NCBI GenBank assembly: GCA_036679085.1
Contig: JAZIGM010000053.1
Location: 106,869-170,868 of the forward strand
DNA from: Chloroflexota bacterium
GTDB taxonomy: Bacteria; Chloroflexota; Anaerolineae; Aggregatilineales; UBA3940
Direction: 5' to 3'
Length of the DNA: 64,000 nucleotides
How positions within the stretch are numbered: the first letter of the stretch is position 1; the number at the start of each line of letters is the position of its first letter. Position numbers and translations under genes: made by a program. The notes beneath the pieces are model-generated. The model was not told the origin of the DNA. It did not search any database and saw only the letters and a list, made by a program, of their open reading frames with translations. Below, piece by piece: positions 1-64,000 of this stretch.

Positions 1-1037
1 GCGAGCGTCAGCAGCATGAACATGTTGGTGCTCGTAATGCGGAAGGCGTCCTCTGCCGTGCGGTAGCCTCGGCGCGTGGGCCGGTACGGGAAGAACAGGC
101 TCAGCACAGCGATGCTCACGCCGAAGTAGTACAGCACGCTCAGCACAGGCCCCAGCAGCGGGTCGCCTGGCGCTCCCTCCCCGAGGCCGAGGCGGTTGCC
201 CCACACGCCGATCACGCCCAGCAGCGAGCGGCTTGCAGCCCGCAGCGAGCGCAGCACGGCGGCGACCTCGTTCATGGCGATCCGGCTGAGCGCCTCGGCC
301 TCGGCGAGGATGATCGGCGCGGCCACCACCGCACCGACGACCAGCATCAGCGCCAGCCCGCGCCACACGCGGCGAAGCACGCCGGACTGCGTCAGCCCGA
401 GGAACACATAAAAGGCCGGGAACACCAGCCACATCACATAGGCGACGGGGTACGTGTAGAAGGTCAGGCCGAGCGCGACGCCCGCCAGCACGAACCACAG
501 CCAGCCGTCCACGTCGGCGCGCGGGCGATCCCTGAGCGGCAGGAAGTCGTCGTCCACGTCCTCCTGCACGCGGATACCGCGCCGCATCAGCAGCGCCGCC
601 AGCATGTACACAACCGGGAAGGTGACGAGGCGCGTCGCCTCGCGGCTCGTCGATACCCCGTACTGGCTCACCGCAAGCCCCGCCATCGTGGCGAGCGCCA
701 GCCAGCGACTCTGCGTTGACACGCGCACCCACACGTACACAAGCACGGTCAGCAGCACCCCGAACAGCCCCGAGGTCAGCCGCCCGGCGACAAGGTCATC
801 GTCGATGACCAGCATCGCTACGGCGACCGCCCCGGCGAAGAGCGGCTCGTGCCGGTGGTTGGGGTGCTGAAACACGAGCGCAGGCTCCCCGGCGAGCATC
901 GCTCGCGCGTCCTCGGCGTGCCGCAGCTCGGCGAGTGTCGGCACTGCCGACCCCGGCGCAGCCAGCCTCAGCGCCGCGCCGATGAGCAGGATGATCACGA
1001 ACAGCACGATCTCCGTCGTGCGCGCCTGGGCTGCCAT
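1..1037 (-). CDS. ArnT/PMT-like (GT-C, family-39-like) polytopic membrane glycosyltransferase, N-terminal part; continues past the window start
   Basis: Open minus-strand frame from ATG at 1037-1035 to the window edge; absent from the ORF track because there is no stop here. Hand translation MAAQARTTEIVLFVIILLIGAALRLA...HEPLFAGAVAVAMLV...AGRLTSGLFGVLLTVLVYVW is multi-TM. It resembles the N-terminal loop region of the GT39-like ORFs at 26510 and 34835. High GC3. Confidence 0.6.
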   Translation of the reverse strand, partial: MAAQARTTEIVLFVIILLIGAALRLAAPGSAVPTLAELRHAEDARAMLAGEPALVFQHPNHRHEPLFAGAVAVAMLVIDDDLVAGRLTSGLFGVLLTVLVYVWVRVSTQSRWLALATMAGLAVSQYGVSTSREATRLVTFPVVYMLAALLMRRGIRVQEDVDDDFLPLRDRPRADVDGWLWFVLAGVALGLTFYTYPVAYVMWLVFPAFYVFLGLTQSGVLRRVWRGLALMLVVGAVVAAPIILAEAEALSRIAMNEVAAVLRSLRAASRSLLGVIGVWGNRLGLGEGAPGDPLLGPVLSVLYYFGVSIAVLSLFFPYRPTRRGYRTAEDAFRITSTNMFMLLTL

Positions 1038-1069
1038 TGCAGCCTCCGGGGGTGTGGCTTGCTGCGCCA

Positions 1070-1996
1070 TCACGAGCACACTCGCTGGACAGCGGGGTGA
1101 TCAGCGCCCGCGCTGGTCAGGTAGCACTGGAGTGCGTAGACGCCACGCAGATTCTGGGCGAACTCCGGCTCGGTCTGCGTGTTCAACTCGATGATCGCCG
1201 CCGGGATGCCCTGCGCGGCAAGCCAGTTCGACGCATCGCCGGAAACCTCATAATAGTCGAACTGGCCGTAGGTGTAGCCGGTAGCTTCCTCCAGCATTTC
1301 GCCCATCCAGTCAGCGGCAGGGTGGTCGTCACCGCACTCGCCCATAAAAACGCCGCCCGCCGCGCTGTGATAGAACACGACCGCAGCCGGGGGTTCTGTC
1401 AGGAAGAAATCGCGTAGCGCCTGCGACTCCGGCTCGGAGAAGGGCCCTGTACCGGGGTTGACCGTCATATCCTGCACGACCGCCGTCTCCGACCACTCAC
1501 AGCCCCAGTTGCGGTTAAGGTCCACGCCGTTGGCATTAAAGCGGGCCTCGACGCCTGAGCCGCGCACAAGCCCGTCGGGGTTGGCGGCAGGGATGATCAC
1601 GATCTCCACGCCGGGCAGCACGTCCTCCGGGTGATCGCGGAAGTGGTCGATGAGCAGTTCGGCCAGCAGCGCGGAGTTGGCCTCGAACCCGCCGTGAATC
1701 GCGCCGACGAGCACCAGCCGCCGCTCACCCTCACCGAAGCGCCACGCCCAGATGGGCCGCCCTTCCACCGACCGCCCGATGTCGAAGCGGTCGTCTGCCG
1801 GGTCGGGGGTGGCGTCCAGCCCGCTGATCGCCGCCAGGCGCGCGTCGTCTGCGCCGTTGGCGGTGGGCGTGACCCCGTCCGGCATCGGCGGAAGCTGGCC
1901 GGGCGCGAGCGTCGAGGGCAGGCTGACGCGCTCCGCGCCGCAGGCGGCCAGCAGGCAGGCAAGCACGATGAGAATGAGCGTCGTCCAGCGTGACAT
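1070..1996 (-). CDS. M14-family zinc carboxypeptidase, lipoprotein
   Basis: 308-aa ORF with lipoprotein-type signal (LACLLAAC/G). IHGGFE, NANGVDLNRNW and FYHSAAGG motifs are typical of peptidase M14. Confidence 0.8.
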   Translation of the reverse strand: MSRWTTLILIVLACLLAACGAERVSLPSTLAPGQLPPMPDGVTPTANGADDARLAAISGLDATPDPADDRFDIGRSVEGRPIWAWRFGEGERRLVLVGAIHGGFEANSALLAELLIDHFRDHPEDVLPGVEIVIIPAANPDGLVRGSGVEARFNANGVDLNRNWGCEWSETAVVQDMTVNPGTGPFSEPESQALRDFFLTEPPAAVVFYHSAAGGVFMGECGDDHPAADWMGEMLEEATGYTYGQFDYYEVSGDASNWLAAQGIPAAIIELNTQTEPEFAQNLRGVYALQCYLTSAGADHPAVQRVCS

Positions 1997-2226
1997 AGTG
2001 AGAATGATAGCGGGCAGGCGGGAAGCGCGCCAGAAGGGGCAGGGGCGGCGTTTGCAGAAAGCCCTGCCCGTGCCGCTTGCCTCTGCACATTGCCATGAGT
2101 ATGATGAAAGCAGTCTTCTATCGAAATTTTAACCGGGCAATCCGCCGGGCAGCCCGCCGCCCTGCCCGGCACTATACGCCAGACTCTCTGTTAGGCGGCG
2201 TCCGCGATTCATCATGGGAGCCAGGT

Positions 2227-3885
2227 ATGCGCATTCGTCGTGCTGTCATTCTTAGCGCCGTGCTGCTCATCGCGCTGTTCTTAGCAACCATCTCAACGGC
2301 ACAGGCCCAGCAGCGGATCCACATCGTACAGCCGGGGGAAACGCTCTCCGGCATTGCCCTGCGCTACGGCGTGACTGTCCAGCAGATCGCGGCAGTCAAC
2401 AACATTGTCAACCCCTCGCTGATCTTCGTTGGCCAGCGGCTGATCATCCCCGGCCCCGAGCCGCCGCCTCCCGGCGACACGACGACCTACACCGTCCAGC
2501 GTGGAGACACCTTGGGGGGCATCGCACGCCGCTACAACACCACCGTCGCCACGCTGGTGCAGCTCAACGGCCTGACCAACCCCAACCTGATCTTTGTGGG
2601 GCAGGTGCTTGTCGTGCCCGCACCGGCCCAGCCACAGCCCACGGCGACAAGCCCGCAGCAGCCCCAGCCGACCGCCACCTCGGCGCAACCGACGCCCGTC
2701 CCTGAGCGGGTGACGTACACCGTCCAGCGCGGGGACACGCTCTCCCGCATTGCGCTGCGCTACGGCGTCACCGTGCAGGAGCTGGTGATGCTGAACAACA
2801 TCGCTAACCCCAACCTGATCTACCCGGGTCAGGTGCTTATCATCCGGCAGGGGCCTGCGCCGCAGCCGACGGCCACGTCGGTGCCGCCGACGCAAGGCCC
2901 GACCAACACCGCGCCCCCGCCGACAGCGACACAGGTTCCGTCGCGCCTGACGCACACCGTCCAGCGCGGGGAAACGCTCTCCGGTATTGCCCTGCGCTAC
3001 GGCGTGACCGTGCAGGAGCTGGTGCAACTCAACAACATCTCTAACCCCAACCTGATCTACCCCGGTCAGGTGCTCGTCATCCGGCCCGGCCCGCAGCCGA
3101 CCGCCACGGCAGTGCCGCCAACGGCAACCATCGCACCGACCAGCACGAGGGACCCCAACGCGCCGCCGACGGCCTCGCCAACAGCGCTGCCGGGCGGCAT
3201 CCCGACGCCTACGCCCATCGTCCGCCCGACCAGCTCGGCCCCGCTCGGCCCGAACCTGTTTGCCAATCCGGGCTTTGAGGGCAATGCGCGGCAGGTCGGC
3301 GCAACGGGGGTCAACGTGGTCGGCGAGTGGCAGCCCTTCTACTGCGCCGAGCCTTACACCAGCGCGCCCTGCCCGGCGCTGCGCCGGGGTCAGGGCAACC
3401 CCTCCGACCTGCTGATGGGTCGCCCTCGCTTCGATCCGGTGACGGCAGCGAACCGCGTCCACGGCGGCACGTCGGCGCAGTCGTGGGCCTGCCGCTATAT
3501 CACCTGCCGCGCGGGCGTCTTCCAGACGGTCGAGACGCAGCCGGGCAGCCAGTGTGAGGCGGGCGCATACGTGCAGTCGCACAGCTCACACACCTCAGAC
3601 GTGCGATCCGACCTGGCGCTTGGCTCAGACCGCGAGAACTCGGCCTGGCGCATCATCGTGGACCTCAACGGCGGGACGAACGCCTTTGCCCAGGGGAGCA
3701 ACATGCTGTCGAGCCGGACCTTCGGCTACGACGACGGCATCTATGACCAGTTCGCGCTGATCCGCTTCACCTTCACCGCGACGGGGAACCGGACGACCGT
3801 GTTCTTTGAGGACGTGCGGTTGTGGCCGTTCTCCCGCAATGTCAGCTACATCGATGACGCGTACGTGCGCTGCACCACGCCATAG
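2227..3885 (+). CDS. Secreted protein with 4 LysM repeats, Pro/Thr/Gln linkers and a Cys-containing C-terminal CBM-like domain
   Basis: Start moved to ATG 2227 (GGGAG upstream; signal-like [19 protein letters not shown]). Four copies of Y/HxVQxGxTLxxIAxRYxxTVxxLxxxNxxxNPxLIxxGQxLxxP. The C-terminus begins [10 protein letters not shown] and carries 7 Cys. Confidence 0.85.
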
Positions 3886-3959
3886 TTTGGCCCCTTCTGA
3901 ATCAAAAAGGCGGGTGAAGGATTAGCCTTCGCCCGCCTTTGCTGTCTGATCGATGCGTG

Positions 3960-4760
3960 TTACTTCAGCAGCCAGCCGCCGTCCACGACGATCACTTCCC
4001 CGGTGACGTACGTCGTCCCGGCGCTGGCGAGGTACAGCACCGCGTTGGCGATGTCGTCCGGATGCCCCCAGCGGCGCATCGGGATAGCGTTCTGGATTCC
4101 CTGGACCTGCGCCTTGAGTTCCTCCGGGGCAGTCTCGCCGCCGCCCATCCCCGTGCCCGGCGTCGCAACTGCACCGGGAGCCACGGCGTTAACGGTGATC
4201 CCGTGCTCGGCCAGCTCCAGCGCCATGGCCTTCGTCATCATGATCACCGCGCCCTTGGAGGCGTCGTAGTGGACGAGGTTGCCGGACGGGCGGAAGCCGT
4301 CGATGGAGGCGATGTGGATGATGCGCCCGCCGTTCCCCTGCTTGACCATCTGCCGGGCCGCCGCCTGCGAGTGCAGGTAGACGCCCATCACGTTGACGTC
4401 CAGCACCTTCCGCACCATATTGGTGTCGGCCTCAAGGAAGGGGGCCGGCGGGAAGATACCGGCGTTGTTCACGAGAATATCAAGGCTACCAAACGTGTCG
4501 ACCGCCAACTGCGTCACACGTGCTACATCATCAGGGTTGCTGGCATCCGCCTGTGCCGCCAGCGCCCTGCCGCCGCCATTACTGTTAACTTCCTGCACGG
4601 TTCGCTCGGCGCTGGCGAGGTCCAGGTCGGCCACGACGACATTCGCGCCAGCTTCCGCCAGCCGCTTGACGATGCCCGCGCCAATGCCCATCGCGCCGCC
4701 GGTAACGAGCGCCGTCTTGCCGGAAAGGTCATACAGTTCCTGAATAGAGGGTAAAGCCAT
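3960..4760 (-). CDS. Short-chain dehydrogenase/reductase (FabG/glucose-1-DH-like)
   Basis: 266 aa with TGGAMGIG cofactor motif, NNAG, and YDASKGAV catalytic YxxxK. Confidence 0.9.
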   Translation of the reverse strand: MALPSIQELYDLSGKTALVTGGAMGIGAGIVKRLAEAGANVVVADLDLASAERTVQEVNSNGGGRALAAQADASNPDDVARVTQLAVDTFGSLDILVNNAGIFPPAPFLEADTNMVRKVLDVNVMGVYLHSQAAARQMVKQGNGGRIIHIASIDGFRPSGNLVHYDASKGAVIMMTKAMALELAEHGITVNAVAPGAVATPGTGMGGGETAPEELKAQVQGIQNAIPMRRWGHPDDIANAVLYLASAGTTYVTGEVIVVDGGWLLK

Positions 4761-4973
4761 CTGCTGAACTCCTGTCTAGTAAACACCCGATACCATTGAT
4801 TCTCGGGTTAGTGGTCCAGTTAGCGGACCATTCTTTACAAATACGAGTATAATTGCCCTAAAAGTCCCCAACAAGTGAAATTTGTCACAATAAAAACGTT
4901 ACAAGAGCTATTGAGCTATAACGCCTATCCCGCTCCTACCGGCAAGAGTATAATCCGGGTGGAAGGAATTGTT

Positions 4974-5204
4974 ATGCGGGGGTGCATGATGACCAACTCG
5001 ACACTGGAGGACCAGCTTATTGAGCAGATCCGGCGCATGAATCGCGAGCAACAGCAGCAGATGCTTGATTACGCTCAGTCCCTGCTCCGCCCTCGCGGCC
5101 TCTCAGGAAAGGAGATGATCGAGCTAGCTCGCCAGCTCAACTTCCCCAAAGAGGACCTGGAAGAAATGAGGGCAGCGATCGAAGAAGAATGCGAGAGAAT
5201 TTAA
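4974..5204 (+). CDS. Small (76 aa) antitoxin-like protein, no partner toxin gene
   Basis: ATG 4974 is preceded by GGAAGGA; TATAAT at 4949-4954. Sequence ...LIEQIRRMNREQQQQMLDYAQSLL...GKEMIELARQLNFPKEDLEEMRAAIEEECERI resembles small type II antitoxin-like proteins I recall from cyanobacteria/Chloroflexi. It sits in a low-GC pocket. The start is uncertain (track ORF begins at 4875). Confidence 0.5.
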   Translation: MRGCMMTNSTLEDQLIEQIRRMNREQQQQMLDYAQSLLRPRGLSGKEMIELARQLNFPKEDLEEMRAAIEEECERI

Positions 5205-5221
5205 CCATACTGAAATCAAAC

Positions 5222-5250
5222 AAAACGACCGGCGTTGTGCCGGTCGTTTT
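5222..5250. terminator. Bidirectional intrinsic terminator between the small ORF and gyrB
   Basis: AAAA-CGACCGGC-GTTGT-GCCGGTCG-TTTT: 8-bp GC stem with an A-run on one side and a T-run on the other, between convergent genes. Confidence 0.75.
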
Positions 5251-5301
5251 CTTAAGCGATCAATTTAGTGATTGAGAGACTAGTCCCCGTTTCTCGCCAC
5301 C

Positions 5302-7245
5302 TTACACGTCCAGGTTGCGCACGTTCTTCGCGTGCGTCGTGATGAACCGCTTGCGCGGCGGCACGCTGCTGCCCATCAGCATGTCGAACGTGCGGTCGGC
5401 AGCGGCGGCATCTTCGATCGTCACCTGCAGCAGGATGCGGTTCTCCGGCTGCATGGTCGTCTCCCAGAGCTGCTCCGGGTTCATCTCGCCCAGCCCCTTG
5501 TAGCGCTGGATCTCCAGCTTCTTGCCGTTGAGTTGCTGGACCAGCGCCGTGCGCTCCGCCTCGCTGTAGGCATAGTAGCGCTCGCGCCCGGCTTTGATGA
5601 GGTACAGCGGCGGCTGCGCGATGTACAGGTGCCCCTCCTCGATCAACTCCGGCATGTAGCGGAAGAAGAACGTCAGGAGCAGCGTACGGATGTGCGCGCC
5701 GTCCACGTCGGCGTCCGTCATGATGATGATGCGCCCGTAGCGCAGCTTCGTCAGGTCGAACTCCTCGCCGATGCCGACGCCCAGCGCCGAGATCAGCGCC
5801 TGGATCTCCTTGTTGTCCAGCACGCGGTCCAGCCGGGCGCGCTCGGTGTTGAGGATCTTGCCGCGCAGCGGCAGGATGGCCTGGAAGTGCCGGTCGCGCC
5901 CCTGCTTGGCGCTGCCGCCTGCGCTGTCGCCCTCGACGATGTACAGCTCCGTCTCCTCCGGGTTGGTCGAGGAGCAGTCGGCCAGCTTGCCGGGTAGCGT
6001 CGTGCTCTGAAGCGGGCTGCTGCGGATGAGGTCGCGCGCACGCTTGGACGCGATCCGCGCCCGCGCCGACACCAGCGCCTTGTCATAGATTGCCTTGGCG
6101 CTGCGGGTGTCCATCTGCAGGAACTCGCCGAACTTGTCGTTGACGAGCGACTGCACCAGCCCCTTGACCTCCGAGTTCATGAGCTTGACCTTCGTCTGGC
6201 TCTCGAACTGCGGGTCCGGGTGCTTGATGCTGACGATAGCCGTCAGACCTTCGCGGGTATCGTCGCCGGTGAAGTTCGGGTCGTTGTCCTTCAGCACGCC
6301 AGCCTTACGCGCATGGAAGTTGATGGCGCGGGTCAGCGCCGCGCGCAGGCCCTCCAGGTGCGTGCCGCCGTCCGGCGTGTTGATGGTGTTAGCGAAGGCC
6401 AGCACCGACTCGGCGTAGTAGTCCGCATACTGCACCGCGAACTCGATCTCAATCGTGCCGATGTTCTCCACCTCGTACGATCCGCTCGCGTACACCACGT
6501 CGTGCAGCGGCTTGCGGTTGCGGTTCAGGTAGCGGACGAACGAGGCGATCCCGCCCTCGAAGTAGAAGCAGGTTTCCCGCGGAAAGGGTTCGACGCGCTC
6601 GTCACGAAGCTCGATGGTCACGCCGCGCGTCACGAACGCCATCTCGCGGAAGCGCGTGCGCAGCAGGTCGTAGCTAAACTCGGTCTCGGGGAAGATGTCC
6701 GGGTCGGGCCAGAAGAGCGTACGCGTGCCGGTGACGCCGTCATGCTCGCCGATCACCTCGACCTCAGTGACGGGCACGCCGCGCTTGTAGCGCTGGCGAT
6801 AGATCTTGCCATCGCGTGAATAGACCGTGACCTCACACCCGCGTGAGAGGGCGTTAACTGCCGTCACACCGACGCCGTGCAGGCCGCCCGACACCTTGTA
6901 AGCCCCGTCACCAAACTTACCACCGGCGTGAAGCTCAGTCATGACGAGCTGGAGTGTCGAGATGCCCTCGGTGGGGTGAATGCCGACCGGGATACCGCGC
7001 CCGTTGTCTACGACCTCGACGCCCCCATCCTTGCGCAGCGTAACCTTAATGTTGTCGGCGTAGCCTGCCAGTGCCTCGTCGATCGAGTTGTCAACCACCT
7101 CAAAGATGAGATGGTGCAGCGCTTTCAGGTCCGTGCCGCCGACATACATGCCGGGCCGCATACGGATGGCTTCAAGGCCGCTCAGGTGCTGGATCTGGCG
7201 CTCGGTATATTCGGTTTCTACTCTCGGCTTTGTCTTGCTCGCCAT
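5302..7245 (-). CDS. gyrB: DNA gyrase subunit B
   Basis: 647 aa with [45 protein letters not shown] and [12 protein letters not shown], covering the GHKL ATPase plus Toprim domains. Confidence 0.97.
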
Positions 7246-7344
7246 GCTAAGATTCCTTCTCCAATGTCACTATCTCTCCTAACGGACGCTGGGGCCACCC
7301 GGCCCCCGCCTGCACCACCTCACCAGGCCGCAGAACTCCACGTA

Positions 7345-8397
7345 CTATCCCCTCGCCCGGCGACGCTCAAGCTCTGCGAGAAGCTGCTCGCGCATCTCGC
7401 GCCAGTAGCGGTACCGGTCCTTATAAAATATGAATGACGCCGCAACCAGCCCGGTGCTGATGAACGCGTTGCCGCCGATGCTCGCCAACGCCAGCCACGA
7501 CCCGGCTGGTGCGAGGTCCCACACGTAGCCCATCGCCACGCCCACCACGACGATCAGCAGCACCAGCAGCATGGTCGCCGTCATGTTCCACTGCACCACG
7601 CGGATGCTGTCCCACAGCGCCTGGAACAGGTTCTGCTCGTGCATGACCACGCCATGCACGGCAAACACCATGAACAGCCCGATCCACAGCACCAGCAACC
7701 GGCCAAACCAGTCGATAATCAGGGCAAGGACGGTCATCACCCCGCCCAGAATCGAGAAGCCCGCCGCGACAAACATGAACGGCGCATAGACGATGGCGAA
7801 CAGAATGGGCAGCAGCACCATGAACGCCGCCAGCCAGAGCAGGTTCACCGGCCAGCGCTTCAGCACGCGGCCCAGGCTGATGTGCCCCGTGCGCACCTGC
7901 TGGCCGATCAGCGTGAGGTACAGCGTGCCGAAGATCATCCCGGCAGCGATAGCCAGCAGCCACACCCCGACCATCATGAGCGGCGTCTCGACCACCCACT
8001 CCGGCGGGTTCAGCGGGAATGGCAGCGAGGCCGCCTCGCGCCCCGCCATCGACACGGGGATGCCCAGAAGCGGCACGTCCAGCACCGGCAGATACCGCTC
8101 GACCGTACTGCCCAGCGCCTCCCGCATCACCTCGGCGATCTCCGGCCAGATCTTGTCCATTTCAGGCTCGACGCTCACCACGAATGGCTTCCACAGCCGG
8201 TCATGGTAGGCATCGACCACCGTGTTGACCGCCGGGCCGAACGAGATGCGCGGCCCGACCCACAGCACAAGATCCAGCAGGATCGGCAGCAGGACGAGCA
8301 CCAGGCGGCTGGCGACCGTCTCGAAACCAAGTGTTAGCGACTCAATAACGCCGACTGGTGGCGTCGGCGCGTCAACGTTATTCGCGTTCATCACCAC
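7345..8397 (-). CDS. Polytopic membrane protein, function unknown
   Basis: 350-aa ORF with high GC3 and multiple hydrophobic segments. No motif I can name. Confidence 0.6.
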   Translation of the reverse strand: MVMNANNVDAPTPPVGVIESLTLGFETVASRLVLVLLPILLDLVLWVGPRISFGPAVNTVVDAYHDRLWKPFVVSVEPEMDKIWPEIAEVMREALGSTVERYLPVLDVPLLGIPVSMAGREAASLPFPLNPPEWVVETPLMMVGVWLLAIAAGMIFGTLYLTLIGQQVRTGHISLGRVLKRWPVNLLWLAAFMVLLPILFAIVYAPFMFVAAGFSILGGVMTVLALIIDWFGRLLVLWIGLFMVFAVHGVVMHEQNLFQALWDSIRVVQWNMTATMLLVLLIVVVGVAMGYVWDLAPAGSWLALASIGGNAFISTGLVAASFIFYKDRYRYWREMREQLLAELERRRARG

Positions 8398-8502
8398 TAT
8401 ATTCTACCACACCCTCCTCGAATTTGCGACGCGAACTCAGACATTTGTTCTAGCCGATTCATGGCGGAATGATGCTTATTTCATTACTCCACCCCCTGCA
8501 TC

Positions 8503-8630
8503 CTCTCCCCACGTCGCGGGGAGGGGGTGTTATGTCGAGACACACGTCTTACGGACCGTTGGCCTCACGAAAACTGCGGTAGGGGCGGGTCTGAGACCCG
8601 CCCCTACGGGCCATCGCATAGAAAGCCGCG
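8503..8630 (+). repeat. Composite ~128-nt repeat: GGGGTGTTATGT-GAGACAC module plus GTAGGGGCGGGTCTGAGACCCGCCCCTAC hairpin (8579-8607)
   Basis: Aligns by eye along its length with the reverse complement of 27881-28010 and partly with 21687-21765. Confidence 0.85.
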
Positions 8631-8664
8631 TAAGGTTCGTGGCGGTGCCTCCGCTATCCCCGGC

Positions 8665-9558
8665 CTATTCCGGCCCGACGTGCGCCCCGCTCAACATCTC
8701 CAGAACCCCCAGCACGGCGCTGTTGTCGAGTTCCGCCATGCCGTTGTGTAGCATCGCCTCATAAAGCTGCGCGGCGACCGCCGTCTGTGGCACGCTAACA
8801 CCGTACGCCCGCGCTGTGTCCAGCACAATACCGAGGTCTTTATGCTGCATATAAGCCTTGAACCCCGGCGAGCGGTTCCCCTCGAAGATGCGCGGCGGCT
8901 TGTTATCGAGCGTCCAGCACTGCGCCGCCCCACCCCGGATGGCCTCGACAACCCGCTCCGGGTCCACGCCGCACTTCTGCGCGAGCACCAGCAGCTCGCC
9001 CATCGCCACCATCTGCGCGGCGACCATAATCTGGTTGCAGGCCTTCGCCACCTGCCCCGCGCCGCTCTCGCCGACGTAGGTAATGGTCTTGCCCGTCGCC
9101 TGGAAGGCCGGCAAAACCTTCTCGAACGTCTCACGCGGACCGCCGACCATGATCGCCAGCGTGCCGGCCCGCGCTCCGATATCCCCACCCGATACCGGGG
9201 CGTCCAGACACTCAACCCCGACCTCGGCCAGCTTCTCGGCAACGCGGCGGGCTGTCTCCGGCTTGATGGTGCTGTGGTCCACGTAGATCAGCCCGTCATG
9301 CGCGCCCTCGATGATGCCGTCCGGCCCCAGCGCGACAAGCTCCACGTCGGGCGAGTCCGGCAGGCAGGTGAACACAATCTCGACCTGCTCGGCGACCTCG
9401 CGCGGGGAATGCGCCTCGATTGCGCCCTCGCTCACCAACTCGTTCACGATGGCACGGCTGCGGTTATGCACGACGACCTCAAACCCGGCTTTCATCAGGT
9501 TGCGCGCCATCGGCGCGCCGATCAGCCCCAGCCCGATGTAGCCCACTTTCTGCGGCAT
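8665..9558 (-). CDS. NAD(P)-dependent 3-hydroxyisobutyrate / 2-hydroxy-3-oxopropionate reductase family dehydrogenase
   Basis: 297 aa with N-terminal VGYIGLGLIGAPMARNL Rossmann motif and 6PGDH-like NAD-binding architecture. Confidence 0.85.
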   Translation of the reverse strand: MPQKVGYIGLGLIGAPMARNLMKAGFEVVVHNRSRAIVNELVSEGAIEAHSPREVAEQVEIVFTCLPDSPDVELVALGPDGIIEGAHDGLIYVDHSTIKPETARRVAEKLAEVGVECLDAPVSGGDIGARAGTLAIMVGGPRETFEKVLPAFQATGKTITYVGESGAGQVAKACNQIMVAAQMVAMGELLVLAQKCGVDPERVVEAIRGGAAQCWTLDNKPPRIFEGNRSPGFKAYMQHKDLGIVLDTARAYGVSVPQTAVAAQLYEAMLHNGMAELDNSAVLGVLEMLSGAHVGPE

Positions 9559-9752
9559 GTGTTGAGTCCTTTCACCTGGGTTGGCGGATGCGGATTGAAA
9601 CAGGAGGCACGCCCCATTTTACCGCCGACCGGGCAGGCGCGGCGAAAACCTGCCCCGGAACTCTGCAACCTTACTTCCTCTTTTGCGTAGTAATCACTGA
9701 CACGACTGCACACTTCGCCCGTGCATTGACAGGTATGTGAGGAGACAAAACG

Positions 9753-10235
9753 ATGTCGAGCTATCCAACCAGCGAACTGCCCCCGAACGAGCGACCACGG
9801 ACGGCCAATGCGGGCTGGGTTGAACGTGAACCGCTCGGCACGCGCAGCTTTGAGTATGGCGGGTATGACGCTGGCTGCTTCCACGTCAGCAGCCGCCGCA
9901 CGGGGTTGGGCCGCTTCTTCTGGCCCACGATGCTGATCTTTGCGGGGCTTATCTTCTTCATGCAGAACCTCGGCGTGCTGCCCGGCGCGCCCGGCGCGGA
10001 TGCCTGGGACTGGATGATGGTGGCGGCGGGAGCGGTCCTGCTGGGCGGGCAGTTGATCGCCGGGTTGCTGGGCGAGAGCGACGGCGGCTCCCTGTTCTGG
10101 ATGATCGGCGGGGCGGTGCTATTGATGTTCGGGTTGAGCAAGGCCCTTGGGGTGGACCTCAACTTCGGCAACTGGTGGCCCGTTATCCTGATCGCCATCG
10201 GCCTGTCGTCGCTGTTCAATAGCCTCAGGCGCTAG
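9753..10235 (+). CDS. Small polytopic membrane protein, function unknown
   Basis: 160 aa with GAGGAGA RBS upstream and four hydrophobic segments (FFWPTMLIFAGLIFF..., WPVILIAIGLSSLF). Confidence 0.6.
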   Translation: MSSYPTSELPPNERPRTANAGWVEREPLGTRSFEYGGYDAGCFHVSSRRTGLGRFFWPTMLIFAGLIFFMQNLGVLPGAPGADAWDWMMVAAGAVLLGGQLIAGLLGESDGGSLFWMIGGAVLLMFGLSKALGVDLNFGNWWPVILIAIGLSSLFNSLRR

Positions 10236-10250
10236 GCGATCATTAGAGAT

Positions 10251-10330
10251 GGAGCCGCGAAGTTTATTCGTGGCGGCGTTCTAGACGGCACCTGACCAAC
10301 CAGACCGGAGCCGCGACGTTCAGTCGCGGA
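10251..10330. repeat. Two copies of the GGAGCCGCGAAGTTTATTCGCGGCGG hairpin family
   Basis: Copies at 10251-10278 and 10307-10330. Same unit at 17671, 21588, 21831, 40930, 51576, 59295 and 60632. Confidence 0.85.
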
Positions 10331-10393
10331 TGAGTTTACCTTAACCCACAGCTATGGGGCCGGTTCAGACCGGCCCCTGCTCGTTGAACCCAC

Positions 10394-11254
10394 CTACCCC
10401 CGCGGCGGACCGGCGACGATTCGCGCGCGCATCCGTTCGAGCGCGTCCTCGCCCGGCTGCACGACAGGCGGCAGCCCGTGTATGCTCTCCATCCACCACG
10501 TCGCGCCCGCGTCGGCATACTCAGCGACGAGTTCAGCGCCGCGTGCCGGGTCATCCCCCGGCGTGTGGCCTGTCGCCACCACGTCGAACGGCGCGTCCGG
10601 CTCCCGGCGCTCTCGGATGAAGGCGACGATCTCGGCGATGTCCTCCGGGCTGAGCAGGTCTTCAGGCCCGCCGCCCGGCGCCATGGGGAAGACGCCGTCC
10701 CAGCGCGCCGCCCGCTCAAACGGCTTCCTGTTAGGCCACGTCCCGCCGACCCATACCGGGATGCGCGGCTGCTGGCAGGGCGCGGGCAGGAAGTGCAGAT
10801 CACGCACCCGGAAGTACTCGCCCTCGTAGCTGAACGGCTCGCCGCGCCACAGCCCGGTAATAATGTCGAGCGCCTCGTCGAGCATCTCGCCGCGCACGCG
10901 GGCACTCGCCTCCACGCCGAGTGACGCCAGTTCCTCGCCCACACCGATCACCCCGCCGACGGTCAGCCGCCCGCCGGAAAGATGGTCTAACTCGATGGCC
11001 TCCCGCGCGAACTTCGCGGGGTGGCGGCGCGGCAGCGGCGTCATCAGCGCACCGAAGCGAATGCGCCCGGTCGCCAGCGCAATCGCGGCGAGCGCGACAG
11101 TCACATCGGCGAACGGAATGGGCCAGCCCATCGACATGTGATCCCAGATGAAGAAGCCGTCCCAGCCTGCCTGCTCCGCCTCCCGCGCGAGGTCGGCCAA
11201 CCCCCGCGCATCCAACCCCGACCCAAAGTTAATGATCGAGATGCCGTACTTCAT
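10394..11254 (-). CDS. Luciferase-like (LLM class, probably F420-dependent) oxidoreductase
   Basis: 286 aa. N-terminus MKYGISIINFG....LADLAREAEQAGWDGFFIWDH is typical of the LLM family. Confidence 0.75.
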   Translation of the reverse strand: MKYGISIINFGSGLDARGLADLAREAEQAGWDGFFIWDHMSMGWPIPFADVTVALAAIALATGRIRFGALMTPLPRRHPAKFAREAIELDHLSGGRLTVGGVIGVGEELASLGVEASARVRGEMLDEALDIITGLWRGEPFSYEGEYFRVRDLHFLPAPCQQPRIPVWVGGTWPNRKPFERAARWDGVFPMAPGGGPEDLLSPEDIAEIVAFIRERREPDAPFDVVATGHTPGDDPARGAELVAEYADAGATWWMESIHGLPPVVQPGEDALERMRARIVAGPPRG

Positions 11255-11336
11255 GCGTTGCCTTCCTGATGCGTGCGTTAATAAGGCGACTCCCTACACT
11301 CTATTACGCACAGGTGTGTTGTCGGGTTCAAGGCAG

Positions 11337-11358
11337 CAAAAACCCCGCCAGGCGGGGG
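11337..11358 (-). terminator. Intrinsic terminator after the P450 gene
   Basis: On the minus strand, CCCCGC-loop-GCGGGG is followed by TTTTTG. Confidence 0.6.
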
Positions 11359-11395
11359 TCCGTTTCAAAAATCCGCTTGCCGAACCGATTTGACA

Positions 11396-11455
11396 GTAGG
11401 GGCGGGTGTGGTGCGCGATGCTTCGCATCGACTGCATCATTAGACCCGCCCCTAC
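11396..11455 (+). repeat. Long-loop variant of the GTAGGGGCGGG...CCCGCCCCTAC hairpin with nested CGATGCTTCGCATCG hairpin
   Basis: Near-identical direct copy at 12979-13039 on the other side of the P450 gene. Confidence 0.85.
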
Positions 11456-11475
11456 CTCTGGTCTTTCGCACACCT

Positions 11476-12876
11476 CTATCGCCGCTCCAGCAGCATCCAC
11501 GGGCCTTCCTTCGGCTGGAGCGTGCCCATCAGCCGCAGGTCGATCGGCTGGCCCGGCACCAGCCGGGGCGCGTACCGCTGCGCGATCAGCGCGAGCACAA
11601 GCTGCGCCTCCATCAGCGCGAAGTGCTGCCCGATGCACACGCGCGGGCCGCCCCCGAACGGCAGATAGGCCCAGCGCGGGCGATCCTGCGCGCCCCCCTC
11701 CGAGAAGCGCTCAGGCCGGAAGACCTCCGGCTCGTCCCAGTAGGTCGGGTCATGGTGCATGAAGTAGAAGGACAGCATCAGCATACTGTCCGCCGGGATG
11801 GTGTAGCCGCCGATCACGTCCTCTTCGATGGACTGCCGCCCCGTCATCCACACGGCGGGGTACATGCGCAGCGTCTCCTCGATGACCATCCGCGTGTAGG
11901 CAAGCGTATCGAGGTCCGCGAAGGTGGGCGCGCGCCCGCCGAGCACATCGTCAAGCTCTGCGTGCAGCCGCGCCTCGATCTCCGGGTGCTGCGACAGCAG
12001 ATACCACACCCACGTCAGCGTGTTGGCTGTCGTCTCGTGCCCGGCGAGGAACATCGTCATGACCTCGTCGCGAAGCTGCTGGTCGCTCATGCCCTCGCCG
12101 GTGTCCTCATAACGCACGTTGATCAGCATCGAGAGCAGGTCGCCGGTCGGGTCATAGCCGTCCTCGGTGCGGCTGACCAGCGCGCGCCGCTCGTCGATGA
12201 AACGGTAGACGACCTCGTCCAGTGTGGCGAGGGCCTCGCGCAGACGGCGGTTGCGGGCCGTCGGCAGCCATTCCGGCATGGAGAACGGCGTGATCGACCG
12301 CTCGACGAGCGTGAGCAGCGCGTAGTCGAGCGCCTCGCCCGCGCGGATCGTCTCCTCGCGGCTGATGCTCGTGCTGAACATCGCCTGCACGATTACCGAC
12401 TGCGTGATCTGCCGCATCTCGTACATCATGTTGACCGGCTGGTCCGGCGGCTGCGCCTCCCAGCGATCGACCACCATCTGCGCCGCTTCGACCATCACGT
12501 CGGCCAGCCCGGAGAGCTTCGGACGGTAAAAGGCCGGCTGCATCAGCCGGCGCTGCGTAAACCAGAAGTCGCCCTCGCTGAGAAAAAGCCCGTTGCCGAG
12601 CAGCGGACGGATGCTGTCCAATTGTTCGCCCTTGACGTAGTTGCGGTAGTTGTCCAGCAGGACGTGCTTGATCAGCTCCGGGTCGGTGAGCAGGTAGGCC
12701 CTCTGCATCCCCAGGTCCATCTCGACGATGCCACCGATCTGTGCCGCCTCACGGTAGGTGCCCATCATGTCGCGCATCAGGCGCGGGATCAGCCCGACGA
12801 GCGGGTAGCCCTTCGGCCCCGGCGGAACCTGCCGGGCAGGCTGTGCTTCACGGATATTTGTCAGATTACTCATCAA
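11476..12876 (-). CDS. Cytochrome P450
   Basis: 466 aa with FGGGPRVCIGQHFA heme-thiolate loop, LAGHETT I-helix and EETLRMYP (ExxR). Confidence 0.95.
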   Translation of the reverse strand: MMSNLTNIREAQPARQVPPGPKGYPLVGLIPRLMRDMMGTYREAAQIGGIVEMDLGMQRAYLLTDPELIKHVLLDNYRNYVKGEQLDSIRPLLGNGLFLSEGDFWFTQRRLMQPAFYRPKLSGLADVMVEAAQMVVDRWEAQPPDQPVNMMYEMRQITQSVIVQAMFSTSISREETIRAGEALDYALLTLVERSITPFSMPEWLPTARNRRLREALATLDEVVYRFIDERRALVSRTEDGYDPTGDLLSMLINVRYEDTGEGMSDQQLRDEVMTMFLAGHETTANTLTWVWYLLSQHPEIEARLHAELDDVLGGRAPTFADLDTLAYTRMVIEETLRMYPAVWMTGRQSIEEDVIGGYTIPADSMLMLSFYFMHHDPTYWDEPEVFRPERFSEGGAQDRPRWAYLPFGGGPRVCIGQHFALMEAQLVLALIAQRYAPRLVPGQPIDLRLMGTLQPKEGPWMLLERR

Positions 12877-12978
12877 TCGTTATCTACTTTGTCACTTCTC
12901 TCACAATAAACACTTGATCGAGTGTAACGGGTGGGAGATGGGAAATCTAGCCACATCTGAGATCTTGTCCAAATACCC

Positions 12979-13039
12979 GTAAGGGGCGGGTGTGATGCGC
13001 GATGCTTCGCATCGACTGCATCGTTAGGTCTGCCCCTGC
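12979..13039 (+). repeat. Long-loop hairpin repeat (second copy)
   Basis: GTAAGGGGCGGGTGTGATGCGCGATGCTTCGCATCGACTGCATCGTTAGGTCTGCCCCTGC; compare 11396-11455. Confidence 0.85.
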
Positions 13040-13061
13040 TGTCTGTCTCATTCTGATAACC

Positions 13062-13090
13062 GTAGGGGCGGGTCTGAGACCCGCCCCTAC
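13062..13090. repeat. GTAGGGGCGGGTCTGAGACCCGCCCCTAC perfect palindromic hairpin
   Basis: 13-bp arms with a 3-nt loop. Identical copies at 8579, 27903 and 44591; near copy at 21733. Confidence 0.9.
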
Positions 13091-13135
13091 CCACGAGGCA
13101 GTGTCATGATCCACCTGCCGGGGCGGCACTGCTCC

Positions 13136-14549
13136 TCACCCCTTCCCCACCGGTACGTCGAACACAAACGCCGTCTCGCCCTGCCCCGTCTCAACCCGGA
13201 TGCGCCCGCCGTGCAGATGCACCAGTTCTCGCGCAATGGCGAGGCCCAGCCCCGCCCCGCCGCCGTCGCGCTGGCGAGACTCGTCCGCCCGCCAGAAGCG
13301 GTCGAACACGTGCTCGGCCTCCTCTGCCGTGAGCGTCTGGCCGGTGTTGCGCACGGAAAACTGCACGCGGTCCCCGGCCTGCGCCACACCCAGCCGGATC
13401 TCGCCGCCGGGCGGCGTGTGTCGCAGCGCATTGCCGAGCAGGTTGGCGAGCACCTGATGCAGCCGGTCGGCGTCCGCGCGGACGGTCGGCAGCCCCGGCT
13501 CGATCTCTACGGCGAGCGCCAGCCCTGCATCCTGCACCAGCGGCTCGAACAGCGCCGCCGCGCGGCTGGCGAGGCTCGCAGGGTCGAGCGGCTGCATGGC
13601 AAGCGGCAGGTGCCCGGTTTCGGCGCGGGTGAGCGTGTGCAGGTCGTCCACCAGCCGCGCGAGATGCAGCGTCTGCTCGTAGACCGCCGCCACGTGCGCA
13701 GTGTCGGTCGGGTACACACCGTCGAGCATGGCCTGAAGCTGCGCACGCATTACGCTGATGGGCGTGCGCAGTTCGTGCGCGATGTCCGCCGTGAGCCGGA
13801 CGCGCTGCGCCTCGGCCTTCTCCAGCGCCGCCGACATCTCGTTGAAGGTGCGGGCCAGCGTGTTGATCTCCGCCGCAGGCCCGACCGGCAGCGCCACCTG
13901 CTCGCCGAGCTTCCCCGCGGCGACCGCCCGCGCCGCCCCCGTCAGCCGCGCGAGGGGCCGTGTGATCACCTGGCTGATCGCCACGCCGACGATCAGCGCC
14001 AGCCCGGCGGCGATCAGCCCGGCGATCACCAACGTGCGCCGCACCTGCCGCAGAAAGCCCGCCTGCGCCGTATCGAGCAGCACCTGTGCCGGCTGCTGCA
14101 CCACCAGCCAGCCAACCGTTTGGCCGTTGACCTGCACGGGCGTCGCCCGCTCACGCTCGGCAGGCGCCAGCGTCGGGCCGATGCTCACCGGCTCGGTCCC
14201 GGCGATCAGGCTACCGTTCTCATCGTACAGCGCATAGCGGATGCCGCCCATACCCGCGCCCATCATGCCGCCCATGCCATGTCGCTGGCCCTGCCCCGGC
14301 CCCGTCCCACGCCCGCCAGGCGAGGGGCCATTGCCGCCGAGCAGCAGCGTTTCTACGCCCGCCCATGAGCCGTTCTCGGCGTAATACTGCGTGAGCAGTT
14401 CCACCGCCCGCTCGGTCGCGGCGCGGCTGGTCTGCACGCCGACATAGCCGCGAAACTGCGTCTCGACGGTGCGCGACATCACCAGCGCGACAATCGCCAC
14501 GGCGACGAGCGCCACCAGCAGGAAGGCGGCAGTCAGCCGCACCCACAGC

Positions 14550-14557
<8 letters not shown>
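13136..14557 (-). CDS. Sensor histidine kinase (TM-HAMP-HisKA-HATPase)
   Basis: Start set at ATG 14557 (MNRLWVRLTAAFLLVALVAV), which overlaps the regulator stop (ATGAATAG). H-box HELRTPIS, N-box LLGNALRHT, G-box GGAGLGLAIAREL. Confidence 0.9.
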
Positions 14558-15239
<682 letters not shown>

Positions 15240-15483
15240 GCTCCCCTGCCTGATACGTGTATCACGTTCGCCCCCAGTGTAACCCGCAATTGTGAGGAAA
15301 GTGTGAAGGCGAGACTGCCCGGGAATGATGGTCTTAACAATTTAACTCGGCAACTATACAGGCTTTACCTGCCGAACCCCCTCCGGCGGGCTGGCATAAG
15401 CGACCCCGCCACCTACCCCTTGGAAGGGGGAGATTCAACCGAATTCTTGGGCCACAAGGCGACTGCGGCGGATTTCGCCCTCT

Positions 15484-15566
15484 GGGGCGCCGTCCCCTCT
15501 GAGGACGGGAGTGCCCGACAGGGCACTTTGCGGGATTGCTTCGCAATTCCTTTTAGCCGGGGAATT
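15484..15566 (+). repeat. Four-hairpin composite repeat (copy 1)
   Basis: GGGGCGCCGTCCCC...GTGCCCGACAGGGCAC-TTTGC-GGGATTGCTTCGCAATTCC-TTTTAG-CCGGGGAATTAATTCCCCGG. Colinear with 44691-44780, with compensatory stem changes. Confidence 0.85.
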
Positions 15567-15673
15567 AATTCCCCGGCAGGCTTTCCGGCGAGTTCTCCCC
15601 CTCGACCATCCTCCCGCTTCTGGGTTATGATAACTCCATCACGCTCGCGGTTGGCCATCATGAGGAGATAGCT

Positions 15674-16228
15674 ATGCAGATCGAAGAGGCTCAACGCGAG
15701 GTCAGAACCCGCCTTATGGGCGGGTTTGCCGGGCAGCTTGTGTCCGGCGCGCTGTGGCTGGCGTCTGCCGCCGTCAGCACGTGGGGCTCGCGCACGGCAG
15801 GCATGATCGTGCTGTTTGCGGGCGGATTCTTCATCTTCCCACTGACCCAGCTGCTCATCCGCCTGATGGGTCGCTCGGCGAAGCTCAGCCCGGAGAACCG
15901 GCTGGAGCACCTCGGCAGGCAGGTCGCCTTTACGCTGCCGCTAACCCTGCCGCTCGTGCTCGCTGCGACGCTGTACGACCCGAACTGGTTTTACCCGGCA
16001 TTTATGATCGCACTCGGCGCGCATTACCTGCCCTTCATCTTCCTGTACGGGATGTGGCAGTTCGGCGTGCTTGCCGGGCTGCTCGTCGGCGGCGGGGCGC
16101 TGCTCGGCCTGTACGGGCCAGACGTGTTCGCGCTGGGCGCGTGGATCACCGGCGTCGTGCTCGTCGTGTTTGCGGTCCTCGGCAGGAGCGTCGTTCTGAG
16201 CGAGGAGCGCGCGAGCGCACTCGCCTGA
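15674..16228 (+). CDS. Polytopic membrane protein, function unknown
   Basis: 184 aa with GAGGAGA RBS and 5-6 hydrophobic segments. Confidence 0.6.
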   Translation: MQIEEAQREVRTRLMGGFAGQLVSGALWLASAAVSTWGSRTAGMIVLFAGGFFIFPLTQLLIRLMGRSAKLSPENRLEHLGRQVAFTLPLTLPLVLAATLYDPNWFYPAFMIALGAHYLPFIFLYGMWQFGVLAGLLVGGGALLGLYGPDVFALGAWITGVVLVVFAVLGRSVVLSEERASALA

Positions 16229-16262
16229 AACCCATTTTCAGCGTCCAGAGTTATGTATTTGA

Positions 16263-16294
16263 GAACCCCCTCCGGCCAGTCGGAGGGGGTTCAC
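16263..16294. repeat. GAACCCCCTCCG...CGGAGGGGGTTC hairpin
   Basis: 12-bp inverted repeat 35 nt after the stop at 16228. Related GGAGGGGGTTC units at 21575, 40915 and 46917. Confidence 0.7.
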
Positions 16295-16326
16295 AGAGTA
16301 AATCGTCAGCAGGAGAGTGATACGGT

Positions 16327-17202
16327 ATGCCCCTCACCTACTCACGCACGTTCCGCGTCCGCTATTACGAGTGCGACGGCTACGGCCATCTGAACAACGC
16401 CAACTACCTGCGCTATATGCAGGAAACCGCCTTCGACGCCAGCGCCGCCGCGGGCTACGACCTGAAGACCTACGACGAGATCGGCGGCTTCTGGCTGATC
16501 CGCGAGACAGACATCGAGTACCGGCAGCCGCTCCGATACGACGACCGGGTCACGATCACGACGTGGGTGGAGGACTTCCGCCGGGCACGCTCGCGGCGCG
16601 TGTATGAGTTTGCGCGGGAGGATGGCACGCTCGCCGCCCGTGCCGTCACCGACTGGGTCTACCTCGACGCGGCCACGCGGCGGCCCGCCCGCATCCCCGA
16701 GGAGATGAAGCGCGCCTTCTTCCCCGACGGGCTACCCGCCGAGCCCGCGCCGCGCGAGCGCTTCCCCGAGGCGCCGCCGCCCCCGCCGGGCGTCTTTACG
16801 ATGCGCCGCCACGTCGAGTGGCGCGACATCGACCCGCAGTGGCACGTCAACAACGCCAACTACCTCGCCTTCTGCGAGGAGGCAGGCATCCGCCTGGCGG
16901 AGACGGTCGGCTGGTCCTTCGAGCGGATGCGCGCAGAGGGCTTCGGCCTCATCGCCCGCCGCACGCGGATCGAGTACCTCACCCCGGCGGTGCTCACCGA
17001 CGAGCTTGACGTGGCGACGTGGGTCTCCAACATGCGGGCGGCGTCCGGCATCCGCCATTACCGGCTGACGCGCGTCTCGGACGGCGAGCTTGTGGCCCGC
17101 GCGCTGACGCACGTCGTCGCCGTGGACGTGGAGACGGGCCGCCCGGTTCGCGTGCCACCGTCCTTCATCGCGGACTTCGCGCCGAACATCGTCAGCGGGT
17201 AG
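16327..17202 (+). CDS. Tandem hotdog-fold acyl-CoA thioesterase (two YbgC/4HBT-like domains)
   Basis: 291 aa. Two internal repeats each carry the ...VxYxECDxxGHVNNANYLxY...-type motif (YECDGYGHLNNANYLRYMQE and DIDPQWHVNNANYLAFCEE). Confidence 0.8.
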   Translation: MPLTYSRTFRVRYYECDGYGHLNNANYLRYMQETAFDASAAAGYDLKTYDEIGGFWLIRETDIEYRQPLRYDDRVTITTWVEDFRRARSRRVYEFAREDGTLAARAVTDWVYLDAATRRPARIPEEMKRAFFPDGLPAEPAPRERFPEAPPPPPGVFTMRRHVEWRDIDPQWHVNNANYLAFCEEAGIRLAETVGWSFERMRAEGFGLIARRTRIEYLTPAVLTDELDVATWVSNMRAASGIRHYRLTRVSDGELVARALTHVVAVDVETGRPVRVPPSFIADFAPNIVSG

Positions 17203-17603
17203 CCCATCCCCTGGCCTGCTGACCAGGTTACAATCCCCCCAGCTTACCAGCGTGCGATCCCGACCTTTGGCGGGTGTGAAATGATGCCTTTTCTTCGATA
17301 CTCTCACTGTGGGGATTTAGTGGTTGAAGCAAATTGTGAGCGGGCTGGAACATTTTCAGGCGTTGTACGTATAGGTAGACAGGAACGGGTTGTACTGGAA
17401 CGCTGAGTGTGGTGTGCAGGTCGCTTCGGGGTGACAGTATCGGTAGGGATGAGAGCGGCGTCGGTAGCTGTGACTGGTAGGAGTGAGGTGTGCTGGTAGG
17501 CAGGCTCGGAGATGGCGGAGAGCATGGGTTGGTAGAAATGGTCCACCCGAGACTGAAACGCTAGGAAGAGCAACAGCATGGAGCGTGATTGTAGCGGTAG
17601 CGA

Positions 17604-17647
17604 TCGGCGGCCCCGTCGAACATAGATGGGGCCGCCGAACTGTTTTT
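17604..17647 (+). terminator. Strong plus-strand intrinsic terminator with no annotated gene immediately upstream
   Basis: TCGGCGGCCCC (17604-14) pairs with GGGGCCGCCGA (17628-38), 11 bp, followed by ACTGTTTTTA. There is no T-run on the other strand. Confidence 0.7.
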
Positions 17648-17660
17648 ATAGAGCCTTGTT

Positions 17661-17694
17661 AACCAGACCCGAGCCGCGAATAAACTTCGCGGCT
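17661..17694. repeat. GCCGCGAA-TAAAC-TTCGCGGC hairpin family (inverted orientation)
   Basis: AACCAGACCCGAGCCGCGAATAAACTTCGCGGCT. Shares the AACCAGACC-GAGCCGCGA prefix with 10297-10320. Confidence 0.8.
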
Positions 17695-17810
17695 TTCTTA
17701 TCTCATCGCAGCGTTACCCACCCATCCGCGCCGCCGGTGTACCCCCGCGCCTATTGCCTCGCCGCGTGCCCATCCGCTACAATTCGACTGCCAGCATATC
17801 AGGAGAAACC

Positions 17811-18596
17811 ATGTCGATACCATCCAGGCCGCCCGTCCAGGCACCCTTAGAGGAGTACGGCGAGCGGTACTTCCAATCCTACAATTACGCCGACCGCGGG
17901 ATGGGCCGCTTCAGCATGTACTGGTTTGCGCGGCGCTATTACGCGCGCCTCGTGCGCCGCTTCGCGCCCGCCCCGGTCACGGGCCGTCTGCTGGAGCTTG
18001 GCTCCGGGCTGGGTCACCTGCTCGGCCTGCTCTCTGACCGCTTCAACTGCGTCGGCGTGGACATTGCCTATTATGCCGCCCAGCAGACGCGGCAGAACGC
18101 CCCTCAGGCGGCGGCGCTCGTCGCCTCTGCCGATCAGCTTGAGGCTTTTGCCGACCGCTCCTTTGATGTCATCGTTGCCCTGCACCTCGTCGAGCACCTT
18201 GTCGACCCGGCGCGCGCGCTGCGCCACATGCAGCGGATGCTCGTACCCGGCGGCCTGCTGCTGTTCGCCACGCCCAACCCGGAGTACGCTCTGCGTCCGC
18301 TCAAGCGCCCCGACGAAACGCCCGACGCGATCTCCAAAGACCCGACCCATATCAACGTGCATCCGCCCGGCGTCTGGCGGGAATGGGCCGGGGCGGCAGG
18401 GCTGCGCGTGCTGAGGCAGTTCGGTGATGGTCTTTGGGACGTACCGTACCTGCCGCTTATCCCCAGGCCGGTGCAGTTTGCTCTGTTCGGCTGGCCCAGC
18501 CTGATCCAGGTGCTCACCGGCACCACGTTCATTCCGGTCGCGCTCGGGGTGAACACCATCACCCTCGCGCGGAAGGAGGAGAGCCTTGAGTCGTAA
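17811..18596 (+). CDS. Class I SAM-dependent methyltransferase with C-terminal hydrophobic segment
   Basis: ATG 17811 sits behind AGGAGA. Motif I LLELGSGLGHL, motif post-I VGVDI, FDVIVALHLVEH. Confidence 0.8.
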   Translation: MSIPSRPPVQAPLEEYGERYFQSYNYADRGMGRFSMYWFARRYYARLVRRFAPAPVTGRLLELGSGLGHLLGLLSDRFNCVGVDIAYYAAQQTRQNAPQAAALVASADQLEAFADRSFDVIVALHLVEHLVDPARALRHMQRMLVPGGLLLFATPNPEYALRPLKRPDETPDAISKDPTHINVHPPGVWREWAGAAGLRVLRQFGDGLWDVPYLPLIPRPVQFALFGWPSLIQVLTGTTFIPVALGVNTITLARKEESLES

Positions 18597-19680
18597 TAAC
18601 ACGTTCCTGACCCTGCTTGGCGCGGGCGCAGGCATCGCGCTCGCCGTGACGGTGGCCCGGCGGCGGCGCATCCGCCGGGCGCTCGATGAGTACGCCGGGA
18701 AGGTGGTGCTGATCACCGGGGCATCGGCGGGGATCGGCGAGGCGCTGGCGCTGGAGTTCGCCCGGCGCGGGGCGCACCTCGTGCTCGCCGCCCGCCGCCA
18801 GAGCCAGCTTGAGCGCATCGCCTCGACCTGCGAGCAGATCAACCCCGGCATTGAGACGCTCGTTGTGCCCACGGACGTGTCCGATGAGGCCCAGCTTGAG
18901 CGGCTGGTCCAGGCCGCCCACGACCGCTTTGGCCGCATCGATGTGCTCGTCAACAACGCGGGGATCATTCAGGGGGCGGAGGTCACCGGTCTGAGCAGGG
19001 AGATGATCGAGCGCACGTTCGCCGTGAACCTGTACGCACCGATCCGGCTGACGCAGCTTGTGCTGCCGGGGATGCTGGAATGTGGCTCCGGGCAGATCAT
19101 TAATATCGGGTCGGTGGCGGGGCTGGCGTCGCTGCCGTACTTCCTCGTTTACGACGTGACGAAGGCCGGTCTGCGGGCGTGGACTGAGGGGCTGCGCCAC
19201 GAGCTGCACGGCACGGGGGTGGAGACGATCCTCGTCGCGCCGGGGTTCGTCGAGACAGATGTCGTCGCCGATATGCACCGCGTCTATCGTGCGATCGGCT
19301 TCTTCAGGCTGCTCTCGCCGCAGACTGTCGCCCGGCGCACGCTGGAGGGCGCGGCGGCAGGCGACCCGGTGGTGCGCGTCGGCTGGATGGAGACGGTCGC
19401 CGGGTATATTACGACGCTGTTCCCCCGCCTGACCGACCTGTACTGGCGGATCGTCCTGCCGATCAGCGGCTACCGCGAGATGGCGATCAAGCACGCGGCG
19501 CACCATCAGCACGCGTTCGCCATCCGTGATGAACAGCACCGCTGCCACCTTCGGATCGCGGAAGTGGATGTAGCCGCACGCCTCGCAGAAGCGGCGCGTT
19601 TTGCCAAACTTGTCGGCGTCGATCAGGGGGTGCCCGCAGCGCGGGCAGTAGTCGAATCGGAAGGGGTCTGCCACGGCTAG
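18586..19680 (+). CDS. Membrane-anchored SDR with an aberrant ~60-aa read-through tail
   Basis: TTG start behind GGAAGGAGGAGAG. ITGASAGIGEALA, NNAG, YDVTKAG. The last ~185 nt (from about 19495) are antisense to a Nudix-type N-terminus and have lower GC3 than the opposite frame. Confidence 0.8.
   Translation: MSRNNTFLTLLGAGAGIALAVTVARRRRIRRALDEYAGKVVLITGASAGIGEALALEFARRGAHLVLAARRQSQLERIASTCEQINPGIETLVVPTDVSDEAQLERLVQAAHDRFGRIDVLVNNAGIIQGAEVTGLSREMIERTFAVNLYAPIRLTQLVLPGMLECGSGQIINIGSVAGLASLPYFLVYDVTKAGLRAWTEGLRHELHGTGVETILVAPGFVETDVVADMHRVYRAIGFFRLLSPQTVARRTLEGAAAGDPVVRVGWMETVAGYITTLFPRLTDLYWRIVLPISGYREMAIKHAAHHQHAFAIRDEQHRCHLRIAEVDVAARLAEAARFAKLVGVDQGVPAARAVVESEGVCHG
19495..19674 (-). pseudogene. 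5' remnant of a zinc-ribbon Nudix hydrolase gene
   Basis: GTG at 19674, 2 nt after the anti-sigma stop. VADPFRFDYCPRCGHPLIDADKFGKTRRFCEACGYIHFRDPKVAAVLFITDGERVLMVRR then loses all Nudix similarity where the frame becomes antisense to the SDR. GC3 in the remnant is very high. Confidence 0.6.
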
Positions 19681-20654
19681 CGCCGCCGGGAAACTCGCAA
19701 GGCCGTCCACACACCGAAGAGCAGCGCGGCGACGATCGCCGCCGACAGCCCGACGATCAGCATGGTGCGCGGCTGGCGGACGTCCCCGGCGGAGGCCGCT
19801 TCTTCAACTCCGGCGGCGGCTGCCCCCTCCGCCTCGGCGGTTTCTGCCTCGGGCTCAGCCATCTGCAGCAGCGGTCCGACAGGCTCCTCCATCGTCTCGT
19901 CGGCTACGCCATCCTCCATCTCACCCATATCCGCCTCTGCCTCGCCAGCTTCCGCCGCCGCCATCCCGGCTATGTCCTCCTCGGGCGGCGTGGGCAATGC
20001 CTCGGATGGAGGGGGCATTTCCGCGGGGCCGTGACCTATCCCCAGTTCGGGCGTCGCGGCAGCGCGGGCCGTTTCCTGAGCGGCTGCTGCCGCTTCCTCC
20101 TCGACGGCTTCCGCCGCCTCCTCAATGGGCGCAGCAGCAGGGGCAACCTCAAGCGCCTCGACAGGCTCCTCACCCGCCGCTAGCTCGGCAGCCGCGTCCG
20201 GCTCACCGGCGGGCGCGCGGAGCGCCTCAGCCTCTGGCACTTCGGCTTGCGGCTCGGCGGCGCTGTCAAACGCCTCCATCGCGACAGGAACCTCGCCCAC
20301 CCCGGTGAAGATGTCAGTGGAGAACACGAGCACGCCCACAAAGATCAGCGTGGCGACGAGCGCCGCCCCGGCGGTGGCCCAGGTGGGAAGGCTCGCCAGG
20401 CCAATGCGCTCCCAGAAGCTCTTGCGAGCGGGCCTGCCGTACACCGCCGGATCGAGCGTGAAATTGCGCGGCACGGGCACACGCTCGGCCATCCCCAGCA
20501 GCATTTTGGTAGCCCTGAGCGCCCGCAGCTCCGCCTGTAGCTCGGGATCGCGCGCCAGCCGGTGCAGGAGCTGCGCCTGCTCGTCGGCGTCCAGCTCACC
20601 GTCCAGATAGGCGTTGAGCTGTATCAGGTCTCTTTCATTCAGAGGCGTGCTCAT
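19677..20654 (-). CDS. Anti-sigma factor (two TM segments, Ala/Glu-rich extracytoplasmic loop)
   Basis: Lies downstream of the ECF sigma. N-terminus LNAYLDGELDADEQAQLLHRLARDPELQAELRAL is the usual anti-sigma helix pattern. TM segments near residues 95-120 and at the extreme C-terminus. Confidence 0.75.
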   Translation of the reverse strand: MSTPLNERDLIQLNAYLDGELDADEQAQLLHRLARDPELQAELRALRATKMLLGMAERVPVPRNFTLDPAVYGRPARKSFWERIGLASLPTWATAGAALVATLIFVGVLVFSTDIFTGVGEVPVAMEAFDSAAEPQAEVPEAEALRAPAGEPDAAAELAAGEEPVEALEVAPAAAPIEEAAEAVEEEAAAAAQETARAAATPELGIGHGPAEMPPPSEALPTPPEEDIAGMAAAEAGEAEADMGEMEDGVADETMEEPVGPLLQMAEPEAETAEAEGAAAAGVEEAASAGDVRQPRTMLIVGLSAAIVAALLFGVWTALRVSRRR

Positions 20655-20761
20655 CAGTAATCAGTGTTTCTAGCCCGGGTGAAGCCCACTAATGTACTTG
20701 GTGTGAGTCTACCTCTCCGGCGTGCTGATGGGTCGCACCGGAGGGTTAGGTTTCCCTATTC

Positions 20762-21376
20762 TCAGCCCTCACCTGTTAAACGGTACTCAGCGGGTAAAAG
20801 TTCCCCGAAGCCCTGTAGGCAGTCGCGGAGCTTGCTGCGCGCCCGGCTGAGGCGTGACTTCACCGTGCCGAGCGCAACACCGACGATATCGGCGATCTCG
20901 TCGTAGCTGAACCCTTCGATGTCGCACATCACCGCCACAACGCGCTGATCTTCGGGCAGGTCTTGCAGGCAGCCGATAATGGCCGTCTGGAGGTCCATCC
21001 GCAGGGCGTAACTCTCGGGGTTTTCAACCTCGGTGGTGAAGGCCGTCCCCGGTTCGGGTGACTCATCCTCGACGTACAGCGCCTCAAGCGCCGCCTGAGG
21101 GCGACGTTTGCGGCGGCGCAGCTCGTCATAGCAGGCGTTCGTCACGATGCGCATCAACCATGATTTGAACGACCCGCCGCGAAAGCTGCCGAGCGCCCGG
21201 TACGCAGAGATAAACGCCTCCTGTGTGGCGTCGGCAGCCGAATCCGCCTCGCCCATAATGCGGTAGGCCACATTATAGGCGAGTTCCTGGTAGTGCAGCA
21301 CGAGCGTGTTGTAGGCCTGCACGTCGCCCGCCTGCGCACGTTCGATGAGTCCGGCTTCATCCATCGGTTTCAGCAC
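20762..21376 (-). CDS. ECF (sigma-70 family, group 4) RNA polymerase sigma factor
   Basis: 204 aa with region 2 (YNTLVLHYQELAYNVAYRIMG) and region 4 HTH (YDEIADIVGVALGTVKSRLSRAR). Confidence 0.9.
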   Translation of the reverse strand: MLKPMDEAGLIERAQAGDVQAYNTLVLHYQELAYNVAYRIMGEADSAADATQEAFISAYRALGSFRGGSFKSWLMRIVTNACYDELRRRKRRPQAALEALYVEDESPEPGTAFTTEVENPESYALRMDLQTAIIGCLQDLPEDQRVVAVMCDIEGFSYDEIADIVGVALGTVKSRLSRARSKLRDCLQGFGELLPAEYRLTGEG

Positions 21377-21492
21377 AATCTATGCAGAAAACACGCGCAC
21401 AGAGGCATAACCTTGCCCTCCGGCGCACATTGTAGCAGAAAACCCGTCAGGCGAACACCGACGAAAGTCGGAGGGGGTGGAACGCTTGCAGC

Positions 21493-21586
21493 GAACCCCA
21501 CCCAACCTCGCTTGCTCGGTTGACCTCCCCCTTGCAAGGGGGAGGTGGCGGCGCTCGCTTGCGCGAACCCCGCCGGAGGGGGTTCC
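21493..21586 (+). repeat. ~95-nt composite repeat centred on CCTCCCCCTTGCAAGGGGGAGG (21524-21545)
   Basis: Colinear with 46821-46927: CCCACCCAACC ... CTCGGTTGACCTCCCCCTTGCAAGGGGGAGGTG ... CCGGAGGGGGTTCC. Confidence 0.85.
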
Positions 21587-21587
21587 C

Positions 21588-21613
21588 GGAGCCGCGACGT
21601 TTATTCGCGGCGG
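21588..21613. repeat. GGAGCCGCGACGTTTATTCGCGGCGG hairpin
   Basis: Member of the GCCGCGAA/TTCGCGGC family. Confidence 0.85.
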
Positions 21614-21637
21614 GTCTTTAACAAACCTCACCCCGTG

Positions 21638-21658
21638 CAGTTGGCTGCGCCAACTGCC
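21638..21658. repeat. GCAGTTGGCTGCGCCAACTGC hairpin
   Basis: Same unit at 31451-31470 and 42783-42803. Preceded by AACCTCACCCC, as at 31417 and 38079. Confidence 0.8.
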
Positions 21659-21686
21659 AGGCAGAAACGGCTGAGCCTGAGCATCG

Positions 21687-21765
21687 CAGGGAGAGGGTGT
21701 TATGTGCGCGGCTCGGCCTTCCAACAATCACGGTAGGGGCAGGTCTGAGACCTGCCCCTACAGGC
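21687..21765 (+). repeat. Composite repeat (GGGTGTTATGTGCG module plus GTAGGGGCAGGTCTGAGACCTGCCCCTAC)
   Basis: Third copy of the 8503/27881 element. The hairpin carries a compensated G-to-A / C-to-T pair. Confidence 0.8.
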
Positions 21766-21830
21766 GGGGCTTTAAACCCCACCTCCCGTGCATCTGGCAC
21801 CGCAGGGAGGGGGTGACGGGCTATCGACCC

Positions 21831-21856
21831 GGAGCCGCGAAGTTTATTCGCGGCGA
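21831..21856. repeat. GGAGCCGCGAAGTTTATTCGCGGCGA hairpin
   Basis: Member of the family; its 3' arm is unit 1 of the tandem array that follows. Confidence 0.85.
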
Positions 21857-21935
21857 CTCAATGATCAAACCTCGCGGCGACTCAATAACCAAAACTCGCG
21901 GCGGTTTGATCATCAATTCTCGCGGCTTTTCATCT
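21848..21935 (+). repeat. 24-nt tandem repeat, about 3.6 units (TCGCGGCG-N16)
   Basis: Units at 21848, 21872, 21896 and 21920. Unit 3 (GGTTTGATCAT) is the reverse complement of ATGATCAAACC in unit 1. Confidence 0.8.
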
Positions 21936-21945
21936 TACCCGCTTA

Positions 21946-21974
21946 TTGGTGGCATACCCCAACCGGGGTATAAT
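21946..21974 (+). promoter_or_regulatory. Candidate sigma-70-type promoter of tRNA-Leu
   Basis: TTGGTG (21946-51), 17 nt, TATAAT (21969-74). The tRNA 5' end lies 10 nt downstream. Confidence 0.55.
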
Positions 21975-21983
21975 ACCCGCGTC

Positions 21984-22066
21984 GCCGGAGTGGCGGAATG
22001 GCAGACGCGGCGCACTCAAAATGCGTTGCCCTCGCGGGCGTGTGGGTTCGACTCCCACCTCCGGCA
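21984..22066 (+). tRNA. tRNA-Leu(CAA): tRNA-Leu, anticodon CAA (long variable arm, CCA not encoded)
   Basis: Acceptor GCCGGAG/CTCCGGC+A, anticodon loop CUCAAAA, variable arm TGCCCTCGCGGGCGT, T-arm GTGGG-TTCGACT-CCCAC. Confidence 0.93.
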
Positions 22067-22071
22067 TAACA

Positions 22072-22109
22072 GGCTCGGATCGGTTACAATACCGACCGGG
22101 CTGTTTTTT
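22072..22109 (+). terminator. Intrinsic terminator after tRNA-Leu
   Basis: GGCTCGGATCGGT-TACAAT-ACCGACCGGGCT stem (one bulge) followed by GTTTTTTA. Confidence 0.75.
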
Positions 22110-22143
22110 ATCCCGCCGTTGTCATGAACCTGTATCGTCGAGG

Positions 22144-22524
22144 GTGCAAGTGTCCCGCGCAATTCTGATCCTGCTCGCTGGTCTGGTGCTCGGCGCCGCG
22201 CTCGGTGCGGGGGCCGGCTGGCTCTTCCCGCTCGCCGATGTGCGCGTCGGGCTGAGCGAGCTTCATCCCGAATACACCAACGACGCCGTCGTCATGATCG
22301 GCCAGGCTTACGCCGCCAACGGCGACTGGGAGCTTGTGCTGGCGCGCTTCGAGCAGCTCGGCATTGACGACCCCGCCACCTTCGTTGCCAACCTCACCGA
22401 GCGCTACATCGCCGAGGGGCGCAGCCCGGCGGACATCCGCGTGCTGGCGCGGCTGGCCGCGCAGTTCGGGCGCACCACGCCCGCCATGCAGCCTTACCTG
22501 CCGCCAGCGGAGCCTGCCTCATGA
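22144..22524 (+). CDS. Membrane-anchored protein, unknown function (paralogous N-terminal region with the next gene)
   Basis: GTG 22144 or 22150 behind CGAGG. The upstream part of track ORF 21946 overlaps the tRNA and is discarded. Sequence has a TM helix then ...AVVMIGQAYAANGDWELVLARFEQL. Confidence 0.6.
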   Translation: MQVSRAILILLAGLVLGAALGAGAGWLFPLADVRVGLSELHPEYTNDAVVMIGQAYAANGDWELVLARFEQLGIDDPATFVANLTERYIAEGRSPADIRVLARLAAQFGRTTPAMQPYLPPAEPAS

Positions 22525-23402
22525 GCGCGATGGCCCGCCGCCCCCGCCGCTTTCCGTGGCTGGCCTTCCTTGCGGGCGTGCTGCTCGGCGTGGTCGCCGG
22601 GCTGGTTTACGCCTGGTTCATCGACCCGGTGAGGTACACCGACGTCGGGCCGAACATGCTGGACGACGCCAGCCGCCGCGAGTACCTCGCCCTCATCGCG
22701 GATGCCTACCAGCATGACGGCGACCTCGCCCGTGCGGAACGACGGCTGGCGCGGATGGAACTGGACGACATGAGCGCCTTTGCTGCCGAAGAAGCCGATG
22801 CGGCGCTGCTTGCAGGGGAGGATCCCGCACGGGTACGCTCGCTGACTACGCTGGCCGAAGCGCTCGGCGGCGCGCCGCGGGCCGCCAGCGTGTTCTCCGG
22901 CACGCCCGTCCCAACCTCTGTGCCGGGCGCGAGCCTGCCCCCGACCGAGCCGCCGGAGCCGACGCCGGAGGCCAGCCCGACGCCCGGCATCACGCCGACG
23001 CCGACGCTTGTCACGCCCTCTCCCACGCCGGACCTGTTCCCGCGGACGGAGATGAGCCTCAGCGCGCGCGAGATCGTCTGCGAGGAGGGCGCGGCTGCCG
23101 GGCGCATTGAGGTCATGGTGCTTGACGGCGATGGCGCAGGCATCCCCGGCGTCGAGGTGCAGGTCGTATGGGGCGGCGGACAGGAGTCGTTCTTCACCGG
23201 GCTGAAGCCGGAGCGCGGCCTGGGCTATGCCGACTACCAGATGCAGCCCGGCGAAACGTACTCGCTGACGCTCGTCGGGCGCAGCGATCCGGTCGCAGGG
23301 CTGAGTGCGGGCGTCTGCACGACCGACAGCGGCGCGGAGTCCGTGCCGGGCTACCGGCTGACCTTCACCCCCCGAACCGCAGGCGCGGGCGAGGGGTTCT
23401 AA
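22521..23402 (+). CDS. Membrane-anchored protein, unknown function, Pro/Thr linker plus C-terminal beta-rich domain
   Basis: ATGA overlap with the previous gene. TM helix, then ...REYLALIADAYQHDGDLARAERRLARM (same pattern as the upstream gene), a PTxxP linker, and GRIEVMVLDGDGAGIPGVEVQVVWGGG. Confidence 0.65.
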   Translation: MSAMARRPRRFPWLAFLAGVLLGVVAGLVYAWFIDPVRYTDVGPNMLDDASRREYLALIADAYQHDGDLARAERRLARMELDDMSAFAAEEADAALLAGEDPARVRSLTTLAEALGGAPRAASVFSGTPVPTSVPGASLPPTEPPEPTPEASPTPGITPTPTLVTPSPTPDLFPRTEMSLSAREIVCEEGAAAGRIEVMVLDGDGAGIPGVEVQVVWGGGQESFFTGLKPERGLGYADYQMQPGETYSLTLVGRSDPVAGLSAGVCTTDSGAESVPGYRLTFTPRTAGAGEGF

Positions 23403-23463
23403 CATCAAGCGTTGCGGCGGCAACGGCTTCGTCTTTGAAACACATCATGATACACTGCTGCAT

Positions 23464-24279
23464 ATGAGCACTCACACCAACTCCAACATCATCTCCATTC
23501 TTCCCGGCGCTGAGCCCTTCTTCTACCCCGGCAACCGGATCGGCTGCCTGACCCTTCACGGCATGACGGGCACGCCGTTCGAGGTGCGCTGGCTGGGCCA
23601 GCACCTCAACCAGCAGGGCTGGACGGTCTACGGGCCGCGCCTTGCCGGGCACGGCACCACCCCCGATGACCTCAAGCACGTCCACTGGCGCGAGTGGGTG
23701 GCGGATGTGATGGCCGGCTACGAACTGCTGCGCCAGCACTGTGATCAGATTTTCGTGATGGGCCTCTCGATGGGCGGTGCGCTTGCGCTGATGCTTGCCT
23801 CGCAGGTGCCGGTGGCGGGCGTCGTCACCCTGTCTGCCGTGTACGATATGCCCATCCTCCAGCACCCGCTGCTGCCGATCATGAGCAGGCTGGTCGACCG
23901 CGTCGCCAAGGCGCGCGATCCGGAGGCACGGCAGAAGTTCCTTGAGCACGTCCGCGCCGAGCAGATCAAGCGGGGTGAGGAACCGATTCCGCGCCCGGGC
24001 TATGACGTGTGGGTGCTGCCCGCCATGCGCCAGATGAGGGATATGCTGCGCGTGCTGCACGAGCGCCTGCACCTCGTGGTCGCGCCCGCCCTGCTCGTCC
24101 ACTCGAAGGCCGACCAAACCGTCACGTTCGACAACCTCGACAAGATCTACAATAGCATCGGCAGCACCGATAAGCGCTGCCTCGTGCTGGAGCGGAGCGG
24201 GCATGTCTGCACCGAGGACATCGAGTACCCGCAGGTCTTTGAGGCCGTGACCGAGTTTGTGCGGGCGGTAGTAAGCTGA
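23464..24279 (+). CDS. Alpha/beta hydrolase (carboxylesterase / lysophospholipase-like)
   Basis: 271 aa with GLSMGG nucleophile elbow, HGMTGTP oxyanion region and C-terminal ...SGHV. Confidence 0.85.
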   Translation: MSTHTNSNIISILPGAEPFFYPGNRIGCLTLHGMTGTPFEVRWLGQHLNQQGWTVYGPRLAGHGTTPDDLKHVHWREWVADVMAGYELLRQHCDQIFVMGLSMGGALALMLASQVPVAGVVTLSAVYDMPILQHPLLPIMSRLVDRVAKARDPEARQKFLEHVRAEQIKRGEEPIPRPGYDVWVLPAMRQMRDMLRVLHERLHLVVAPALLVHSKADQTVTFDNLDKIYNSIGSTDKRCLVLERSGHVCTEDIEYPQVFEAVTEFVRAVVS

Positions 24280-25490
24280 TGCTGGGCATGCTGAGCCGCA
24301 ACAACCGCCTGTTGATGCTGGCCCTGTTCGTCTGGGCGCTCGGCGAGGGGCTGTGGTACATCAACTTCCGGCAGTTGTACCTCGTCCAGCTTGGAGCGAC
24401 GGAGGCGCAGGTCGGGCTGGCGCTCGCCATCGAGTTGGCCGTGCGCGCGCTGCTGCCCATTCCGGCGGGCTACCTCGCTGACCGCATCGGCCCGCACCGC
24501 GTGATGGTCGCGTCGTGGTTCCTGGGCGTGCTCGGCACGGTGATGTGCGCGCTGGCGACGACGTGGCAGGGTTTCATACCGGGGCTTGTCGTGTATGGCA
24601 TCTCGGCCTTTGCGATGCCGTCGCTCAGCGCCTACGCCATCCAGAACATGCCCCCCGGCAGCGCCCGCGCCGGGCAGACGGACCGCGTGCTCGCCGCCGT
24701 GTTCGCCGCCTACACCGCCGGGCTGATCGTCTCGCCCGCGCTGGGTGGGCTGGTCGCCGAAAGCTGGGGCATCCGCACCGGTCTGTGGATCTCAACGGGG
24801 GTGTTCGCGCTCTCGACCGCCATCGTCCTGCTCACGACCGAGGTGGAGGTCACCGCGCCGCCGACTTCCGAGCGCCCTGCCGACCTGCTGCGCAACCGCC
24901 GCTTCCAGCGGCTCAGCCTGTACTACGCGCTGATTTTCGTGGCGATGTTCACCGGCTACCAGCTTCTGCCCAACTTCCTGCAGGAGGCGCGCGGTCTGAC
25001 GCTGGGGTACATCGGCCTGCTGTTCTCGATTGACGCCCTGGGGACCGTCGTGCTGAACACCGTCGCCAGCCGCCTCAACCCGCGCTGGAGCCTGGCCGCG
25101 GCGCTCGGCGTGTACACGCTGGCGCTGCTCGGCATCTGGCTGTTCGCACAGCCCGCGCTGCTGGCAGTGACCTTCTTCGGCGTGGGGGCGCTGGCCGTCG
25201 TGCGGACGCTGGCCCTCGCCCGCGCGGCGGATGTCGTGTCAGCACGCAACCAGGGGCTAGCCTTTGGCATCGTCGAGACGGCCTACGCCGTCGCCGCTGC
25301 GATTGCCGCCGCAGCCGCCGGGCAGCTTTACGAGCTGACGCCGGCCCATGACCTGCCACTCGTCGTGGCGCTGGTGGCGCTGCCCGTGCTGATCGGCCTG
25401 TGGTTTGTGGTGCGCAGGCAGATCCCCGCGCTCGCCCTGCCCGATGAGCCTCACGCTCTCGCCGCCGCGCCGGAGCAGGCGGGCAGATAG
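24279..25490 (+). CDS. MFS transporter
   Basis: 403 aa, about 12 TM segments, GYLADRIGPHRVM loop 2-3 motif. Its start overlaps the previous stop (TGATG). Confidence 0.85.
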   Translation: MLGMLSRNNRLLMLALFVWALGEGLWYINFRQLYLVQLGATEAQVGLALAIELAVRALLPIPAGYLADRIGPHRVMVASWFLGVLGTVMCALATTWQGFIPGLVVYGISAFAMPSLSAYAIQNMPPGSARAGQTDRVLAAVFAAYTAGLIVSPALGGLVAESWGIRTGLWISTGVFALSTAIVLLTTEVEVTAPPTSERPADLLRNRRFQRLSLYYALIFVAMFTGYQLLPNFLQEARGLTLGYIGLLFSIDALGTVVLNTVASRLNPRWSLAAALGVYTLALLGIWLFAQPALLAVTFFGVGALAVVRTLALARAADVVSARNQGLAFGIVETAYAVAAAIAAAAAGQLYELTPAHDLPLVVALVALPVLIGLWFVVRRQIPALALPDEPHALAAAPEQAGR

Positions 25491-25550
25491 CAGGGTAAGG
25501 CCGGGGCTGTGGCTATTTAACCCACCGCCAGGAGAAGGAGACAAAGCGCT

Positions 25551-26513
25551 ATGGGAGTTCTGGAAACCGGCTGGGGTCTTGACGTCATCCTGTGGTTCCA
25601 GTCGTGGCGCACGCCGCTGGTCACATCCCTTGCGATGGTATTTCATTACCTGGGCATCACCGAGTTCTACATCCTCGTGCTGCCCTTCGTGTACTGGAGC
25701 CTCGACGAGAAGCTCGGGCGGCGGCTCGGCGTGCTGATCGCGCTCACCGCCTGGGTCGTCGGCTGGGCGAAGTCGCTGTTTGGCCGCCCGCGCCCCTACT
25801 TCATCTCATCTGACGTGTCCAACATGGTCGAGGAGACCTCCTACGGCCTGCCGAGCGGGCACGCTCAGGGCGCAACGAGCCTCGCGGGCTTTGCCGCGTG
25901 GCACGCGCGGCGCGCCTGGGTGACGGTCGCCGCCGTGCTCTACATCCTGCTGATGGCCGCCTCCCGCATGGTGCTAGGCGTGCACTACCCGCAGGATGTC
26001 GCGTCCGGCATTCTCATTGCGCTGGTGCTGCTGGCGCTGTACGCCTGGCTGGAGCCACGCATCGCGGACTGGCTGGCGGGGCTGTCGCTTGGCTCGCACC
26101 TCGCGCTGATCGTCGGCATCACCGCACTGATGATCATCATCCACCCGGTGCTGTTCGAGGCGACCTCGCCGCAGTGGCTCAGCCCGCCCGTGCCGCCGCA
26201 GGACCTTATTGAGTCGGCGCTCTCGACCAGCGCGCTCTTCTTCGGCATGACGCTCGGCTTTGCGCTCGACTGGCACTACCAGCGCTTCAGCGCGGGCGGT
26301 GACTGGACGAAGCGCCTGCTGCGCTTCCTGATCGGCTTTGTCGGGGTGGGCGTGCTTGAGTTCGGGCTGGGCGCGGTGCTCCCGGAGAACGCCGTGTTCG
26401 CCTTCGTGAGCTACGCGCTCATCGGCCTGTGGGTCGGCGTCGGCGCGCCGTGGCTGTTCGTCGTCACCCGGCTGGCCTCCGCACAGATTAACGCTACCAG
26501 GCAGCCCGCATGA
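25551..26513 (+). CDS. PAP2-family (type 2 phosphatidic acid / undecaprenyl-PP-like) phosphatase with extra C-terminal TM region
   Basis: KSLFGRPRP, PSGH and SRMVLGVHYPQDV are the three PAP2 signature motifs. Confidence 0.9.
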   Translation: MGVLETGWGLDVILWFQSWRTPLVTSLAMVFHYLGITEFYILVLPFVYWSLDEKLGRRLGVLIALTAWVVGWAKSLFGRPRPYFISSDVSNMVEETSYGLPSGHAQGATSLAGFAAWHARRAWVTVAAVLYILLMAASRMVLGVHYPQDVASGILIALVLLALYAWLEPRIADWLAGLSLGSHLALIVGITALMIIIHPVLFEATSPQWLSPPVPPQDLIESALSTSALFFGMTLGFALDWHYQRFSAGGDWTKRLLRFLIGFVGVGVLEFGLGAVLPENAVFAFVSYALIGLWVGVGAPWLFVVTRLASAQINATRQPA

Positions 26514-27856
26514 TGCACCCCCGCGCCGCCCGCGTCTTGCTCGCGCTCGTCGTCCTCGTCTTCCTCGTGGTAGGCACGCTGTATGCCGTCTACACCCCGG
26601 CATGGCAGGCCCCGGATGAGCCCGCGCACTACAACTACGTCGCGCAGATCGCGGGCGGCGGGTGTTGTCCGGTCATCGCGCCCGGCGACTGGGACACCGC
26701 CCTCATCAATGAGGTCGCCTCGCGTGAGGAGCCGCCGCCCGCCCGCCTCTCCAGGCTGGAGTACGAGGACCATCAGCCGCCGCTCTACTACCTGCTCGCC
26801 ACGCCCGTCTTCGCGCTGACGGGCGGCAGCCTGCTCGCGCTGCGGCTGGTGTCCGTTGTACTGGGCGCGGGCGTCGTGGTGATGGCCTACCTCGTCGCGG
26901 CGCGGCTGCTCGGATCGCCGCCGCTGGCACTGGCCGCCGCCGTGTTCGTCGCCTTCATCCCGCAGCACGTCGCCATCCTGTCGAGCGTGAACAACGACGC
27001 CCTGGCGGAACTGGTGCTCGGCGCGCTGCTGGTGCTGGCACTCGGCTATCTCGGCGCGGGCGAGCCCGCCCGCAGGCCGCACCCGGCGCTGCTCGGGCTG
27101 CTGGCGGGGCTGGCCTTCCTCACCAAGCTGACAGTCTACGGCCCGGCGGTGCTGGTCGTCGCGCTGGCAATTGCCTTCCGCGCCGCCCACGAACGCCGCT
27201 CGGCGCGCTGGTTCGCCGGGCAGGCAGCCTGGGCGGGCGGGATTGCAGTCGCGCTTGGCGCGCTGTGGTGGGGCCGGAACGTCGCCGTGTACGGCTGGCC
27301 GGACCTGTTCGCGCAGACTGCGCACGAGGCGGCGGTTGTGGGGCAGCTTCGCACCGCTGACCTCATCGCGGAGATCGGCGCGGGCGCGTACGCACAGCGC
27401 CTGCTCAGCACCACCTTCCACAGCTTCTTCGGGCAGTTCGGCTGGATGGCCGTGCCGATGCCGCCGCGCATCTACTGGCTGATCGGCGCGTTCCTGCTGG
27501 AGCTCGCCACCGGGCTGGCCCTGCTCATCGCCACCCGGCGTGGTGCGCCGCCGCTGACCCGCACCACGCGCGCCGGGCTGTGGGTGCTCGCCGCACTCGT
27601 TGGGCTGGCTGTCGTGCAGTTCGGCTACTACAACCTGACCTTCGTGCAGTTTCAGGGTCGCTACCTGTACCCCGCACTGATCCCGCTGGGGCTGACGGCT
27701 GCCGCCGGGCTGTGGGGCTGGGCGCGGTTCGTTGCGCGCTTCCTCCCCGCTCGCTGGCACGGTGCGCTGGCGTGGCTGCCGCTCGTGGTGATGGGCTGGC
27801 TGCCGCTGCTGGCCGTCTACGCGCTCTTCTGGATCCTCGTGCCCAACCTGGGGTGA
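26510..27856 (+). CDS. ArnT/PMT-like GT-C membrane glycosyltransferase
   Basis: 448 aa, polytopic. First loop PDEPAHYNYV...; PPLYYLLATP. ATGA overlap with the PAP2 gene. Confidence 0.75.
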   Translation: MMHPRAARVLLALVVLVFLVVGTLYAVYTPAWQAPDEPAHYNYVAQIAGGGCCPVIAPGDWDTALINEVASREEPPPARLSRLEYEDHQPPLYYLLATPVFALTGGSLLALRLVSVVLGAGVVVMAYLVAARLLGSPPLALAAAVFVAFIPQHVAILSSVNNDALAELVLGALLVLALGYLGAGEPARRPHPALLGLLAGLAFLTKLTVYGPAVLVVALAIAFRAAHERRSARWFAGQAAWAGGIAVALGALWWGRNVAVYGWPDLFAQTAHEAAVVGQLRTADLIAEIGAGAYAQRLLSTTFHSFFGQFGWMAVPMPPRIYWLIGAFLLELATGLALLIATRRGAPPLTRTTRAGLWVLAALVGLAVVQFGYYNLTFVQFQGRYLYPALIPLGLTAAAGLWGWARFVARFLPARWHGALAWLPLVVMGWLPLLAVYALFWILVPNLG

Positions 27857-27880
27857 CGCTCTGCGGGGGTGGGGTTCCTC

Positions 27881-28010
27881 GCAGCTCCCGATGCGACGGC
27901 CCGTAGGGGCGGGTCTGAGACCCGCCCCTACCGCAATTTCCGTAAAGCCACGGTTCATGGGGCGCGTGTCTCGCACATAAAATCCCCTCCCTGCGTTGCG
28001 AGAGTGGGGT
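27881..28010 (-). repeat. Composite ~130-nt repeat, inverted copy of 8503-8630
   Basis: Contains GTAGGGGCGGGTCTGAGACCCGCCCCTAC (27903-27931) and CGTGTCTCGCACATAAAATCCCCTCCC, the reverse complement of the GGGG-TTATGTGCGAGACACG module. Confidence 0.85.
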
Positions 28011-28081
28011 TACCTTAACTCATCAGCGATGCGGTAAGATGGAGACAGACCTCATCCCAGTGAAGGAGAACCACCTGCCGC

Positions 28082-29122
28082 ATGCAGTACGAAGCTGAAG
28101 TCCTGCCCGGCCTGAAGCGCTTTGCCACCGCCGAGCTTGAGCGCCGCTTTGGCGATCAGGTCACCATCCACCACAGCCGCAAAGAAGACACGCTGCCCTT
28201 CACCTACCGGGGCGACGCCTACGACCTGCTCGGGCTGCGCACCGTCGTTGCCGTCTATCGCCTGCTCCGCTTCGACATCCCCCGGCCCAGGGCGCTGCTG
28301 GGCCACGAGCACTTCCACCGACTCCTCGACGAGATCCACGAGATTGAGCGGCTACACCCGCCGCGCTCGTTCCGCACGTTCCGCTTCAGCGCCGCCGGCA
28401 AGGACTCCTCGGTGTTCCAGCGGCTCGGCGACGAGATCGCCGCGCATACCCGCATGGAGAACCAGCCCGACGACGCCGACCTGCTGATGCGGGTCCGCCC
28501 GACGCCGGGCGCGGAGCGCAGTTGGGATGTGCTGCTCCGGCTCTCGCCGCGCCCGCTCGCCACGCGGCACTGGCGCGTGTGCGACATGCCCGGCGCGCTG
28601 AACGCCACCATCGCGGCGGCGATGATCGACCTGACCAACCCACAGCCTGACGACTTCTTCTTCAACCCGATGTGCGGCTCCGGCACGCTGCTCATCGAGC
28701 GGCTGGCACGCGGCCCGGCGGACATCGTGGCGGGCTGCGACAACGACATCAACGCGCTGGCCTGCGCCAAACAGAACGTTCAGGAGGCGGCGCTCGGCCA
28801 CCGCATCGACCTGCTGGAGATGGACGCCACCAACCTGGTAGGCATCCCCGACGGCGTATGCACGGCCATCGTCGCCGACCTGCCCTGGGGGCAGCTTGTC
28901 GGCGACCAATCCCAGTTGGACTGGGTGTACCCGGCGGCGCTCGGCGAGTGGGCACGGGTGGCGCGGCCCGGCGCGCGCCTCGTGGTGATCACGCACATGA
29001 TCGAGCTGTTCGAGAGCCTGCTGGGGGATATCGCGCCGCTGTGGTCGCTGGTGGATGCGGTGAAGGTGTTTCAGGGCGGGCTGCACCCGCGCATCTACGC
29101 CTTCGTGCGCACAGAGCGGTGA
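28082..29122 (+). CDS. THUMP-domain class I SAM-dependent RNA (N2-G / N6-A type) methyltransferase
   Basis: 346 aa. N-terminal THUMP-like region, FNPMCGSGTLLIE motif I, ADLPWG catalytic (D/N)PPW-like motif. Confidence 0.8.
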   Translation: MQYEAEVLPGLKRFATAELERRFGDQVTIHHSRKEDTLPFTYRGDAYDLLGLRTVVAVYRLLRFDIPRPRALLGHEHFHRLLDEIHEIERLHPPRSFRTFRFSAAGKDSSVFQRLGDEIAAHTRMENQPDDADLLMRVRPTPGAERSWDVLLRLSPRPLATRHWRVCDMPGALNATIAAAMIDLTNPQPDDFFFNPMCGSGTLLIERLARGPADIVAGCDNDINALACAKQNVQEAALGHRIDLLEMDATNLVGIPDGVCTAIVADLPWGQLVGDQSQLDWVYPAALGEWARVARPGARLVVITHMIELFESLLGDIAPLWSLVDAVKVFQGGLHPRIYAFVRTER

Positions 29123-29221
29123 GGGGGTGGGGTTCGCAGGTGAAGCCATGTACAGTGCGGCGCACAAGCATTCTGCGCAGACGGGCTGAAAGCAGCGGCA
29201 AATTGAATGGAGAACCCAACC

Positions 29222-30010
29222 ATGACCGAGTTAGACAACCCGCAGATCGCCTCGTTCCTGTTCTACCCGCGCCGGGCGGAGCCGGGGTCACGCCGCGAGA
29301 ACGTGACCGACGGTACGATCCCTGTGGGCGATGGCATCGCGCTCGGCTACCGGCTCTACCGGGCCGCGCCCGCCGCGCCGCTCGTTCTGCTATTTCACGG
29401 TAACGGCGAGATCGCGCCCGACTACGACGGCATCGCGCCGCTCTACGACGAGATCGGTGTGTCGCTGCTCGTCGTGGACTACCGGGGCTACGGCTGGAGC
29501 ACCGGCGAGCCGCGCGTCAGCACCCTCCTGCCCGATGCGCTCGCCGTCCACGAGGCGCTGCCCCGCGTGCTGGAGGAAGGCGGCGTCGAGCCGGATGCGC
29601 CACGCTTTATTATGGGGCGCTCGCTCGGTAGCGCGCCCGCCATCCACCTCGCACACGAGGCGGGCGATACACACGCCGGGCTCATTATCGAGAGCGGCTT
29701 CTCCCGCGCGCTGGCGCTGCTTATCCACCTCGGGCTGCCCGCCGACCGGCTTCAGGGCCTGGCGGACCCCTTCGACAACCTCGGCAAGATGGGGCGCATC
29801 GACATGCCGCTGCTCGTGATTCACGGCGCGGCAGATCAACTCATCCCCGCCAGCAACGCCCGCGAACTGCACGAGGCCTCGCCCGCAAGCGATAAACGCC
29901 TGCTGATCATCGAGTACGCCGGGCACAACGACCTCATCTTCACCAACCCCGACCGCTACTTCGGCGCGATCAGTGCGTTCGTCACACGTGTAGGGACCGG
30001 GCTGGCGTAG
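29222..30010 (+). CDS. Alpha/beta hydrolase
   Basis: ATG 29222 has GGAGA 8 nt upstream (alternative ATG at 29207). LFHGNGE, GRSLGSA nucleophile elbow, HGAAD, GHND. Confidence 0.85.
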   Translation: MTELDNPQIASFLFYPRRAEPGSRRENVTDGTIPVGDGIALGYRLYRAAPAAPLVLLFHGNGEIAPDYDGIAPLYDEIGVSLLVVDYRGYGWSTGEPRVSTLLPDALAVHEALPRVLEEGGVEPDAPRFIMGRSLGSAPAIHLAHEAGDTHAGLIIESGFSRALALLIHLGLPADRLQGLADPFDNLGKMGRIDMPLLVIHGAADQLIPASNARELHEASPASDKRLLIIEYAGHNDLIFTNPDRYFGAISAFVTRVGTGLA

Positions 30011-30164
30011 CGGCCCGGCGGCGCCAATCTCCCATCCGGCCATCCGCATGCCGGGCTTCTTAGGATTCTTTTTACACGATTGATAGGACTTTTTTATCCC
30101 CGGCTCTCTACTATCGAGGGGTGAGGTGTAAAGTAAGCGGTGAGAGTATGGAGGAAGGGACACG

Positions 30165-30659
30165 ATGCAGCAGCTCATGGATTGGTACGTCGAAACACTG
30201 CTGGACATCTACGACGCCGAGCAGCAGCTTATGGACGCGCTGCCGAAGATGCACGATGCGGCGTCGAACTCGGAGCTGAAGGAGTACCTTCAGCAGCACC
30301 AGCAGACCACGCAGCGTCAGATCGAACGATTGGAGCGCCTGTTCGACAGCATCGGCGCAAAGCCCAACGGCAAGGTCTGCCATGGGATGAAGGGCATCAT
30401 CCAGGAGGCCGAGGAAGTCCTGAAGATGAAGGACGCGCAGAAGGATGTGCTCGACGCCGCGATCATCGCCGCTGTACAGAAGGGCGAGCACTACGAGATC
30501 GCTTCCTACGGCACGGCGCGCGCCTATGCTCAGCTTATGGATGACCCGGACGCGGCGACCGCCCTGCAAAAGACGCTGGACGAGGAAGACCGCTTCGACC
30601 AGGACCTGACCCGGCTGGCGATGGCAAGCATCAACCGCCAGGCCGAACAGCGCCGCTAG
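30165..30659 (+). CDS. Ferritin-like DUF892 (YciE/YciF family) protein
   Basis: 164 aa with [31 protein letters not shown]... and GHYEIASYGTARAYA are typical of the family. Confidence 0.85.
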   Translation: MQQLMDWYVETLLDIYDAEQQLMDALPKMHDAASNSELKEYLQQHQQTTQRQIERLERLFDSIGAKPNGKVCHGMKGIIQEAEEVLKMKDAQKDVLDAAIIAAVQKGEHYEIASYGTARAYAQLMDDPDAATALQKTLDEEDRFDQDLTRLAMASINRQAEQRR

Positions 30660-30786
30660 CACGTATGCGGCTGCCGGGGTGCGGCGTCGCCCGTGCCCCG
30701 GCATTTTTCCGCATAGACATCCCCGCCTGCTTCCTCTACAATTACGGGGTATTCAACCTCCCCACATCCAAGCGAGGACCAACCTG

Positions 30787-31416
30787 ATGACCCATTCCAC
30801 TCAGTTCCCGGACGGAGTCAGCGCCATTGTGACCGGCGGCGGGCGCGGCATTGGCGCGGCGCTCGCGCGGGCGCTTGGCGCGGCGGGCGTGCGTGTATGC
30901 GTCAATGACCTCAACCCCGACCGCGCCGAGCAGGTCGCGGCGGCGATCGTGGAGGCGGGCGGCGAGGCATTCGCCTGGCAGGGCGATGTCGCCAACAAGT
31001 TCCAGCTTGCCGGGATGATCGAAACCACGCGGGACCGCTACGGCAGCCACCTGCACCTGCTCGTCCATAACGCCCACGTCAGCCCGCGCCAGCCGGCCTT
31101 GAAGATGGACGAGTGGGACCTGCGGCGCACCGTCGAGGTCAACCTGATCGGCGCGTACCTGGCCGCACAGCTTGCTGCGCGGGTGATGGCCGACGAGGGC
31201 GGCGGGCTGATCGCCCTGCTGACCCGCGAGCCGGGCGAGGGCGGCGCGGCGTTCGCCGCCACGCAGGGGGCGCTCGGCGCGCTCGCCGCCGCGCTCGATG
31301 CCGAGGTGCGCGCTCAGGGCGTGCGGGTGCAGGCTGTGCCGGTCGGTACGGAGGCGGAAACCGTCGAGCGGGTGCTGGCGCTCGCCCGCGAGGCGATCGG
31401 CGGGCTGGCGGGCTGA
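30787..31416 (+). CDS. SDR-like protein lacking the catalytic Tyr and Lys
   Basis: Start at ATG 30787. VTGGGRGIGAALA cofactor motif is present, but the YxxxK position reads FAATQGAL and the Ser position reads T. Confidence 0.7.
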   Translation: MTHSTQFPDGVSAIVTGGGRGIGAALARALGAAGVRVCVNDLNPDRAEQVAAAIVEAGGEAFAWQGDVANKFQLAGMIETTRDRYGSHLHLLVHNAHVSPRQPALKMDEWDLRRTVEVNLIGAYLAAQLAARVMADEGGGLIALLTREPGEGGAAFAATQGALGALAAALDAEVRAQGVRVQAVPVGTEAETVERVLALAREAIGGLAG

Positions 31417-31470
31417 ACCTCACCCCATCGCCACTGCGTTGCGCCCCGTGGAGTTGGCTGCGCCGACTCC
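31417..31470. repeat. AACCTCACCCC ... GAGTTGGCTGCGCCGACTCC repeat
   Basis: Same modules as 21625-21658. Confidence 0.75.
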
Positions 31471-31603
31471 CCCCTCCCTGCGGCGTGGAGGGATGGGGGG
31501 TGGGGTTGAAAGCAGCGCACCACGCGAGCCCCTTTGCCCTCGATTCGGCACGATGCTATGCTATCATCAACGTGTGACCCACTACCATGAGGAAGGGACG
31601 CGC

Positions 31604-31936
31604 ATGGCAGACCATTTCGATTACCACTTCTTAATTCTGCCGCCGGAACTGCCGGGAGCCTGGTTCACGCAGGCCGCGCGCGAGTACTGGCTGAAGTTCC
31701 AGCCCATCGTTACTCAGGACACTGAACTCCTGTCCTTCATCCACCCCGACGCGACAATTGCCGTAACGGTTCTCGCAACCGAGCAGGCTGCGGAGAGAAT
31801 CAAGCGCCAGCTCAGGGCGCTGCGCCGGGATGTTCACCTTGACGTCATCATCGCCGAGGACCTGCCACGCCTTGAGTCCCGTCTGAACCAGCGCGCCGCC
31901 GCGGAACAGCGCTTTGGAACGGAGGAACGAGCATGA
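31604..31936 (+). CDS. 110-aa protein consisting of one copy of an unassigned ~100-aa domain (also at the C-terminus of the next gene)
   Basis: ATG 31604 behind GAGGAAGGG. 29 of 99 positions are identical (gapless hand alignment) to residues 713-811 of the next ORF; both end in RFG. ATGA overlap with the next gene. Confidence 0.7.
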   Translation: MADHFDYHFLILPPELPGAWFTQAAREYWLKFQPIVTQDTELLSFIHPDATIAVTVLATEQAAERIKRQLRALRRDVHLDVIIAEDLPRLESRLNQRAAAEQRFGTEERA

Positions 31937-34368
31937 ATCTGCAAGATTACGAGTGGTCCCACAACCCGCGCGGCCTGCAGAACAAAGGCCCGTTCCAATC
32001 CGTCGATCCGCGCCGCTACACCCGCCCGCAGGCCGGCTGGGCCGCGCTGGTCGTGGGCGGCGACGAATATGTGGACGAAGCCGCCGAGCTGGTCGAGAGC
32101 GGGGTGACGCCCATCGTGCGCATCCACCGCTCCAGCCCCGGCGCGATGCCCGTGCCCGACGACTGGTACGCCACGCTCCGGGAGTACCGCAGCGTGGGCG
32201 TGCGCTGGTTTGAGCTGTACAGCGAGCCTAACACCGAGGACTTCTGGCCGCAGCGCTCGGTCGAGGTGACGTGGGAGAACGGCGACGCGATCGGGCCGCT
32301 GATGGATAACTGGCTCGACTGGGCGGAGCGCATCATTGAGATGGGCGGCTACCCGGCCTTCCCGGCGCTCGCTGCCAGCGCCGACCGCGCCACGTCTACC
32401 GTGTACTGGCTCGATGCCATGCTGCGCTACCTCAAGGAGGTCCACGCCGACCGCTTCCTGCGAGTCGTTGGGCGCGGGCTGTGGGCCGCCACACACCCGC
32501 GCATCGGCAACCACTTCTATCAGGAGCCGCCGGGCGGCCCGCCGAACGTCGCCCGCCCCTACTACCAGCAGAGCGCAGACGAGGGCGGCTGGCACTTCGA
32601 GTACCCCTATGACCCGATCATGCAGCACCATGACCCGGGCCGGACGGTGTTCCGGGGCAGCGGCAGCGCCGCGCGCTTCGGCGATGTTGGCGGGCTGGTG
32701 GCGGCAGGCGAGGCGTTCATCCAGCTTTTGAAGCACCACCTCGACGCCGGGCCGGTGCCCGTCGTCGGTACGGCAGGCGGCATCCTGCCCATTCCGCAGA
32801 AGGACGGCAGCCCGCTCCAGCCAGACACAGCCTATCCGCCCTACAACATCGAATCGCACGCCGAGGCCGTCGTGGCGATGTGGAAGTGGATCGTGCGGCA
32901 GGGGCCGCCGTGGTTCTTTGGCATGTGCCTCAGCGATGAGAGCGCCTTCTACGAGGCGCAGGGCATCCTCCCGGCCATCGAGCGCATGGCCGATGACCCG
33001 CCGCTGCGCAAGCAGGTGCCGGGCATCGACACGGGCGGCATTTTCGAGCCGGAGCCTGAACCGGAAGATGAGTTCGTCGTGGATGGCGAGGCGACGCCCA
33101 TCGACGACGATGAAGAGCTGCCCGCCTGGCTCGCCGAGGCCCAGTATCGCGCCGATGCCGAGCAGGACGCAACAGGCCGCCGCGAGGCGAAAGAACCTGA
33201 CAGCGAGGACGAGCCGGAACCGTTCCAGACGAGCGGGTTTGACAACGAGGCCGGGGAGATGCCGTTCAGCGAGGCGGAGAACGGTGAGTACGCGCCCGAC
33301 CGCGACGAGGAGGGCGAAATCCCTGCCTGGCTGGCCGAGGAACTGCCGGAGGAGGAGCTTCAAGAGTTGCTGGGCGGCACCCCCGCCGATCAGCCGGGGG
33401 AGGAGTCGCTTGAGGAGTTGATCGCCATCGACACGCCGGAGGAGCCTCTCGAATCCTACCAGACGGACGCGGCATGGATGGCCTCCGAGATGGGCCGCCC
33501 CGAGTCCGAGGTCGAACCCGATTACGAAGACCTCACCGGGCAGACCGTGGACGCCTGGGAGGAGCCGGAGACGGCGAGTGCTGTGCCCGGCATCGAGGGA
33601 ATCAGCGACCTCCCGGAAGACATGCAGGAGGAGCTTGCCGACCTCACCGGCGCGGAGTACCCCGAAGAACTTGCGGAAATGACCGGGGAGGACGACTGGG
33701 AAGAGGACCTCGGCGGTGATCAGCCCGAACCGCTGCCGCCCGACCTGGAGGAAACCGAGGACGTTCTGCTCGAACCGCTTGGCGGCGCGGCCATCCCGCC
33801 CGAGATGGAGGACCGCGAGCCGTCCGGTGGTGAACTTCAGGGCGCGGCCATGTCCTGGGAGGGCGAGACGGAGCCGGGCGAGGACACCGACGATGAGATT
33901 GTAGACATGACCGGCGACTGGTCGGAGGAGGAGTTCAGCGATACGGCTCCCGCCAGCGATCAGCCCGCCGTCGAGATGGTCGCGCAGTCGGCGCCCGATG
34001 AGACGCCTGCAGAGGGCGAGCAGGCCGCCGGGCAGGCTCTCAGCGACGAGGCGTCCGCACAGGTTGCGCATCACTGGCTGGTGTTCGCACCCGGCGTGGA
34101 CCCCGGCTGGTTCTTCGATGTGGGCTGGCGCTACTGGCAGGAGTTCCGGCCCACCGTCACCGCCGACTGGCGGCAGATGGCGCTCATCCCGGCGGGGCGC
34201 AGCGTCGCGCTGACCATCCTCGCGCGGAGCGAGGATATCGATGAGGTGACGGCGCGCATCAAGGCCTTCCGCCCCGACGTGCTGATCGACCCGGTGGAGT
34301 GTGATACCCGCGAAGACCTGCACCGCGAGTTGGAATGGCGGGCTGTGCGCGGCAGGAGGTTCGGCTGA
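31933..34368 (+). CDS. 811-aa protein: N-terminal GH-A-like (beta/alpha)8 barrel, ~340-aa hyper-acidic linker, C-terminal unassigned domain
   Basis: High GC3. The N-terminal region ...TPIVRIH...VRWFELYSEPN...GGYPAFPALA... resembles clan GH-A glycosidase strands. The linker is D/E/P-rich. The C-terminal 99 aa are paralogous to the upstream ORF. Confidence 0.8.
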   Translation: MNLQDYEWSHNPRGLQNKGPFQSVDPRRYTRPQAGWAALVVGGDEYVDEAAELVESGVTPIVRIHRSSPGAMPVPDDWYATLREYRSVGVRWFELYSEPNTEDFWPQRSVEVTWENGDAIGPLMDNWLDWAERIIEMGGYPAFPALAASADRATSTVYWLDAMLRYLKEVHADRFLRVVGRGLWAATHPRIGNHFYQEPPGGPPNVARPYYQQSADEGGWHFEYPYDPIMQHHDPGRTVFRGSGSAARFGDVGGLVAAGEAFIQLLKHHLDAGPVPVVGTAGGILPIPQKDGSPLQPDTAYPPYNIESHAEAVVAMWKWIVRQGPPWFFGMCLSDESAFYEAQGILPAIERMADDPPLRKQVPGIDTGGIFEPEPEPEDEFVVDGEATPIDDDEELPAWLAEAQYRADAEQDATGRREAKEPDSEDEPEPFQTSGFDNEAGEMPFSEAENGEYAPDRDEEGEIPAWLAEELPEEELQELLGGTPADQPGEESLEELIAIDTPEEPLESYQTDAAWMASEMGRPESEVEPDYEDLTGQTVDAWEEPETASAVPGIEGISDLPEDMQEELADLTGAEYPEELAEMTGEDDWEEDLGGDQPEPLPPDLEETEDVLLEPLGGAAIPPEMEDREPSGGELQGAAMSWEGETEPGEDTDDEIVDMTGDWSEEEFSDTAPASDQPAVEMVAQSAPDETPAEGEQAAGQALSDEASAQVAHHWLVFAPGVDPGWFFDVGWRYWQEFRPTVTADWRQMALIPAGRSVALTILARSEDIDEVTARIKAFRPDVLIDPVECDTREDLHRELEWRAVRGRRFG

Positions 34369-34745
34369 TGGCAGGCGCGCACAGCAGCCTGATTCTGCAC
34401 ATCACCACGCGTGAGGCGTGGCAGGCGGCGACGGAGTCCGGCGAGTATCGGGCAGACTCGCTGGCAAGCCAGGGCTTCATCCACTTCTCGACGCCCACGC
34501 AGGTGGTCAAAGTGGCGAACGCCCTCTACGCCGACCGGGATGACCTTGTGCTGCTCGTTGTGGACGCGACGCAGGTAGCGGACAACCTGCGCTGGGAGCC
34601 ACCCGACGGCCCCGGCACACCGGGCGAGCAGTTCCCGCACCTGTACGCGCCGCTCGATGTGGCGGCGGTTGTCGCCGTTGTGGACTTCCCGCGCGGGGCG
34701 GACGGGTCTTTCACCCTGCCGGAGGCGGTCACGTCGCTGATGTGA
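34368..34745 (+). CDS. DUF952 family protein
   Basis: ATG overlaps the upstream stop (TGATG). ILHITTREAWQAA...GFIHFSTPTQV...LVLLVVD...FPHLYAPLD matches my memory of the DUF952 pattern. Confidence 0.8.
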   Translation: MAGAHSSLILHITTREAWQAATESGEYRADSLASQGFIHFSTPTQVVKVANALYADRDDLVLLVVDATQVADNLRWEPPDGPGTPGEQFPHLYAPLDVAAVVAVVDFPRGADGSFTLPEAVTSLM

Positions 34746-34834
34746 GGGTGAGGTTGTCGCCTCGCCCCACCCCGCGCTATGCTATCGAGGTCGGCCATCA
34801 GGCCGGCCTCGACGTGTAATAAGCATCAGGTCCC

Positions 34835-37195
34835 ATGACGCACATCCCCGCTTCCAACCGGTCAACCTACCGGCTCGCCCTGATGACGCTCGTGCTGCTC
34901 GCGGCCTTTGCGCTGCGCGTGCTCGCCCTGGGCGGCGACTCCGTCTGGTGGGACGAGGGCTTCTCGGTATGGATAGCCCGGCAGCCGCCTGGCGAGTTGT
35001 TCTACCAGACGGCGGTGGACGTGCATCCGCCGCTGTACTACCTGCTGCTGCGCGGCTGGCGGGCGCTTGCCGGGGAAGAGGAGGTTGCGCTGCGGCTGCT
35101 CTCCGCGCTGCTCGGTCTGCTCGCCGTCGCAGTGATCGACCGCGCCGGGCGGACCGCCGGCGGGGGGCGCGCGGGCATTTTCGCCGCCCTGCTGCTGGCT
35201 GCCTCACCGCTCGCGGTGCGCTGGTCGCAGGAGATCCGCATGCACGTGCTCGCGCTGCTGTTCGCGGCGCTCGTGCTGTGGGCCGCGCTGAAGCTCATTA
35301 CCGGAGCCCGGCGGCGCTGGCGCTGGGCGCTCGTGCTGGGGCTGGCGACAGCGGGCGGCCTGCTGACGTTCTACGTGTTTGCCGGGGTGGTCGCCATAGC
35401 CAACCTCGGCCTGCTGATCGCGGTCGCCACGCGGAAGCGGCGCGGGCGGCTGGCCGGGCCGTGGCTCGCCTCACAGGCAGGCGCGCTGGCGCTCGTGCTG
35501 CCCTGGCTGATTTACGCACGCGGGCAGATGATCGTCGAGGCCGCACAGCCCATCGCCGCCGACCTCGGCTTCATCACGCGGCTGTACCTGAGCGTCGTGC
35601 TGCTCGGCATCTCGGAGAACATCGAGCGGGCCGGTGTACTGCTTGTCGCCGCCGCCCTGATCTTCATTGCGGCGGCGATCTTTGCGTGGCGGTCGGCCCG
35701 CCGCGTGCAACTACGGGCAGCGTGGGCGCTGCTGGCGTTCGGCGCAGCGCTGCCGCCGGTGTTCATCTGGATACTGTTCTCGCTGCCCCGTGCCGAGCGC
35801 TTCGACAACCCGACGCCCTCCGCCCGCTACTTCCTGCTGTTCTCGCCTGCCGCCTACCTGCTGCTCGGCTGGGGGCTGGCCGCCCTGAGCCGCGCCCGGC
35901 AGCGCGCGGCGCGCCTGCTCGCGGTTGCCGCCCTCGCCGTGCCGCTGATTGCATCGGGCGTGCGGCTGGCGGGCTACTATCAGGGCCTTGACCTGCGAGA
36001 CGATGCCATCTCCGCTGCCGCCGCGCTCGCGGCGCTGCGCCAGCCCGGCGACGCCGTGGTGCTGAACAACGATCAGGACTGGCCGATCTTCGCCTACCAC
36101 TACCCTGGCGACTACACGCCCATCACCTACACGCAGACCATCCGCGACGACGCCTATGCCGCCAGCCTGCTCGAACCGCTGTCAAACGCGCAGGGCGTGT
36201 GGCTCGTGCAGACCCAGTACGCGCCCGTCACCGACCCGGACAACCGCCTTGCTAAGCTGCTCGCCGCCCGTGCCGAAGCGGTGCGCCGCTACGACTTCCC
36301 CGAGGCGCAGCTCTGGTTCTACGCGCTGACGGAGGAACGGGCCGCGCCGGGCACGCTCGACCGGGTGGCCGGGTGGCCGCCGGGCTTCGAGGCGATCAGC
36401 GCCCCGATTGCGGACGGCGTGCGGCTGGCAGGCTACGCCCTCCCGACGCGCACGCCTCGCGCGGGCGACCTGCTCACGGTCGGGCTGGGCTGGCACGTCG
36501 AGACACCGCTTGAGGGCAACCCCACCGTCGCGCTAAAGCTCATCGACCGGCACGGCGCGGAGATCGCCTCGGTGCTGGCCGAACTGCCTTCCGGCGCGGC
36601 AGGCGATCACTACCTGCCGGTGCGGCTGTTCGTGCCCGCCGACACGCTCCCCGGCCCGGCGGACCTCGTGTTCGTCGCCGGGGAGACGTGGCAGACGCTG
36701 GGCCGGGTGCGTCTGCGCCCCGCCCGCCCGGTCGAGGCCGTGAGCATCCCGCCCGGCGCGGTGGAACTCCACGTGCGCTTTGGCGAGCATATCACGCTGC
36801 TCGCGGCGGAACTGCCGCCGCAAACGGCGTTCGCACCCGGCGAGACGGTCCCCGTGACGCTGTACTGGCAGGCAGACGCGCCCATACCGGAGCGGTACAA
36901 GGTGTTCGTGCACGTGGTCGGTGAGACGCCCAACACGGAAACAAACAACTTTGTGTGGGGCCAGCAGGATCAGGAGCCGGGGGGCGGCACGCACCCGACC
37001 ACCGGCTGGCGGCCCGGACAGGTGATCGTGGATTCGTACGCCGTGCAGATCCGCGAGGATTCACCGCCCGGCGCGTACACGGTGCAGGTCGGGTTGTACC
37101 TGCCGCTCGACTGGCGACGGCTGCCTGCTACCGGCGCGGACGGCACGCCGCTCGGCGATGCGGTCACGCTGCTTGAGATCGCGGTGGGAGAGTGA
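34835..37195 (+). CDS. ArnT/PMT-like GT-C membrane glycosyltransferase with large C-terminal extracytoplasmic region
   Basis: 786 aa. WWDEGFSVWIA...VHPPLYYLLLRGW first-loop pattern, about 11 TM segments, then about 400 aa soluble. Confidence 0.8.
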   Translation: MTHIPASNRSTYRLALMTLVLLAAFALRVLALGGDSVWWDEGFSVWIARQPPGELFYQTAVDVHPPLYYLLLRGWRALAGEEEVALRLLSALLGLLAVAVIDRAGRTAGGGRAGIFAALLLAASPLAVRWSQEIRMHVLALLFAALVLWAALKLITGARRRWRWALVLGLATAGGLLTFYVFAGVVAIANLGLLIAVATRKRRGRLAGPWLASQAGALALVLPWLIYARGQMIVEAAQPIAADLGFITRLYLSVVLLGISENIERAGVLLVAAALIFIAAAIFAWRSARRVQLRAAWALLAFGAALPPVFIWILFSLPRAERFDNPTPSARYFLLFSPAAYLLLGWGLAALSRARQRAARLLAVAALAVPLIASGVRLAGYYQGLDLRDDAISAAAALAALRQPGDAVVLNNDQDWPIFAYHYPGDYTPITYTQTIRDDAYAASLLEPLSNAQGVWLVQTQYAPVTDPDNRLAKLLAARAEAVRRYDFPEAQLWFYALTEERAAPGTLDRVAGWPPGFEAISAPIADGVRLAGYALPTRTPRAGDLLTVGLGWHVETPLEGNPTVALKLIDRHGAEIASVLAELPSGAAGDHYLPVRLFVPADTLPGPADLVFVAGETWQTLGRVRLRPARPVEAVSIPPGAVELHVRFGEHITLLAAELPPQTAFAPGETVPVTLYWQADAPIPERYKVFVHVVGETPNTETNNFVWGQQDQEPGGGTHPTTGWRPGQVIVDSYAVQIREDSPPGAYTVQVGLYLPLDWRRLPATGADGTPLGDAVTLLEIAVGE

Positions 37196-37200
37196 GTGAG

Positions 37201-37336
37201 TCCACAGATGACACAGATAGCACAGATGAAGGGGGTATCCACGAATGGCACGAATGACACGAATAAAAACATTAGTGCCATTCGTGTCATTTGTGGACAA
37301 ACCTTTTAATCCGTGCCATCTGTGAAATCTGTGGAC
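37201..37336. repeat. ~135-bp nested palindrome built from CACAGATG and CACGAATG 8-9-mers
   Basis: TCCACAGATGACACAGATAGCACAGATG...CCACGAATGGCACGAATGACACGAAT-loop-GCCATTCGTGTCATTTGTGGAC-AACCTTTTAATCC-GTGCCATCTGTGAAATCTGTGGAC. Starts 6 nt after the stop at 37195. Confidence 0.9.
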
Positions 37337-37371
37337 AAAAACAAAACGACCCGGGCACGCGCCTCGGGTCG
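37337..37371 (-). terminator. Intrinsic terminator of tmRNA
   Basis: On the minus strand, CGACCCG-loop-CGGGTCG is followed by TTTTGTTTTT, 8 nt after the tmRNA 3' end. Confidence 0.8.
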
Positions 37372-37378
37372 CTGACAG

Positions 37379-37767
37379 TGGAGCCGGGGAGAATCGAACT
37401 CCCGTCCAGAAAGTTCGCGCCCTCACGTCTACGAGCGTAGCCGGTTTATTGCATGTTTCGCCCCGCCCCGCGCCAACCGGCAGGCTCGGCTGGGGGCTAG
37501 TCTCCCTTTTGGTCTTAGGTGCTGCCCGGAGACCGGCGAGCACCGCACCAGCGCCTTTATGACGCCCGGAACTCAGCCGACGCTGTCAAACTGAGGCGGA
37601 CGTGACCCCTCGCAAGGGGTCAGCTTGGCTTAGGCTACTTACGCAGCCATCGCCAGAGCAGGTGTCTGCTCGTTGGCATTTATTGTTTTGCACTTTGATC
37701 ACGGAGTCCAGTGCGCTCCGGCTCGCAGTGAGTTTGCATCCCTCCCTGTCGAAGCCATTACGGCCCC
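37379..37767 (-). ncRNA. ssrA: tmRNA (SsrA), tag peptide ANEQTPALAMAA
   Basis: 5' GGGGCCGTAATGGCTTCGACAGGGAGG. 3' GGACGGGAGTTCGATTCTCCCCGGCTCCA with G3-U70 in the acceptor stem. Tag reading frame GCC AAC GAG CAG ACA CCT GCT CTG GCG ATG GCT GCG TAA at 37677-37639. Confidence 0.93.
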
Positions 37768-37946
37768 ATGCGAAACCATTATACATGATCTGCCTGTGCA
37801 GTGCCAGTCAGCACGCATCTCGGTGCGCGTTCTTATGCTGTATTTACGCCGCGCGGCGGGGGATGGTTGCATGGGGCGGCAGCCCTGACGCTTGCGAGGC
37901 TGTCCGCACGGCACTTTTGCCGCTGCGACCCCCCTCCTGTCCCGCC

Positions 37947-38046
37947 GCCTGCGGCTGCAGCCCTTCCTCCCCTTGCAAGGGGGAGGTTATGTGACATGGA
38001 TCGAATCGCCCCCTAGCAGGGGGAGATGCCGCTGCTTCGCAGCGGC
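37947..38046. repeat. Cluster of hairpin repeats (CCTCCCCTTGCAAGGGGGAGG; CCCCCTAGCAGGGGG; GCCGCTGCTTCGCAGCGGC)
   Basis: The first unit plus its GCCTGCGGCTGCAGCCCTTCC prefix recurs at 42711-42751. A TTATGTGAC module follows. Confidence 0.8.
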
Positions 38047-38215
38047 AGAGGGGGTGCAGAGCGGTTGAGCTTCAACCTCACCCCACAGCCGACGCCCCTC
38101 GCATTGTCATCCCCCCGGGCACGTGCTAAACTGGCGCCATTACAGGTGCGCGCACGCCGGCACCCGCCATCAGCGGCGGCGCGCGTTGGTCAACCTCCGA
38201 GGGGGAGTCTCCGCA

Positions 38216-40228
38216 ATGCCATTCCGTGACACCTACTGGAACATACCCGACTGGGCGATTACGCTGCTCTATGCCACACAGGCGCTCGGCCTGATCGTGC
38301 TGCTCGGCAAGCTGTGGCTGCGGCGTAATATGTGGTACAAGGGCGAGGGCAAGCTGCCCACCGATCGCTTCTGGGAGCGGCTGCGCCGCGTATTCAAATA
38401 CGCGGTGGCGCAGGTGCGCATCCTGCGCGAGAACTACAGCGGCATCATGCACATGTCGATCTTCCTCTCGCTGATCGTGCTGTTCATCGGCACGGCGCTG
38501 GCCACCATCGACTACGACATCTTCGTGCTGCTGTTCGACGCGAAGCTGCTCCAGGGCGATTTTTACCTCGTCTACGAGCTGGTGCTGGACTTTGTCACCC
38601 TGATCGGCATCTTCGGGTTGGCGCTGGCCCTGGGGCGCCGTGCCACATTCCGCCCCAACCGCCTGACGTATAGCTTCGGCTTCCAGGCGATGCTGTGGAT
38701 CCTGCTCATCGACCTGCTGAGCGGCCTGCTGATCGAGTCCTTCCGGCTGGCCGTGGTGCAGCCGCCCTGGCAGACATGGTCTTTTGCGGGGTACGCCGTC
38801 AGCCGCCTGTGGGTGCTGTTCGGCGTGAACGAGGCGACACTGCAAACCGCCCACCTTGCCACGTGGATCTTCCACTTCTCGCTGACCGCCGTCATCTACG
38901 CCGTCTTCCTCGACCTCCCGCTCAAGCACATCATCTACTCGCCGCTCAACGTGTTCTTCTCATCCTTCCGCGAGCCAGGGGCGCTGCGCCCGCTCGATCT
39001 GGAGGATGAAACGGTCGAGGTCTTTGGTGCGCGGGATATCCAGCACTTCAGCGTGATGCAGCTTCTCGACGGCGACGCCTGCACCGAATGCGGGCGCTGC
39101 CAGGCCGCCTGCCCGGCGTGGATGGCGGGGACGCCGCTCAACCCGAAGGAGGTCGTCCTCGACATCCGCCGTGCGCTGGACCATTACGGGCCGGTGCTGC
39201 GGCGGCCCGGCTCAGGCGACGGCCTGCCCGAGATGCCCGTCACGCGGGAGTTCGTCAGCGAGGACGCGCTGTGGGCCTGCACGACCTGCCGGGCCTGCGT
39301 GTACGAGTGCCCGGTGCTCATCGAGCATGTCGACTCGATTGTGGACATGCGCCGCTACCTCGTGCTGATGGAAGGCGACATGCCCGACTTGCTCGGCAAC
39401 GCGATGATGCAGGCCGAGCGCGCCGGCAACCCCTGGGGCAACCCGCGCGGCACCCGCCTCGACTGGGCCAGCGGGCTTAACGTGCCGGTGATGGCCAAGA
39501 AGAAAAAGGCCGATGTGCTGTACTGGGTCGGGTGCGCAGGCGCGTACGACCCGGAGAGCCAGAAGACCGCGCGGGCGATGGTCAAGATCTTCGAGGCGGC
39601 GGGCATCGACTACGCCGTGCTCGGCGACGAGGAGCGCTGCAACTGCGAGTGGGCGCGCCGCGCCGGGAACGAGTACCTGTACCAGGAGGCCACGCACTCC
39701 AACATCGCCGTGTTTGACCAGTACGAGTTCCAGACCATCGTCACGCACTGCCCGCACTGCTTCAACACGTTCGCCAACGAGTACCCGCAGTTCGGCGGCC
39801 ATTATGATGTAGTGCACCACAGCACGTACATCACGCGGCTGATCAACGACGGGCATCTCAAGCTGACAAAGCCGATCAAGGAACTGACGACGTACCACGA
39901 CTCGTGCTACCTGGGCCGCTACAACGAGGTCTATGATGACCCGCGCAGCGCGCTGATCCAGGTGCAGGATATTGAACTGGTGGAGATGCCGCGCAGCCGC
40001 GACCGGGGCCTGTGCTGCGGCGGTGGAGGCGCGCAGGTGTGGTTCGAGACGCACCAGCCAAGGCCCGTCAACGAGATGCGGCTGGAAGAGGCGATCAGCA
40101 CCGGCGCGCAGTCGATCTCGACGGCCTGCCCGTTCTGCACCATCATGCTGTCGTCGGCGGCGCAGAGCAAGGGCGAGAACATCCCCGTGCGCGACCTCGC
40201 GGTGGTGGTCGCGGAGGCTCTGGGGTGA
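38216..40228 (+). CDS. Membrane-anchored Fe-S oxidoreductase (NarI-like TM domain fused to HdrD/GlpC-like 2x[4Fe-4S] plus two CCG domains)
   Basis: ATG 38216 behind GAGGGGGA. About 6 TM segments, then CTECGRCQAACP and CTTCRACVYECP ferredoxin motifs, and the Cys-rich CCG signature ...GLCCGGGG. Confidence 0.85.
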   Translation: MPFRDTYWNIPDWAITLLYATQALGLIVLLGKLWLRRNMWYKGEGKLPTDRFWERLRRVFKYAVAQVRILRENYSGIMHMSIFLSLIVLFIGTALATIDYDIFVLLFDAKLLQGDFYLVYELVLDFVTLIGIFGLALALGRRATFRPNRLTYSFGFQAMLWILLIDLLSGLLIESFRLAVVQPPWQTWSFAGYAVSRLWVLFGVNEATLQTAHLATWIFHFSLTAVIYAVFLDLPLKHIIYSPLNVFFSSFREPGALRPLDLEDETVEVFGARDIQHFSVMQLLDGDACTECGRCQAACPAWMAGTPLNPKEVVLDIRRALDHYGPVLRRPGSGDGLPEMPVTREFVSEDALWACTTCRACVYECPVLIEHVDSIVDMRRYLVLMEGDMPDLLGNAMMQAERAGNPWGNPRGTRLDWASGLNVPVMAKKKKADVLYWVGCAGAYDPESQKTARAMVKIFEAAGIDYAVLGDEERCNCEWARRAGNEYLYQEATHSNIAVFDQYEFQTIVTHCPHCFNTFANEYPQFGGHYDVVHHSTYITRLINDGHLKLTKPIKELTTYHDSCYLGRYNEVYDDPRSALIQVQDIELVEMPRSRDRGLCCGGGGAQVWFETHQPRPVNEMRLEEAISTGAQSISTACPFCTIMLSSAAQSKGENIPVRDLAVVVAEALG

Positions 40229-40887
40229 GATCGCTGGCGGCGCTCGCCCTCGCCGCGCTTCTGCTGACGGCCTGCGGGGGCGCGCTGACCGGTCCGCCGC
40301 CCCGCCCGACGGTCGCCGTCGTCACGGCGGAAGGGCCGTACTTCACCGCGTTTGACAGCGCGGACGACTGGCTGGTCGGCGGCAGCGAGCGCAGCAGCGG
40401 CGCGGTGATCGACGGCGTGTACCGGCTGGCCATCGAGGAGCCGGGCATCATCGCCTGGACGCGCCAGACGCGCGCCTTTGGCGACGGGGTCTACGAGGTG
40501 GACGCCCAGCTTGTCAGCGGGCCGGAGGCCAGCGCCTTCGGCCTGCTGTTGATGGGCTCCAGCGACCTCCAGTCGTTCGTCTACGCGATGATCACCGGGG
40601 ATGGCCGCTATGATGTTGGCTACTGCGAGCGGGCCTGCCAGACGCATGAGTCGCTCGTCGGCGGCTTCACGCTCAGCCATGCGATCCTCGTGGACTACCA
40701 GCCCAATCACCTGCGCGTTGAGCTCCGCAACGGCGAGTTGACCTTCAGTGTGAACGGCACGCCGGTCGCAACGGTCCAGGGCATCCAGACCGGGAAGGGG
40801 CTGGTGGGCTTCATCGGCGAGAGCGGGGCCTACGCCGGGTTCGAGGCGTCGTTTGACAACCTGCAGATCACGCCGAGTGAGGGGTGA
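40225..40887 (+). CDS. Lipoprotein, jelly-roll/LamG-like (DUF1080-like), unknown function
   Basis: GTG 40225 overlaps the upstream stop (GTGA). Lipobox LLLTAC/GG. ...FGLLLMGSSDLQSFVYAMITGDGRYDV...GLVGFIGESGAYAGFEASFDNLQI. Confidence 0.65.
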   Translation: MRSLAALALAALLLTACGGALTGPPPRPTVAVVTAEGPYFTAFDSADDWLVGGSERSSGAVIDGVYRLAIEEPGIIAWTRQTRAFGDGVYEVDAQLVSGPEASAFGLLLMGSSDLQSFVYAMITGDGRYDVGYCERACQTHESLVGGFTLSHAILVDYQPNHLRVELRNGELTFSVNGTPVATVQGIQTGKGLVGFIGESGAYAGFEASFDNLQITPSEG

Positions 40888-40894
40888 GGGGCAG

Positions 40895-40957
40895 ACCCCC
40901 ACCCCGCACTGCAGGGCGGAGGGGGTTCTGGAGCCGCGAAGTTCATTTGCGGCGGGA
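40895..40957. repeat. GGAGGGGGTTC plus GGAGCCGCGAAGTTCATTTGCGGCGG repeat modules
   Basis: Same two modules are adjacent at 21575-21613. Confidence 0.8.
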
Positions 40958-41013
40958 GCTTATATAACACATTCACGGCCACGCCTGCGCAACACCCGGC
41001 GTGGCCGCACCTT

Positions 41014-42171
41014 TCACTCATAATCCACGTGGAAGCCCCTCGCCCGCAACTCCGTGGATGAGATGTCCACGCGGAAGTCGTCCTCGGACAGCCCGCTGAA
41101 CATCCCCTCGAAGCCCGGCGGGATGTCCAGATCGGCCACAGTGCGGAACCTGCCGCCGACCTCCCGCCCGGCAATGAAGAAGTCGCAGCCCGCCTCGCGC
41201 ACCTCGGCGAGCGCCGCCAGCATCTCGGCGGGGTCGCCGCCGTAGTACTTCGGATCGATGAGCCGCACCGCCGTGTCGTACCCGATGACAAACGTGCAGC
41301 CGGGGAAGAGCCGCGCCTTGTGCCGGTAGAGCGGGGCACATGTCAGCACGACGCGGCGCTTCTCCCACGCGAACTGCTCCAGCCGCTCGCAGATCTCCTC
41401 GACCGTCAGCGTGGGCTTGTCCACGTTCTTCACCGAGAGTTCATACACCACCGGCCTGCCCAGCCGCGCCTCGGCGATACGGGCGAGGTGGACGTGCGCG
41501 TGGTGCAGCGGGTTGAACGAGCCGGGCAACAGCGCCGCGCGGATAGGCTCGTCGGCGGCGAAGACGCCCGGCCCGTAGAAGGTCAGCTTGCCGACCTCGT
41601 CGGCGAGCAACCGCTCAAGCTGGCGATCTACACGGCTCTCGGTCTGCTCGATGTGCTCGCCATCTGCCAGCGGCACGGCGGGGGCGGGCAGTCCCGCCGC
41701 CTCACACAGCGCCGCCACAATCAGCGCACTGACGACGCGCTCCTCGCCCACCCGGTCGCGCAGGCCCTTCTGTAGCACGAGCGAGCGGGTCGCCACGCGC
41801 TCGCCGTCCCACACGGCGACGTGTGCGCGATGCTCGCCGCGCTTGGGCCGGTCGGTGGCGATGGTCGCGGTGCAGCCGACACCCAGCGTCGGGCTGCCCT
41901 CGCCCACGCGGAAGCGCCGCGCCCGTGCGTAGGCCGCCGCCGCCAGCGACTCCGCCATCCCGGCGTTGACGGCCTGCATCACCTCCCAGCCGAGGTAGTT
42001 CACCATGGCCCGCTCGCCGTAGGGCACGACGGCCTCAAGCACCGTGCGGGAGGCACCGGCCACGCCGAGCAGCCAGCGCACAGCCTCGACGCCCGCGCCC
42101 GCCACAACGAGCGCGGCCATGGCCGGGGTGTCATGCAGACGCTGGATAGCGGCTTGAAGGTCGGGGTTCAT
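41014..42171 (-). CDS. CinA-C/PncC-like domain fused to a cytidylyltransferase-fold (NadD-like) nucleotidyltransferase
   Basis: 385 aa. N-terminal half resembles the CinA C-terminal domain. C-terminal half has GSFNPLHHAHVHLA, the (H/T)xGH nucleotidyltransferase motif. Confidence 0.65.
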   Translation of the reverse strand: MNPDLQAAIQRLHDTPAMAALVVAGAGVEAVRWLLGVAGASRTVLEAVVPYGERAMVNYLGWEVMQAVNAGMAESLAAAAYARARRFRVGEGSPTLGVGCTATIATDRPKRGEHRAHVAVWDGERVATRSLVLQKGLRDRVGEERVVSALIVAALCEAAGLPAPAVPLADGEHIEQTESRVDRQLERLLADEVGKLTFYGPGVFAADEPIRAALLPGSFNPLHHAHVHLARIAEARLGRPVVYELSVKNVDKPTLTVEEICERLEQFAWEKRRVVLTCAPLYRHKARLFPGCTFVIGYDTAVRLIDPKYYGGDPAEMLAALAEVREAGCDFFIAGREVGGRFRTVADLDIPPGFEGMFSGLSEDDFRVDISSTELRARGFHVDYE

Positions 42172-42192
42172 CGGGCGCGGGTGAGCGCGGCG

Positions 42193-42579
42193 CTACGGCT
42201 TCACCGCGACGGCTTCGATCTCGACGAGGCCGCCGAGCGGCAGTTCCTTCACCGCTACCGCCGAGCGCGCAGGGTACGGCGGCTCGAAGAACGTCGCGTA
42301 GACCTCGTTCATCGCCTTGAAGTTCGCCATGTCGCTGAGGAAAACGGTCGTCTTGACCACGTGCGCGAGGTCGGTGCCCGCCGCTTCGAGCACGGCACGC
42401 AGGTTCTCCAGCGCGCGGCGGGTCTGTGCCTGCACATCGTCGGAGACGAACTGCCCGGTCTGCGGGTCCACGCCGAGTTGCCCGGCGGTAAAGACGAAAT
42501 CACCGACGACGTTGGCCTGCGAGTACGGGCCGACGGCAGCCGGTGCATTCGCCGTGGTGATGGCTTGCTTCTCTGGCAT
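42193..42579 (-). CDS. RidA/YjgF-family reactive-intermediate deaminase
   Basis: 128 aa: APAAVGPYSQANVVGDFVFTAGQLG...LVEIEAVA. Confidence 0.92.
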   Translation of the reverse strand: MPEKQAITTANAPAAVGPYSQANVVGDFVFTAGQLGVDPQTGQFVSDDVQAQTRRALENLRAVLEAAGTDLAHVVKTTVFLSDMANFKAMNEVYATFFEPPYPARSAVAVKELPLGGLVEIEAVAVKP

Positions 42580-42710
42580 GTGGCTTGCTCCTTGCTGGTG
42601 TGGTTGGGTTCCAACCGGATTGTAAGGCCGGACGGCTGTGCAATCAAGGGGAGCAGGGCAGGATTGAAGTGAGGGCGTCAGGTTACTTCAGAACCCCCTC
42701 CTGGCCCGCA

Positions 42711-42803
42711 GCCTGCGACTGCGGCCCTTCCTCCCCCTTGCAAGGGGGAGGCGTAGAGCAATCGCAGGGCGATTTCTCACTGGCGGTTGGCTGCGCCAAC
42801 TGC
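42711..42803. repeat. Hairpin repeat cluster (GCCTGCGACTGCGGCCCTTCCTCCCCCTTGCAAGGGGGAGG; GGTTGGCTGCGCCAACTGC)
   Basis: Units shared with 37947-37986 and 21638-21658. Confidence 0.8.
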
Positions 42804-42944
42804 ACACCGAGCGGTGACGTAGTCACTGCGAGGTTAGGTGGGGGGTCAGCGGTGGTCAACACACAGGCCCCCTTATGCGACGACGCGGACGCTTGACAAG
42901 CCTTCCCGACTTGGCAGACCCCGCCGCTGGGGTATACTCGCGGC

Positions 42945-44573
42945 ATGACAGACTCACCCGACCTCGCTCCAGCCGAAAGCCAGCCCGCCAGCCGCGCCCT
43001 CTCCAGCCGGCAGATCGCCCGCGCCGCCGGGCTGGTGATGATCGGTTTTGCCCTCAGCCGCCTGCTGGGCCTCCTCCGCGCCTCGATCCTCGCCGGTGTG
43101 TTCGGCGCGGACCGCGCCTATGAGGCGTTCGTCGTTGCGCTGCAGGTGCCCGATACCATCTTCTTTGTGATCGCGGGCGGGGCTATCGGCTCCGCCTTTA
43201 TCCCGACCTTCACCGACTACCTCGCCGAGGGCCGCGTGAAGGAAGGCTGGCGCATGGCCAGCTCGGTGATCAACCTGCTGATCCTCGGGCTTGTCGTCGT
43301 CGCCGGGCTGACGGCGCTGTTTGCCGGGCCGATTGTGCGCTACGTCATCGCGCCCGGCTTCGACGCGGAGGCGACCGCGCTCACCGTGCGGCTGATGCGC
43401 ATCATGCTCATCTCGCCCATCGTGTTCGGCATCAGCGGGCTGCAGATGGGCGTGCTGAACGCGCACCAGCGCTTCCTGCTGCCCGCGCTCGCCCCGTCGA
43501 TGTACTCCATCGGCATCATCATCGGTGCGGTAGTCATCGCCCCGCTCTTCGACATCGGCATTTTCGGCGCGGCGTGGGGCGTGGTGCTCGGCGCGGTGCT
43601 GCATCTCGGCGTGCAGGTGCCCGGCCTGCTGAAGCTGCGCGCCCCGTACCATCTGCTCATCGACGTGACCGACCCCGGCGTGCGTGAGGTCGCCCGGCTG
43701 ATGGGGCCGCGCGTGCTGGGGCAGGCCATCGTGCAGGTCAACTTCTGGGTGAACAAGGCGCTGGCCTCCGGCATGGTCGAAGGAAGCCTGGCGGCGCTCG
43801 ACCGGGCCTGGTACGTGATGATGCTGCCGCAGGGCCTGATCGCGCAGTCGGTGGCGACGGTCGTCTTCCCGACGTTCGCGGCCCAGGTCGCGGCGGAGGA
43901 CACGGCGGCGCTGCGCCGCACGCTCGGGCAGGTGCTGCGCTCGGTGCTGTTCCTCGCCATCCCGGCGACGGTGGGCCTGATCGTGCTGCGGTTGCCCATC
44001 GTCCGGCTGATCTACGAGCATGGCGATTTCAGTGCGGCGGACAGCGAGGCGGTATCGTGGGCGCTACTGTTCTTCGGGCTGGGGCTGATCGCGCACTCGC
44101 TCGTCGAGATCGTGACGCGGGCCTTCTACGCGATGCATGACACCCGCACGCCGGTGCTTATCGGCGGTGCGGCGATGCTGCTGAACGTCGTGCTGAGCTT
44201 CACGCTGATCCGGTTCATCGGCGACAGCGGATCGCTGGTGCGCGGCCCGTTCGCGGGGCTGGCGCTGGCAAACACCATCGCCACGACGCTGGAGGCGGCG
44301 CTGCTGCTGGCGCTGGTCGGCCCGCGTGTGGGCGGGCTGGAGGGGCAGCGCTTCGCGGCGAGCATGGCGCGTGCAGGCCTCGCCAGCGGGGTGATGGCAC
44401 TCGCGCTGTGGGCGCTGATGCCTGTCAACAATGCGCTGGGGCAGTTCATCGGGCCGCTCGCCGTGATCGGCGCTGGCGCGGCGGTGTTCTGGGGCGCGGC
44501 CTGGCTGTTCGGCAGCGAGGAGGCGCGGCTGTTCACCGGCGCGGTGCTGCGGCGGCTGCGGCCTTCTGCTTGA
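42945..44573 (+). CDS. murJ: Lipid II flippase MurJ (MviN)
   Basis: 542 aa, about 14 TM segments, N-terminal ...GFALSRLLGLLRASILAGVFGA..AYEAFVVALQVPD typical of MurJ. Confidence 0.9.
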   Translation: MTDSPDLAPAESQPASRALSSRQIARAAGLVMIGFALSRLLGLLRASILAGVFGADRAYEAFVVALQVPDTIFFVIAGGAIGSAFIPTFTDYLAEGRVKEGWRMASSVINLLILGLVVVAGLTALFAGPIVRYVIAPGFDAEATALTVRLMRIMLISPIVFGISGLQMGVLNAHQRFLLPALAPSMYSIGIIIGAVVIAPLFDIGIFGAAWGVVLGAVLHLGVQVPGLLKLRAPYHLLIDVTDPGVREVARLMGPRVLGQAIVQVNFWVNKALASGMVEGSLAALDRAWYVMMLPQGLIAQSVATVVFPTFAAQVAAEDTAALRRTLGQVLRSVLFLAIPATVGLIVLRLPIVRLIYEHGDFSAADSEAVSWALLFFGLGLIAHSLVEIVTRAFYAMHDTRTPVLIGGAAMLLNVVLSFTLIRFIGDSGSLVRGPFAGLALANTIATTLEAALLLALVGPRVGGLEGQRFAASMARAGLASGVMALALWALMPVNNALGQFIGPLAVIGAGAAVFWGAAWLFGSEEARLFTGAVLRRLRPSA

Positions 44574-44590
44574 TTCGGCGGATGGATCAC

Positions 44591-44619
44591 GTAGGGGCGG
44601 GTCTGAGACCCGCCCCTAC
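44591..44619. repeat. GTAGGGGCGGGTCTGAGACCCGCCCCTAC hairpin
   Basis: Exact copy, 18 nt after the murJ stop. Confidence 0.9.
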
Positions 44620-44690
44620 CAGCCAACCGGACGGCCCTCCCCCTTCGCCACCGCTAGGCGCCCTCCGGACGCACGTCCGCCATAGGCGGA

Positions 44691-44780
44691 GGGGCGCCGT
44701 CCCCGCAGGAGACGGGAGTCCCGCAGGGACTTTGCGGGATAGCTTCGCTATCCCTTTTGGCCGGGCAATTCATTGCCCGG
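44691..44780 (+). repeat. Four-hairpin composite repeat (copy 2)
   Basis: GGGGCGCCGTCCCC...GTCCCGCAGGGAC-TTTGC-GGGATAGCTTCGCTATCCC-TTTTGG-CCGGGCAATTCATTGCCCGG; colinear with 15484-15566. Confidence 0.85.
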
Positions 44781-44787
44781 CCCCCCC

Positions 44788-45261
44788 TCACCTGAACATC
44801 GGCTGCACGGCGAATTTCCACAGCATCATCATGCCGACGCCGAAGGTAATCCCTGCCATAACCTCCATGCGGCTGTGCCCCAGCACTTCCTGAAACTGGA
44901 TCTGTGAGATGGGGTGGCCGCTTAGCAGTTCGGCGATCACCTGGTTGAGCGCCCGCGCGTGCTCCCCCGCGTGCCGGCGCACGCCCGCCGCGTCATACGT
45001 CACGATCATGGCAACCGCAATGGCGACCGCAAACGCGGCGGAGTTGAAGCCGTACTCGATGCCCACGCCCGTCGCAACAGCGCTGACAAGCGCTGCGTGC
45101 GAGCTGGGCAAACCGCCCGTCTCTGATATGTGATGCCAGTCAAACGACCGGGTCCGCAGGTAGTAGGTAAACGGCTTGAGGAACTGCGCCAGGCTCATCG
45201 TGAGCACGCTGATCCACAGAACGTCGTTGGAGATGAGGTCGCGGATGTACTCTCGAAGCAT
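44788..45261 (-). CDS. Divergent PAP2 (DUF212, acid phosphatase/vanadium-haloperoxidase-related) membrane protein
   Basis: 157 aa: ...LAQFLKPFTYY...GGLPSSHAALVSAVATGVG... Confidence 0.8.
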   Translation of the reverse strand: MLREYIRDLISNDVLWISVLTMSLAQFLKPFTYYLRTRSFDWHHISETGGLPSSHAALVSAVATGVGIEYGFNSAAFAVAIAVAMIVTYDAAGVRRHAGEHARALNQVIAELLSGHPISQIQFQEVLGHSRMEVMAGITFGVGMMMLWKFAVQPMFR

Positions 45262-45267
45262 GGGTAT

Positions 45268-45394
45268 TTACGCGTCCGGGTCCTCGTCTACAATGGGCAC
45301 ACGCTCGTAGCCGCCGCCCGGTACGGGGCGCAACGCCAACGATCCGGTTCAACTGGGCGAGCGCGTCTTCAAATGTCAGGCTGTTATCGGTCAT
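45268..45394 (-). pseudogene. xseB: Exodeoxyribonuclease VII small subunit, frameshifted and internally shortened
   Basis: ATGA-coupled to xseA. The first 19 aa MTDNSLTFEDALAQLNRIV are XseB-like. The frame then runs 120 nt into the next gene, while a +1 frame ends ...YERVPIVDEDPDA-TAA at 45270-45268, just before that gene. Only 127 nt lie between ATG and that TAA. Confidence 0.55.
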
Positions 45395-46608
45395 GGTATC
45401 CCGTCCTGTTCCTCGTCCACGGTGGCCCGGAGCGGCCCCTTCTCCAGCCGGATGTGCAGGCGGTCGCCGGGGCGAACCTGCGCGGGGTCGTGCAGCACGA
45501 GGCCATCCGGCCCCTGCACGATGGCGTAGCCGCGCGCCAGCGTCTCCATGGGGCTCATCGACTTGAGCGCGCGCTTCAGCCCCGCAAGCTCGCTGCGCCG
45601 CAGCGCAAAGCGGCTCTGCACGGCACGTGTTGCCCGGCTGACCAGCCCGTCAACCTGCTGGCGGGCGTTGTCAATCGCCGCCCTCGGCGATAGGCGGCGC
45701 AGGGCGTACATGGCCTGCTCGTAGGCGCGGCGCTGTTCGGCGGTTCGCAGCGCCGCCGCGTTAAATAGCCGCTGGGATAGGCGTTGCACGTCCGCCCGGA
45801 GATGGTCGGCGGTGATGGGCGTAGCCAGCTCGGCAGCGGCGCTCGGTGTGGGCGCGCGCAGGTCGGCGGCGAAGTCAACCAGGGTGAAGTCGATCTCGTG
45901 CCCCACCCCGGCAATCACCGGGATCCTGCTCGCCGCCACCGCGCGGGCAAGGTCCTCATCGTTGAAGCACCACAGGTCTTCGATAGAGCCGCCACCGCGC
46001 ACCAGCAGGATCACCTCGACATCCGCCTGCGTGTTGAGCGCCTCCAGTGCGCGGATGATCTGCGGCGGTGCGCTCTCCCCCTGCACAGGCGTGGGCGAGA
46101 GCACGACTCGCACCTGGGGTCGCCGCCGCCTGAGCACGTTGAGCACATCCTGCAGCGCGGCAGTCGACGGCGAGGTCACGATGCCGATCACTGCCGGGCT
46201 GACCGGCACGGGGCGCTTGCGCTCCGCGTCGAACAGCCCCTCGGCGGCGAGCTTCTCCTTGAGCCGCTCAAACTCGGCGTGCAGGTCGCCGCGCCCGGCA
46301 GGGCGCAGCCGCCGGCAGTAAAGCTGGTACTGCCCGCGCGGCTCGTAGATGCTGATATACCCCTCGGCGATGACCCGGTCGCCGTGCTTGGGCAGGTCGC
46401 CCCGGTGCGCGAGCAGTTGGCTGCGCCACATCACACACTGGAGCGTCGCATCGGCGTCCTTCAAAGTGAAGTACGCGTGCCCGGACCCCGGAATACGGAA
46501 GTCCGACACCTCCCCCTCGACTTCGGTGTCCTGCAGGCGAGGGTCGCTCTCGAACTGCTCGCGCAGATAGCGCGTCAGTTCGCTAACCGTCCACCTCTGT
46601 GTCTCCAT
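45391..46608 (-). CDS. xseA: Exodeoxyribonuclease VII large subunit
   Basis: 405 aa. N-terminal OB fold (WTVSELTRYLREQFE...V.GEVS.F....SGH.YFTLKD) and central catalytic region (GIVTSPSTAALQD, LLVRGGGSIEDLW). Confidence 0.92.
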   Translation of the reverse strand: METQRWTVSELTRYLREQFESDPRLQDTEVEGEVSDFRIPGSGHAYFTLKDADATLQCVMWRSQLLAHRGDLPKHGDRVIAEGYISIYEPRGQYQLYCRRLRPAGRGDLHAEFERLKEKLAAEGLFDAERKRPVPVSPAVIGIVTSPSTAALQDVLNVLRRRRPQVRVVLSPTPVQGESAPPQIIRALEALNTQADVEVILLVRGGGSIEDLWCFNDEDLARAVAASRIPVIAGVGHEIDFTLVDFAADLRAPTPSAAAELATPITADHLRADVQRLSQRLFNAAALRTAEQRRAYEQAMYALRRLSPRAAIDNARQQVDGLVSRATRAVQSRFALRRSELAGLKRALKSMSPMETLARGYAIVQGPDGLVLHDPAQVRPGDRLHIRLEKGPLRATVDEEQDGIP

Positions 46609-46712
46609 AGCATGTCAAGCTTACCACCGGGTCACAGCCAACACAATCGGAATCGCGGAAGGCGCGGAGGAGAACGGAGGGCACGGAAACTGAAACCGCG
46701 AATGTCACCCGC

Positions 46713-46758
46713 GTAGGGGCGCAGGTAAATGGCTTCGCCATTACTAGCTGCGCCCTAT
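46713..46758. repeat. GTAGGGGCGC...GCGCCCTAT hairpin with nested GTAAATGGCTTCGCCATTAC
   Basis: Variant of the GTAGGGGCGGG family carrying a GCTTCGC-apex inner hairpin. Confidence 0.75.
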
Positions 46759-46820
46759 GGCTGTACACGTAAGCCCATTTGATTGTACAAACTCATCAAT
46801 TGTGATGGCTTCTTTGCCCA

Positions 46821-46927
46821 ACCCCCACCCAACCGAGCGGCGATTGCATCGCCACTCGGTTGACCTCCCCCTTGCAAGGGGGAGGTGACCGCAGGTCGCG
46901 AAGCGACCGGAGGGCGGAGGGGGTTCC
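46821..46927 (+). repeat. ~105-nt composite repeat centred on CCTCCCCCTTGCAAGGGGGAGG (46864-46885)
   Basis: Colinear with 21493-21586. Confidence 0.85.
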
Positions 46928-47082
46928 AGCGGCAGCCACCAGCCAAGAAGCCGTTACGGCGAAATGGCCGGGCCGAAGAGGGTGGGAGCTGCGCCCATAC
47001 TGCCCCCGAACACCCCCTCCGCGTCTTCCACGATTCCGCCTTTGACCAGCAGGACCCCGGCCCCGGCGCTATACTTTCCGCC

Positions 47083-47184
47083 ATGATGAACAACATGATC
47101 GTTCGCACGCATCACCACCATCATGACAATGCCGCCGGGCCCGTGGTCCTGCTGGTGGTTGCCCCCTGCGTGGTGATGCCTTAA
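47083..47184 (+). CDS. his operon leader peptide (33 aa, five consecutive His codons)
   Basis: MMNNMIVRTHHHHHDNAAGPVVLLVVAPCVVMP, with CAT CAC CAC CAT CAT at 47110-47124. Ends 27 nt before the terminator stem and 85 nt before hisG. This is the short in-frame version of track ORF 46885-47184. Confidence 0.7.
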   Translation: MMNNMIVRTHHHHHDNAAGPVVLLVVAPCVVMP

Positions 47185-47210
47185 CGCGAACGAGCACGCA
47201 GCGATTGCAA

Positions 47211-47242
47211 GCCCTCCGGACCACCGGGGGGCTTTTTCGTTT
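47211..47242 (+). terminator. Attenuator terminator upstream of hisG
   Basis: GCCCTCCGG (47211-19), ACCA loop, CCGGGGGGC (47224-32): 9 bp with one G-U, followed by TTTTTCGTTT. Confidence 0.75.
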
Positions 47243-47268
47243 ACCTCAAGCCCGTGGAGCCGTTGACG

Positions 47269-48282
47269 ATGAACCAACCCAGCCAGCAGATCCGCATTGC
47301 GCTGCCGAGCAAAGGCCGCATGGAAGAGGAAACGCTCGACTTCCTGGCCGCCGCCGGTCTGCACGTCAGCAAGACCAACCCGCGCCAGTACAGCGCCTCG
47401 ATCCCGGCGCTACCGGGGGCGCTGGTGCTGTTCCAGCGCACCGCCGACATCCCGAAAAGTGTCGCCGCCGGGGATATGGACCTCGGCGTGGCCGGCTATG
47501 ACAACGTGGTCGAGGCACTGAACGGCGACCTCAACGACGTGGTGATCATCCACGATGCGCTGGGCTACGGCGAGTGCGAGCTGGTCGTGGCCGTGCCGGA
47601 GGAGTGGCACGACGTAACCGACTTCGCCAGCCTCGCAGAGCGAGCGCGCACCCGGGGCCCGCTCCGCGTGGCGACCAAGCACGTCAACTCGGTCGAGCGC
47701 TTCTTCGCGGCGCGGGGCATCGAGCAGGTGCGGATCGTCAGCGCGGAAGGCGCGCTGGAAGCCGCGCCCGCCGTCGGATATGCTGACTTTATCGCCGACA
47801 TCACTTCAACGGGCACAACGCTGCGCGACAACCGCCTGCGCCCGTTGGAGGATGGCACCATCGTGCGCTCGCAGGCCGTACTGATCGGCAACCGGGCGGC
47901 GCTCGCCGGGCGTCCGGAGGTGCTGGAAGCCGCCCGGCAGATCCTTGAGTTCGTCGAGGCGCACCTGCGCGCGCGAGGGCAGTACCTGGTCTTTGCCAAC
48001 ATGCGCGGCGAGACGCACGAGGAGATTGCGCGGCGGGTGTTCGAGCAGCCCGACCTCGGCGGCCTACAGGGCCCGACGATCTCGCCGCTGCTGACCCGCT
48101 CCGGCGAGGGCGGCTGGTGGGCGATCAACTTCGTCGTGCCGCAGAGCCGGCTGTACGCAGCCATCCAGCAGGTGCGCGCGGTGGGCGGCAGCGGCGTCAT
48201 CGCGACCCCCGCCGCCTACATCTTCGAGGAGCACCCGGAGCGCTACCAGCGTCTGCTGGCGGCCCTCGGACGTGAAGCATAG
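47269..48282 (+). CDS. hisG: ATP phosphoribosyltransferase (long form)
   Basis: ATG 47269 with GGAG 9 nt upstream (GTG 47254 is possible). IRIALPSKGRMEEETLDFL, DLGVAGYDNVVE, ADFIADITSTGTTLRDN. Confidence 0.93.
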   Translation: MNQPSQQIRIALPSKGRMEEETLDFLAAAGLHVSKTNPRQYSASIPALPGALVLFQRTADIPKSVAAGDMDLGVAGYDNVVEALNGDLNDVVIIHDALGYGECELVVAVPEEWHDVTDFASLAERARTRGPLRVATKHVNSVERFFAARGIEQVRIVSAEGALEAAPAVGYADFIADITSTGTTLRDNRLRPLEDGTIVRSQAVLIGNRAALAGRPEVLEAARQILEFVEAHLRARGQYLVFANMRGETHEEIARRVFEQPDLGGLQGPTISPLLTRSGEGGWWAINFVVPQSRLYAAIQQVRAVGGSGVIATPAAYIFEEHPERYQRLLAALGREA

Positions 48283-48287
48283 GGGAG

Positions 48288-48383
48288 CCACAGATAGCAC
48301 AGATGGCACGGATGATTTTGTCCACGAATGACACGAATAGCATGAATGAAAAATATTCGTGTCATTCGTGACATTCGTGGATC
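48288..48383. repeat. CACAGATG/CACGAATG palindromic element between hisG and hisD
   Basis: CCACAGATAGCACAGATGGCACGGATG...TCCACGAATGACACGAATAGCATGAATG-AAAAAT-ATTCGTGTCATTCGTGACATTCGTGGATC. Starts 6 nt after the hisG stop; the right outer arm is missing. Confidence 0.9.
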
Positions 48384-48407
48384 ACTTTTAACGAAGCGGA
48401 GGCAGTT

Positions 48408-49760
48408 ATGGCCGACCAGTTATTCCCCATCTACACACTCGACGAGGCCCGGCACAGCATCCTGGTACGCGCCGCCCCCGATGAGATCGCCGTCACCGAC
48501 AGCCTGCTCGACGGCATCGAGCACATCTTCGGCGAGCGGCTGACGCCGGAGCAGGCCGTGCGCCGCATCGTGGACGACGTGCGCCGGACGGGCGACCTCG
48601 CGCTGAAAGCCTGGACAAAACGCCTCGACGGGGCGGATCTCACCGAGCTGGCCGTCACGCCGGAGGAGATCGCGCGCGGGCTGGAGGCCACCCCGCCCGA
48701 CGTGGTGGACGCCCTGCGCCTCGCCGCCGGGCGCATCGAGGCGTTCTACCGCAAGCAGCCGGTCACGTCCTGGCTGGACGCCTCCGCCGAGGGCACGCTC
48801 GGCCAGCTCATGCGGCCCATCGACCGGGTCGGCGTGTACGTTGCGGGCGGCACCGCGCCGCTGCCCTCCTCCCTGCTGATGAGCGCCATCCCCGCGCAGG
48901 TGGCGGGCGTGGGCGAGATCATCGCCTGCACCCCGCCCGCGCGTGACGGCTCGATCCCGCCCGTGATCCTCGCCGCTGCCCACGTCGTCGGCGTGACGAA
49001 GCTCTATAAGCTCGGCGGGGCGCAGGCCATCGCAGCGATGGCCTATGGCACCGAGAGCGTGCCGCGCGTGGACAAGATCGTCGGGCCGGGCAACCTGTTC
49101 GTCACACTCGCCAAGCGGCAGGTGTTCGGCGCGGTCGGCATCGACGGGCTGCTGGGGCCAACGGAGACGATGATCATCGCCGACGAGTCCGCCGCCCCGG
49201 AGACAGTCGCCGCCGACCTGCTGGCGCAGGCCGAGCACGACGTTCTCGCGCAGGCGATCCTCGTCACGCCCAGCCGGGCGCTCGCCGAGCGGGTCGCGGT
49301 GGAGGTCGCCCGGCAGGCGGAGGCGCTGAGCCGCGCGGACATCATCGCGGAATCGCTGCCGCGTGCGGGCGGCGCGTTGATCGTGCCCGACCTGGAGACG
49401 GCCTTTGAGGTCGCCAACGAGTACGCCGCCGAGCACCTCCAGCTTTCGATTGAGGACCCGTTCGGCTGGCTGGGGCATGTCAGGCACGCCGGGGCGGTGT
49501 TCCTCGGCGAGTCGTCGTTCGAGGTGCTGGGCGACTACGTGGCCGGGCCAAGCCACTCGCTGCCGACGAGCGGCACGGCGCGCTTCTCGTCCGGCATCAA
49601 CCTGCTGGACTTCGTGACGGTGGTCAGCGTGATCGGCCTGCGGCCCGACGCTGCCGCCGAGTTGAGCCGCACCGCTGCTCGCATCGCCCACGCCGAGGGG
49701 CTGACCGGGCACGCCGCCGCCGCCGAGGCGCGGATCAGTGGAGGCAGCCGTGAGAACTGA
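48408..49760 (+). CDS. hisD: Histidinol dehydrogenase
   Basis: 450 aa behind GGAGG. ...[27 protein letters not shown]..., QAEHD, GDY.AGPSH.LPT. Confidence 0.95.
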
Positions 49761-50871
49761 CCCAACCACCCAGATCGACTCGCTCATCCGGCCCGACATC
49801 CGGCAGATGGAGCCCTACACGCCCATCGTGCCGTTCGAGGTGCTGAGCGAGCAACTTGGCCGCGATGCCACCGACCTCGTCAAGCTGGACGCCAACGAGA
49901 ACCCGTACGGCCCCTCGCCGCGCGCGCTCAATGCGCTGGCCGCACTGCGCGACGCCGTGCCCATCTACCCCGACCCGGAGAGCCGGGCGCTGCGGGCGGC
50001 GCTCGCGGAGTACGCCGGTGTGGGGCCAGAGCACATCCTCGCGGGCGCAGGCGCGGACGAACTGATCGACCTGATCATGCGGCTGGTCATCACGCCGGGT
50101 GATGCCATCGTCAACTGCCCGCCAACATTCGGCATGTACAGCTTCGACGGGGCGCTGAATGGCGCGCGCGTCGTCGAGGTTCCACGCCGGGCGGACTTCT
50201 CGCTTGATGTGGAGGCAGTCGAGCGGGCGGCGCTGGAGAGCGGTGCGAAGCTGCTCTTCCTGTGCTCGCCCAACAACCCGGATGGCTCGCTCATCCCGCC
50301 CGACGTGCTCGACCGGCTGCTGCACCTGCCGCTTATCGTCGTGCTCGATGAGGCATATATTGAGTTCGCCGGGGTCGAGTCGGCGGCGAGCCGCGTGCCC
50401 GCCACACCCAACCTCGTCGTGCTGCGGACGTTCAGCAAGTGGGCGGGGCTGGCCGGGCTGCGCGTGGGCTACGGTGTGTTCCCGCTGGCGCTGATGGCGC
50501 ACCTGTGGAAGATCAAGCAGCCGTACAACGTGAACGTCGCCGCCGATGCCGCCGCCCGCGCCTCGCTGGCCGACCTGCCATACTTGCGCGCCAACGTCGA
50601 GCGCATCATCGCCGAGCGCGAGCGGCTGCTCGCCGCCCTGCGCAGCGTCACGTACCTGGAGCCCTACCCCAGCCGCGCCAACTTCGTGCTGTGCCGTGTC
50701 AGCGGCCTGAGCGCCGCCGCGCTGAAACAGCGCCTCGCGGCGGACTACGGCATCCTGATCCGCTACTTCGACAAGCCCGGCCTGCGCGACCACGTGCGCC
50801 TGTCCGTCGGCACGCCGCAGCAAACGGACCGACTGCTCGCCGCGCTCAGGGAGATCGAGGCGGGGGTGTAG
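49750..50871 (+). CDS. hisC: Histidinol-phosphate aminotransferase
   Basis: GTG 49750 has GGAGG 5 nt upstream (track start is GTG 49738). [33 protein letters not shown] (PLP lysine). Confidence 0.93.
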
Positions 50872-50914
50872 AGGTACGGTTAAAGATCAGAACGGAGGAC
50901 AGGGAACAACACAC

Positions 50915-51511
50915 ATGACCAACCGCCGCGCGACCATCACGCGCCAGACCAACGAGACGAACATCACGCTTACCCTCGACCTCGACGGCACGGGCCAGGC
51001 CGAGATCAGCACCGGCGTGGGCTTCTTCGACCACATGCTGCACCATGTCGCCGTGCACGGCCTGTTCGACCTGATCGTCAAGGCAGAGGGTGACCTTCAC
51101 ATTGACGCCCACCATACCATCGAGGATGTCGCCATCGTGCTGGGGCAGGCGCTCGACCAAGCGCTCGGCGAGCGGCGCGGCATCGTCCGCGTCGGCGAGG
51201 CGACCGTGCCGATGGACGAGGCGCTCGCGCAGGTCGTCGTAGACGTAAGCGGGCGGCCCTACGCCGTGTTCGGTGGTGAGTTCCGCGCGCCCATGCTGGG
51301 GCAGATGCCGTCCTCGCTCGTCGAGCACGTCTTTGAGTCCATCGCCATGAACGCCAAACTGAGCCTGCACGCGCGGGTCCTGTACGGGCGCGACGACCAT
51401 CACAAGGCCGAGGCGCTGTTCAAGGCGCTGGGGCGCGCGCTCGACGCAGCCACCCGTCTCGACGAGCGGCGGGGCGGCGTGCCGAGCACCAAAGGCACCC
51501 TGACCGGGTGA
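50915..51511 (+). CDS. hisB: Imidazoleglycerol-phosphate dehydratase (monofunctional, no phosphatase domain)
   Basis: 198 aa: [48 protein letters not shown]. Confidence 0.95.
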
Positions 51512-51521
51512 GGGATCGTTA

Positions 51522-51602
51522 TCCACAGATGACACAGATGGCACAGAGCAGGGAGGGGGTGTGACGGTATCAACGGGAGCCGCGAAGTTCATTCGCGGCG
51601 GC
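51522..51602. repeat. Partial CACAGATG element plus GGGAGGGGGTGTGACGG plus GGAGCCGCGAAGTTCATTCGCGGCGG
   Basis: TCCACAGATGACACAGATGGCACAGAG starts 11 nt after the hisB stop. The modules match 37201, 21805 and 59295. Confidence 0.8.
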
Positions 51603-51724
51603 TTGTACTCACTCGCGACAATACAGCAACATTCATTCGCGGCGGCCCTCTGAACGTGAATATTGGCACGAATCCGTCCCAGATGCGCTATACTCTGGCA
51701 GGCAACCGCCAACCGAGGTTCGAC

Positions 51725-52285
51725 ATGTCCAACACACCCGAAAAACCCTTCCCCGTCTCGTACTGGGTGGAGCCCGGCAGGCTGCTCGCCGGGGAATACC
51801 CGCTTTACCTGCCCAACACCGATCAGGCCGACGGCTACGACCGGCCCACCGACAACCGCGAGCGGGTGCGCCGCCTGCTCGAAGCCGGGGTCACGCTCTT
51901 TATCGATCTAACCGAGGAGGGCGAGCAGCCGCCTTATATGCCGCTCGTCGAGGAAGAGGCCGCCCGGCTCGGCGTCAGGGTCGAGCATCACCGCTGGCCG
52001 CTCAGGGACTTCGCCAGGCCGCCGGAAGACACGCTCGTCGCTATCCTTGACGACCTCGACGCGGCGCTGCGGGCGGGGCATACCGTGTACGTCCACTGCA
52101 AGGCGGGCATCGGGCGGACCGGTATGGTGGTCGGCACGTACCTGGTGCGCCGGGGCCTGTCGGGCGCAGAGGCGCTGGCGCAGATCGCGCGCTGGCGCGA
52201 GGACGTGCCCGACGACCGCCCCTCGCCGCTGGTCGAGCGCCAGCGCGAGCTGGTGCGGCGCTGGTCGGAGGATGGGCGGAAATAA
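51725..52285 (+). CDS. Cys-based (CX5R) dual-specificity/PTP-like phosphatase
   Basis: ATG 51725. VYVHCKAGIGRTGMV is the HCxxGxxR(S/T) P-loop. Confidence 0.8.
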   Translation: MSNTPEKPFPVSYWVEPGRLLAGEYPLYLPNTDQADGYDRPTDNRERVRRLLEAGVTLFIDLTEEGEQPPYMPLVEEEAARLGVRVEHHRWPLRDFARPPEDTLVAILDDLDAALRAGHTVYVHCKAGIGRTGMVVGTYLVRRGLSGAEALAQIARWREDVPDDRPSPLVERQRELVRRWSEDGRK

Positions 52286-52466
52286 CCTGCCGGGCGCGAT
52301 AATCACATGCGCCTGCGGTATCATCTTGTTGCCAGCGCCTATGCCCGCCGGGAGACGCCAGGCGACGAGCGGTCGAACACGCTTCGCCCTTTCATCCTTT
52401 TGTGTCTCGTCGGCTGGCATGGCACGACCGTAAGCCTATCTGAGAACAGGAACAGCACCAAGCTTT

Positions 52467-53405
52467 ATGAACGAGATTCTGCTTAACCGCCTGCGGGGCT
52501 GCGTCGTCGGGGCGGCCATCGGGGACGCGATGGGGATGCCGCTTGAGTTCGGCCCGCCCCCGCCGGAAGACGCCCTCGTGCGTGAGATGAAGCCGGGGCG
52601 GCTGCCCGCCGGGAGCATCACCGACGACACCGAGATGGCGCTCGCGCTCGCCGAGAGCCTGCTGGCGCACCGCCCGCTCGACCCGAACGACCTGGCCCGG
52701 CGCTTCGTGGACTGGGTCAAGGCAGATCCGCCCGACGTCGGTCTGCACACGAACCGGGTGCTGCGCCGCATCGACGCGGGCGCATCGTGGGAGGAGGCGG
52801 TCGAGGCGGTGATGAAGCAGAACCCGGACTCGGCGGGCAACGGCTCGCTGATGCGCGCCTGGCCGGTTGCCGTGGCCTACTGGGACGACATGGACAACCT
52901 GCTTGTCGATAGCTGGCGGCAGAGCCGGGTGACACACCCCCACCCGGACACGCTCGCCGCGAGCGCCTTTCTGAACGTGACGCTCTACCACCTCTTTCGC
53001 GGCTCGGAGCCCAGCATGGCGCTGATCCTCGCCTCGACGCTGGTCAGGATGGACGACGGGCTGTGGAAGGTGATCGAGAACGCGCCCTACCACGAGCGCA
53101 GCCAGCTTCAGAACAGCGGCTGGGTGCGTGACACGCTCCAGAGCGCCGTGTGGGGCCTCATCACGACCGACTCGTTTGAGGAGGCGGTTGTGCAGGTCGT
53201 CAACCTCGGCAACGACGCGGACACCGCCGGGGCGGTGGTCGGCGCGCTGGCAGGGGCGTACTACGGTCTTGACGCTATCCCTGAGCGCTGGAAGGCGCAG
53301 CTTCACGGTGAATGGCCGCTCGGCTCCGGCCAGATCTGGATGGTGGAGAATTTCATCGACCTGGCCGACCGTCTGGCTACCGATGGCCGTGCCGGGGCGG
53401 AGTAG
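52467..53405 (+). CDS. ADP-ribosylglycohydrolase (ARH/DraG) family protein
   Basis: 312 aa with N-terminal LRGCVVGAAIGDAMGMPLEF and C-terminal GNDADTAGAVVGALAGAYYG metal-site motifs. Confidence 0.88.
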   Translation: MNEILLNRLRGCVVGAAIGDAMGMPLEFGPPPPEDALVREMKPGRLPAGSITDDTEMALALAESLLAHRPLDPNDLARRFVDWVKADPPDVGLHTNRVLRRIDAGASWEEAVEAVMKQNPDSAGNGSLMRAWPVAVAYWDDMDNLLVDSWRQSRVTHPHPDTLAASAFLNVTLYHLFRGSEPSMALILASTLVRMDDGLWKVIENAPYHERSQLQNSGWVRDTLQSAVWGLITTDSFEEAVVQVVNLGNDADTAGAVVGALAGAYYGLDAIPERWKAQLHGEWPLGSGQIWMVENFIDLADRLATDGRAGAE

Positions 53406-53475
53406 TGCTCTCGCCCCACGCCGGCCCCGACCCAACCTTTGACGCGAGACAGAAATCATCAGGAGACCAACCACC

Positions 53476-54642
53476 ATGCTTGAAAAGGCCCGCGCCCTGC
53501 AGGAACAGCTCACTGCCTGGCGTCGTGACTTCCACCAGCACCCGGAACTCGGGTTTCAGGAGGTGCGTACGGCGGGCATCGTCGCCGCCGAACTGAGCAA
53601 GCTCGGCCTGCCCGTCCAGACGAACGTGGGCAAGACCGGCGTCGTCGCCACGCTTGGCGAAGGCTCTCCCGTTGTCGGCATCCGCGCCGACATGGACGCC
53701 CTGCCAATTCAGGAAGCCAACGACGTGAGCTACGCCTCGCAGACGCCGAACGTCATGCACGCCTGCGGGCACGACGCCCATACCGCCATCCTGCTCGGCG
53801 TCGCCCACCTGCTCGCCGGGCTGGACGACCGCCCGCCGGGGCAGATCCGCTTCCTCTTCCAGCCCTGCGAGGAGATGCAGGACGAGGAGGGCAAGTCCGG
53901 CGCGATGCGCATGATCGAGGAAGGCGCGCTTGAGGGCGTGGACGCGGTGATCGCGCTGCACGTCGCCAGCGACTACGAGCCGGGCGTGGTCTACGTGAAG
54001 GACGGCTACAGCATGGCCGCCGTGGACGAGTTCTACGCGACGATCAAGGGCGAGGGCTGCCACGGGGCGTACCCCCAGCGCGGCGTCGACCCGATCTACA
54101 TCCTTGCTCAGGTGCTCAACGCCGTGCACGGCATTCGCTCCCGCCGCATCGACCCGATACGCCCTGCCGTGATCTCGATTGGCTCGGTCCATGCCGGGCA
54201 CACAACCAACGTCATCCCCGCCGAGGTGCAGCTTCAGGGCACGATCCGCAGCTACGACGAGGAGACGCGCCGCAAGCTGTGGGAGGAGCTTGAGTGCGCC
54301 TTCGGGGTGGCGCGGGCACTGGGCGGCGATTACACGCTCAACATCGTCGAGGGCTACCCGGCGCTGTACAACTCGGCAGAGGTGGCCGCCGTTATCCGTG
54401 AGGTGGCGACCGATCTGCTCGGCGCGGACGCGCTCGGCAAGGCGGAGGCGGTGATGGGCGCGGAGGACTTCGCTTTTATGGCGCGGCAAGCGCCCGGTGC
54501 GATGTTCCACCTGGGCGCGAAGTACGACGAGCGCTCCCGCCCGCACCACAGCCCGCAGTTCAACATCAACGAGTCGGTGATGCCCATCGGCGTAGCGCTC
54601 CTCGCCGAAACCGCCCTGCGCCTGCTACAGCGGCTAGGATAG
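53476..54642 (+). CDS. M20D-family amidohydrolase (N-acyl-amino-acid/hippurate hydrolase-like)
   Basis: AGGAGA RBS. RRDFHQHPELGFQE, MHACGHDAHTA, FQP.EE. Confidence 0.88.
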   Translation: MLEKARALQEQLTAWRRDFHQHPELGFQEVRTAGIVAAELSKLGLPVQTNVGKTGVVATLGEGSPVVGIRADMDALPIQEANDVSYASQTPNVMHACGHDAHTAILLGVAHLLAGLDDRPPGQIRFLFQPCEEMQDEEGKSGAMRMIEEGALEGVDAVIALHVASDYEPGVVYVKDGYSMAAVDEFYATIKGEGCHGAYPQRGVDPIYILAQVLNAVHGIRSRRIDPIRPAVISIGSVHAGHTTNVIPAEVQLQGTIRSYDEETRRKLWEELECAFGVARALGGDYTLNIVEGYPALYNSAEVAAVIREVATDLLGADALGKAEAVMGAEDFAFMARQAPGAMFHLGAKYDERSRPHHSPQFNINESVMPIGVALLAETALRLLQRLG

Positions 54643-54689
54643 CGGCGTCACGGTTATTGGAATGACGCAGTTGGATGGGAGATTTTGAG

Positions 54690-54810
54690 TCCACAGATGA
54701 CGCAGATGAGGGGAAAGATGATCCACCAATGACACGAATGACACTAATAATTTTCATTCGTGTTATTCGTGACATTCGTAGACTAACCTTTTAATCCGGC
54801 CATCTGTGGG
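54690..54810. repeat. CACAGATG/CACGAATG nested palindromic element upstream of hisH
   Basis: TCCACAGATGACGCAGATG...TCCACCAATGACACGAATGACACTAAT-AATTTT-CATTCGTGTTATTCGTGACATTCGTAGAC-TAACCTTTTAATCC-GGCCATCTGTGGG. Confidence 0.9.
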
Positions 54811-54863
54811 CTCACCCTACCTACGCACAACGACATACGGAACTTCTATCGGGTCAACCACGT

Positions 54864-55469
54864 ATGATCGCCATTATTGATTACGGCGCAGGCAACCTGC
54901 GAAGTGTGGCCAACGCCTTCCGGCGGCTGGGCGCAGACGTGCAGACCGTCAGCGATCCGGCGGCGCTGGCCCACGCCGAGAAGATCGTACTGCCCGGCGT
55001 CGGCGCGTTCGGCGCGGGGATGGCGCGGTTGCGTGAGGCGGGCTTCGTCGAGCCGCTGCGCGAGGCGGCCCGCGCCGGTACGCCGCTGCTCGGCATCTGC
55101 CTGGGGCTGCATTATCTCTTCGAGTCGAGCGACGAGATGGGGCGGCACGAAGGGCTTGGCCTGCTGCCGGGCCACGTGACCCGCTTCCCTTCCGGCGCGC
55201 TGAAAGTGCCGCACGTCGGCTGGAACGCCCTGCACCGCCAGCAGGAGCACCCGCTTCTGGCAGGTATCCCTGACGGTGCGTATGCTTACTTTGTACACTC
55301 TTATTATGTGCAGCCCGCCGACCCGGCAATGGCGCTCGCCACCACGGAGTACGGCATTCGCTTTGCGTCTGTCGTCGGCCAGGGCACTATTTTTGGCATC
55401 CAACCCCACCCCGAGAAGAGCCAATCGGTGGGCTTGCGAGTACTGAAGAACTTTATTGATATGGAATAG
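54864..55469 (+). CDS. hisH: Imidazole glycerol phosphate synthase, glutamine amidotransferase subunit
   Basis: [45 protein letters not shown]. Confidence 0.95.
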
Positions 55470-55485
55470 GTGGAGACAGCAACTG

Positions 55486-56241
55486 ATGATTGTATACCCG
55501 GCAATTGACATTCACGGCGGGAAGGTCGTGCGCTTGAGACAGGGCGACCCCAACCGCCGCATCACGTACAGCGACGACCCGATCGAGGTGGCGCACCGCT
55601 GGAAGGACGCAGGGGCCGAGTGGATTCACGTGGTCAACCTCGATGGGTCGTTCGACGACGCCGACTTTAACCTTGATACCCTGCGCGAGTTGGCTCGCAT
55701 CGGGCCGAAGATCCAGTTCGGCGGCGGCCTGCGCGACGTAGACGAGATCCGCGAGGTGCTCGACGCGGGCGCGTCGCGCGTGGTGCTCGGCACGCTGGTT
55801 GTCCGCCTGCCGTACATCGCGGAGGACGCTCTCAATGCCGTCGGGCCGGAGGCGATTGTCGTCGCGCTTGACGCCAAGCAGGGGCAGGTCATGATCCATG
55901 GCTGGCAGCAGCAGTCGGGCTGGTCGCCGGTAGAGCTGGGCCAGCGCTTCGCCAACATGGGCGTGAGGTACGCGCTCTACACCGACGTCACGCGGGACGG
56001 CGAGCTGCGCGGCGTGAACGTCGAGACGACGGCCCAGCTTGCCCGCGAGACCGGGCTGGACGTCATCGCCTCCGGCGGCGTGGCGACCCTGCAGGATGTG
56101 GAGGCGCTGCGGGTGGCGGGCGAATCGCTGGAGAAAGGCTCGATCGCCGGCGTGGTGATTGGCCGCGCGCTGTACAGCGGCGCGGTGGACCTCACCGAGG
56201 CGATCCAGGTGGCAGCAGGCCCGCAGCCCGTCGAGGAGTAA
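55486..56241 (+). CDS. hisA: ProFAR isomerase
   Basis: ATG 55486 behind [56 protein letters not shown]. Confidence 0.93.
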
Positions 56242-56245
56242 GGCG

Positions 56246-57014
<769 letters not shown>

Positions 57015-57022
<8 letters not shown>

Positions 57023-57332
57023 CCGGGTGCGCTGGAACGAGCAGGGGCTTGTGCCCGCCATCGTGCAGGACGACGCCACCGGGCAGGTGCTGATGCTGGC
57101 CTACATGAGCCGCGAGTCGCTCGCGCGCACGCTGGAGATCGGGCAGACGGTGTTCTGGTCACGCTCGCGGCAGGAACTGTGGCACAAGGGCGCGACGAGC
57201 GGCAACACGCAGGATGTCGTGTCCATCCATCTCGATTGTGACGGCGACGCCCTGCTTCTGCGGGTGCGCCCGGCTGGTCCCGCCTGCCACACCGGCGAGG
57301 TGTCGTGCTTCTTCACGGAATTTTCAACGTAG
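57015..57332 (+). CDS. hisI: Phosphoribosyl-AMP cyclohydrolase
   Basis: [53 protein letters not shown]...GPACHTG..SCF. The start is uncertain: TTG 57015 with GGAGGG upstream, GTG 57027, or ATG 56982. Confidence 0.9.
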
Positions 57333-57347
57333 AGCAAGGAACCCAGC

Positions 57348-57629
57348 ATGGACATCCTCTCGCGCGTGTTTGCCGTCGTCGAAGATCGCAAGGCCAACCC
57401 GAAGCCGGGCTCATATACCAACCACCTGCTTGACGCCGGGGAGGACGAGATCGTCAAGAAGATCGGCGAGGAAGCGGTCGAAGTGATCCTCGCGGCGAAA
57501 TCTCAGGGCAACGAGCGGATCGCCGAGGAAATGGCCGACCTGGCCTATCACTGCCTGGTGCTGCTCGCCGCGCGCGGGCTCTCGCCCGCCGACGTCGCCG
57601 CCGAACTGGAGCGGCGGTTTGGGAAGTAA
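57348..57629 (+). CDS. hisE: Phosphoribosyl-ATP pyrophosphatase
   Basis: 93 aa: SYTNHLLDAGEDEIVKKIGEEAVEVILAAK...EMADLAYHCLVLL. Confidence 0.93.
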   Translation: MDILSRVFAVVEDRKANPKPGSYTNHLLDAGEDEIVKKIGEEAVEVILAAKSQGNERIAEEMADLAYHCLVLLAARGLSPADVAAELERRFGK

Positions 57630-57735
57630 GGGCACCCTCGCCAGGCAGCACCGGCGGTGGGGGTTCTCGCCCGGCGCATCTCCCGCCTGTTGCTATCCTA
57701 TCCATGCCATCTGTGGATGAAAGAAGGACTCTTCC

Positions 57736-59244
57736 ATGCGTGCACTGCTCAGCGTCTCCGATAAATCCGGCCTGGTGGACTTCGCCCGTGGGCTTGCGGC
57801 GGCGGGCTACGAACTTGTGGCGAGCGGCGGCACTGCCCGCGCCCTGCAGGATGCCGGGCTCGACGTGACGCCGGTCGAGGCCATCACCGGCCTGCCGGAC
57901 CTCCTCGGCGGGCGCGTCAAGACGCTGCACCCGGCGATCCATGCCGGCATCCTCGCCCGCGACACCGAACCCGACCGCGCCACACTCGCCGAGCACGGCT
58001 GGCAGCCCATCGACCTCGTCGCGGTGAACCTCTACCCGTTCGTCGAGGCTGCCGCCCGCGCCGACGCCACGCCGGAGGAGCTTGTCGAGCAGATCGACAT
58101 CGGCGGGGTGGCCCTGATCCGCGCGGCGGCCAAGAACTACGAGCGGGTGACGGTCGTCACCTCTCCCGCCGATTACGACGCCGTGCTTGCGGAGATCCGC
58201 GCGGGCGGCGTCACGCCGGAGACACGGCGCACGCTCGCCGCCAGAGCCTTTGCCGCTACCGCCGCGTACGACAGCGCGATTGCCGCCAGCTTTGTCCAGC
58301 GGTACGGGCAGGCCGACCCGCTCCCGCCCGCTCTGACCATCGCCCTGCCCCGCGCCGAAACGCTGCGCTACGGCGAGAACCCGCACCAGCAGGCCGCGCT
58401 GTACGCGCCGCCCGGCGTCGGTCCGCTCGGCGGCGAGCTGTTGCAGGGGAAGGCGCTCTCGTACAACAACCTGCTCGACCTCGACGCTGCGTGGGCGGCA
58501 GCCGTTGACTTCGATGCGCCGACGGTTGTGATCGTCAAGCACCTCAGCCCGGCAGGCATCGCCTCCGGCGCGGGGCTGCCCGACGCGTTCGAGGCGGCGC
58601 TCGCCTCCGACCCGGTGTCTGCGTTCGGCGGGGTCATCGCCTGCAACCGCCCCTTCGACCGCGACACGGCGGAGGCGCTCGGCGACCTGTTCGTGGAGGC
58701 CATCGCTGCCCCGGACTTCACGCCTGAGGCGGTCGAGGCACTGCAGGCGCGCAAGAACTGCCGCCTCGTGCGGATGCGGGACCTGCCGGGGCAAAGCCTG
58801 CTGCTGCGCAGTGTGCGCGGCGGGGTGCTCGCGCAGACGCCCGACCCCGGCGACGAGGCGGAATGGCGCGTCGTCACCCGGCGGCAGCCCACCGGGGACG
58901 AGCTTGCCGCACTGCGCTTCGCGTGGCGGGCCGTGCGCCACGTCAAGAGCAACGCCATCGTGCTGGCACAGGGCACGGCGACTGTCGGCATCGGCGGCGG
59001 GCTGCCCTCCCGTGTGGACGCCGTCGAGTTGGCGGTGAAGAAGGCAGGGGCACGGGCGCGGGGCGCAGTCCTCGCCTCCGACGCCTTCTTCCCCTTCCCC
59101 GATGGGCCGGAGGCGGCAGCCGCCGCCGGGGTGACAGCCATCGTGCAGCCGGGCGGCTCGGTGCGTGACGACGCGGTGATCGCTGCCGCCGATGCGCTCG
59201 GCCTGGCGATGTGCTTCACCGGCGTGCGGCACTTCCGGCATTAG
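57736..59244 (+). CDS. purH: Bifunctional AICAR transformylase / IMP cyclohydrolase
   Basis: 502 aa: ALLSVSDKSGLVDFA, GGRVKTLHP, DLVAVNLYPF, IDIGG.ALIRAAAKN, VKHLSPAG, GGG.PSRVD, QPGGS.RD. Confidence 0.96.
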   Translation: MRALLSVSDKSGLVDFARGLAAAGYELVASGGTARALQDAGLDVTPVEAITGLPDLLGGRVKTLHPAIHAGILARDTEPDRATLAEHGWQPIDLVAVNLYPFVEAAARADATPEELVEQIDIGGVALIRAAAKNYERVTVVTSPADYDAVLAEIRAGGVTPETRRTLAARAFAATAAYDSAIAASFVQRYGQADPLPPALTIALPRAETLRYGENPHQQAALYAPPGVGPLGGELLQGKALSYNNLLDLDAAWAAAVDFDAPTVVIVKHLSPAGIASGAGLPDAFEAALASDPVSAFGGVIACNRPFDRDTAEALGDLFVEAIAAPDFTPEAVEALQARKNCRLVRMRDLPGQSLLLRSVRGGVLAQTPDPGDEAEWRVVTRRQPTGDELAALRFAWRAVRHVKSNAIVLAQGTATVGIGGGLPSRVDAVELAVKKAGARARGAVLASDAFFPFPDGPEAAAAAGVTAIVQPGGSVRDDAVIAAADALGLAMCFTGVRHFRH

Positions 59245-59251
59245 GTAGGGT

Positions 59252-59453
59252 GTCCACAGATGGCACAGATAACACTGATGAGGATGTACTGAGTGGAGCC
59301 GCGAAGTTTATTCGCGGCGGATTTTCTCTACCTTTGCGAGGGGATAATAGTCCGCGAATGGCACGAATGACACGAATATTTTTAAATCATTTCATTTGTG
59401 CCATTCGTGGACAGATTTTTCTTTTATCTGTGAAATCTGTGTCATCTGTGGAC
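59252..59453. repeat. Full nested CACAGATG/CACGAATG palindrome with a GGAGCCGCGAAGTTTATTCGCGGCGG hairpin inserted in its left half
   Basis: GTCCACAGATGGCACAGATAACACTGATG...[59295-59320]...CCGCGAATGGCACGAATGACACGAAT...TTGTGCCATTCGTGGAC...ATCTGTGAAATCTGTGTCATCTGTGGAC. Starts 8 nt after the purH stop. Confidence 0.9.
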
Positions 59454-59571
59454 TCATCCCCCTCCACTGGAACGGGTGCGGTGTGCTTGAAAGATCTCTC
59501 TCACCGGGTTTTGCGTATATACTGGTAAGAACGGGTAAGAACGCCAGAGGTTGATAGAGGGAGACAGTGTA

Positions 59572-59958
59572 ATGAGCCGTACGACATTGCGTTTGGTAAT
59601 CGCCGTACTGACCATTGCCACCGCATCGATTCACCTGTTCCTGGGCCTGACCGGCCTGGGTGACGGGGTGGACACCACGTTCGATATTCTGTTTATTCTG
59701 AACGGGCTGGGCTATCTGGCCTTGCTCGCCGCGCTGCTCGGCTGGCTGCCTGTGCTCAACACGCGGCCCGGCCTGACGCACACGCTGTTCATCGCGTATA
59801 CCGCGTTGACGTTTGTGCTGTACTTTGTCATGAACGGCTTCAGCGAGTTCGGCCCCGCCGCCATCGTGGCGAAGGTTGCCGAGGCGTTGCTGATCGTCGC
59901 GCTGGTCGTACACATGAACGCTGCGCGGGCCGTCGAACCTGGAATGAGTTCCTATTAG
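59572..59958 (+). CDS. Small 4-TM membrane protein, unknown function
   Basis: ATG 59572 behind GGGAGA; 128 aa; hydrophobic throughout. Confidence 0.6.
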   Translation: MSRTTLRLVIAVLTIATASIHLFLGLTGLGDGVDTTFDILFILNGLGYLALLAALLGWLPVLNTRPGLTHTLFIAYTALTFVLYFVMNGFSEFGPAAIVAKVAEALLIVALVVHMNAARAVEPGMSSY

Positions 59959-59961
59959 CCT

Positions 59962-60564
59962 ATGCTGATGCTGCGCCTCGCCCTCGCCACCCTCGTCGCT
60001 TACCTCATCGGCTCCATCCCCGTGGGCGTGCTGCTCGCGCGGGCCTTCGGCTGGCCGGACCCCCGCGCTAATGGTAGCGGGCACACCGGCGCGCTGAACA
60101 CCTTCCGCGGTGCTGGTTGGAAGGGCGCGGCGCTTGTGTTGATCCTCGACATCGCCAAGGGCCTCGCCGCCGCGCTGGTGGCGAGGCCGATTGCGGGCAG
60201 CGAGTGGGCACTCCCCCTCGCGGGGATGGCCGTCACCGCCGGACATACCTGGCCGCTGTGGCTGGACTTCCGAGGCGGGATGGGCCTCGCCACCGGCGCG
60301 GGAGCCGTCGCCGCCGTCAACCCGCTGATCGCTGTGCTGGCGCTGGCAATGCTGGGCGTGGCCCGCGCTTTCATCAACCACACACCCCGCGCAGTCGTCG
60401 CATCGATGCTCGCCCTGCCGCCCGTACTGCTCGCGCTGCAGGTCGCCCCGACCCTGTTCTGGCTGGCGACGGGCACGGCGCTCGTCATCGCCCTGCGCCA
60501 CCTCTCCGACTGGGATCGTGTGTACGGCGAACCGCAGGCCGCCCAACCCGCCGATGATGTCTAA
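59962..60564 (+). CDS. plsY: Acyl-phosphate:glycerol-3-phosphate acyltransferase PlsY
   Basis: VAYLIGSIPVGVLLAR, NGSGHTGALNTFR, LDIAKG, AGHTWPLWLDFRGG.G.AT. Confidence 0.9.
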   Translation: MLMLRLALATLVAYLIGSIPVGVLLARAFGWPDPRANGSGHTGALNTFRGAGWKGAALVLILDIAKGLAAALVARPIAGSEWALPLAGMAVTAGHTWPLWLDFRGGMGLATGAGAVAAVNPLIAVLALAMLGVARAFINHTPRAVVASMLALPPVLLALQVAPTLFWLATGTALVIALRHLSDWDRVYGEPQAAQPADDV

Positions 60565-60631
60565 GATCCACGAATAAATCCTCATCGATAGGCGTACACC
60601 TCATTCAACCAGATCACCGCAGATGTTGATT

Positions 60632-60703
60632 GGAGCCGTGGAGTTCACTCGCGGCGCTCCTGACAACATCCATCCATCCGTGACATCCGTGCCATTCGTG
60701 GAC
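60632..60703. repeat. GGAGCCGTGGAGTTCACTCGCGGCGC hairpin plus right half of a CACGAATG element
   Basis: CATCCGTGACATCCGTGCCATTCGTGGAC at 60675-60703. Confidence 0.75.
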
Positions 60704-60759
60704 AAACTCCCCCGCGTGGTACAATCTCTACCCATCCGCAGAACACAAACCCGGGAGTC

Positions 60760-61950
60760 GTGCCTGTGCCCATAACCCTGCTGCTGTTCGACGTGGACGG
60801 CGTGCTGCTGCACCCGCGCGGCTACAAAGAGGCGCTCCGCAAGGCGGTGGATCACTTTGCCGCCGAGATGGGCCTGCCGCCGGTCGGCATTACCGACGCC
60901 GAGATCGCCGCCTTCGAGGCGTGCGGCATCACCAACGAGTGGGACTCCGTACCGATGTGCGTCGGCGCGCTGCTCGGCCCGCTGCTCGCCGAGCGCCCCG
61001 ACCTCATCCGCCCGACCGTGCTGGAGACGCTCGCTGCCATACGCACCGCCATGCACGAGGCAGGGGCCAGCATCGCCCGCCCCGACCTCGCTGCGCTGGC
61101 CCGCGACGTCCGTGCCAGCACCCCGGACGGCAGGCCGCCCACCGAGGCGATCCACAGCCTGCTGCGCGCCCGCACCATCGAGACCGCACACCCGCTGCTC
61201 GCCCAGATGCTGGGCAACATCTACACGCCCGACTCGCCGACGACGTTCGTCTTTCAGCATTACGTGCTTGGCAGCGAGCGCTTCGAGCAGACCTACGGGC
61301 GACCGGCAGCGTTCGAGGCGCAGAGCACGCTTGCCGAGTACGACAGGCCGCTCCTGACCGGCGAGACCCGCGCCCGCCTGCTCGCCCGCGTGGGGCAGCC
61401 CGGCTGGGGCGCAGCGATCTTCACCGCACGGCCCAGCCACCCGCCCGCCGACCTTCCGCCCGCCGAGCGCGACGTGTTCGGCTACCCGCCGGAGGGCGAC
61501 CTCGCCGCCGAACTGCTGGAACTCAACGGCAAGCTCCCGCTGATCTCCGGCGGGCGCGTGTGGTGGCTCGCCCGCCAGTACGGCAGAAGCCCCGCGGATT
61601 ACCTCAAGCCCTCGCCGGTGCAGGCGCTCGCGGCCATCGGCGCGGCGATCTCCGGGGCGGAAGCCGCCGCGCTGCACGCTGCCGCCCGCTTCGTGGAGTA
61701 CGGGGAGCTGGGCGAGCCGCTCGCCCGCCTGCGCGGGCAAACCGTGCGCGTCGTCGTCTTTGAGGACTCGACCGGCGGCATCCGCGCAACGGAGCGAGCC
61801 GCCGAGCTGCTGCGCCAGGCCGGGCTGGACGTCACGTTTGAGGCGGTTGGCATTGCGCCGGAGGCCAGCAAGCGCGAGGCGCTCGCCGCTGTTGCAGGCC
61901 ACGTCGTGGACGACGTGAACCAGGCGCTTGAGCCCTACCTCGCGGGCTGA
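60760..61950 (+). CDS. HAD-superfamily hydrolase with an unusually large cap insertion
   Basis: LLLFDVDGVLL (motif I), FTARPS (motif II), YLKPSP (motif III Lys), FEDSTGG (motif IV). GTG 60760, or GTG 60766 which is better spaced from GGGAG. Confidence 0.7.
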   Translation: MPVPITLLLFDVDGVLLHPRGYKEALRKAVDHFAAEMGLPPVGITDAEIAAFEACGITNEWDSVPMCVGALLGPLLAERPDLIRPTVLETLAAIRTAMHEAGASIARPDLAALARDVRASTPDGRPPTEAIHSLLRARTIETAHPLLAQMLGNIYTPDSPTTFVFQHYVLGSERFEQTYGRPAAFEAQSTLAEYDRPLLTGETRARLLARVGQPGWGAAIFTARPSHPPADLPPAERDVFGYPPEGDLAAELLELNGKLPLISGGRVWWLARQYGRSPADYLKPSPVQALAAIGAAISGAEAAALHAAARFVEYGELGEPLARLRGQTVRVVVFEDSTGGIRATERAAELLRQAGLDVTFEAVGIAPEASKREALAAVAGHVVDDVNQALEPYLAG

Positions 61951-62044
61951 GGCTGCCAGACAATTTGCTATCCGCCGTGCAACGCGAGAAGATCGAGGGG
62001 TGGGAGGCGTAATCGCAGCCCAACCCCAGTGGAGGAACCTGACC

Positions 62045-63004
62045 ATGTCGATCGCCATCGCACTCGGCGTCCTGCTTGTCGTGCTACTCGGCTTCCGGCT
62101 CGCCACGGCGCTGATCGTCCGCCGCGCCGAGTCCGCTTATCCGCCTGCCGGCCAGTTCGTGGACGTAGACGGCTGGCGGCAGCATGTCCTCGTTGAGGGC
62201 GAAGGCCCGCCGGTGGTGCTGATCCACGGCGACGGCGGCTCCATCTATGACTTCACGCTGTCGCCCCTCTACCCCTGCCTGACGGCCCGCTACCGCACCT
62301 TCACGGTGGATCGACCGGGCTTCGGCTACAGCCGCCGCCCCGTTCACGGGGGCGGGTCGCCGCTGGTGCAGGCCAGCCTCATCCACGATGCGCTGGCCGC
62401 GCTGGGCGTTGAGAAGCCGGTCGTCGTGGGGCACGCGCGCGGGGCGGCGGTCGCGCTGGCCTATGCCCTCGCCTACCCGAACGACCTCGCGGCGATCGTC
62501 GCACTGGCACCTGCCGCCTACACCCACTCTGAGGGCACGCTCATCGCGCGGCTGGCAACCATGTCTGCGCTTGACCGGCTGCTCGTGCTCACGGTGTACA
62601 CTCCAGCGGCGCGCTTCAACAACTATGCGCTCGTCCGCCCCATACTGGACAACGCCTTCGCCCCCGACATGCCGACGCCGCCCGACTACCTGCGCGCCTA
62701 TGGCGCGATGTGGGCCCGCCCGCACCACATCCGCGCAACGATGCGCGACCGCCGCTTCTCCGTCGTCGATCTTCAGGGCGACCGCTACGGCGAGATCGAG
62801 GTGCCTGTCGTGATCGTACAGGGCGAGGCCGATCGCCGGGTGTCCCCGGCGGATGCCGCCCGCCTGCACGGCGACCTCGCCCGTTCCGAGCTGGTGCTCA
62901 TCCCCGACACGGGCCATGCGCTGATGTTCACCCAACCCGACGCCGTACTGAAGGCGATCGAGCGCGCGTGGGAGATGGCGGGGGAGAATGCAGCGGGGGT
63001 GTGA
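62045..63004 (+). CDS. Alpha/beta hydrolase with N-terminal membrane anchor
   Basis: ATG 62045. TM helix, VVLIHGDGGS, and GHARGAAVALAYA at the position of the usual GxSxG elbow (no Ser there). Confidence 0.75.
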   Translation: MSIAIALGVLLVVLLGFRLATALIVRRAESAYPPAGQFVDVDGWRQHVLVEGEGPPVVLIHGDGGSIYDFTLSPLYPCLTARYRTFTVDRPGFGYSRRPVHGGGSPLVQASLIHDALAALGVEKPVVVGHARGAAVALAYALAYPNDLAAIVALAPAAYTHSEGTLIARLATMSALDRLLVLTVYTPAARFNNYALVRPILDNAFAPDMPTPPDYLRAYGAMWARPHHIRATMRDRRFSVVDLQGDRYGEIEVPVVIVQGEADRRVSPADAARLHGDLARSELVLIPDTGHALMFTQPDAVLKAIERAWEMAGENAAGV

Positions 63005-63017
63005 GGGCCGCTCCCAA

Positions 63018-63046
63018 TTGAACTAAGCGCCAAACTATGGTATGAT
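63018..63046 (+). promoter_or_regulatory. Sigma-70-type promoter of the T-box leader
   Basis: TTGAAC (63018-23), 17 nt, TGgTATGAT (extended -10, TATGAT at 63041-46). Confidence 0.65.
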
Positions 63047-63059
63047 GGGCCGACAACCA

Positions 63060-63347
63060 CAGGCTGTGACGGAGACGAGTAAGCGGCGCTTGTACCGCAC
63101 AGCGAGCCCGGGTTGGTGCGAGCCGGGCCGGGAACCGCCGCCGAAAATCCCTCCCGAGCCGCGCACCGAACGGCACGCCGGGCGTGCCCAGTAGACTGCG
63201 CCGGGCCTGCCGCCCGTTACCCCGGCACGGCGATCCGTGTGTCGCCGGTAGAGGCGCCGGTCTGCGCTCTGAGCAGGCCGGAACAAGGGTGGTACCGCGG
63301 GAGCTTGGCTCTCGTCCCTTGCCGGGGCGAGGGCTTTTCTTATTATT
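63060..63347 (+). promoter_or_regulatory. T-box riboswitch leader
   Basis: AGTA S-turn element (63078-81), AGCGA AG-bulge (63101-05), distal loop GTTGGTGCGAG (63112-22), Stem III (63257-81), conserved AACAAGGGTGGTACCGCG T-box sequence (GGGTGGTACCGCG at 63287-99), then a terminator. Confidence 0.8.
63308..63347 (+). terminator. T-box terminator
   Basis: GCTCTCGTCCC-TTGCC-GGGGCGAGGGC stem followed by TTTTCTTATTATT. Confidence 0.8.
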
Positions 63348-63490
63348 AAGGTAGGCGCGGCGTGTACAGGGGAAGCTGTGTCGGTAGATGGCACAGGCAT
63401 CGCCGATAAACCTGATATAGCCCCGCTCGCCAGGCGAGCCACGCAGCGCCTCCTTACTCGGGAGTGTAGCGATCGGAGAGGCGCGGCCAC

Positions 63491-64000
63491 ATGACGGAGC
63501 TGCTCTACCAGACAGATAGCTATCTCAGAGACTTCCTTGCCAGCGTCACGGGTGTGGACGAAGCCAACCGGGGTATCGAACTCGACCGTACCGTGTTCTA
63601 CCCCGGAGGCGGCGGGCAACCCCCGGACACGGGCACACTGGCCATCGACCACGTGGTATACACCGTGAAGCGCGTTCAGCGCATTGATGGGCGGCTGCTG
63701 CACATTGTGGAGGGCAACGCACCGCTGCCGGAGGTCGGCGCGGCGGTGCGCGGCGTGCTCGACTGGGATCGCCGCTACAAGCTGATGCGCACGCATACCG
63801 CCATGCACATCCTGTGCGGTGTCATCTGGCGGGACTACGGCGCACCGGTCACCGGCGGCAACATGGAACCGCTCAGCGGGCGCATGGACTTTGAGTTTGA
63901 GACGATGCGGCAGGAGCTGGTGCAGGAGATCGAGGAGAAGATCAACGCCGAGGTCGCCAACGCGCGCCCGGTGCGGGTGAAACTCCTCCCCCGCGAGGAG
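63491..64000 (+). CDS. AlaX-M-type alanyl-tRNA editing protein (Thr/Ala-tRNA synthetase second additional domain), 5' part; continues past the window end
   Basis: Open frame from ATG 63491 to the window edge (not in the track). MTELLYQTDSYLRDF...TVFYPGGGGQP.DTG...RTHTAMHIL (HxxxH zinc motif). Confidence 0.8.
   Translation, partial: MTELLYQTDSYLRDFLASVTGVDEANRGIELDRTVFYPGGGGQPPDTGTLAIDHVVYTVKRVQRIDGRLLHIVEGNAPLPEVGAAVRGVLDWDRRYKLMRTHTAMHILCGVIWRDYGAPVTGGNMEPLSGRMDFEFETMRQELVQEIEEKINAEVANARPVRVKLLPREE

Follow-up and report, generated by a model that had tools for sequence, protein, structure and literature searches.

Retaining glycoside hydrolases of clan GH-A ('4/7'), among them the GH128 beta-1,3-glucanases (6uaz) and members of GH5_4 (6mq4), GH51 (6zt9) and GH39 (6uqj), have a catalytic (beta/alpha)8 TIM barrel in which the Glu of an N-E-P motif follows strand 4 and the nucleophile Glu lies at the end of strand 7. 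The glycosidase fold also occurs in pseudo-glycosidases that have lost a catalytic residue, such as the GH18 chitinase-like lectins and the GH1 repeats of alpha-Klotho. Multimeric wall hydrolases with separate copies of a binding domain include phage PlyC (PlyCA/PlyCB) and endolysins with internally initiated subunits, and CWB2 is a wall-anchoring module present in three copies. Members of the Anaerolineae abound in digesters and sediments but have rarely been cultured. The DUF952 domain has been placed in the ADP-ribosyltransferase (ART) clan (PMC7955679, PMC8120803), for which an H-H-h active-site motif has been described (PMC8120803). Its member CC0527 (PDB 2o0p, 2o0q, 2jqn), a divergent ART protein related to Tpt1/KptA, has no known function; guilt by association has been used to propose ADP-ribosylation of antibiotics (PMC8120803).

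We analyzed a window of 64,000 nucleotides (the whole stretch of DNA under study) from an Aggregatilineales MAG (Chloroflexota, Anaerolineae), which contains the three ORFs considered here (Table 1). The tight coupling proposed for them from the sequence was found at both junctions: ORF1 and ORF2 overlap in ATGA at 31933-31936, and the start of ORF3 overlaps the stop of ORF2 in TGATG at 34366-34370. The ORF3 start used here is the same as that of the NCBI annotation; a longer ORF beginning at 34335 is also present. The description of the spacer 5' to ORF1 as repeat-filled had to be abandoned. Repeats between 31417 and 31603 were not above chance and consisted only of short inverted repeats; the same interval held no promoter-like or terminator-like site and no Rfam match, and its RNA fold z-score was -0.18. 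These results rule out a repeat-filled or structured spacer.

Table 1. Coordinates of the features of the locus within the window
Feature	Coordinates	Strand	Remarks
Putative Shine-Dalgarno-like sequence GAGGAAGGG	31589..31597	+	6 nt before ORF1 ATG; read from sequence
ORF1, 110 aa, stand-alone copy of new ~100-aa alpha/beta domain	31604..31936	+	
ORF2, 811 aa, GH-like barrel, acidic linker and C-domain	31933..34368	+	
ORF2 residues 1-370, clan GH-A-like (beta/alpha)8 barrel	31933..33042	+	
ORF2 residues 371-712, disordered polyanionic linker	33043..34068	+	AF2 pLDDT, composition
ORF2 residues 713-811 and stop codon, C-terminal copy of ORF1 domain	34069..34368	+	BLASTP, AF2
ORF3, 125 aa, DUF952 / CC0527-like ADP-ribosyltransferase-fold protein	34368..34745	+	Pfam, PDB match
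PMT_2 (GT-C type) membrane glycosyltransferase, 786 aa	34835..37195	+	Pfam PMT_2, E 4.7e-19

ORF1 had been noticed as a free-standing copy of the last 99 residues of ORF2. BLASTP paired residues 7-105 of ORF1 with residues 713-811 of ORF2 at 29/99 identities and no gaps (E 3e-15), which equals the count made by hand, and both aligned regions end in RFG as stated. AF2 predicted the same order of strands and helices in both copies (pLDDT 84.7 for ORF1 and 93-97 for the ORF2 C-domain), with a beta-alpha topology that corresponds to a four-stranded alpha/beta module. A signature of H8, W20, Y28, F32, T55, D80, R97 and F/L-G104-105 was shared by the three forms in which the domain occurs, that is, stand-alone, C-terminal in ORF2 and fused to M23 peptidases. 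The motifs YHFL, AAR and QPFG are conserved specifically in the stand-alone copies, and the C-terminal copies have their own conserved elements, SLAVTV, PNV and RRFG together with an upstream GPGP..G.PD. This copy-specific conservation fits complementary roles better than redundancy. The conserved His, Thr, Asp and Arg residues could form a small-molecule or catalytic site instead of an interface.

The original prediction could assign this domain to no family, and the same result was obtained with Pfam, NCBIfam, PADLOC, PHROGs, PDB sequences and Foldseek searches of PDB and BFVD. Assignment of ORF1 or ORF2 to a known family by sequence was rejected after Pfam, NCBIfam, PADLOC, PHROGs and PDB phmmer/hmmsearch all came back empty; the best hit of the small-domain profile to PDB sequences had an E of 0.29. 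Structural assignment of the small domain was likewise rejected, as Foldseek gave only generic, weak alpha/beta matches, the best in PDB at E 0.06 with TM 0.4-0.5 (SIS, Argonaute MID, receiver, BRCT and PTS-IIB domains) and the best in BFVD at E 0.07. The domain is rare, with 124 cluster representatives among 1.84 billion proteins. Among distant copies there are fusions with catalytically intact M23 peptidases, with an SH3_3 (SH3b) domain and with further NEP-containing GH-like barrels. Pairs of copies within one unit recur in cis, either in tandem (P0228) or as an N-terminal copy with a weaker C-terminal match (P0266).

Stand-alone and C-terminal copies are no more similar within a locus (32.7% identity for cognate pairs) than between loci (32.8%), and stand-alone copies group in a single clade. 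We therefore conclude that the two arose by one ancient duplication without gene conversion; a recent duplication, or gene conversion between ORF1 and the C-domain, is ruled out by the same data. In its arrangement the module resembles PlyC, the endolysins and CWB2: a small binding-type module is both fused to a catalytic-type chain and encoded separately next door, its copies appear to act in multiples, and distant relatives are carried by M23, SH3b and GH proteins. The Anaerolineae module differs, however, in that neither its sequence nor its fold matched PlyCB, CWB2 or a PHROG, that the fold is a generic four-stranded alpha/beta sandwich, and that the context is chromosomal rather than phage; its assembly is putative. 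No PHROG match was found for ORF1, ORF2 or ORF3, no PADLOC anti-phage defence model matched at E<=1, and there was neither a sign of phage origin nor a lysis-family match of the kind expected for a phage endolysin or two-component lysin. Since the neighbors are also chromosomal and conserved across Anaerolineae, we rejected a phage or defence origin.

The N-terminal ~370 residues of ORF2 had been likened to a clan GH-A barrel. The AF2 model (pLDDT ~97) has eight strand/helix units forming a (beta/alpha)8 TIM barrel, and its best Foldseek match in PDB was GH128 6uaz (target TM 0.71, E 1e-4), followed by GH5_4, GH51 and GH84, in good agreement with the likeness. The two segments that had been singled out, VRWFELYSEPN and VVGTAGG, are both present, with AF2 strands at 92-94 and 277-279. 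The wider ORF2 family has the N-E-P Glu after strand 4, the Glu after strand 7 and conserved Arg, His and Trp residues at positions characteristic of clan GH-A. In contrast to the described clan GH-A families, its members share ~10% identity with any solved structure, carry a long conserved insertion (FYQEPPGG...WHFEYPYDP) that separates strands 6 and 7, and match no Pfam or NCBIfam family by sequence (44 members were searched against Pfam without a match at E<=5). A family profile run against PDB sequences had as its best hit a GH39 xylosidase on the NEP strand, which was not significant (E 0.22). Thus no existing sequence-defined GH family fits ORF2 in Pfam, NCBIfam or the PDB-sequence profile search. 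All members are annotated as hypothetical proteins, and because none has a known enzyme activity, even the relatives with Glu at the nucleophile position (Glu type) are predicted glycosidases.

ORF2 of the window departs from clan GH-A at the active site. The acid/base residue, Glu98 (codon 32224-32226), which shows little or no variation in the sampled alignments of the family, is retained, but Ala281 (codon 32773-32775) occupies the place of the nucleophile. The strand-7 sequence is GTEGG in 146 relatives and GTAGG in the window; in 23 relatives Glu is replaced by Ala, Ser, Thr or Arg. Glu-type relatives show at least 95% conservation of the Asn that precedes Glu98 in the NEP motif, whereas the window protein has Ser at this position and most members of its subclade have Ser or Glu. 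Besides E281A, the subclade has N97S, W334S, R300A, H16Q and K38A, and the losses shared by the Ala-type clade extend to several positions with at least 95% conservation among Glu-type proteins. The earlier suspicion that the barrel may not be catalytic is thus strengthened. Long linkers accompany nucleophile loss in the aligned proteins: in the 23 relatives without the nucleophile the linker is never shorter than 102 aa (median about 296), compared with a median of 19 aa in the Glu type. In the window the linker is 342 aa long with a net charge of -107, 33% Asp+Glu and two PAWLAE motifs, and AF2 pLDDT is below 50 over most of it. Loss of the nucleophile alone is not strict proof of inactivity. 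Nevertheless, from the sequences we read ORF2 as a pseudo-glycosidase that has probably lost its activity.

As with the GH18 and GH1 pseudo-glycosidases, ORF2 appears to be a paralogue of an apparently active family in which a catalytic carboxylate has been lost and purifying selection persists, and such proteins are sometimes encoded beside an active paralogue; Glu-type and non-Glu paralogues are in tandem in L018, L022 and L028. Glycan binding by ORF2 is putative. ORF2 differs from these proteins in belonging to another GH clan and to other organisms, and its subclade differs in that the loss is coupled to the gain of a disordered, polyanionic linker, more than 100 and up to about 400 aa long.

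ORF3 was correctly recognized as a DUF952 protein of the ART clan (PMC7955679, PMC8120803). It matched DUF952 (PF06108) in Pfam with E 1.8e-31 and 108.3 bits (cut-off 23.7), covering model positions 1-90 of 90, and matched the CC0527 structure 2o0p with E 7e-14. It is a straightforward, collinear member in which GFIHFS and FPHLY are intact and align with GFIHLS and FPHLY of CC0527, so that GFIH[FL]S and FPHLY are conserved in both proteins and ORF3 has the H-x-S/T and the second His of the H-H-h motif. Whereas CC0527 was associated with antibiotics, ORF3 is coupled to a putative GH-like pseudoenzyme and a GT-C glycosyltransferase.

The gene order was then compared among relatives. A stand-alone gene lies directly upstream (<=250 bp) of the GH-like gene in 60/81 Anaerolineae loci from different orders, while relatives consisting of the N-domain only have no stand-alone gene. 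In the collections searched, the gene pair is confined to the class Anaerolineae of the Chloroflexota. The locus is a real, conserved and previously uncharacterised Anaerolineae operon. The three genes are syntenic in other genomes, as the original prediction required, and the duplicated domain matched no characterised family; the idea of the trio as the unit held only in part, however, as the conserved unit is ORF1 with ORF2. DUF952 is directly downstream of the GH-like gene in 10/74 loci, all of the closest clade, which rules it out as a core component.

We propose, with about even confidence, that the locus encodes a two-copy binding or assembly module on a glycan-binding pseudo-glycosidase scaffold, tentatively for cell-envelope glycans. 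The ancestor would have been a clan GH-A-type glycosidase, with the NEP Glu on strand 4 and the TEGG Glu on strand 7, joined by a short linker to the ~100-aa domain, and an ancient stand-alone paralogue of this domain lies immediately upstream, translationally coupled to it. The derived subclade that includes the window ORF2 has lost the nucleophile and several other conserved pocket residues, and its linker has grown into a polyanionic, disordered region. The product may no longer hydrolyse and may serve in glycan binding or scaffolding, a role probably often taken up beside an active paralogue in related genomes. ORF1 and the ORF2 C-domain would pair as a two-copy module that binds a shared ligand or assembles and anchors the complex, with a cell-envelope glycan as its probable target; the envelope link is drawn from the distant fusions to M23 peptidases, SH3_3 and NEP-containing barrels and from the GT-C genes next to the locus. 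DUF952, with its ART fold and intact H-H-h motifs, would be a lineage-specific, co-translated accessory.

Other readings of the locus were weighed against this proposal. ORF2 might still be an active carbohydrate enzyme (transglycosylase-, phosphorylase- or synthase-like) in which a different nucleophile, assistance by the substrate (known from GH18, GH20 and GH84) or an external anion takes the place of the missing Glu. Glu98 and 64/73 highly conserved positions are kept in ORF2, the Ala-type clade as a whole retains 63-68/73 and lies hardly further from distant relatives (45.8% identity) than the Glu type (47.6%), which indicates nearly equal constraint, and GH84 and the GH18-type SleL are among the Foldseek matches. 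These matches are weaker than those to GH128 and GH5 and have poor rmsd, though; loss of the nucleophile was accompanied by that of the NEP Asn, one conserved Trp, one Arg and further positions in the pocket, and there is no DD or DE pair as in the substrate-assisted families, so that we consider continued activity unlikely. We regard as equally doubtful an obligate three-gene system in which DUF952 uses NAD+ to modify ORF1, ORF2 or an ORF2-bound glycan or phosphate, the linker or the small domains being possible targets. The TGATG overlap, the intact H-x-S and FPHLY of ORF3 and the ADP-ribosylation of phosphate groups by related Tpt1 enzymes (PMC8120803) are consistent with it, as is DUF952 directly downstream in L007 and in the distant L001, where the ORF1 homolog is 52% identical. 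Against it stand the clade-limited distribution given above, the absence of DUF952 from close relatives such as L010 and L011, and its wide occurrence in other contexts without demonstrated activity (PMC8120803).

For ORF1, a slightly less probable role than either of these is that of a competitor or regulator, a decoy of the C-domain that takes up the docking site or ligand of the latter and thereby tunes where, or whether, the GH-like protein is engaged. The two copies have their conserved residues of ligand type in common, the upstream position and coupling would give an ORF1 level at or above that of ORF2, and a single stand-alone gene accompanies two tandem GH-like genes in L047, L053, L063, L064 and L076; the positions conserved in only one type of copy, however, suit complementary roles better, and the cis-duplicated copies in M23 fusions suggest joint action of two copies. 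A reading in which the resemblance and the coupling are without function, ORF1 being what is left of a partial duplication in decay and the three genes adjoining by chance, is consistent with the low 29% identity of the two copies, but is highly improbable given that ORF1 orthologs are monophyletic and conserved (mean identity 48%), that they keep their place immediately upstream across several Anaerolineae orders, and that the exact protein was found on 126 contigs.

A further extension of the two-copy proposal, and an improbable one as it stands, makes the domain a Chloroflexota-specific, obligate two-copy module, acting in trans or in cis, that targets leaderless wall-remodelling enzymes (GH-A-like barrels, M23 peptidases) to the envelope of its filamentous hosts or assembles them there; in the lineage of the window, a dead polyanionic 'glycan-holding' paralogue would have come under NAD+-dependent control by DUF952. 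If this were true, DUF952 would gain its first physiological partner.

What the locus offers for the present is a set of well-defined hypotheses, not an explained mechanism. The ORF2 family is a candidate new clan GH-A-type glycoside-hydrolase family outside the coverage of Pfam and NCBIfam, and its pairs of active-looking and decayed paralogues offer a clean system for the transition from glycosidase to non-catalytic protein. The new small domain combines a clear signature of conserved residues with an unusual division between stand-alone and fused copies, and its presence on M23, SH3b and GH proteins provides a handle on the biology of the Anaerolineae cell envelope. For DUF952, with a solved structure and no known function, a reproducible genomic partner may guide substrate searches.

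No signal peptide or hydrophobic segment was found in ORF1, ORF2 or ORF3 when localisation was considered, so that an extracytoplasmic role would need unconventional export. GT-C and MurJ neighbors are mostly in the closest clade and could reflect simple conserved gene order instead of an envelope link. The PMT_2 gene lies 89 nt downstream of ORF3 on the same strand, possibly in the same operon as the trio. GT-C genes (PMT_2 or YfhO) adjoin the locus in the window, L007, L018, L022, L028 and others; a PMT_2 homolog was found at 12/81 loci and is contiguous with DUF952 in L007 and L020.

Re-reading of the window sequence confirmed the coordinates, lengths and both overlaps of the predicted gene trio (Table). 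ORF1, a stand-alone copy of a small domain, overlaps ORF2 by ATGA (31933-31936), and ORF2, which joins a GH-like barrel, an acidic linker and a second copy of the small domain, overlaps the DUF952 gene ORF3 by TGATG (34366-34370). In the same sequence, a GAGGAAGGG motif ends 6 nt upstream of the ORF1 start. The spacer before ORF1 (31417-31603) had been described as repeat-filled, but it holds short inverted repeats only; its RNA fold does not stand out from shuffles (z = -0.18), and scanning it gave no promoter-like, terminator-like or Rfam matches. Proteins identical to the three products are already deposited at NCBI from Aggregatilineales MAGs (HOA23083.1 and HOA23082.1, hypothetical; HOA23081.1, DUF952 protein). 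An alternative ATG for ORF3 lies 11 codons earlier, within ORF2. The start at 34368 is favored by homolog lengths, by the Pfam and CC0527 alignments and by the NCBI annotation, which gives ORF3 125 aa.

Coordinates of the gene trio and associated features in the window and in homologous loci
Feature	Source	Position	Strand	Remarks
ORF1	window	31604-31936	+	110 aa
ORF2	window	31933-34368	+	811 aa
ORF3	window	34368-34745	+	125 aa
Segment from alternative ORF3 start	window	34335-34367		
Linker motif, copy 1	window	33118-33140	+	ORF2 residue ~397
Linker motif, copy 2	window	33319-33341	+	ORF2 residue ~464
PMT_2 gene	window	34835-37195		GT-C type
UPF0020-type methyltransferase, short-chain dehydrogenase	window	28082-29122, 30784-31416		
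tmRNA gene	window	37376-37767	-	Rfam RF00023, 162 bits, full length
tRNA	window	21984-22066	+	
YfhO-family insert	L018	3730-5886		
YfhO-family insert	L022	457-2685		
Tandem Glu-type short-linker and nucleophile-less long-linker genes	L018	5995-10324		
Same tandem arrangement	L022	2741-6863		
Same tandem arrangement	L028	3404-7611		
Putative Ser/Thr kinase	L033	3328-5964		~880 aa, two kinase-like regions

The N-terminal ~370 aa of ORF2 had been likened to a clan GH-A glycosidase, and structure prediction agrees. In an AF2 model built on a 121-sequence alignment, residues 1-370 are predicted to form a TIM barrel (pLDDT ~97), disorder spans residues 371-701, and the C-domain is confident (pLDDT 93-97). 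The top Foldseek match of the N-domain in the PDB was GH128 (6uaz, TM 0.71, E 1e-4), followed by GH5_4 and GH51; GH84, which is outside clan GH-A, also ranked high, and identity to these PDB matches was ~10%. E98, the Glu of the NEP motif, comes after strand 4 (92-94) and the TEGG/TAGG sequence after strand 7 (277-279), which in the model is the canonical 4/7 arrangement. Searches of Pfam, NCBIfam, PADLOC and PDB sequences with the N-domain gave no match. With a profile of the family, the best of the PDB sequences was a GH39 xylosidase, non-significant and aligned precisely on the WFE(L/V)(Y/W)NEPN strand. None of the 290 homologs has a Pfam domain; they are unnamed or "hypothetical", and the named ones come from Chloroflexota MAGs. 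Scanning 185,579 species genomes yielded 239 N-domain loci, the best 80 of which are all Chloroflexota, nearly all labelled as Anaerolineae-class lineages. The N-domain adds a new, unclassified member to a familiar fold and clan.

The suspicion that ORF2 may be non-catalytic, raised by the sequence VVGTAGG at the expected nucleophile strand, is strengthened by its relatives. In 169 non-redundant full-length proteins, the nucleophile position is Glu (TEGG; Glu type) in 146 and another residue in 23: 20 Ala (Ala type, like Ala281 of ORF2), 1 Ser, 1 Thr and 1 Arg. The linker is at least 102 aa long in all 23 non-Glu relatives, with a median of 296 aa in the Ala type; Glu-type linkers have a median of 19 aa, and three of them are exceptionally long. 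The Ala-type clade was scored at the 73 positions where conservation among Glu-type proteins is at least 95%. It keeps 63-68 of them, and its common losses include the NEP Asn (to Ser or Glu), W334 (to Ser or Thr), R300, H16, K38, E104 and T313. Identity to distant relatives (45.8% vs 47.6%) indicates that this clade is barely more diverged. The shared losses, the high retention and the near-equal divergence fit a pseudoenzyme under constraint better than a gene in decay. Genes of the non-Glu and Glu types also occur in tandem at three loci (L018, L022 and L028); DUF952 comes after the tandem pair in L018 and L022, and five other loci have one stand-alone domain gene followed by two tandem Glu-type genes.

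The linker of ORF2 comprises 342 aa, of which 33% are Asp or Glu (net charge -107). A P-A-W-L-A-E motif, present twice in this linker, reaches nine copies in relatives. As the pattern hydrophobic-P-[ADE]-W-L-x-[DE] it is repeated in acidic linkers, including those of an 847-aa protein of locus L001 and the cluster representative P0200, and it was found nowhere else in the window. Predicted by AF2 as short helices, it may be a docking motif.

That ORF1 is a copy of the last 99 aa of ORF2 was reproduced exactly by BLASTP, which aligned ORF1 residues 7-105 with ORF2 residues 713-811 without gaps (29/99 identities, E 3e-15). Both copies are predicted by AF2 to share the order beta-alpha-beta-alpha-beta-alpha-beta-alpha (ORF1 model: 62-sequence alignment, pLDDT 84.7). 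The original prediction could assign the domain to no family, and it fits no known one: Foldseek found nothing significant in the PDB (best E 0.06; weak SIS, Argonaute MID, receiver, BRCT and PTS-IIB matches) or BFVD, and neither PDB sequences nor PHROGs gave a significant profile match. Among 1.84 billion cluster representatives, only 124 proteins with the domain were found by profile. It occurs alone, in proteins of 100-210 aa that in some cases have a Pro/Thr-rich tail, at the C-terminus of ORF2-family proteins and, at the weak end of the match list, at the N-terminus of leaderless proteins running into an M23 peptidase. In these fusions (P0228, P0254, P0266 and P0272; loci L092-L094) HxxxD is intact, and HxH is clear in all except P0254. 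P0254 has an SH3_3 domain, and the other three have a further NEP-containing barrel; P0228 carries two tandem copies of the small domain, and P0266 an N-terminal copy and a weaker C-terminal match. The neighbors of P0254 (rpoB, gatCA and upp) place it in a chromosomal context. Across the three contexts the conserved residues are H8, W20, Y28, F32, T55, D80, R97 and F/L-G at 104-105. The stand-alone copies form one clade; identity is 48% within that type, 45% within the C-terminal type and 33% across the two. Cognate stand-alone and C-terminal pairs are no closer than non-cognate ones (32.7% vs 32.8%), which by sequence comparison indicates a single ancient duplication without gene conversion, both copies being retained.

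Synteny was counted over 80 genome loci and the window. A stand-alone domain gene lies at most 250 bp upstream on the same strand in 60 of these 81 and 2.3-2.8 kb upstream in 4; it is absent despite a long enough flank in 14, and no call was possible in 3. Some MAGs lacking it at one locus have a second locus that carries one, and family members without the C-domain also have no upstream stand-alone gene (L008/L009, L036). DUF952 is directly downstream in 10 of the 74 loci with enough downstream flank, and a PMT_2 homolog is present in 12/81. These counts identify the ORF1-ORF2 pair as the conserved unit; of the proposed three-gene combination the pair recurs, but DUF952 seldom accompanies it. 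At the level of lineages, DUF952 and the GT-C genes have been added to the pair. DUF952-linked loci all fall within the closest clade, Glu and Ala types alike; in L007 and L020 the PMT_2 and DUF952 genes directly adjoin each other, and a large multi-pass membrane protein is encoded within 3.5 kb in 23/81 loci, mostly of that clade. A YfhO-family (GT-C type) membrane protein fills the gap between the stand-alone and GH-like genes in two of the four gapped loci (L018 and L022). A putative kinase gene occupies this place in L033, and in L001 and L010 Pkinase genes precede the pair by a few kb.

ORF3 is, by sequence, a plain DUF952 family member (108 bits against Pfam); it aligns collinearly with the structures of CC0527 (E 7e-14) and keeps GFIHFS and FPHLY. 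The predicted grouping with the ADP-ribosyltransferase fold is borne out by the Pfam assignment of DUF952 to the ART clan (PMC7955679). CC0527 is similar to the C-domain of Tpt1, with an H-H-h motif and no known function (PMC8120803).

We propose, as the reading with the best support, that ORF2 is a clan GH-A-like paralog whose catalytic site has degenerated, which probably still binds a glycan and which carries a polyanionic disordered spacer, and that ORF1 and the ORF2 C-domain would act together as a two-copy module in ligand binding or assembly. The M23, SH3b and GH fusions and the GT-C neighbors tentatively suggest cell-envelope glycans as the target; the lack of any leader or hydrophobic segment in ORF1, ORF2 and ORF3 counts against a cell-envelope location. 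The pairing, the binding, the localization and any role of DUF952 are presumptive. Residual or altered enzymatic activity of ORF2 remains an alternative. So does an obligate three-gene system centered on the ART-fold protein, and so does a role for ORF1 as a decoy regulator. That the trio is a meaningless remnant is effectively excluded; the pair recurs and both domain copies are retained. We found no description of the small domain, or of its split-copy arrangement with a pseudoenzyme, in the resources searched. The finding is solid, genuinely uncharacterized and of moderate reach, being confined to one bacterial class and without a phenotype.

The UPF0020-type methyltransferase and short-chain dehydrogenase genes, upstream of the trio in the window, also precede it by a few kb in L001 (1-1098), and RidA, MurJ, CinA and an Fe-S/CCG protein turn up repeatedly near relatives. 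This recurrence looks like conserved Anaerolineae gene order. The window also contains a tRNA and a tmRNA gene, the latter just past PMT_2 and on the other strand.

Follow-up and report, generated by a model that had tools for sequence, protein, structure and literature searches.

The nested palindromes and their genomic setting

The window analysed here is a 64,000-nt stretch of Chloroflexota DNA (~67% G+C) in which a family of palindromes lies among ordinary genes. The first copy, at 37200–37336, sits between a gene for a PMT_2-family glycosyltransferase and the 3′ end of a tmRNA gene; the GC-rich terminator belonging to the tmRNA gene itself lies beside the element, at 37346–37375. The remaining copies occupy the spacers of an operon with the order hisGDCB, three extra genes, hisHAFIE and purH, as well as the region downstream of purH. 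All features are given on the plus strand.

The copy at 37200 is a nested A3-B3-loop-B3′-A3′ palindrome in which complementary arms follow each other in reverse order around a 6-nt loop. Its 5′ half consists of an outer, A-type 5′ arm (37200–37227; GTC-CACAGAT-GA-CACAGAT-AG-CACAGAT), a linker, and an inner, B-type 5′ arm (37237–37264; ATC-CACGAAT-GG-CACGAAT-GA-CACGAAT). Past the loop, AAAAAC, come the B-type 3′ arm (37271–37298; ATTAGTG-CC-ATTCGTG-TC-ATTTGTG-GAC), which pairs with 37237–37264, then AAACCTTTTA, and finally the A-type 3′ arm (37309–37336; ATCCGTG-CC-ATCTGTG-AA-ATCTGTG-GAC), which pairs with 37200–37227. A full arm opens with a foot, either GTC or ATC, whose pairing partner is GAC at the opposite end, and then repeats a 9-bp unit three times in tandem, the unit being a heptad (CACAGAT or CACGAAT) with a 2-nt spacer. 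An earlier note on this DNA had described tandem 8–9-nt units in an order permuted between the left and right arms; the tandem arrangement holds with the unit refined to a 7-nt box and a 2-nt spacer, and the apparent permutation reflects the spacers, which are unlike between partner arms in the window copies. An ATG at 37226–37228, followed by AAG, resembles the ORF start of the complete cassettes described below.

The hisG-hisD spacer contains a solo A-type 5′ arm (48287–48313; CACAGAT, CACAGAT, CACGGAT), 6 nt past the hisG stop, and a complete B-type hairpin of 3 + 3 units with a 7-nt loop (48320–48382). Another solo A-type 5′ arm lies past the hisB stop (51521–51548), with a small CGCGAAg/ATTCGCG hairpin next to it at 51576. 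The copy at 54689–54811 is nested and degenerate, consisting of a 2-unit A arm, a B hairpin (54721–54783), the linker AACCTTTTAATCC and a 1-unit A′ remnant, and just upstream of purH there is a remnant, a single ATCTGTG unit with a GTGGAT foot (57704–57718). A third nested copy, at 59252–59453, comprises an A 5′ arm (59252–59279), a small GGAGCCGCGAAGTTTATTCGCGGCGG hairpin (59295–59320), a B hairpin (59350–59412) and an A 3′ arm (59426–59453). The last element is a solo 3′ arm (60676–60703; ATCCGTG-AC-ATCCGTG-CC-ATTCGTG-GAC), adjoined by a degenerate small hairpin at 60632. The nested composites at 37200, 54689 and 59252 follow the same order and have the linker partly in common.

The palindromes form a genuine family, as the earlier note had proposed. 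Within the window CACAGATG occurs 11 times (1.7 expected) and CACGAATG 12 times (2.1 expected), and none of 100 shuffles reached either count. The predicted RNA folds are extreme, at −79.2 kcal/mol for 37196–37340 (z = −12.9) and −99.5 kcal/mol for 59248–59458 (z = −11.0). A scan that tolerated up to three mismatches found six clusters in the window versus none in a shuffled window. Period-9 tandem arrays are confined to seven sites in the interval 37.2–60.7 kb, with none in 1–37 kb; these are the seven sites listed previously, with the refinement that 57704–57718 is one unit and that the copies at 51522 and 60675 are solo arms. Also borne out are the distances of four copies from the stops at 37195, 48282, 51511 and 59244, which are ORF ends: the elements begin 6, 6, 11 and 8 nt past them, respectively.

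Fixation in strains and absence from relatives

The window recurs, with 98–100% of sampled words, in metagenomes from compost, biogas digesters, soil and manure. Every element is in place both in contigs that are 99.99% identical and in others that are ~95–98% identical, and the 37200 copy is also kept in contigs from four other habitats, all strains examined being 95–100% identical. One strain has a cluster of substitutions within one arm. The presence/absence polymorphism that had been suggested as a mark of mobility was not found for the window elements among the strains examined, nor was there any sign of present mobility here, and no unoccupied site turned up at close range, all strains examined carrying the elements. 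They are, though, absent from related genera: a relative whose PurH is 73% identical (L248; loci are designated by L numbers) has a compact, overlapping hisG...hisE-purH operon with no element, and another with a 77% identical PurH (L247) has no element in 19 kb. As the elements are fixed in the strains and absent from the relatives, they were gained in this lineage, at junctions where the genes of a relative overlap, and are now fixed. Read depth within the 37200 copy is 5–6 times that of its flanks in the contigs from the other habitats, indicating further near-identical copies elsewhere in the genome.

Three-box arms in other genomes

We scanned species-representative genomes, one per species, for three CAC-RR-AT boxes at period 9. 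The loci of these scans were ascertained by the motif itself, and the counts that follow are among the matches listed. A partner arm at least 20/25 complementary lay no more than 400 nt downstream of 57 of the 145 arms in the species-representative genomes, and an upstream partner was found for only 8 of the same 145. Permuted control heptads also gave tandem matches, but their inverted partners numbered 0/116 and 0/172. The raw count of tandem matches was dropped as evidence of enrichment, since permuted heptads match as often in viral contigs, probably owing to 9-nt repeats that are common in coding DNA; evidence of specificity was restricted to the inverted-partner statistic and to a scan in which the middle base was left free. 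Among the matches listed, the partnered arms in bacteria fall in Planctomycetota, Verrucomicrobiota (including Akkermansia and Opitutales), Acidobacteriota, Bacteroidota, Chloroflexota and Leptospirales, and further ones were found in a MAG of Nealsonbacteria (CPR), a Salinisphaera isolate, an uncultured archaeon and a tailed phage.

The arrays are uniform in build and vary in the distance between arms. Exactly three units were present in 146 of 152 runs and the spacing was 2 nt in 356 of ~380 cases, both among the matches listed, and loop length ranged from 0 to more than 300 nt. Loci seeded with an arm contained one extra cluster per ~36 kb, versus one per 822 kb in shuffled sequence, which implies a copy number of the order of one hundred in carriers. 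In the metagenome scan with a free second box base, that base was a purine (A or G) in all three units of 148 of the 164 arms listed, and all 64 partnered arms among the matches listed were purine-only at this position. The box is therefore C-R-C-R-R-A-T, and the consensus reads 5′-(R)C-[C-R-C-R-R-A-T-nn]x3 - loop - inverted copy, with the CRC end facing outward. The window copies all have this form, being three-box period-9 arrays with an (R)C foot, inverted and with CRC outward.

BLAST against plasmids returned no match, and Rfam covariance models yielded only tmRNA and tRNA at the gathering score, with generic miRNA-hairpin noise added at E ≤ 10. A comparison of long loops, L020 versus L037, revealed no internal homology. 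A literature search on the box strings and on repeat-element keywords found no description. Resemblances to the DnaA box, the parS half-site, the CsrA GGA motif, the sigma-54 −24 box, the Rex box, Type III restriction sites, integron attC cores, dif and MraZ repeats were dropped as partial or type-specific.

Constraint on the boxes

What is conserved can be read from the partner arms, to which the search pattern was not applied; genomes and metagenomes give the same picture. In partner arms, C1, C3, A6 and T7 are conserved at 0.91–1.0, the three purine positions agree between arms at 0.75–0.98 and the foot at 0.92, whereas the 2-nt spacers agree at only 0.37–0.64, near the prediction from composition alone. 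The L530 contig illustrates this, as its purine choices are uniform across arms and its spacers unlike. Invariant boxes combined with nearly independent spacers indicate a constraint on the sequence of the boxes and not on continuous pairing.

One way to account for such a constraint is that the box arrays are double-stranded DNA sites of a nucleoid-associated or regulatory host protein other than the nuclease described below, and that the hairpin is a by-product. The invariant 7-bp boxes, the free 2-bp spacers, the fixed number of three units, the two-fold symmetry and the purine choices shared by the boxes of one genome, exemplified by L530, would all suit a protein-binding site. We nevertheless regard this explanation as quite unlikely: loops of 0 to more than 300 nt leave no fixed half-site geometry, a 9-bp period would be expected to place successive boxes on different faces of B-DNA, and no conserved neighbouring regulator was found. 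Moreover, the copies behave as lineage-specific insertions, and in many phyla the arms delimit a specific cargo gene.

Hairpins in a phage and a possible RNA role

The phage contig L160, which carries tail genes and a diversity-generating retroelement (DGR), has at least five of the hairpins between co-oriented genes, each 7–14 nt past a stop, and the loops of some enclose a further, GC-rich hairpin. At one such site a relative with a 92%-identical neighbouring protein has only the 5′ arm left, and in distant relatives the genes overlap at the junction where L160 has a hairpin, so that in the phage lineage too the element was gained where relatives' genes overlap. These comparisons suggest that L160 mirrors the his operon, with insertion at a gene junction followed by decay.

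The position of the hairpins raises the question of whether they are primarily functional RNA, acting as mRNA 3′-end stabilisers, terminators or processing sites, with the link to a nuclease being incidental. Their folds are very stable, their sites lie a few nt past stops in both the window and phage L160, and they are retained in all strains examined. Hairpin sides face gene 3′ ends in 60 cases and 5′ ends in 44, and divergent spacers are depleted (8, versus 22 convergent and 48 tandem). Other properties speak against a conserved RNA structure. No U-tract follows the stem; whichever strand is read, the sequence 5′ of it is rich in T and that 3′ of it rich in A, and a simple terminator scan makes no call on the elements, whose AT-rich stems likewise led us to set aside an intrinsic terminator. 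Mismatches show no sense-strand excess of G·U (18 versus 22, p = 0.64), the near independence of the stem spacers beside invariant boxes marks a constraint on sequence and not on pairing, and solo arms are common. The 3′ arm has been lost in the close relative of phage L160, and the elements are missing from related genera. A primary role as RNA structure is not supported by these data and we consider it unlikely, although the hairpins may have a secondary effect on the mRNA.

A GxxExxY nuclease gene between the arms

In L530 the ORF beside the arms belongs to PF13366 (PDDEXK_3) / TIGR04256, the ‘GxxExxY protein’. A local profile search identified this family in 12 of 240 arm-seeded cellular loci, nearly always directly against the arms. 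PF13366/TIGR04256 genes lie between or against arms in L530, L502, L605, L565, L550, L079, L119 and L570; L598 has a partial gene that is cut by the contig edge, and in L081, L567 and L073 the gene is frameshifted, fragmented or a pseudogene, representing intermediates of decay. The canonical order is a 5′ arm, 0–33 nt, an ORF of ~125 aa and, 2–20 nt past its stop, a 3′ arm, and complete cassettes measure ~0.45–0.55 kb. The start codon either adjoins the third box of the 5′ arm or shares bases with it; in L502, L605 and L119 the ATG is built from the AT of that box. In L530, L567 and L079 the gene is located between complete small hairpins and not within one simple pair of arms.

In an independent test, in which the search was seeded with the protein, both arms were found at two of three distinct homologue loci (L608; L612–615), and the third (L610/611) had one arm, its 5′ arm being absent. 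Overall, two arms enclose the gene in at least 12 independent loci outside the window. ORF-less hairpins often retain a purine-rich ATGAAGAAG or ATAAGAAGAA past the third box, and the window copy at 37226 reads ATGAAGGGGG. By its sequence, this tract resembles the start codon and the Lys/Glu-rich N-terminal codons of a lost gene. Neither a GxxExxY gene nor a remnant of one was found in the window and the loci from the same species, which together cover 64 kb plus ~5 kb of the genome.

Among small ORFs whose stop lies at a 3′ arm, no other family recurs; in one phage locus the ORF in this position is an HNH gene. All-against-all clustering of neighbour genes placed kinases, ABC transporters and similar genes in the top clusters, with a GxxExxY cluster spanning three loci. 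No long-range arm pairs enclosing insertion sequences were found, and the ORFs between distant arms are ordinary genes or the phage DGR.

Alignment of the GxxExxY proteins shows G27, E30, Y33, D70, E80 and K82 to be invariant or nearly so, and D70 together with E80-x-K82 is, at the level of the alignment, an intact PD-(D/E)XK motif. The AlphaFold model (pLDDT 94) has as its nearest folds Cas4 SSO0001, lambda exonuclease, RecE and Holliday-junction resolvases (Hjc); no sequence match was found in the PDB. A protein search returned at least 8,000 candidates for the family, and the mentions of ‘GxxExxY’ in the literature searched include none about repeats. In the one systematic treatment that we found, PDDEXK_3 is a family of unknown function that occurs in prokaryotes and viruses and has been transferred several times between bacterial divisions, archaea and viruses (PMC3424549), and such transfer across divisions and domains fits the distribution of the arms.

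Relation to known palindromic and mobile elements

In several respects the window copies could pass for classical MITEs of a DDE-type insertion sequence that has an autonomous copy elsewhere in the genome. They are small, ORF-less and present in many copies, with terminal inverted repeats of ~28 bp and unlike interiors, and the earlier note was right to describe them as MITE-like, with no target-site duplication and no transposase gene in the window. Inverted termini, small size, noncoding content and high copy number are thus as in MITEs; a target-site duplication and a transposase-bearing insertion sequence with the same ends are missing. No target-site duplication is visible at any window copy, and in the flanks of these copies and of 53 cross-phylum hairpins we found extension of the palindrome in place of direct repeats. 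Furthermore, across ~360 loci there is no transposase between or beside the arms, and the PD-(D/E)XK gene is the sole recurrent cargo. An origin from a DDE element consequently appears very unlikely.

Correia/nemis and ERIC-type MITEs are also short, ORF-less inverted-repeat elements found between genes and in operons, and they likewise form long mRNA stems that are nuclease substrates. Unlike the elements described here, they are confined to one genus or family and have target duplications (TA for Correia); we know of no cargo-bearing parent with a PD-(D/E)XK gene for them. Free-standing homing endonuclease genes (phage seg/mob, and I-Ssp6803I, which is of the PD-(D/E)XK type) are similar to the cassettes in that a small promoter-less nuclease gene lies between genes, is patchy in distribution and is often decayed. 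They differ, to our knowledge, in having neither conserved inverted repeat arrays that bound them nor hairpin relics. The long inverted termini of Drosophila Foldback elements are made of tandem short subrepeats and many copies are without a coding middle, as here; these are elements of a eukaryote, their arms are far longer and their transposase is another one, and the likeness is one of form only.

The earlier note had considered REP- or BIME-like roles equally possible. The mosaic nested layout, with other small hairpins interspersed among these extragenic palindromes, is indeed BIME-like; the GTAG or CGTC tag, a U-tract and a sense-strand G·U bias are absent, and no RAYT gene was seen beside the arms. 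A REP is defined as a short imperfect palindrome with a 6–13-bp stem and a GTAG or CGTC tag at one end, and REP super-families are known in Chloroflexi and in the phyla of Planctomycetes and Verrucomicrobia (PVC) (PMC3733652). REP/REPIN elements resemble the present family as high-copy extragenic palindromes, often paired or in mosaics, and in that a short motif extends across distant phyla with one small nuclease-type gene flanked by repeats (PMC3733652). They differ in their enzyme, an HUH/Y1 transposase as opposed to a PD-(D/E)XK protein, and in their tagged stems of 6–13 bp (PMC3733652) as opposed to untagged stems of ~28 bp made of three tandem 9-bp units. Pfam and clustering checks of the neighbour ORFs found no Y1 transposase beside the arms. 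That the palindromes are REP/REPIN elements kept by a RAYT (Y1/HUH) transposase strikes us as highly improbable.

The intervening sequences of 23S rRNA (Coxiella and Leptospira type) offer a parallel for the complete cassettes. The Coxiella element, a selfish sequence of 428–444 nt, has a terminal stem of 28 bp around a small ORF, and RNase III excises it (PMC4990558). Like these sequences, the complete cassettes are inserts of ~0.45 kb in which a stem of ~28 bp encloses one small ORF, and the window copies correspond to the stem alone. Both are sporadic, horizontally spread and tolerated in transcription units, the cut by RNase III being documented for the intervening sequences (PMC4990558). 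Their cargo, by contrast, is a four-helix-bundle protein (S23p/PF05635) and here it is a PD-(D/E)XK nuclease; S23p/PF05635 was looked for between the arms and none was found. Their insertion sites are helices 9, 25 or 45 of the rRNA, whereas all copies seen here are between protein genes.

Proposed origin of the window elements

Several lines of evidence suggest that the elements in the window are probably ORF-less, ‘solo-stem’ and MITE-like relics of a widespread family of palindromic cassettes whose parent carries the GxxExxY nuclease gene. The arm architecture, its occurrence in multiple phyla, the gene nested between arms and the frameshifted intermediates of its decay are observed directly, and we infer the link of the window copies to the GxxExxY cassettes from their common arm architecture. 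The likely parent is a nuclease cassette of ~0.5 kb and not a transposase-bearing insertion sequence. Its complete form was seen in other genomes only, and for this reason the earlier reader of the window had no view of it.

In the mechanism that we propose, the candidate nuclease would recognise the boxes, or a cruciform formed by them, and would promote copying of the cassette to new sites just downstream of host genes. The nuclease gene, having no promoter of its own, would be read through from the upstream host gene, and cassettes would persist best downstream of and co-oriented with host genes, as they are in L605, L550, L081, L119, L610 and L612. Loss of the gene would leave the hairpins as neutral or mildly useful passengers. 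By analogy with the 23S rRNA intervening sequences, the ~28-bp stem in transcripts is probably a substrate of RNase III or a 3′ barrier, and either cutting of the stem or a barrier at the 3′ end would make insertion tolerable within operons such as hisGDCB...HAFIE-purH. Nested copies (B within A, or the small CGCGAA hairpin within A) may have arisen by secondary insertion or recombination within the space that the gene once filled.

In broader terms, three-box arrays and the GxxExxY nuclease may together constitute an undescribed class of autonomous mobile element, distributed across bacterial phyla, archaea and phages, that inserts downstream of genes and decays to ORF-less hairpins; we advance this tentatively, as a proposal whose chances fall slightly short of even. 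It is plausible, at the least, that the window elements are palindromic non-autonomous mobile DNA with an identifiable candidate parent that is undescribed in the literature searched.

If the link is true, it would give a testable role to the large GxxExxY/PDDEXK_3 family of unknown function and one origin to intergenic palindromes in many bacterial phyla, CPR, archaea and phages. It would also place next to REP-RAYT a second system in which a small nuclease maintains a short DNA motif across phyla. The putative recognition code is simple, with C1, C3, A6 and T7 invariant, a purine at each of positions 2, 4 and 5, and three units, and it could be tested biochemically. Recognising these elements should improve the annotation of intergenic regions and operons in poorly studied phyla and would explain breaks in assemblies at repeats. 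The contig breaks that we saw at the elements in contigs assembled from RNA runs are repeat artefacts of this kind.

Strain variation and companion repeats

The hisE-purH spacer of same-species strains (L244-L246, ~95% identical) contains a 73-nt member of a third repeat family, with core CCTCCCCCTTGCAAGGGGGAGG, that is missing at window position 57652; this insert is a presence/absence polymorphism between strains. It is flanked on each side by AGCAC, a pair that is possibly a 5-bp duplication. Members of this family lie at window positions 15412, 21524, 37965, 42730 and 46864 and at L244:9839-9912. Another strain difference lies within a heptad-array element, a palindrome with arms of three 9-bp units, each a C-R-C-R-R-A-T box plus a 2-nt spacer. 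At L246:2790-2812, corresponding to window positions 59262-59281, one strain has six clustered substitutions in the outer 5' arm of the element at 59252, with CAC changed to CTC in two units. The remainder of the element is identical, a pattern that suggests conversion from another copy.

A second repeat in the window, GGAGCCGCGAAGTTYATTCGCGGCGG, is a small hairpin represented by six copies at ≤1 mismatch compared to 0 expected, all six on the + strand (10251, 21588, 21831, 40930, 51576 and 59295), with a degenerate copy at 60632. Its 7-bp stem (CGCGAAg/ATTCGCG) is the same as one C-R-C-R-R-A-T box, and three heptad-array elements (51522, 59252 and 60675) have the repeat within or adjoining them.

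Genomic setting

The his operon (window 47254-59244) is interrupted by three inserted genes, encoding a PTP-like phosphatase, an ADP-ribosylglycohydrolase and an M20 peptidase, and is further broken up by element-bearing spacers; in a relative from another genus (L248), it is compact with overlapping genes. The 37200 element is separated by a GC-rich terminator (37346-37375) from the tmRNA gene that this terminator serves (37376-37767, - strand; tag peptide ANEQTPALAMAA).

Variant arrangements in other genomes

At least five heptad-array hairpins lie between late genes of a tailed-phage contig (IMGVR_UViG_3300033153_013534; L160/L250) that also has a diversity-generating retroelement (Lcl_C target, bAvd and reverse transcriptase), and two of them have a terminator-like GC hairpin nested in the loop. 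On a second viral contig (L162:9470-9985), an arm pair 466 nt apart encloses a 153-aa HNH endonuclease ORF, which may represent a second type of nuclease cargo. The variant cassette at L119:880-1290 has 3-nt spacers, a 10-bp period and CGCAGAT/CGCAAAT boxes, and its arms enclose an intact GxxExxY nuclease gene. Elements with the same arms are repeated head-to-tail in an Akkermansia MAG (L037:3400-3900) and a Leptospirales MAG (L058:3950-4300), with periods of ~413 bp and ~316 bp, respectively; the outer feet, the short paired (R)C ends of the arms, face one another across 20-40 nt.

Follow-up and report, generated by a model that had tools for sequence, protein, structure and literature searches.

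A candidate leaderless histidine leader-peptide attenuator upstream of hisGDCB in Anaerolineae

Attenuation as a concept goes back about fifty years, and Actinobacteria already provide examples of leaderless leader peptides; Neshat et al. are reported to have described such peptides for trp, ilvB, and leuA of Corynebacterium glutamicum in 2014. The hisL leader of Escherichia coli has a 5' UTR and a Shine-Dalgarno sequence and encodes 16 amino acids with seven consecutive His residues, and the his leader of Salmonella forms three successive hairpins. Histidine T-box leaders take the charging of His-tRNA as the signal, by direct binding of the tRNA, and use a terminator/antiterminator pair as the output. 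In mycobacteria, the sensing ORF is a leaderless short ORF with which the transcript begins, and its run of cognate Cys codons reports how much of that amino acid is available; these polycysteine elements are described as acting on translation (bioRxiv 10.1101/834739). Candidate His leader-peptide attenuators have been proposed for the Bacillus cereus group, Peptostreptococcaceae, and Erysipelotrichales (Ashniev et al. 2022, PMC9413887); these are lineage-specific, Rfam-negative elements with terminator/antiterminator hairpins that were found by comparative genomics, and hisDCB of C. glutamicum is assigned a T-box and not a leader peptide. The remark in the original prediction that Firmicutes use T-boxes for this task thus holds in that T-boxes control his genes there, but has to make room for the His leader-peptide candidates that the same text places in some Firmicutes. 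A literature search that covered few subscription journals, so that an earlier description is possible, returned no leader-peptide attenuator for His or another amino acid from Chloroflexi or Anaerolineae, in agreement with the original prediction, which had known of none in Chloroflexota.

The locus analyzed here lies immediately upstream of hisG in a 64-kb stretch of Chloroflexota DNA, which as a whole is referred to as the window. As in hisL (Rfam RF00514), a short ORF with a His run stands directly before hisG and is followed by a GC-rich intrinsic terminator; the His codons supply one side of a helix, and a segment downstream of them is able to base-pair with the upper 5' arm and the loop of the terminator. 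Three successive hairpins, as in the Salmonella his leader, are also present in most relatives, and the E. coli hisL control behaved in the same manner in folding tests. Unlike hisL, the element shows no detectable homology to that leader, its ORF has neither a 5' UTR nor a Shine-Dalgarno sequence, and the peptides of the family are 16 to 34 amino acids long, often with alternating H-x-H-x-HHH. The Rfam His_leader model, which scored E. coli at 131.6 bits as a positive control, gave the window 16.8 bits (E = 6) against a threshold of 49 and found no match in 18 relatives, placing the element outside that Rfam family as an analogue of enterobacterial hisL. From the Firmicutes candidates the element is set apart by phylum and, going by their description, by sequence family; the accessible part of PMC9413887 mentions no leaderless design. 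It differs from the mycobacterial elements in its amino acid, His and not Cys, and from the leaderless leaders of C. glutamicum in responding, if the prediction is right, to His rather than to Trp or a branched-chain amino acid. It would share signal and output with histidine T-box leaders, with sensing predicted to be by a translating ribosome; the T-box model had no match within 46500-47600 at E values up to 10, nor in the whole window or the relatives at the gathering threshold.

The features of the locus and of the operon downstream of it, in window coordinates, are the following:

47042..47047, + strand: -35-like hexamer TTGACC, 22 nt from the -10 box
47070..47075, + strand: -10 hexamer TATACT, 7 nt upstream of the leader ATG
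47083..47184, + strand: 33-codon leader ORF and its stop codon (47182-84), MMNNMIVRTHHHHHDNAAGPVVLLVVAPCVVMP*
47099..47120, + strand: region 1, 5' strand of a long helix containing the His codons (anti-antiterminator), from the MFE fold and inverted repeats I7 and I8
47110..47124, + strand: five consecutive His codons, CATCACCACCATCAT, the proposed sensor and candidate ribosome-stall site
47144..47163, + strand: candidate 5' strand of the antiterminator, UGGUCCUGCUGGUGGUUGCC, with a GGUGGU box for which the His codons are an alternative partner, suggested by the masked nascent fold and repeats I4 and I10
47168..47193, + strand: region 2b, 3' strand of the His-codon helix, GCGUGGUGAUGCC...GCGAACG, spanning the leader stop, from the fold and repeats
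47205..47223, + strand: candidate 3' strand of the antiterminator, overlapping the terminator 5' arm and loop, from nascent-RNA folds
47209..47242, + strand: intrinsic terminator, with a stem-loop at 47209-47234 (AAGCCCUCCGG-ACCA-CCGGGGGGCUU) and then a U-tract, TTTTTCGTTT, to 47242
47256..47259, + strand: Shine-Dalgarno sequence GGAG of hisG, 9 nt before the hisG ATG
47269..48282, + strand: hisG, long-form ATP phosphoribosyltransferase (Pfam HisG, 9e-41; HisG_C, 1.4e-11)
48408-49760, + strand: hisD (Pfam Histidinol_dh)
49738-50871, + strand: hisC-type class I/II aminotransferase gene (Pfam Aminotran_1_2)
50915-51511, + strand: hisB (Pfam IGPD)

Direct reading of the sequence confirmed the ORF, His run, TATACT box, and distance to hisG of the original prediction together with their coordinates. 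Clustered His codons thus stand upstream of hisGDCB, with an intrinsic terminator between the leader and hisG, as expected of an attenuator. Upstream of the element, xseA lies on the opposite strand, and the xseA-hisG intergenic region measures 660 bp. This region also contains two hairpins back to back, at 46830-46862 (15-nt arms, 93% complementary) and 46863-46886 (12-nt arms, ACCTCCCCCTTG/CAAGGGGGAGGT, 100% complementary), both without a U-tract, and an 11-nt perfect inverted repeat at 46914-24 and 47012-22. Above threshold, Rfam identified only a tmRNA gene (37376-37767, - strand, 162 bits) and a tRNA gene (21984-22066, + strand) in the window. An identical HisG protein is encoded on biogas-fermenter metagenome contigs and in the metagenome-assembled genome GCA_012516245.1.

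Counting both strands of the 64-kb window, a run of five CAY codons occurs once, where 0.02 was expected from shuffling. A covariance model, R1, was built from 38 relatives with the window left out. It matched positions 47086-47243 at 70.4 bits (E = 1.1e-17), with the runner-up in the window at 18 bits, and the element was on this basis assigned to the Anaerolineae his leader family, in which it has one of the more divergent peptides. R1 also scored E. coli hisL (L064, 297-449) at 28.8 bits, with a rough E of 2e-6; this most likely reflects generic features common to both, namely a CAY run and a terminator of the GCCCCCGG type, and not homology. A Pfam search of the leader ORF returned no family. 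A 99-codon ORF at 46885-47184, in frame with the leader, was rejected as a gene, as it is Pfam negative and its frame is broken by a 5-nt length difference in sister assemblies; minus-strand ORFs across the leader region, likewise Pfam negative, were also rejected.

To identify relatives, a HisG scan with one genome per species was performed, which yielded 59 loci with 46 to 75% HisG identity, 56 of which include upstream sequence. Nearly all are labeled Chloroflexota (Anaerolineae, Aggregatilineales, Thermoflexus, and others), and one, L051, is labeled Candidatus Brocadiia. A His-rich leader ORF was present upstream of hisG in 55 of the 56 related Anaerolineae loci, and the full promoter-ATG-leader arrangement in 53. 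The conservation of a His-codon ORF and terminator upstream of hisG, proposed as a check when the element was first noticed, was thus clearly found. The only locus without a leader, L058, has the most distant HisG (46% identity), while L044 retains a leader ORF with five His codons and lacks the strict promoter pattern. In L038, the full promoter, leader, and terminator are located 1.9 kb upstream of hisG. Within 933-3000 of this locus, from Aggregatilineales, the element occupies 933-1103 (MIKQCVHHHSHHHCF...), and the gap of approximately 1.9 kb to hisG holds a reverse-transcriptase ORF of the group II intron type with a YADD motif at 1512-2468; a group II intron has probably inserted into the hisG 5' UTR.

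The leader ORFs of the relatives span 16 to 34 codons with 4 to 8 His codons, typically arranged as HAHAHHH or HHHHH, and His makes up 20.6% of residues. Length and C-terminal sequence vary freely, such that at the peptide level only the His codons are kept. The CGGUCCGGUGGUG nucleotides are conserved and yet are read in one frame in 20 loci, a second in 12, and the third in 1, and lie past the stop codon in 3, which identifies the constraint downstream of the His run as one on RNA and not on peptide.

In 53 of the 56 hisG loci, a -35 hexamer of TTGACA, or one base off it, precedes the -10 hexamer by a 17-nt spacer; the latter is TATACT in 49 of these 53, TATATT in 3, and TACACT in 1, and lies 7 nt from the ATG in 48 and 8 to 9 nt in the remaining 5. 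Transcription is predicted to start at or beside the A of the leader ATG, which would give an mRNA without a 5' leader; the 7 nt between the -10 box and the ATG leave no space for a Shine-Dalgarno sequence. The suggestion that the leader mRNA may be leaderless, made originally from the window alone, is strongly supported by the near-invariant TATACT-N7-ATG and the canonical -35 hexamer 17 nt upstream in relatives; the window itself has the -10 box about 7 nt before the start codon and no Shine-Dalgarno sequence for the leader ORF, the sequence features of a leaderless mRNA. For four Chloroflexi genomes, the predicted share of leaderless genes is about 5% (PMC3160421). In the window, TTGGCA-16 nt-TATACT-6 nt-ATG (42910-42947) leads into murJ (42945-44573), a further candidate for a leaderless transcript.

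The window copy departs from this pattern, as the 22 nt between its -35-like and -10 hexamers are too long for a standard sigma-70 promoter. A promoter scan of the window copy returned no canonical promoter, which is attributable to the altered spacer. The four sister assemblies L060-L063, which are from the same organism and have leaders identical to that of the window, carry TTGACA-17 nt-TATACT. The spacers differ as TTGAC[CAGCAGGA]CCCCGG in the window and TTGAC[ATC]CCCCGG in L060-L063, a gain of 5 nt in the window. The window-specific spacer sequence is part of a 24-nt, 92% inverted repeat between 47045-47068 and 47133-47156 of the leader region, and the gain looks like a quasipalindrome template-switch mutation that shifted the -35 hexamer out of register. 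With the -35 hexamer displaced to 22 nt, the window copy may be poorly transcribed and may represent a promoter-down variant.

In the window, the terminator stem has 11 pairs, 8 of them G-C, with an ACCA loop, and a consensus scan found it to be the sole terminator-like site on the strand; the U-tract ends 27 nt before the hisG ATG. A terminator with a U-tract was present in all 54 elements analyzed (53 relatives and the window), with energies of -13 to -27 kcal/mol, beginning 17 to 65 nt past the leader stop and ending 21 to 98 nt upstream of hisG, without overlapping the hisG Shine-Dalgarno sequence. Across 39 sequences of the family, 99.1% of the terminator positions were paired, compared with 42 to 63% in slid controls; compensatory changes were observed in 5 of the 11 pairs, and 0 of 500 shuffles matched any of these measures.

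The region from 47076 to 47268 folds at -76.8 kcal/mol (z = -2.39), with 47099-47120 paired with 47168-47193 and the terminator formed. A conserved GGUGGUG box is complementary to the His codons and also to the terminator 5' arm. The helix between the His codons and GGUGGUG...GUGCGUGCC was 79% paired across the family, against 23 to 48% when slid, and 3 of 500 shuffles reached 79%; against dinucleotide shuffles, its energy had a mean z of -1.25 in the family and a z of -0.9 in the window. The regulatory codons can thus sequester the antiterminator strand, as in the 1:2 helix of attenuators, with modest energy support. A small third hairpin around the stop codon was found in 49 of the 54 elements and is weak in the window.

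The candidate antiterminator consists of the segment after the His run that ends in CCGGUGGUG, together with the 5' arm, the loop, and part of the 3' arm of the terminator. Across the family it was 82.9% paired, compared with 37 to 58% when slid. Its covariation was not significant (82.4% paired in shuffles, with 63 of 500 equaling the native value), and the complementarity accordingly reflects conserved sequence and not covariation. The duplex energy had a family mean z of -1.4 against dinucleotide shuffles, and at 47 of the 54 loci the own middle region paired with the terminator better than foreign ones did; in the window, the energy was at chance (z = 0.0 against shuffles and +0.1 against foreign middle regions). 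The mutually exclusive complementarities pointed out originally do exist, namely, 47109-18 with 47170-79 (10 nt, 100%), 47140-49 with 47218-27 (90%), and GCCCCCTG with CGGGGGGC, but are not above chance in the window. Support for the alternative pairings comes from the relatives and not from the window alone.

To examine the switch itself, equilibrium folding with ribosome masks was performed; the terminator was dominant in every state at most loci, with a value of 0.78 throughout in the window. As the validated hisL of E. coli gave the same outcome (0.93 to 0.97 in all states), equilibrium folding discriminates nothing and was dropped as a test. Nascent-RNA folds were computed instead, in which the RNA was cut directly before the terminator 3' arm and the pairing of the 5' arm with upstream sequence was measured:

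Untranslated RNA: family mean 0.41, window 0.24
His codons masked: family mean 0.63-0.66, window 0.62
Ribosome at the stop codon: family mean 0.40, window 0.23

The rise from the free to the stalled state was 0.25 for native sequences, compared with 0.05 after dinucleotide shuffling of the middle region. It exceeded the shuffle mean at 49 of the 54 loci, and in the window 1 of 30 shuffles reached the native shift. A Wilcoxon test gave P = 8.5e-10 for the shift, a value that overstates significance because the loci are related to one another. In the masked fold of the window, 47144-47163 paired with 47205-47223 and 47166-72 with 47196-202. In these models, then, the regulatory codons keep a partner of the terminator 5' arm occupied and set it free once they are covered, which is the defining logic of attenuation.

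A further search was made without his genes in the query, using the pattern TTGACA-N17-TATACT-N7-ATG-N(9-39)-(CAY)4 against 241 million metagenome records. Of 13 matches, eight were leaders of the Anaerolineae type followed by hisG, with hisD also visible in six of them, and one ended at a contig edge. The other four (L065, L068, L069, and L072) share a leader of a second type, MQITFSFHHHHIQAHTLLLD*, that comes with a terminator of its own; in L068 and L069 (two of four checked), the next genes are hisH, hisA, and hisF. All 10 matches with identified downstream genes therefore precede histidine genes, either hisG or hisH-hisA-hisF, and nothing else. The second leader type occurs on lower-GC metagenome contigs and is divergent from an EPSP synthase gene (e.g., L069, 5271-5420).

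The element is best explained as an attenuator through which a translating ribosome controls transcription of the hisGDCB operon, a prediction that we hold with a probability of roughly 80%. Computation showed which parts are present, the order in which they stand, how far they are conserved, their link to histidine genes, and covariation in the terminator, and the original attenuator reading gains from this in that the His ORF and terminator are conserved in relatives and bound to histidine genes. The remaining explanations have to account for the same data. An ordinary terminator and an accidental ORF could have met by chance in a long intergenic region, as the chance-level alternative pairings of the window and its modest fold z (-2.39) would allow; conservation at 55 of 56 loci, the 0.02 (CAY)5 runs expected, the 70-bit match to R1, and the his-specific outcome of the agnostic scan stand against it, and the conservation data effectively refute this explanation, which has a negligible probability. 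The ORF could also encode a functional His-rich small protein, such as a metal-binding peptide or its precursor, that has its own promoter and terminator and merely lies beside hisG. His-rich peptides can bind metals, and the ORF does have a strong conserved promoter and a terminator of its own, but its C-terminal part varies in length (16 to 34 amino acids), frame, and stop while the nucleotides stay conserved, no Pfam family matches it, and the element adjoins histidine-synthesis genes of two operon types, all of which make a small protein very unlikely.

Two explanations retain the regulatory role and change the mechanism. In one, a premature terminator is run by a factor other than the ribosome (a His- or tRNA-binding RNA such as a riboswitch or a T-box, or an RNA-binding protein), and the His codons are a by-product of pairing. 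Since the conserved GGUGGUG helix uses the CAY repeats as one of its strands, RNA pairing alone could select for them, and his genes of Firmicutes and Actinobacteria are under T-box control (PMC9413887). Rfam scans, however, gave no family above threshold, with no T-box or riboswitch match in the region at a permissive E value or in 18 relatives at the gathering threshold; the RNA is short, with no conserved complex fold besides the hairpins, and the CAY run invariably shares its frame with the ATG at the predicted start, uninterrupted by any stop codon, so that such a factor is improbable. In the other, the leader senses His-tRNA as proposed, and the output is Rho, RNA stability, or the translation of hisG. 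The attenuator model is at its weakest in the antiterminator, and translational attenuation is described for the leaderless short ORFs of mycobacteria (bioRxiv 10.1101/834739); set against this is a canonical terminator with a U-tract that is universally conserved, covaries, and lies 21 to 98 nt upstream of hisG, clear of the Shine-Dalgarno sequence, and a different output is unlikely.

Under the preferred reading, transcription attenuation by a translating ribosome, the element most likely turns the operon on under histidine shortage, and we infer where transcription starts, that the leader is translated, which antiterminator pairing forms, and how the operon responds to histidine, as follows. 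Transcription would begin at or beside the A of the leader ATG, and a ribosome would load on the 5'-terminal AUG and translate the 33 codons. With His-tRNA plentiful, it would reach the stop at 47182, the hairpin at 47209-47234 and the U-tract would form, and transcription would terminate before hisG. Termination would also be expected with the leader untranslated, as 47099-47120 would pair with 47168-47193 or with 47146-47159 and tie up the competitors of the terminator. With His-tRNA scarce, the ribosome would stall at 47110-47124, cover the His-codon segment, and free approximately 47144-47163, which could then pair with the emerging 47205-47223; no terminator would form, polymerase would read into hisG, and hisG would be translated from its own Shine-Dalgarno sequence.

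The family appears to be a previously uncatalogued, class-wide set in Anaerolineae, whereas the mechanism itself is familiar; given the age of the concept and the precedents in Actinobacteria, a specialist would be only moderately surprised. We consider it reasonably probable that this is a class-wide leaderless His attenuator of Chloroflexota, the first such family described from the phylum, in which the near-invariant distance from the -10 box to the AUG obligatorily couples initiation, ribosome loading, and attenuation. Since neither gene callers nor Rfam pick up the element, it could become a new RNA family with which to annotate his regulation in hundreds of metagenome-assembled genomes. 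Anaerolineae are abundant in digesters and sediments and mostly uncultured. If the proposal is true, the first ribosome must load on the 5'-terminal AUG once it leaves RNA polymerase, and the element would offer a natural Shine-Dalgarno-free system in which to test, beyond the model phyla, how polymerase and ribosome are coupled and how leaderless initiation works. Leader-peptide attenuation requires a ribosome close behind RNA polymerase, and its class-wide conservation would therefore imply that Anaerolineae couple transcription and translation, while the strict leaderless design would imply that this lineage translates efficiently from a 5'-terminal AUG.
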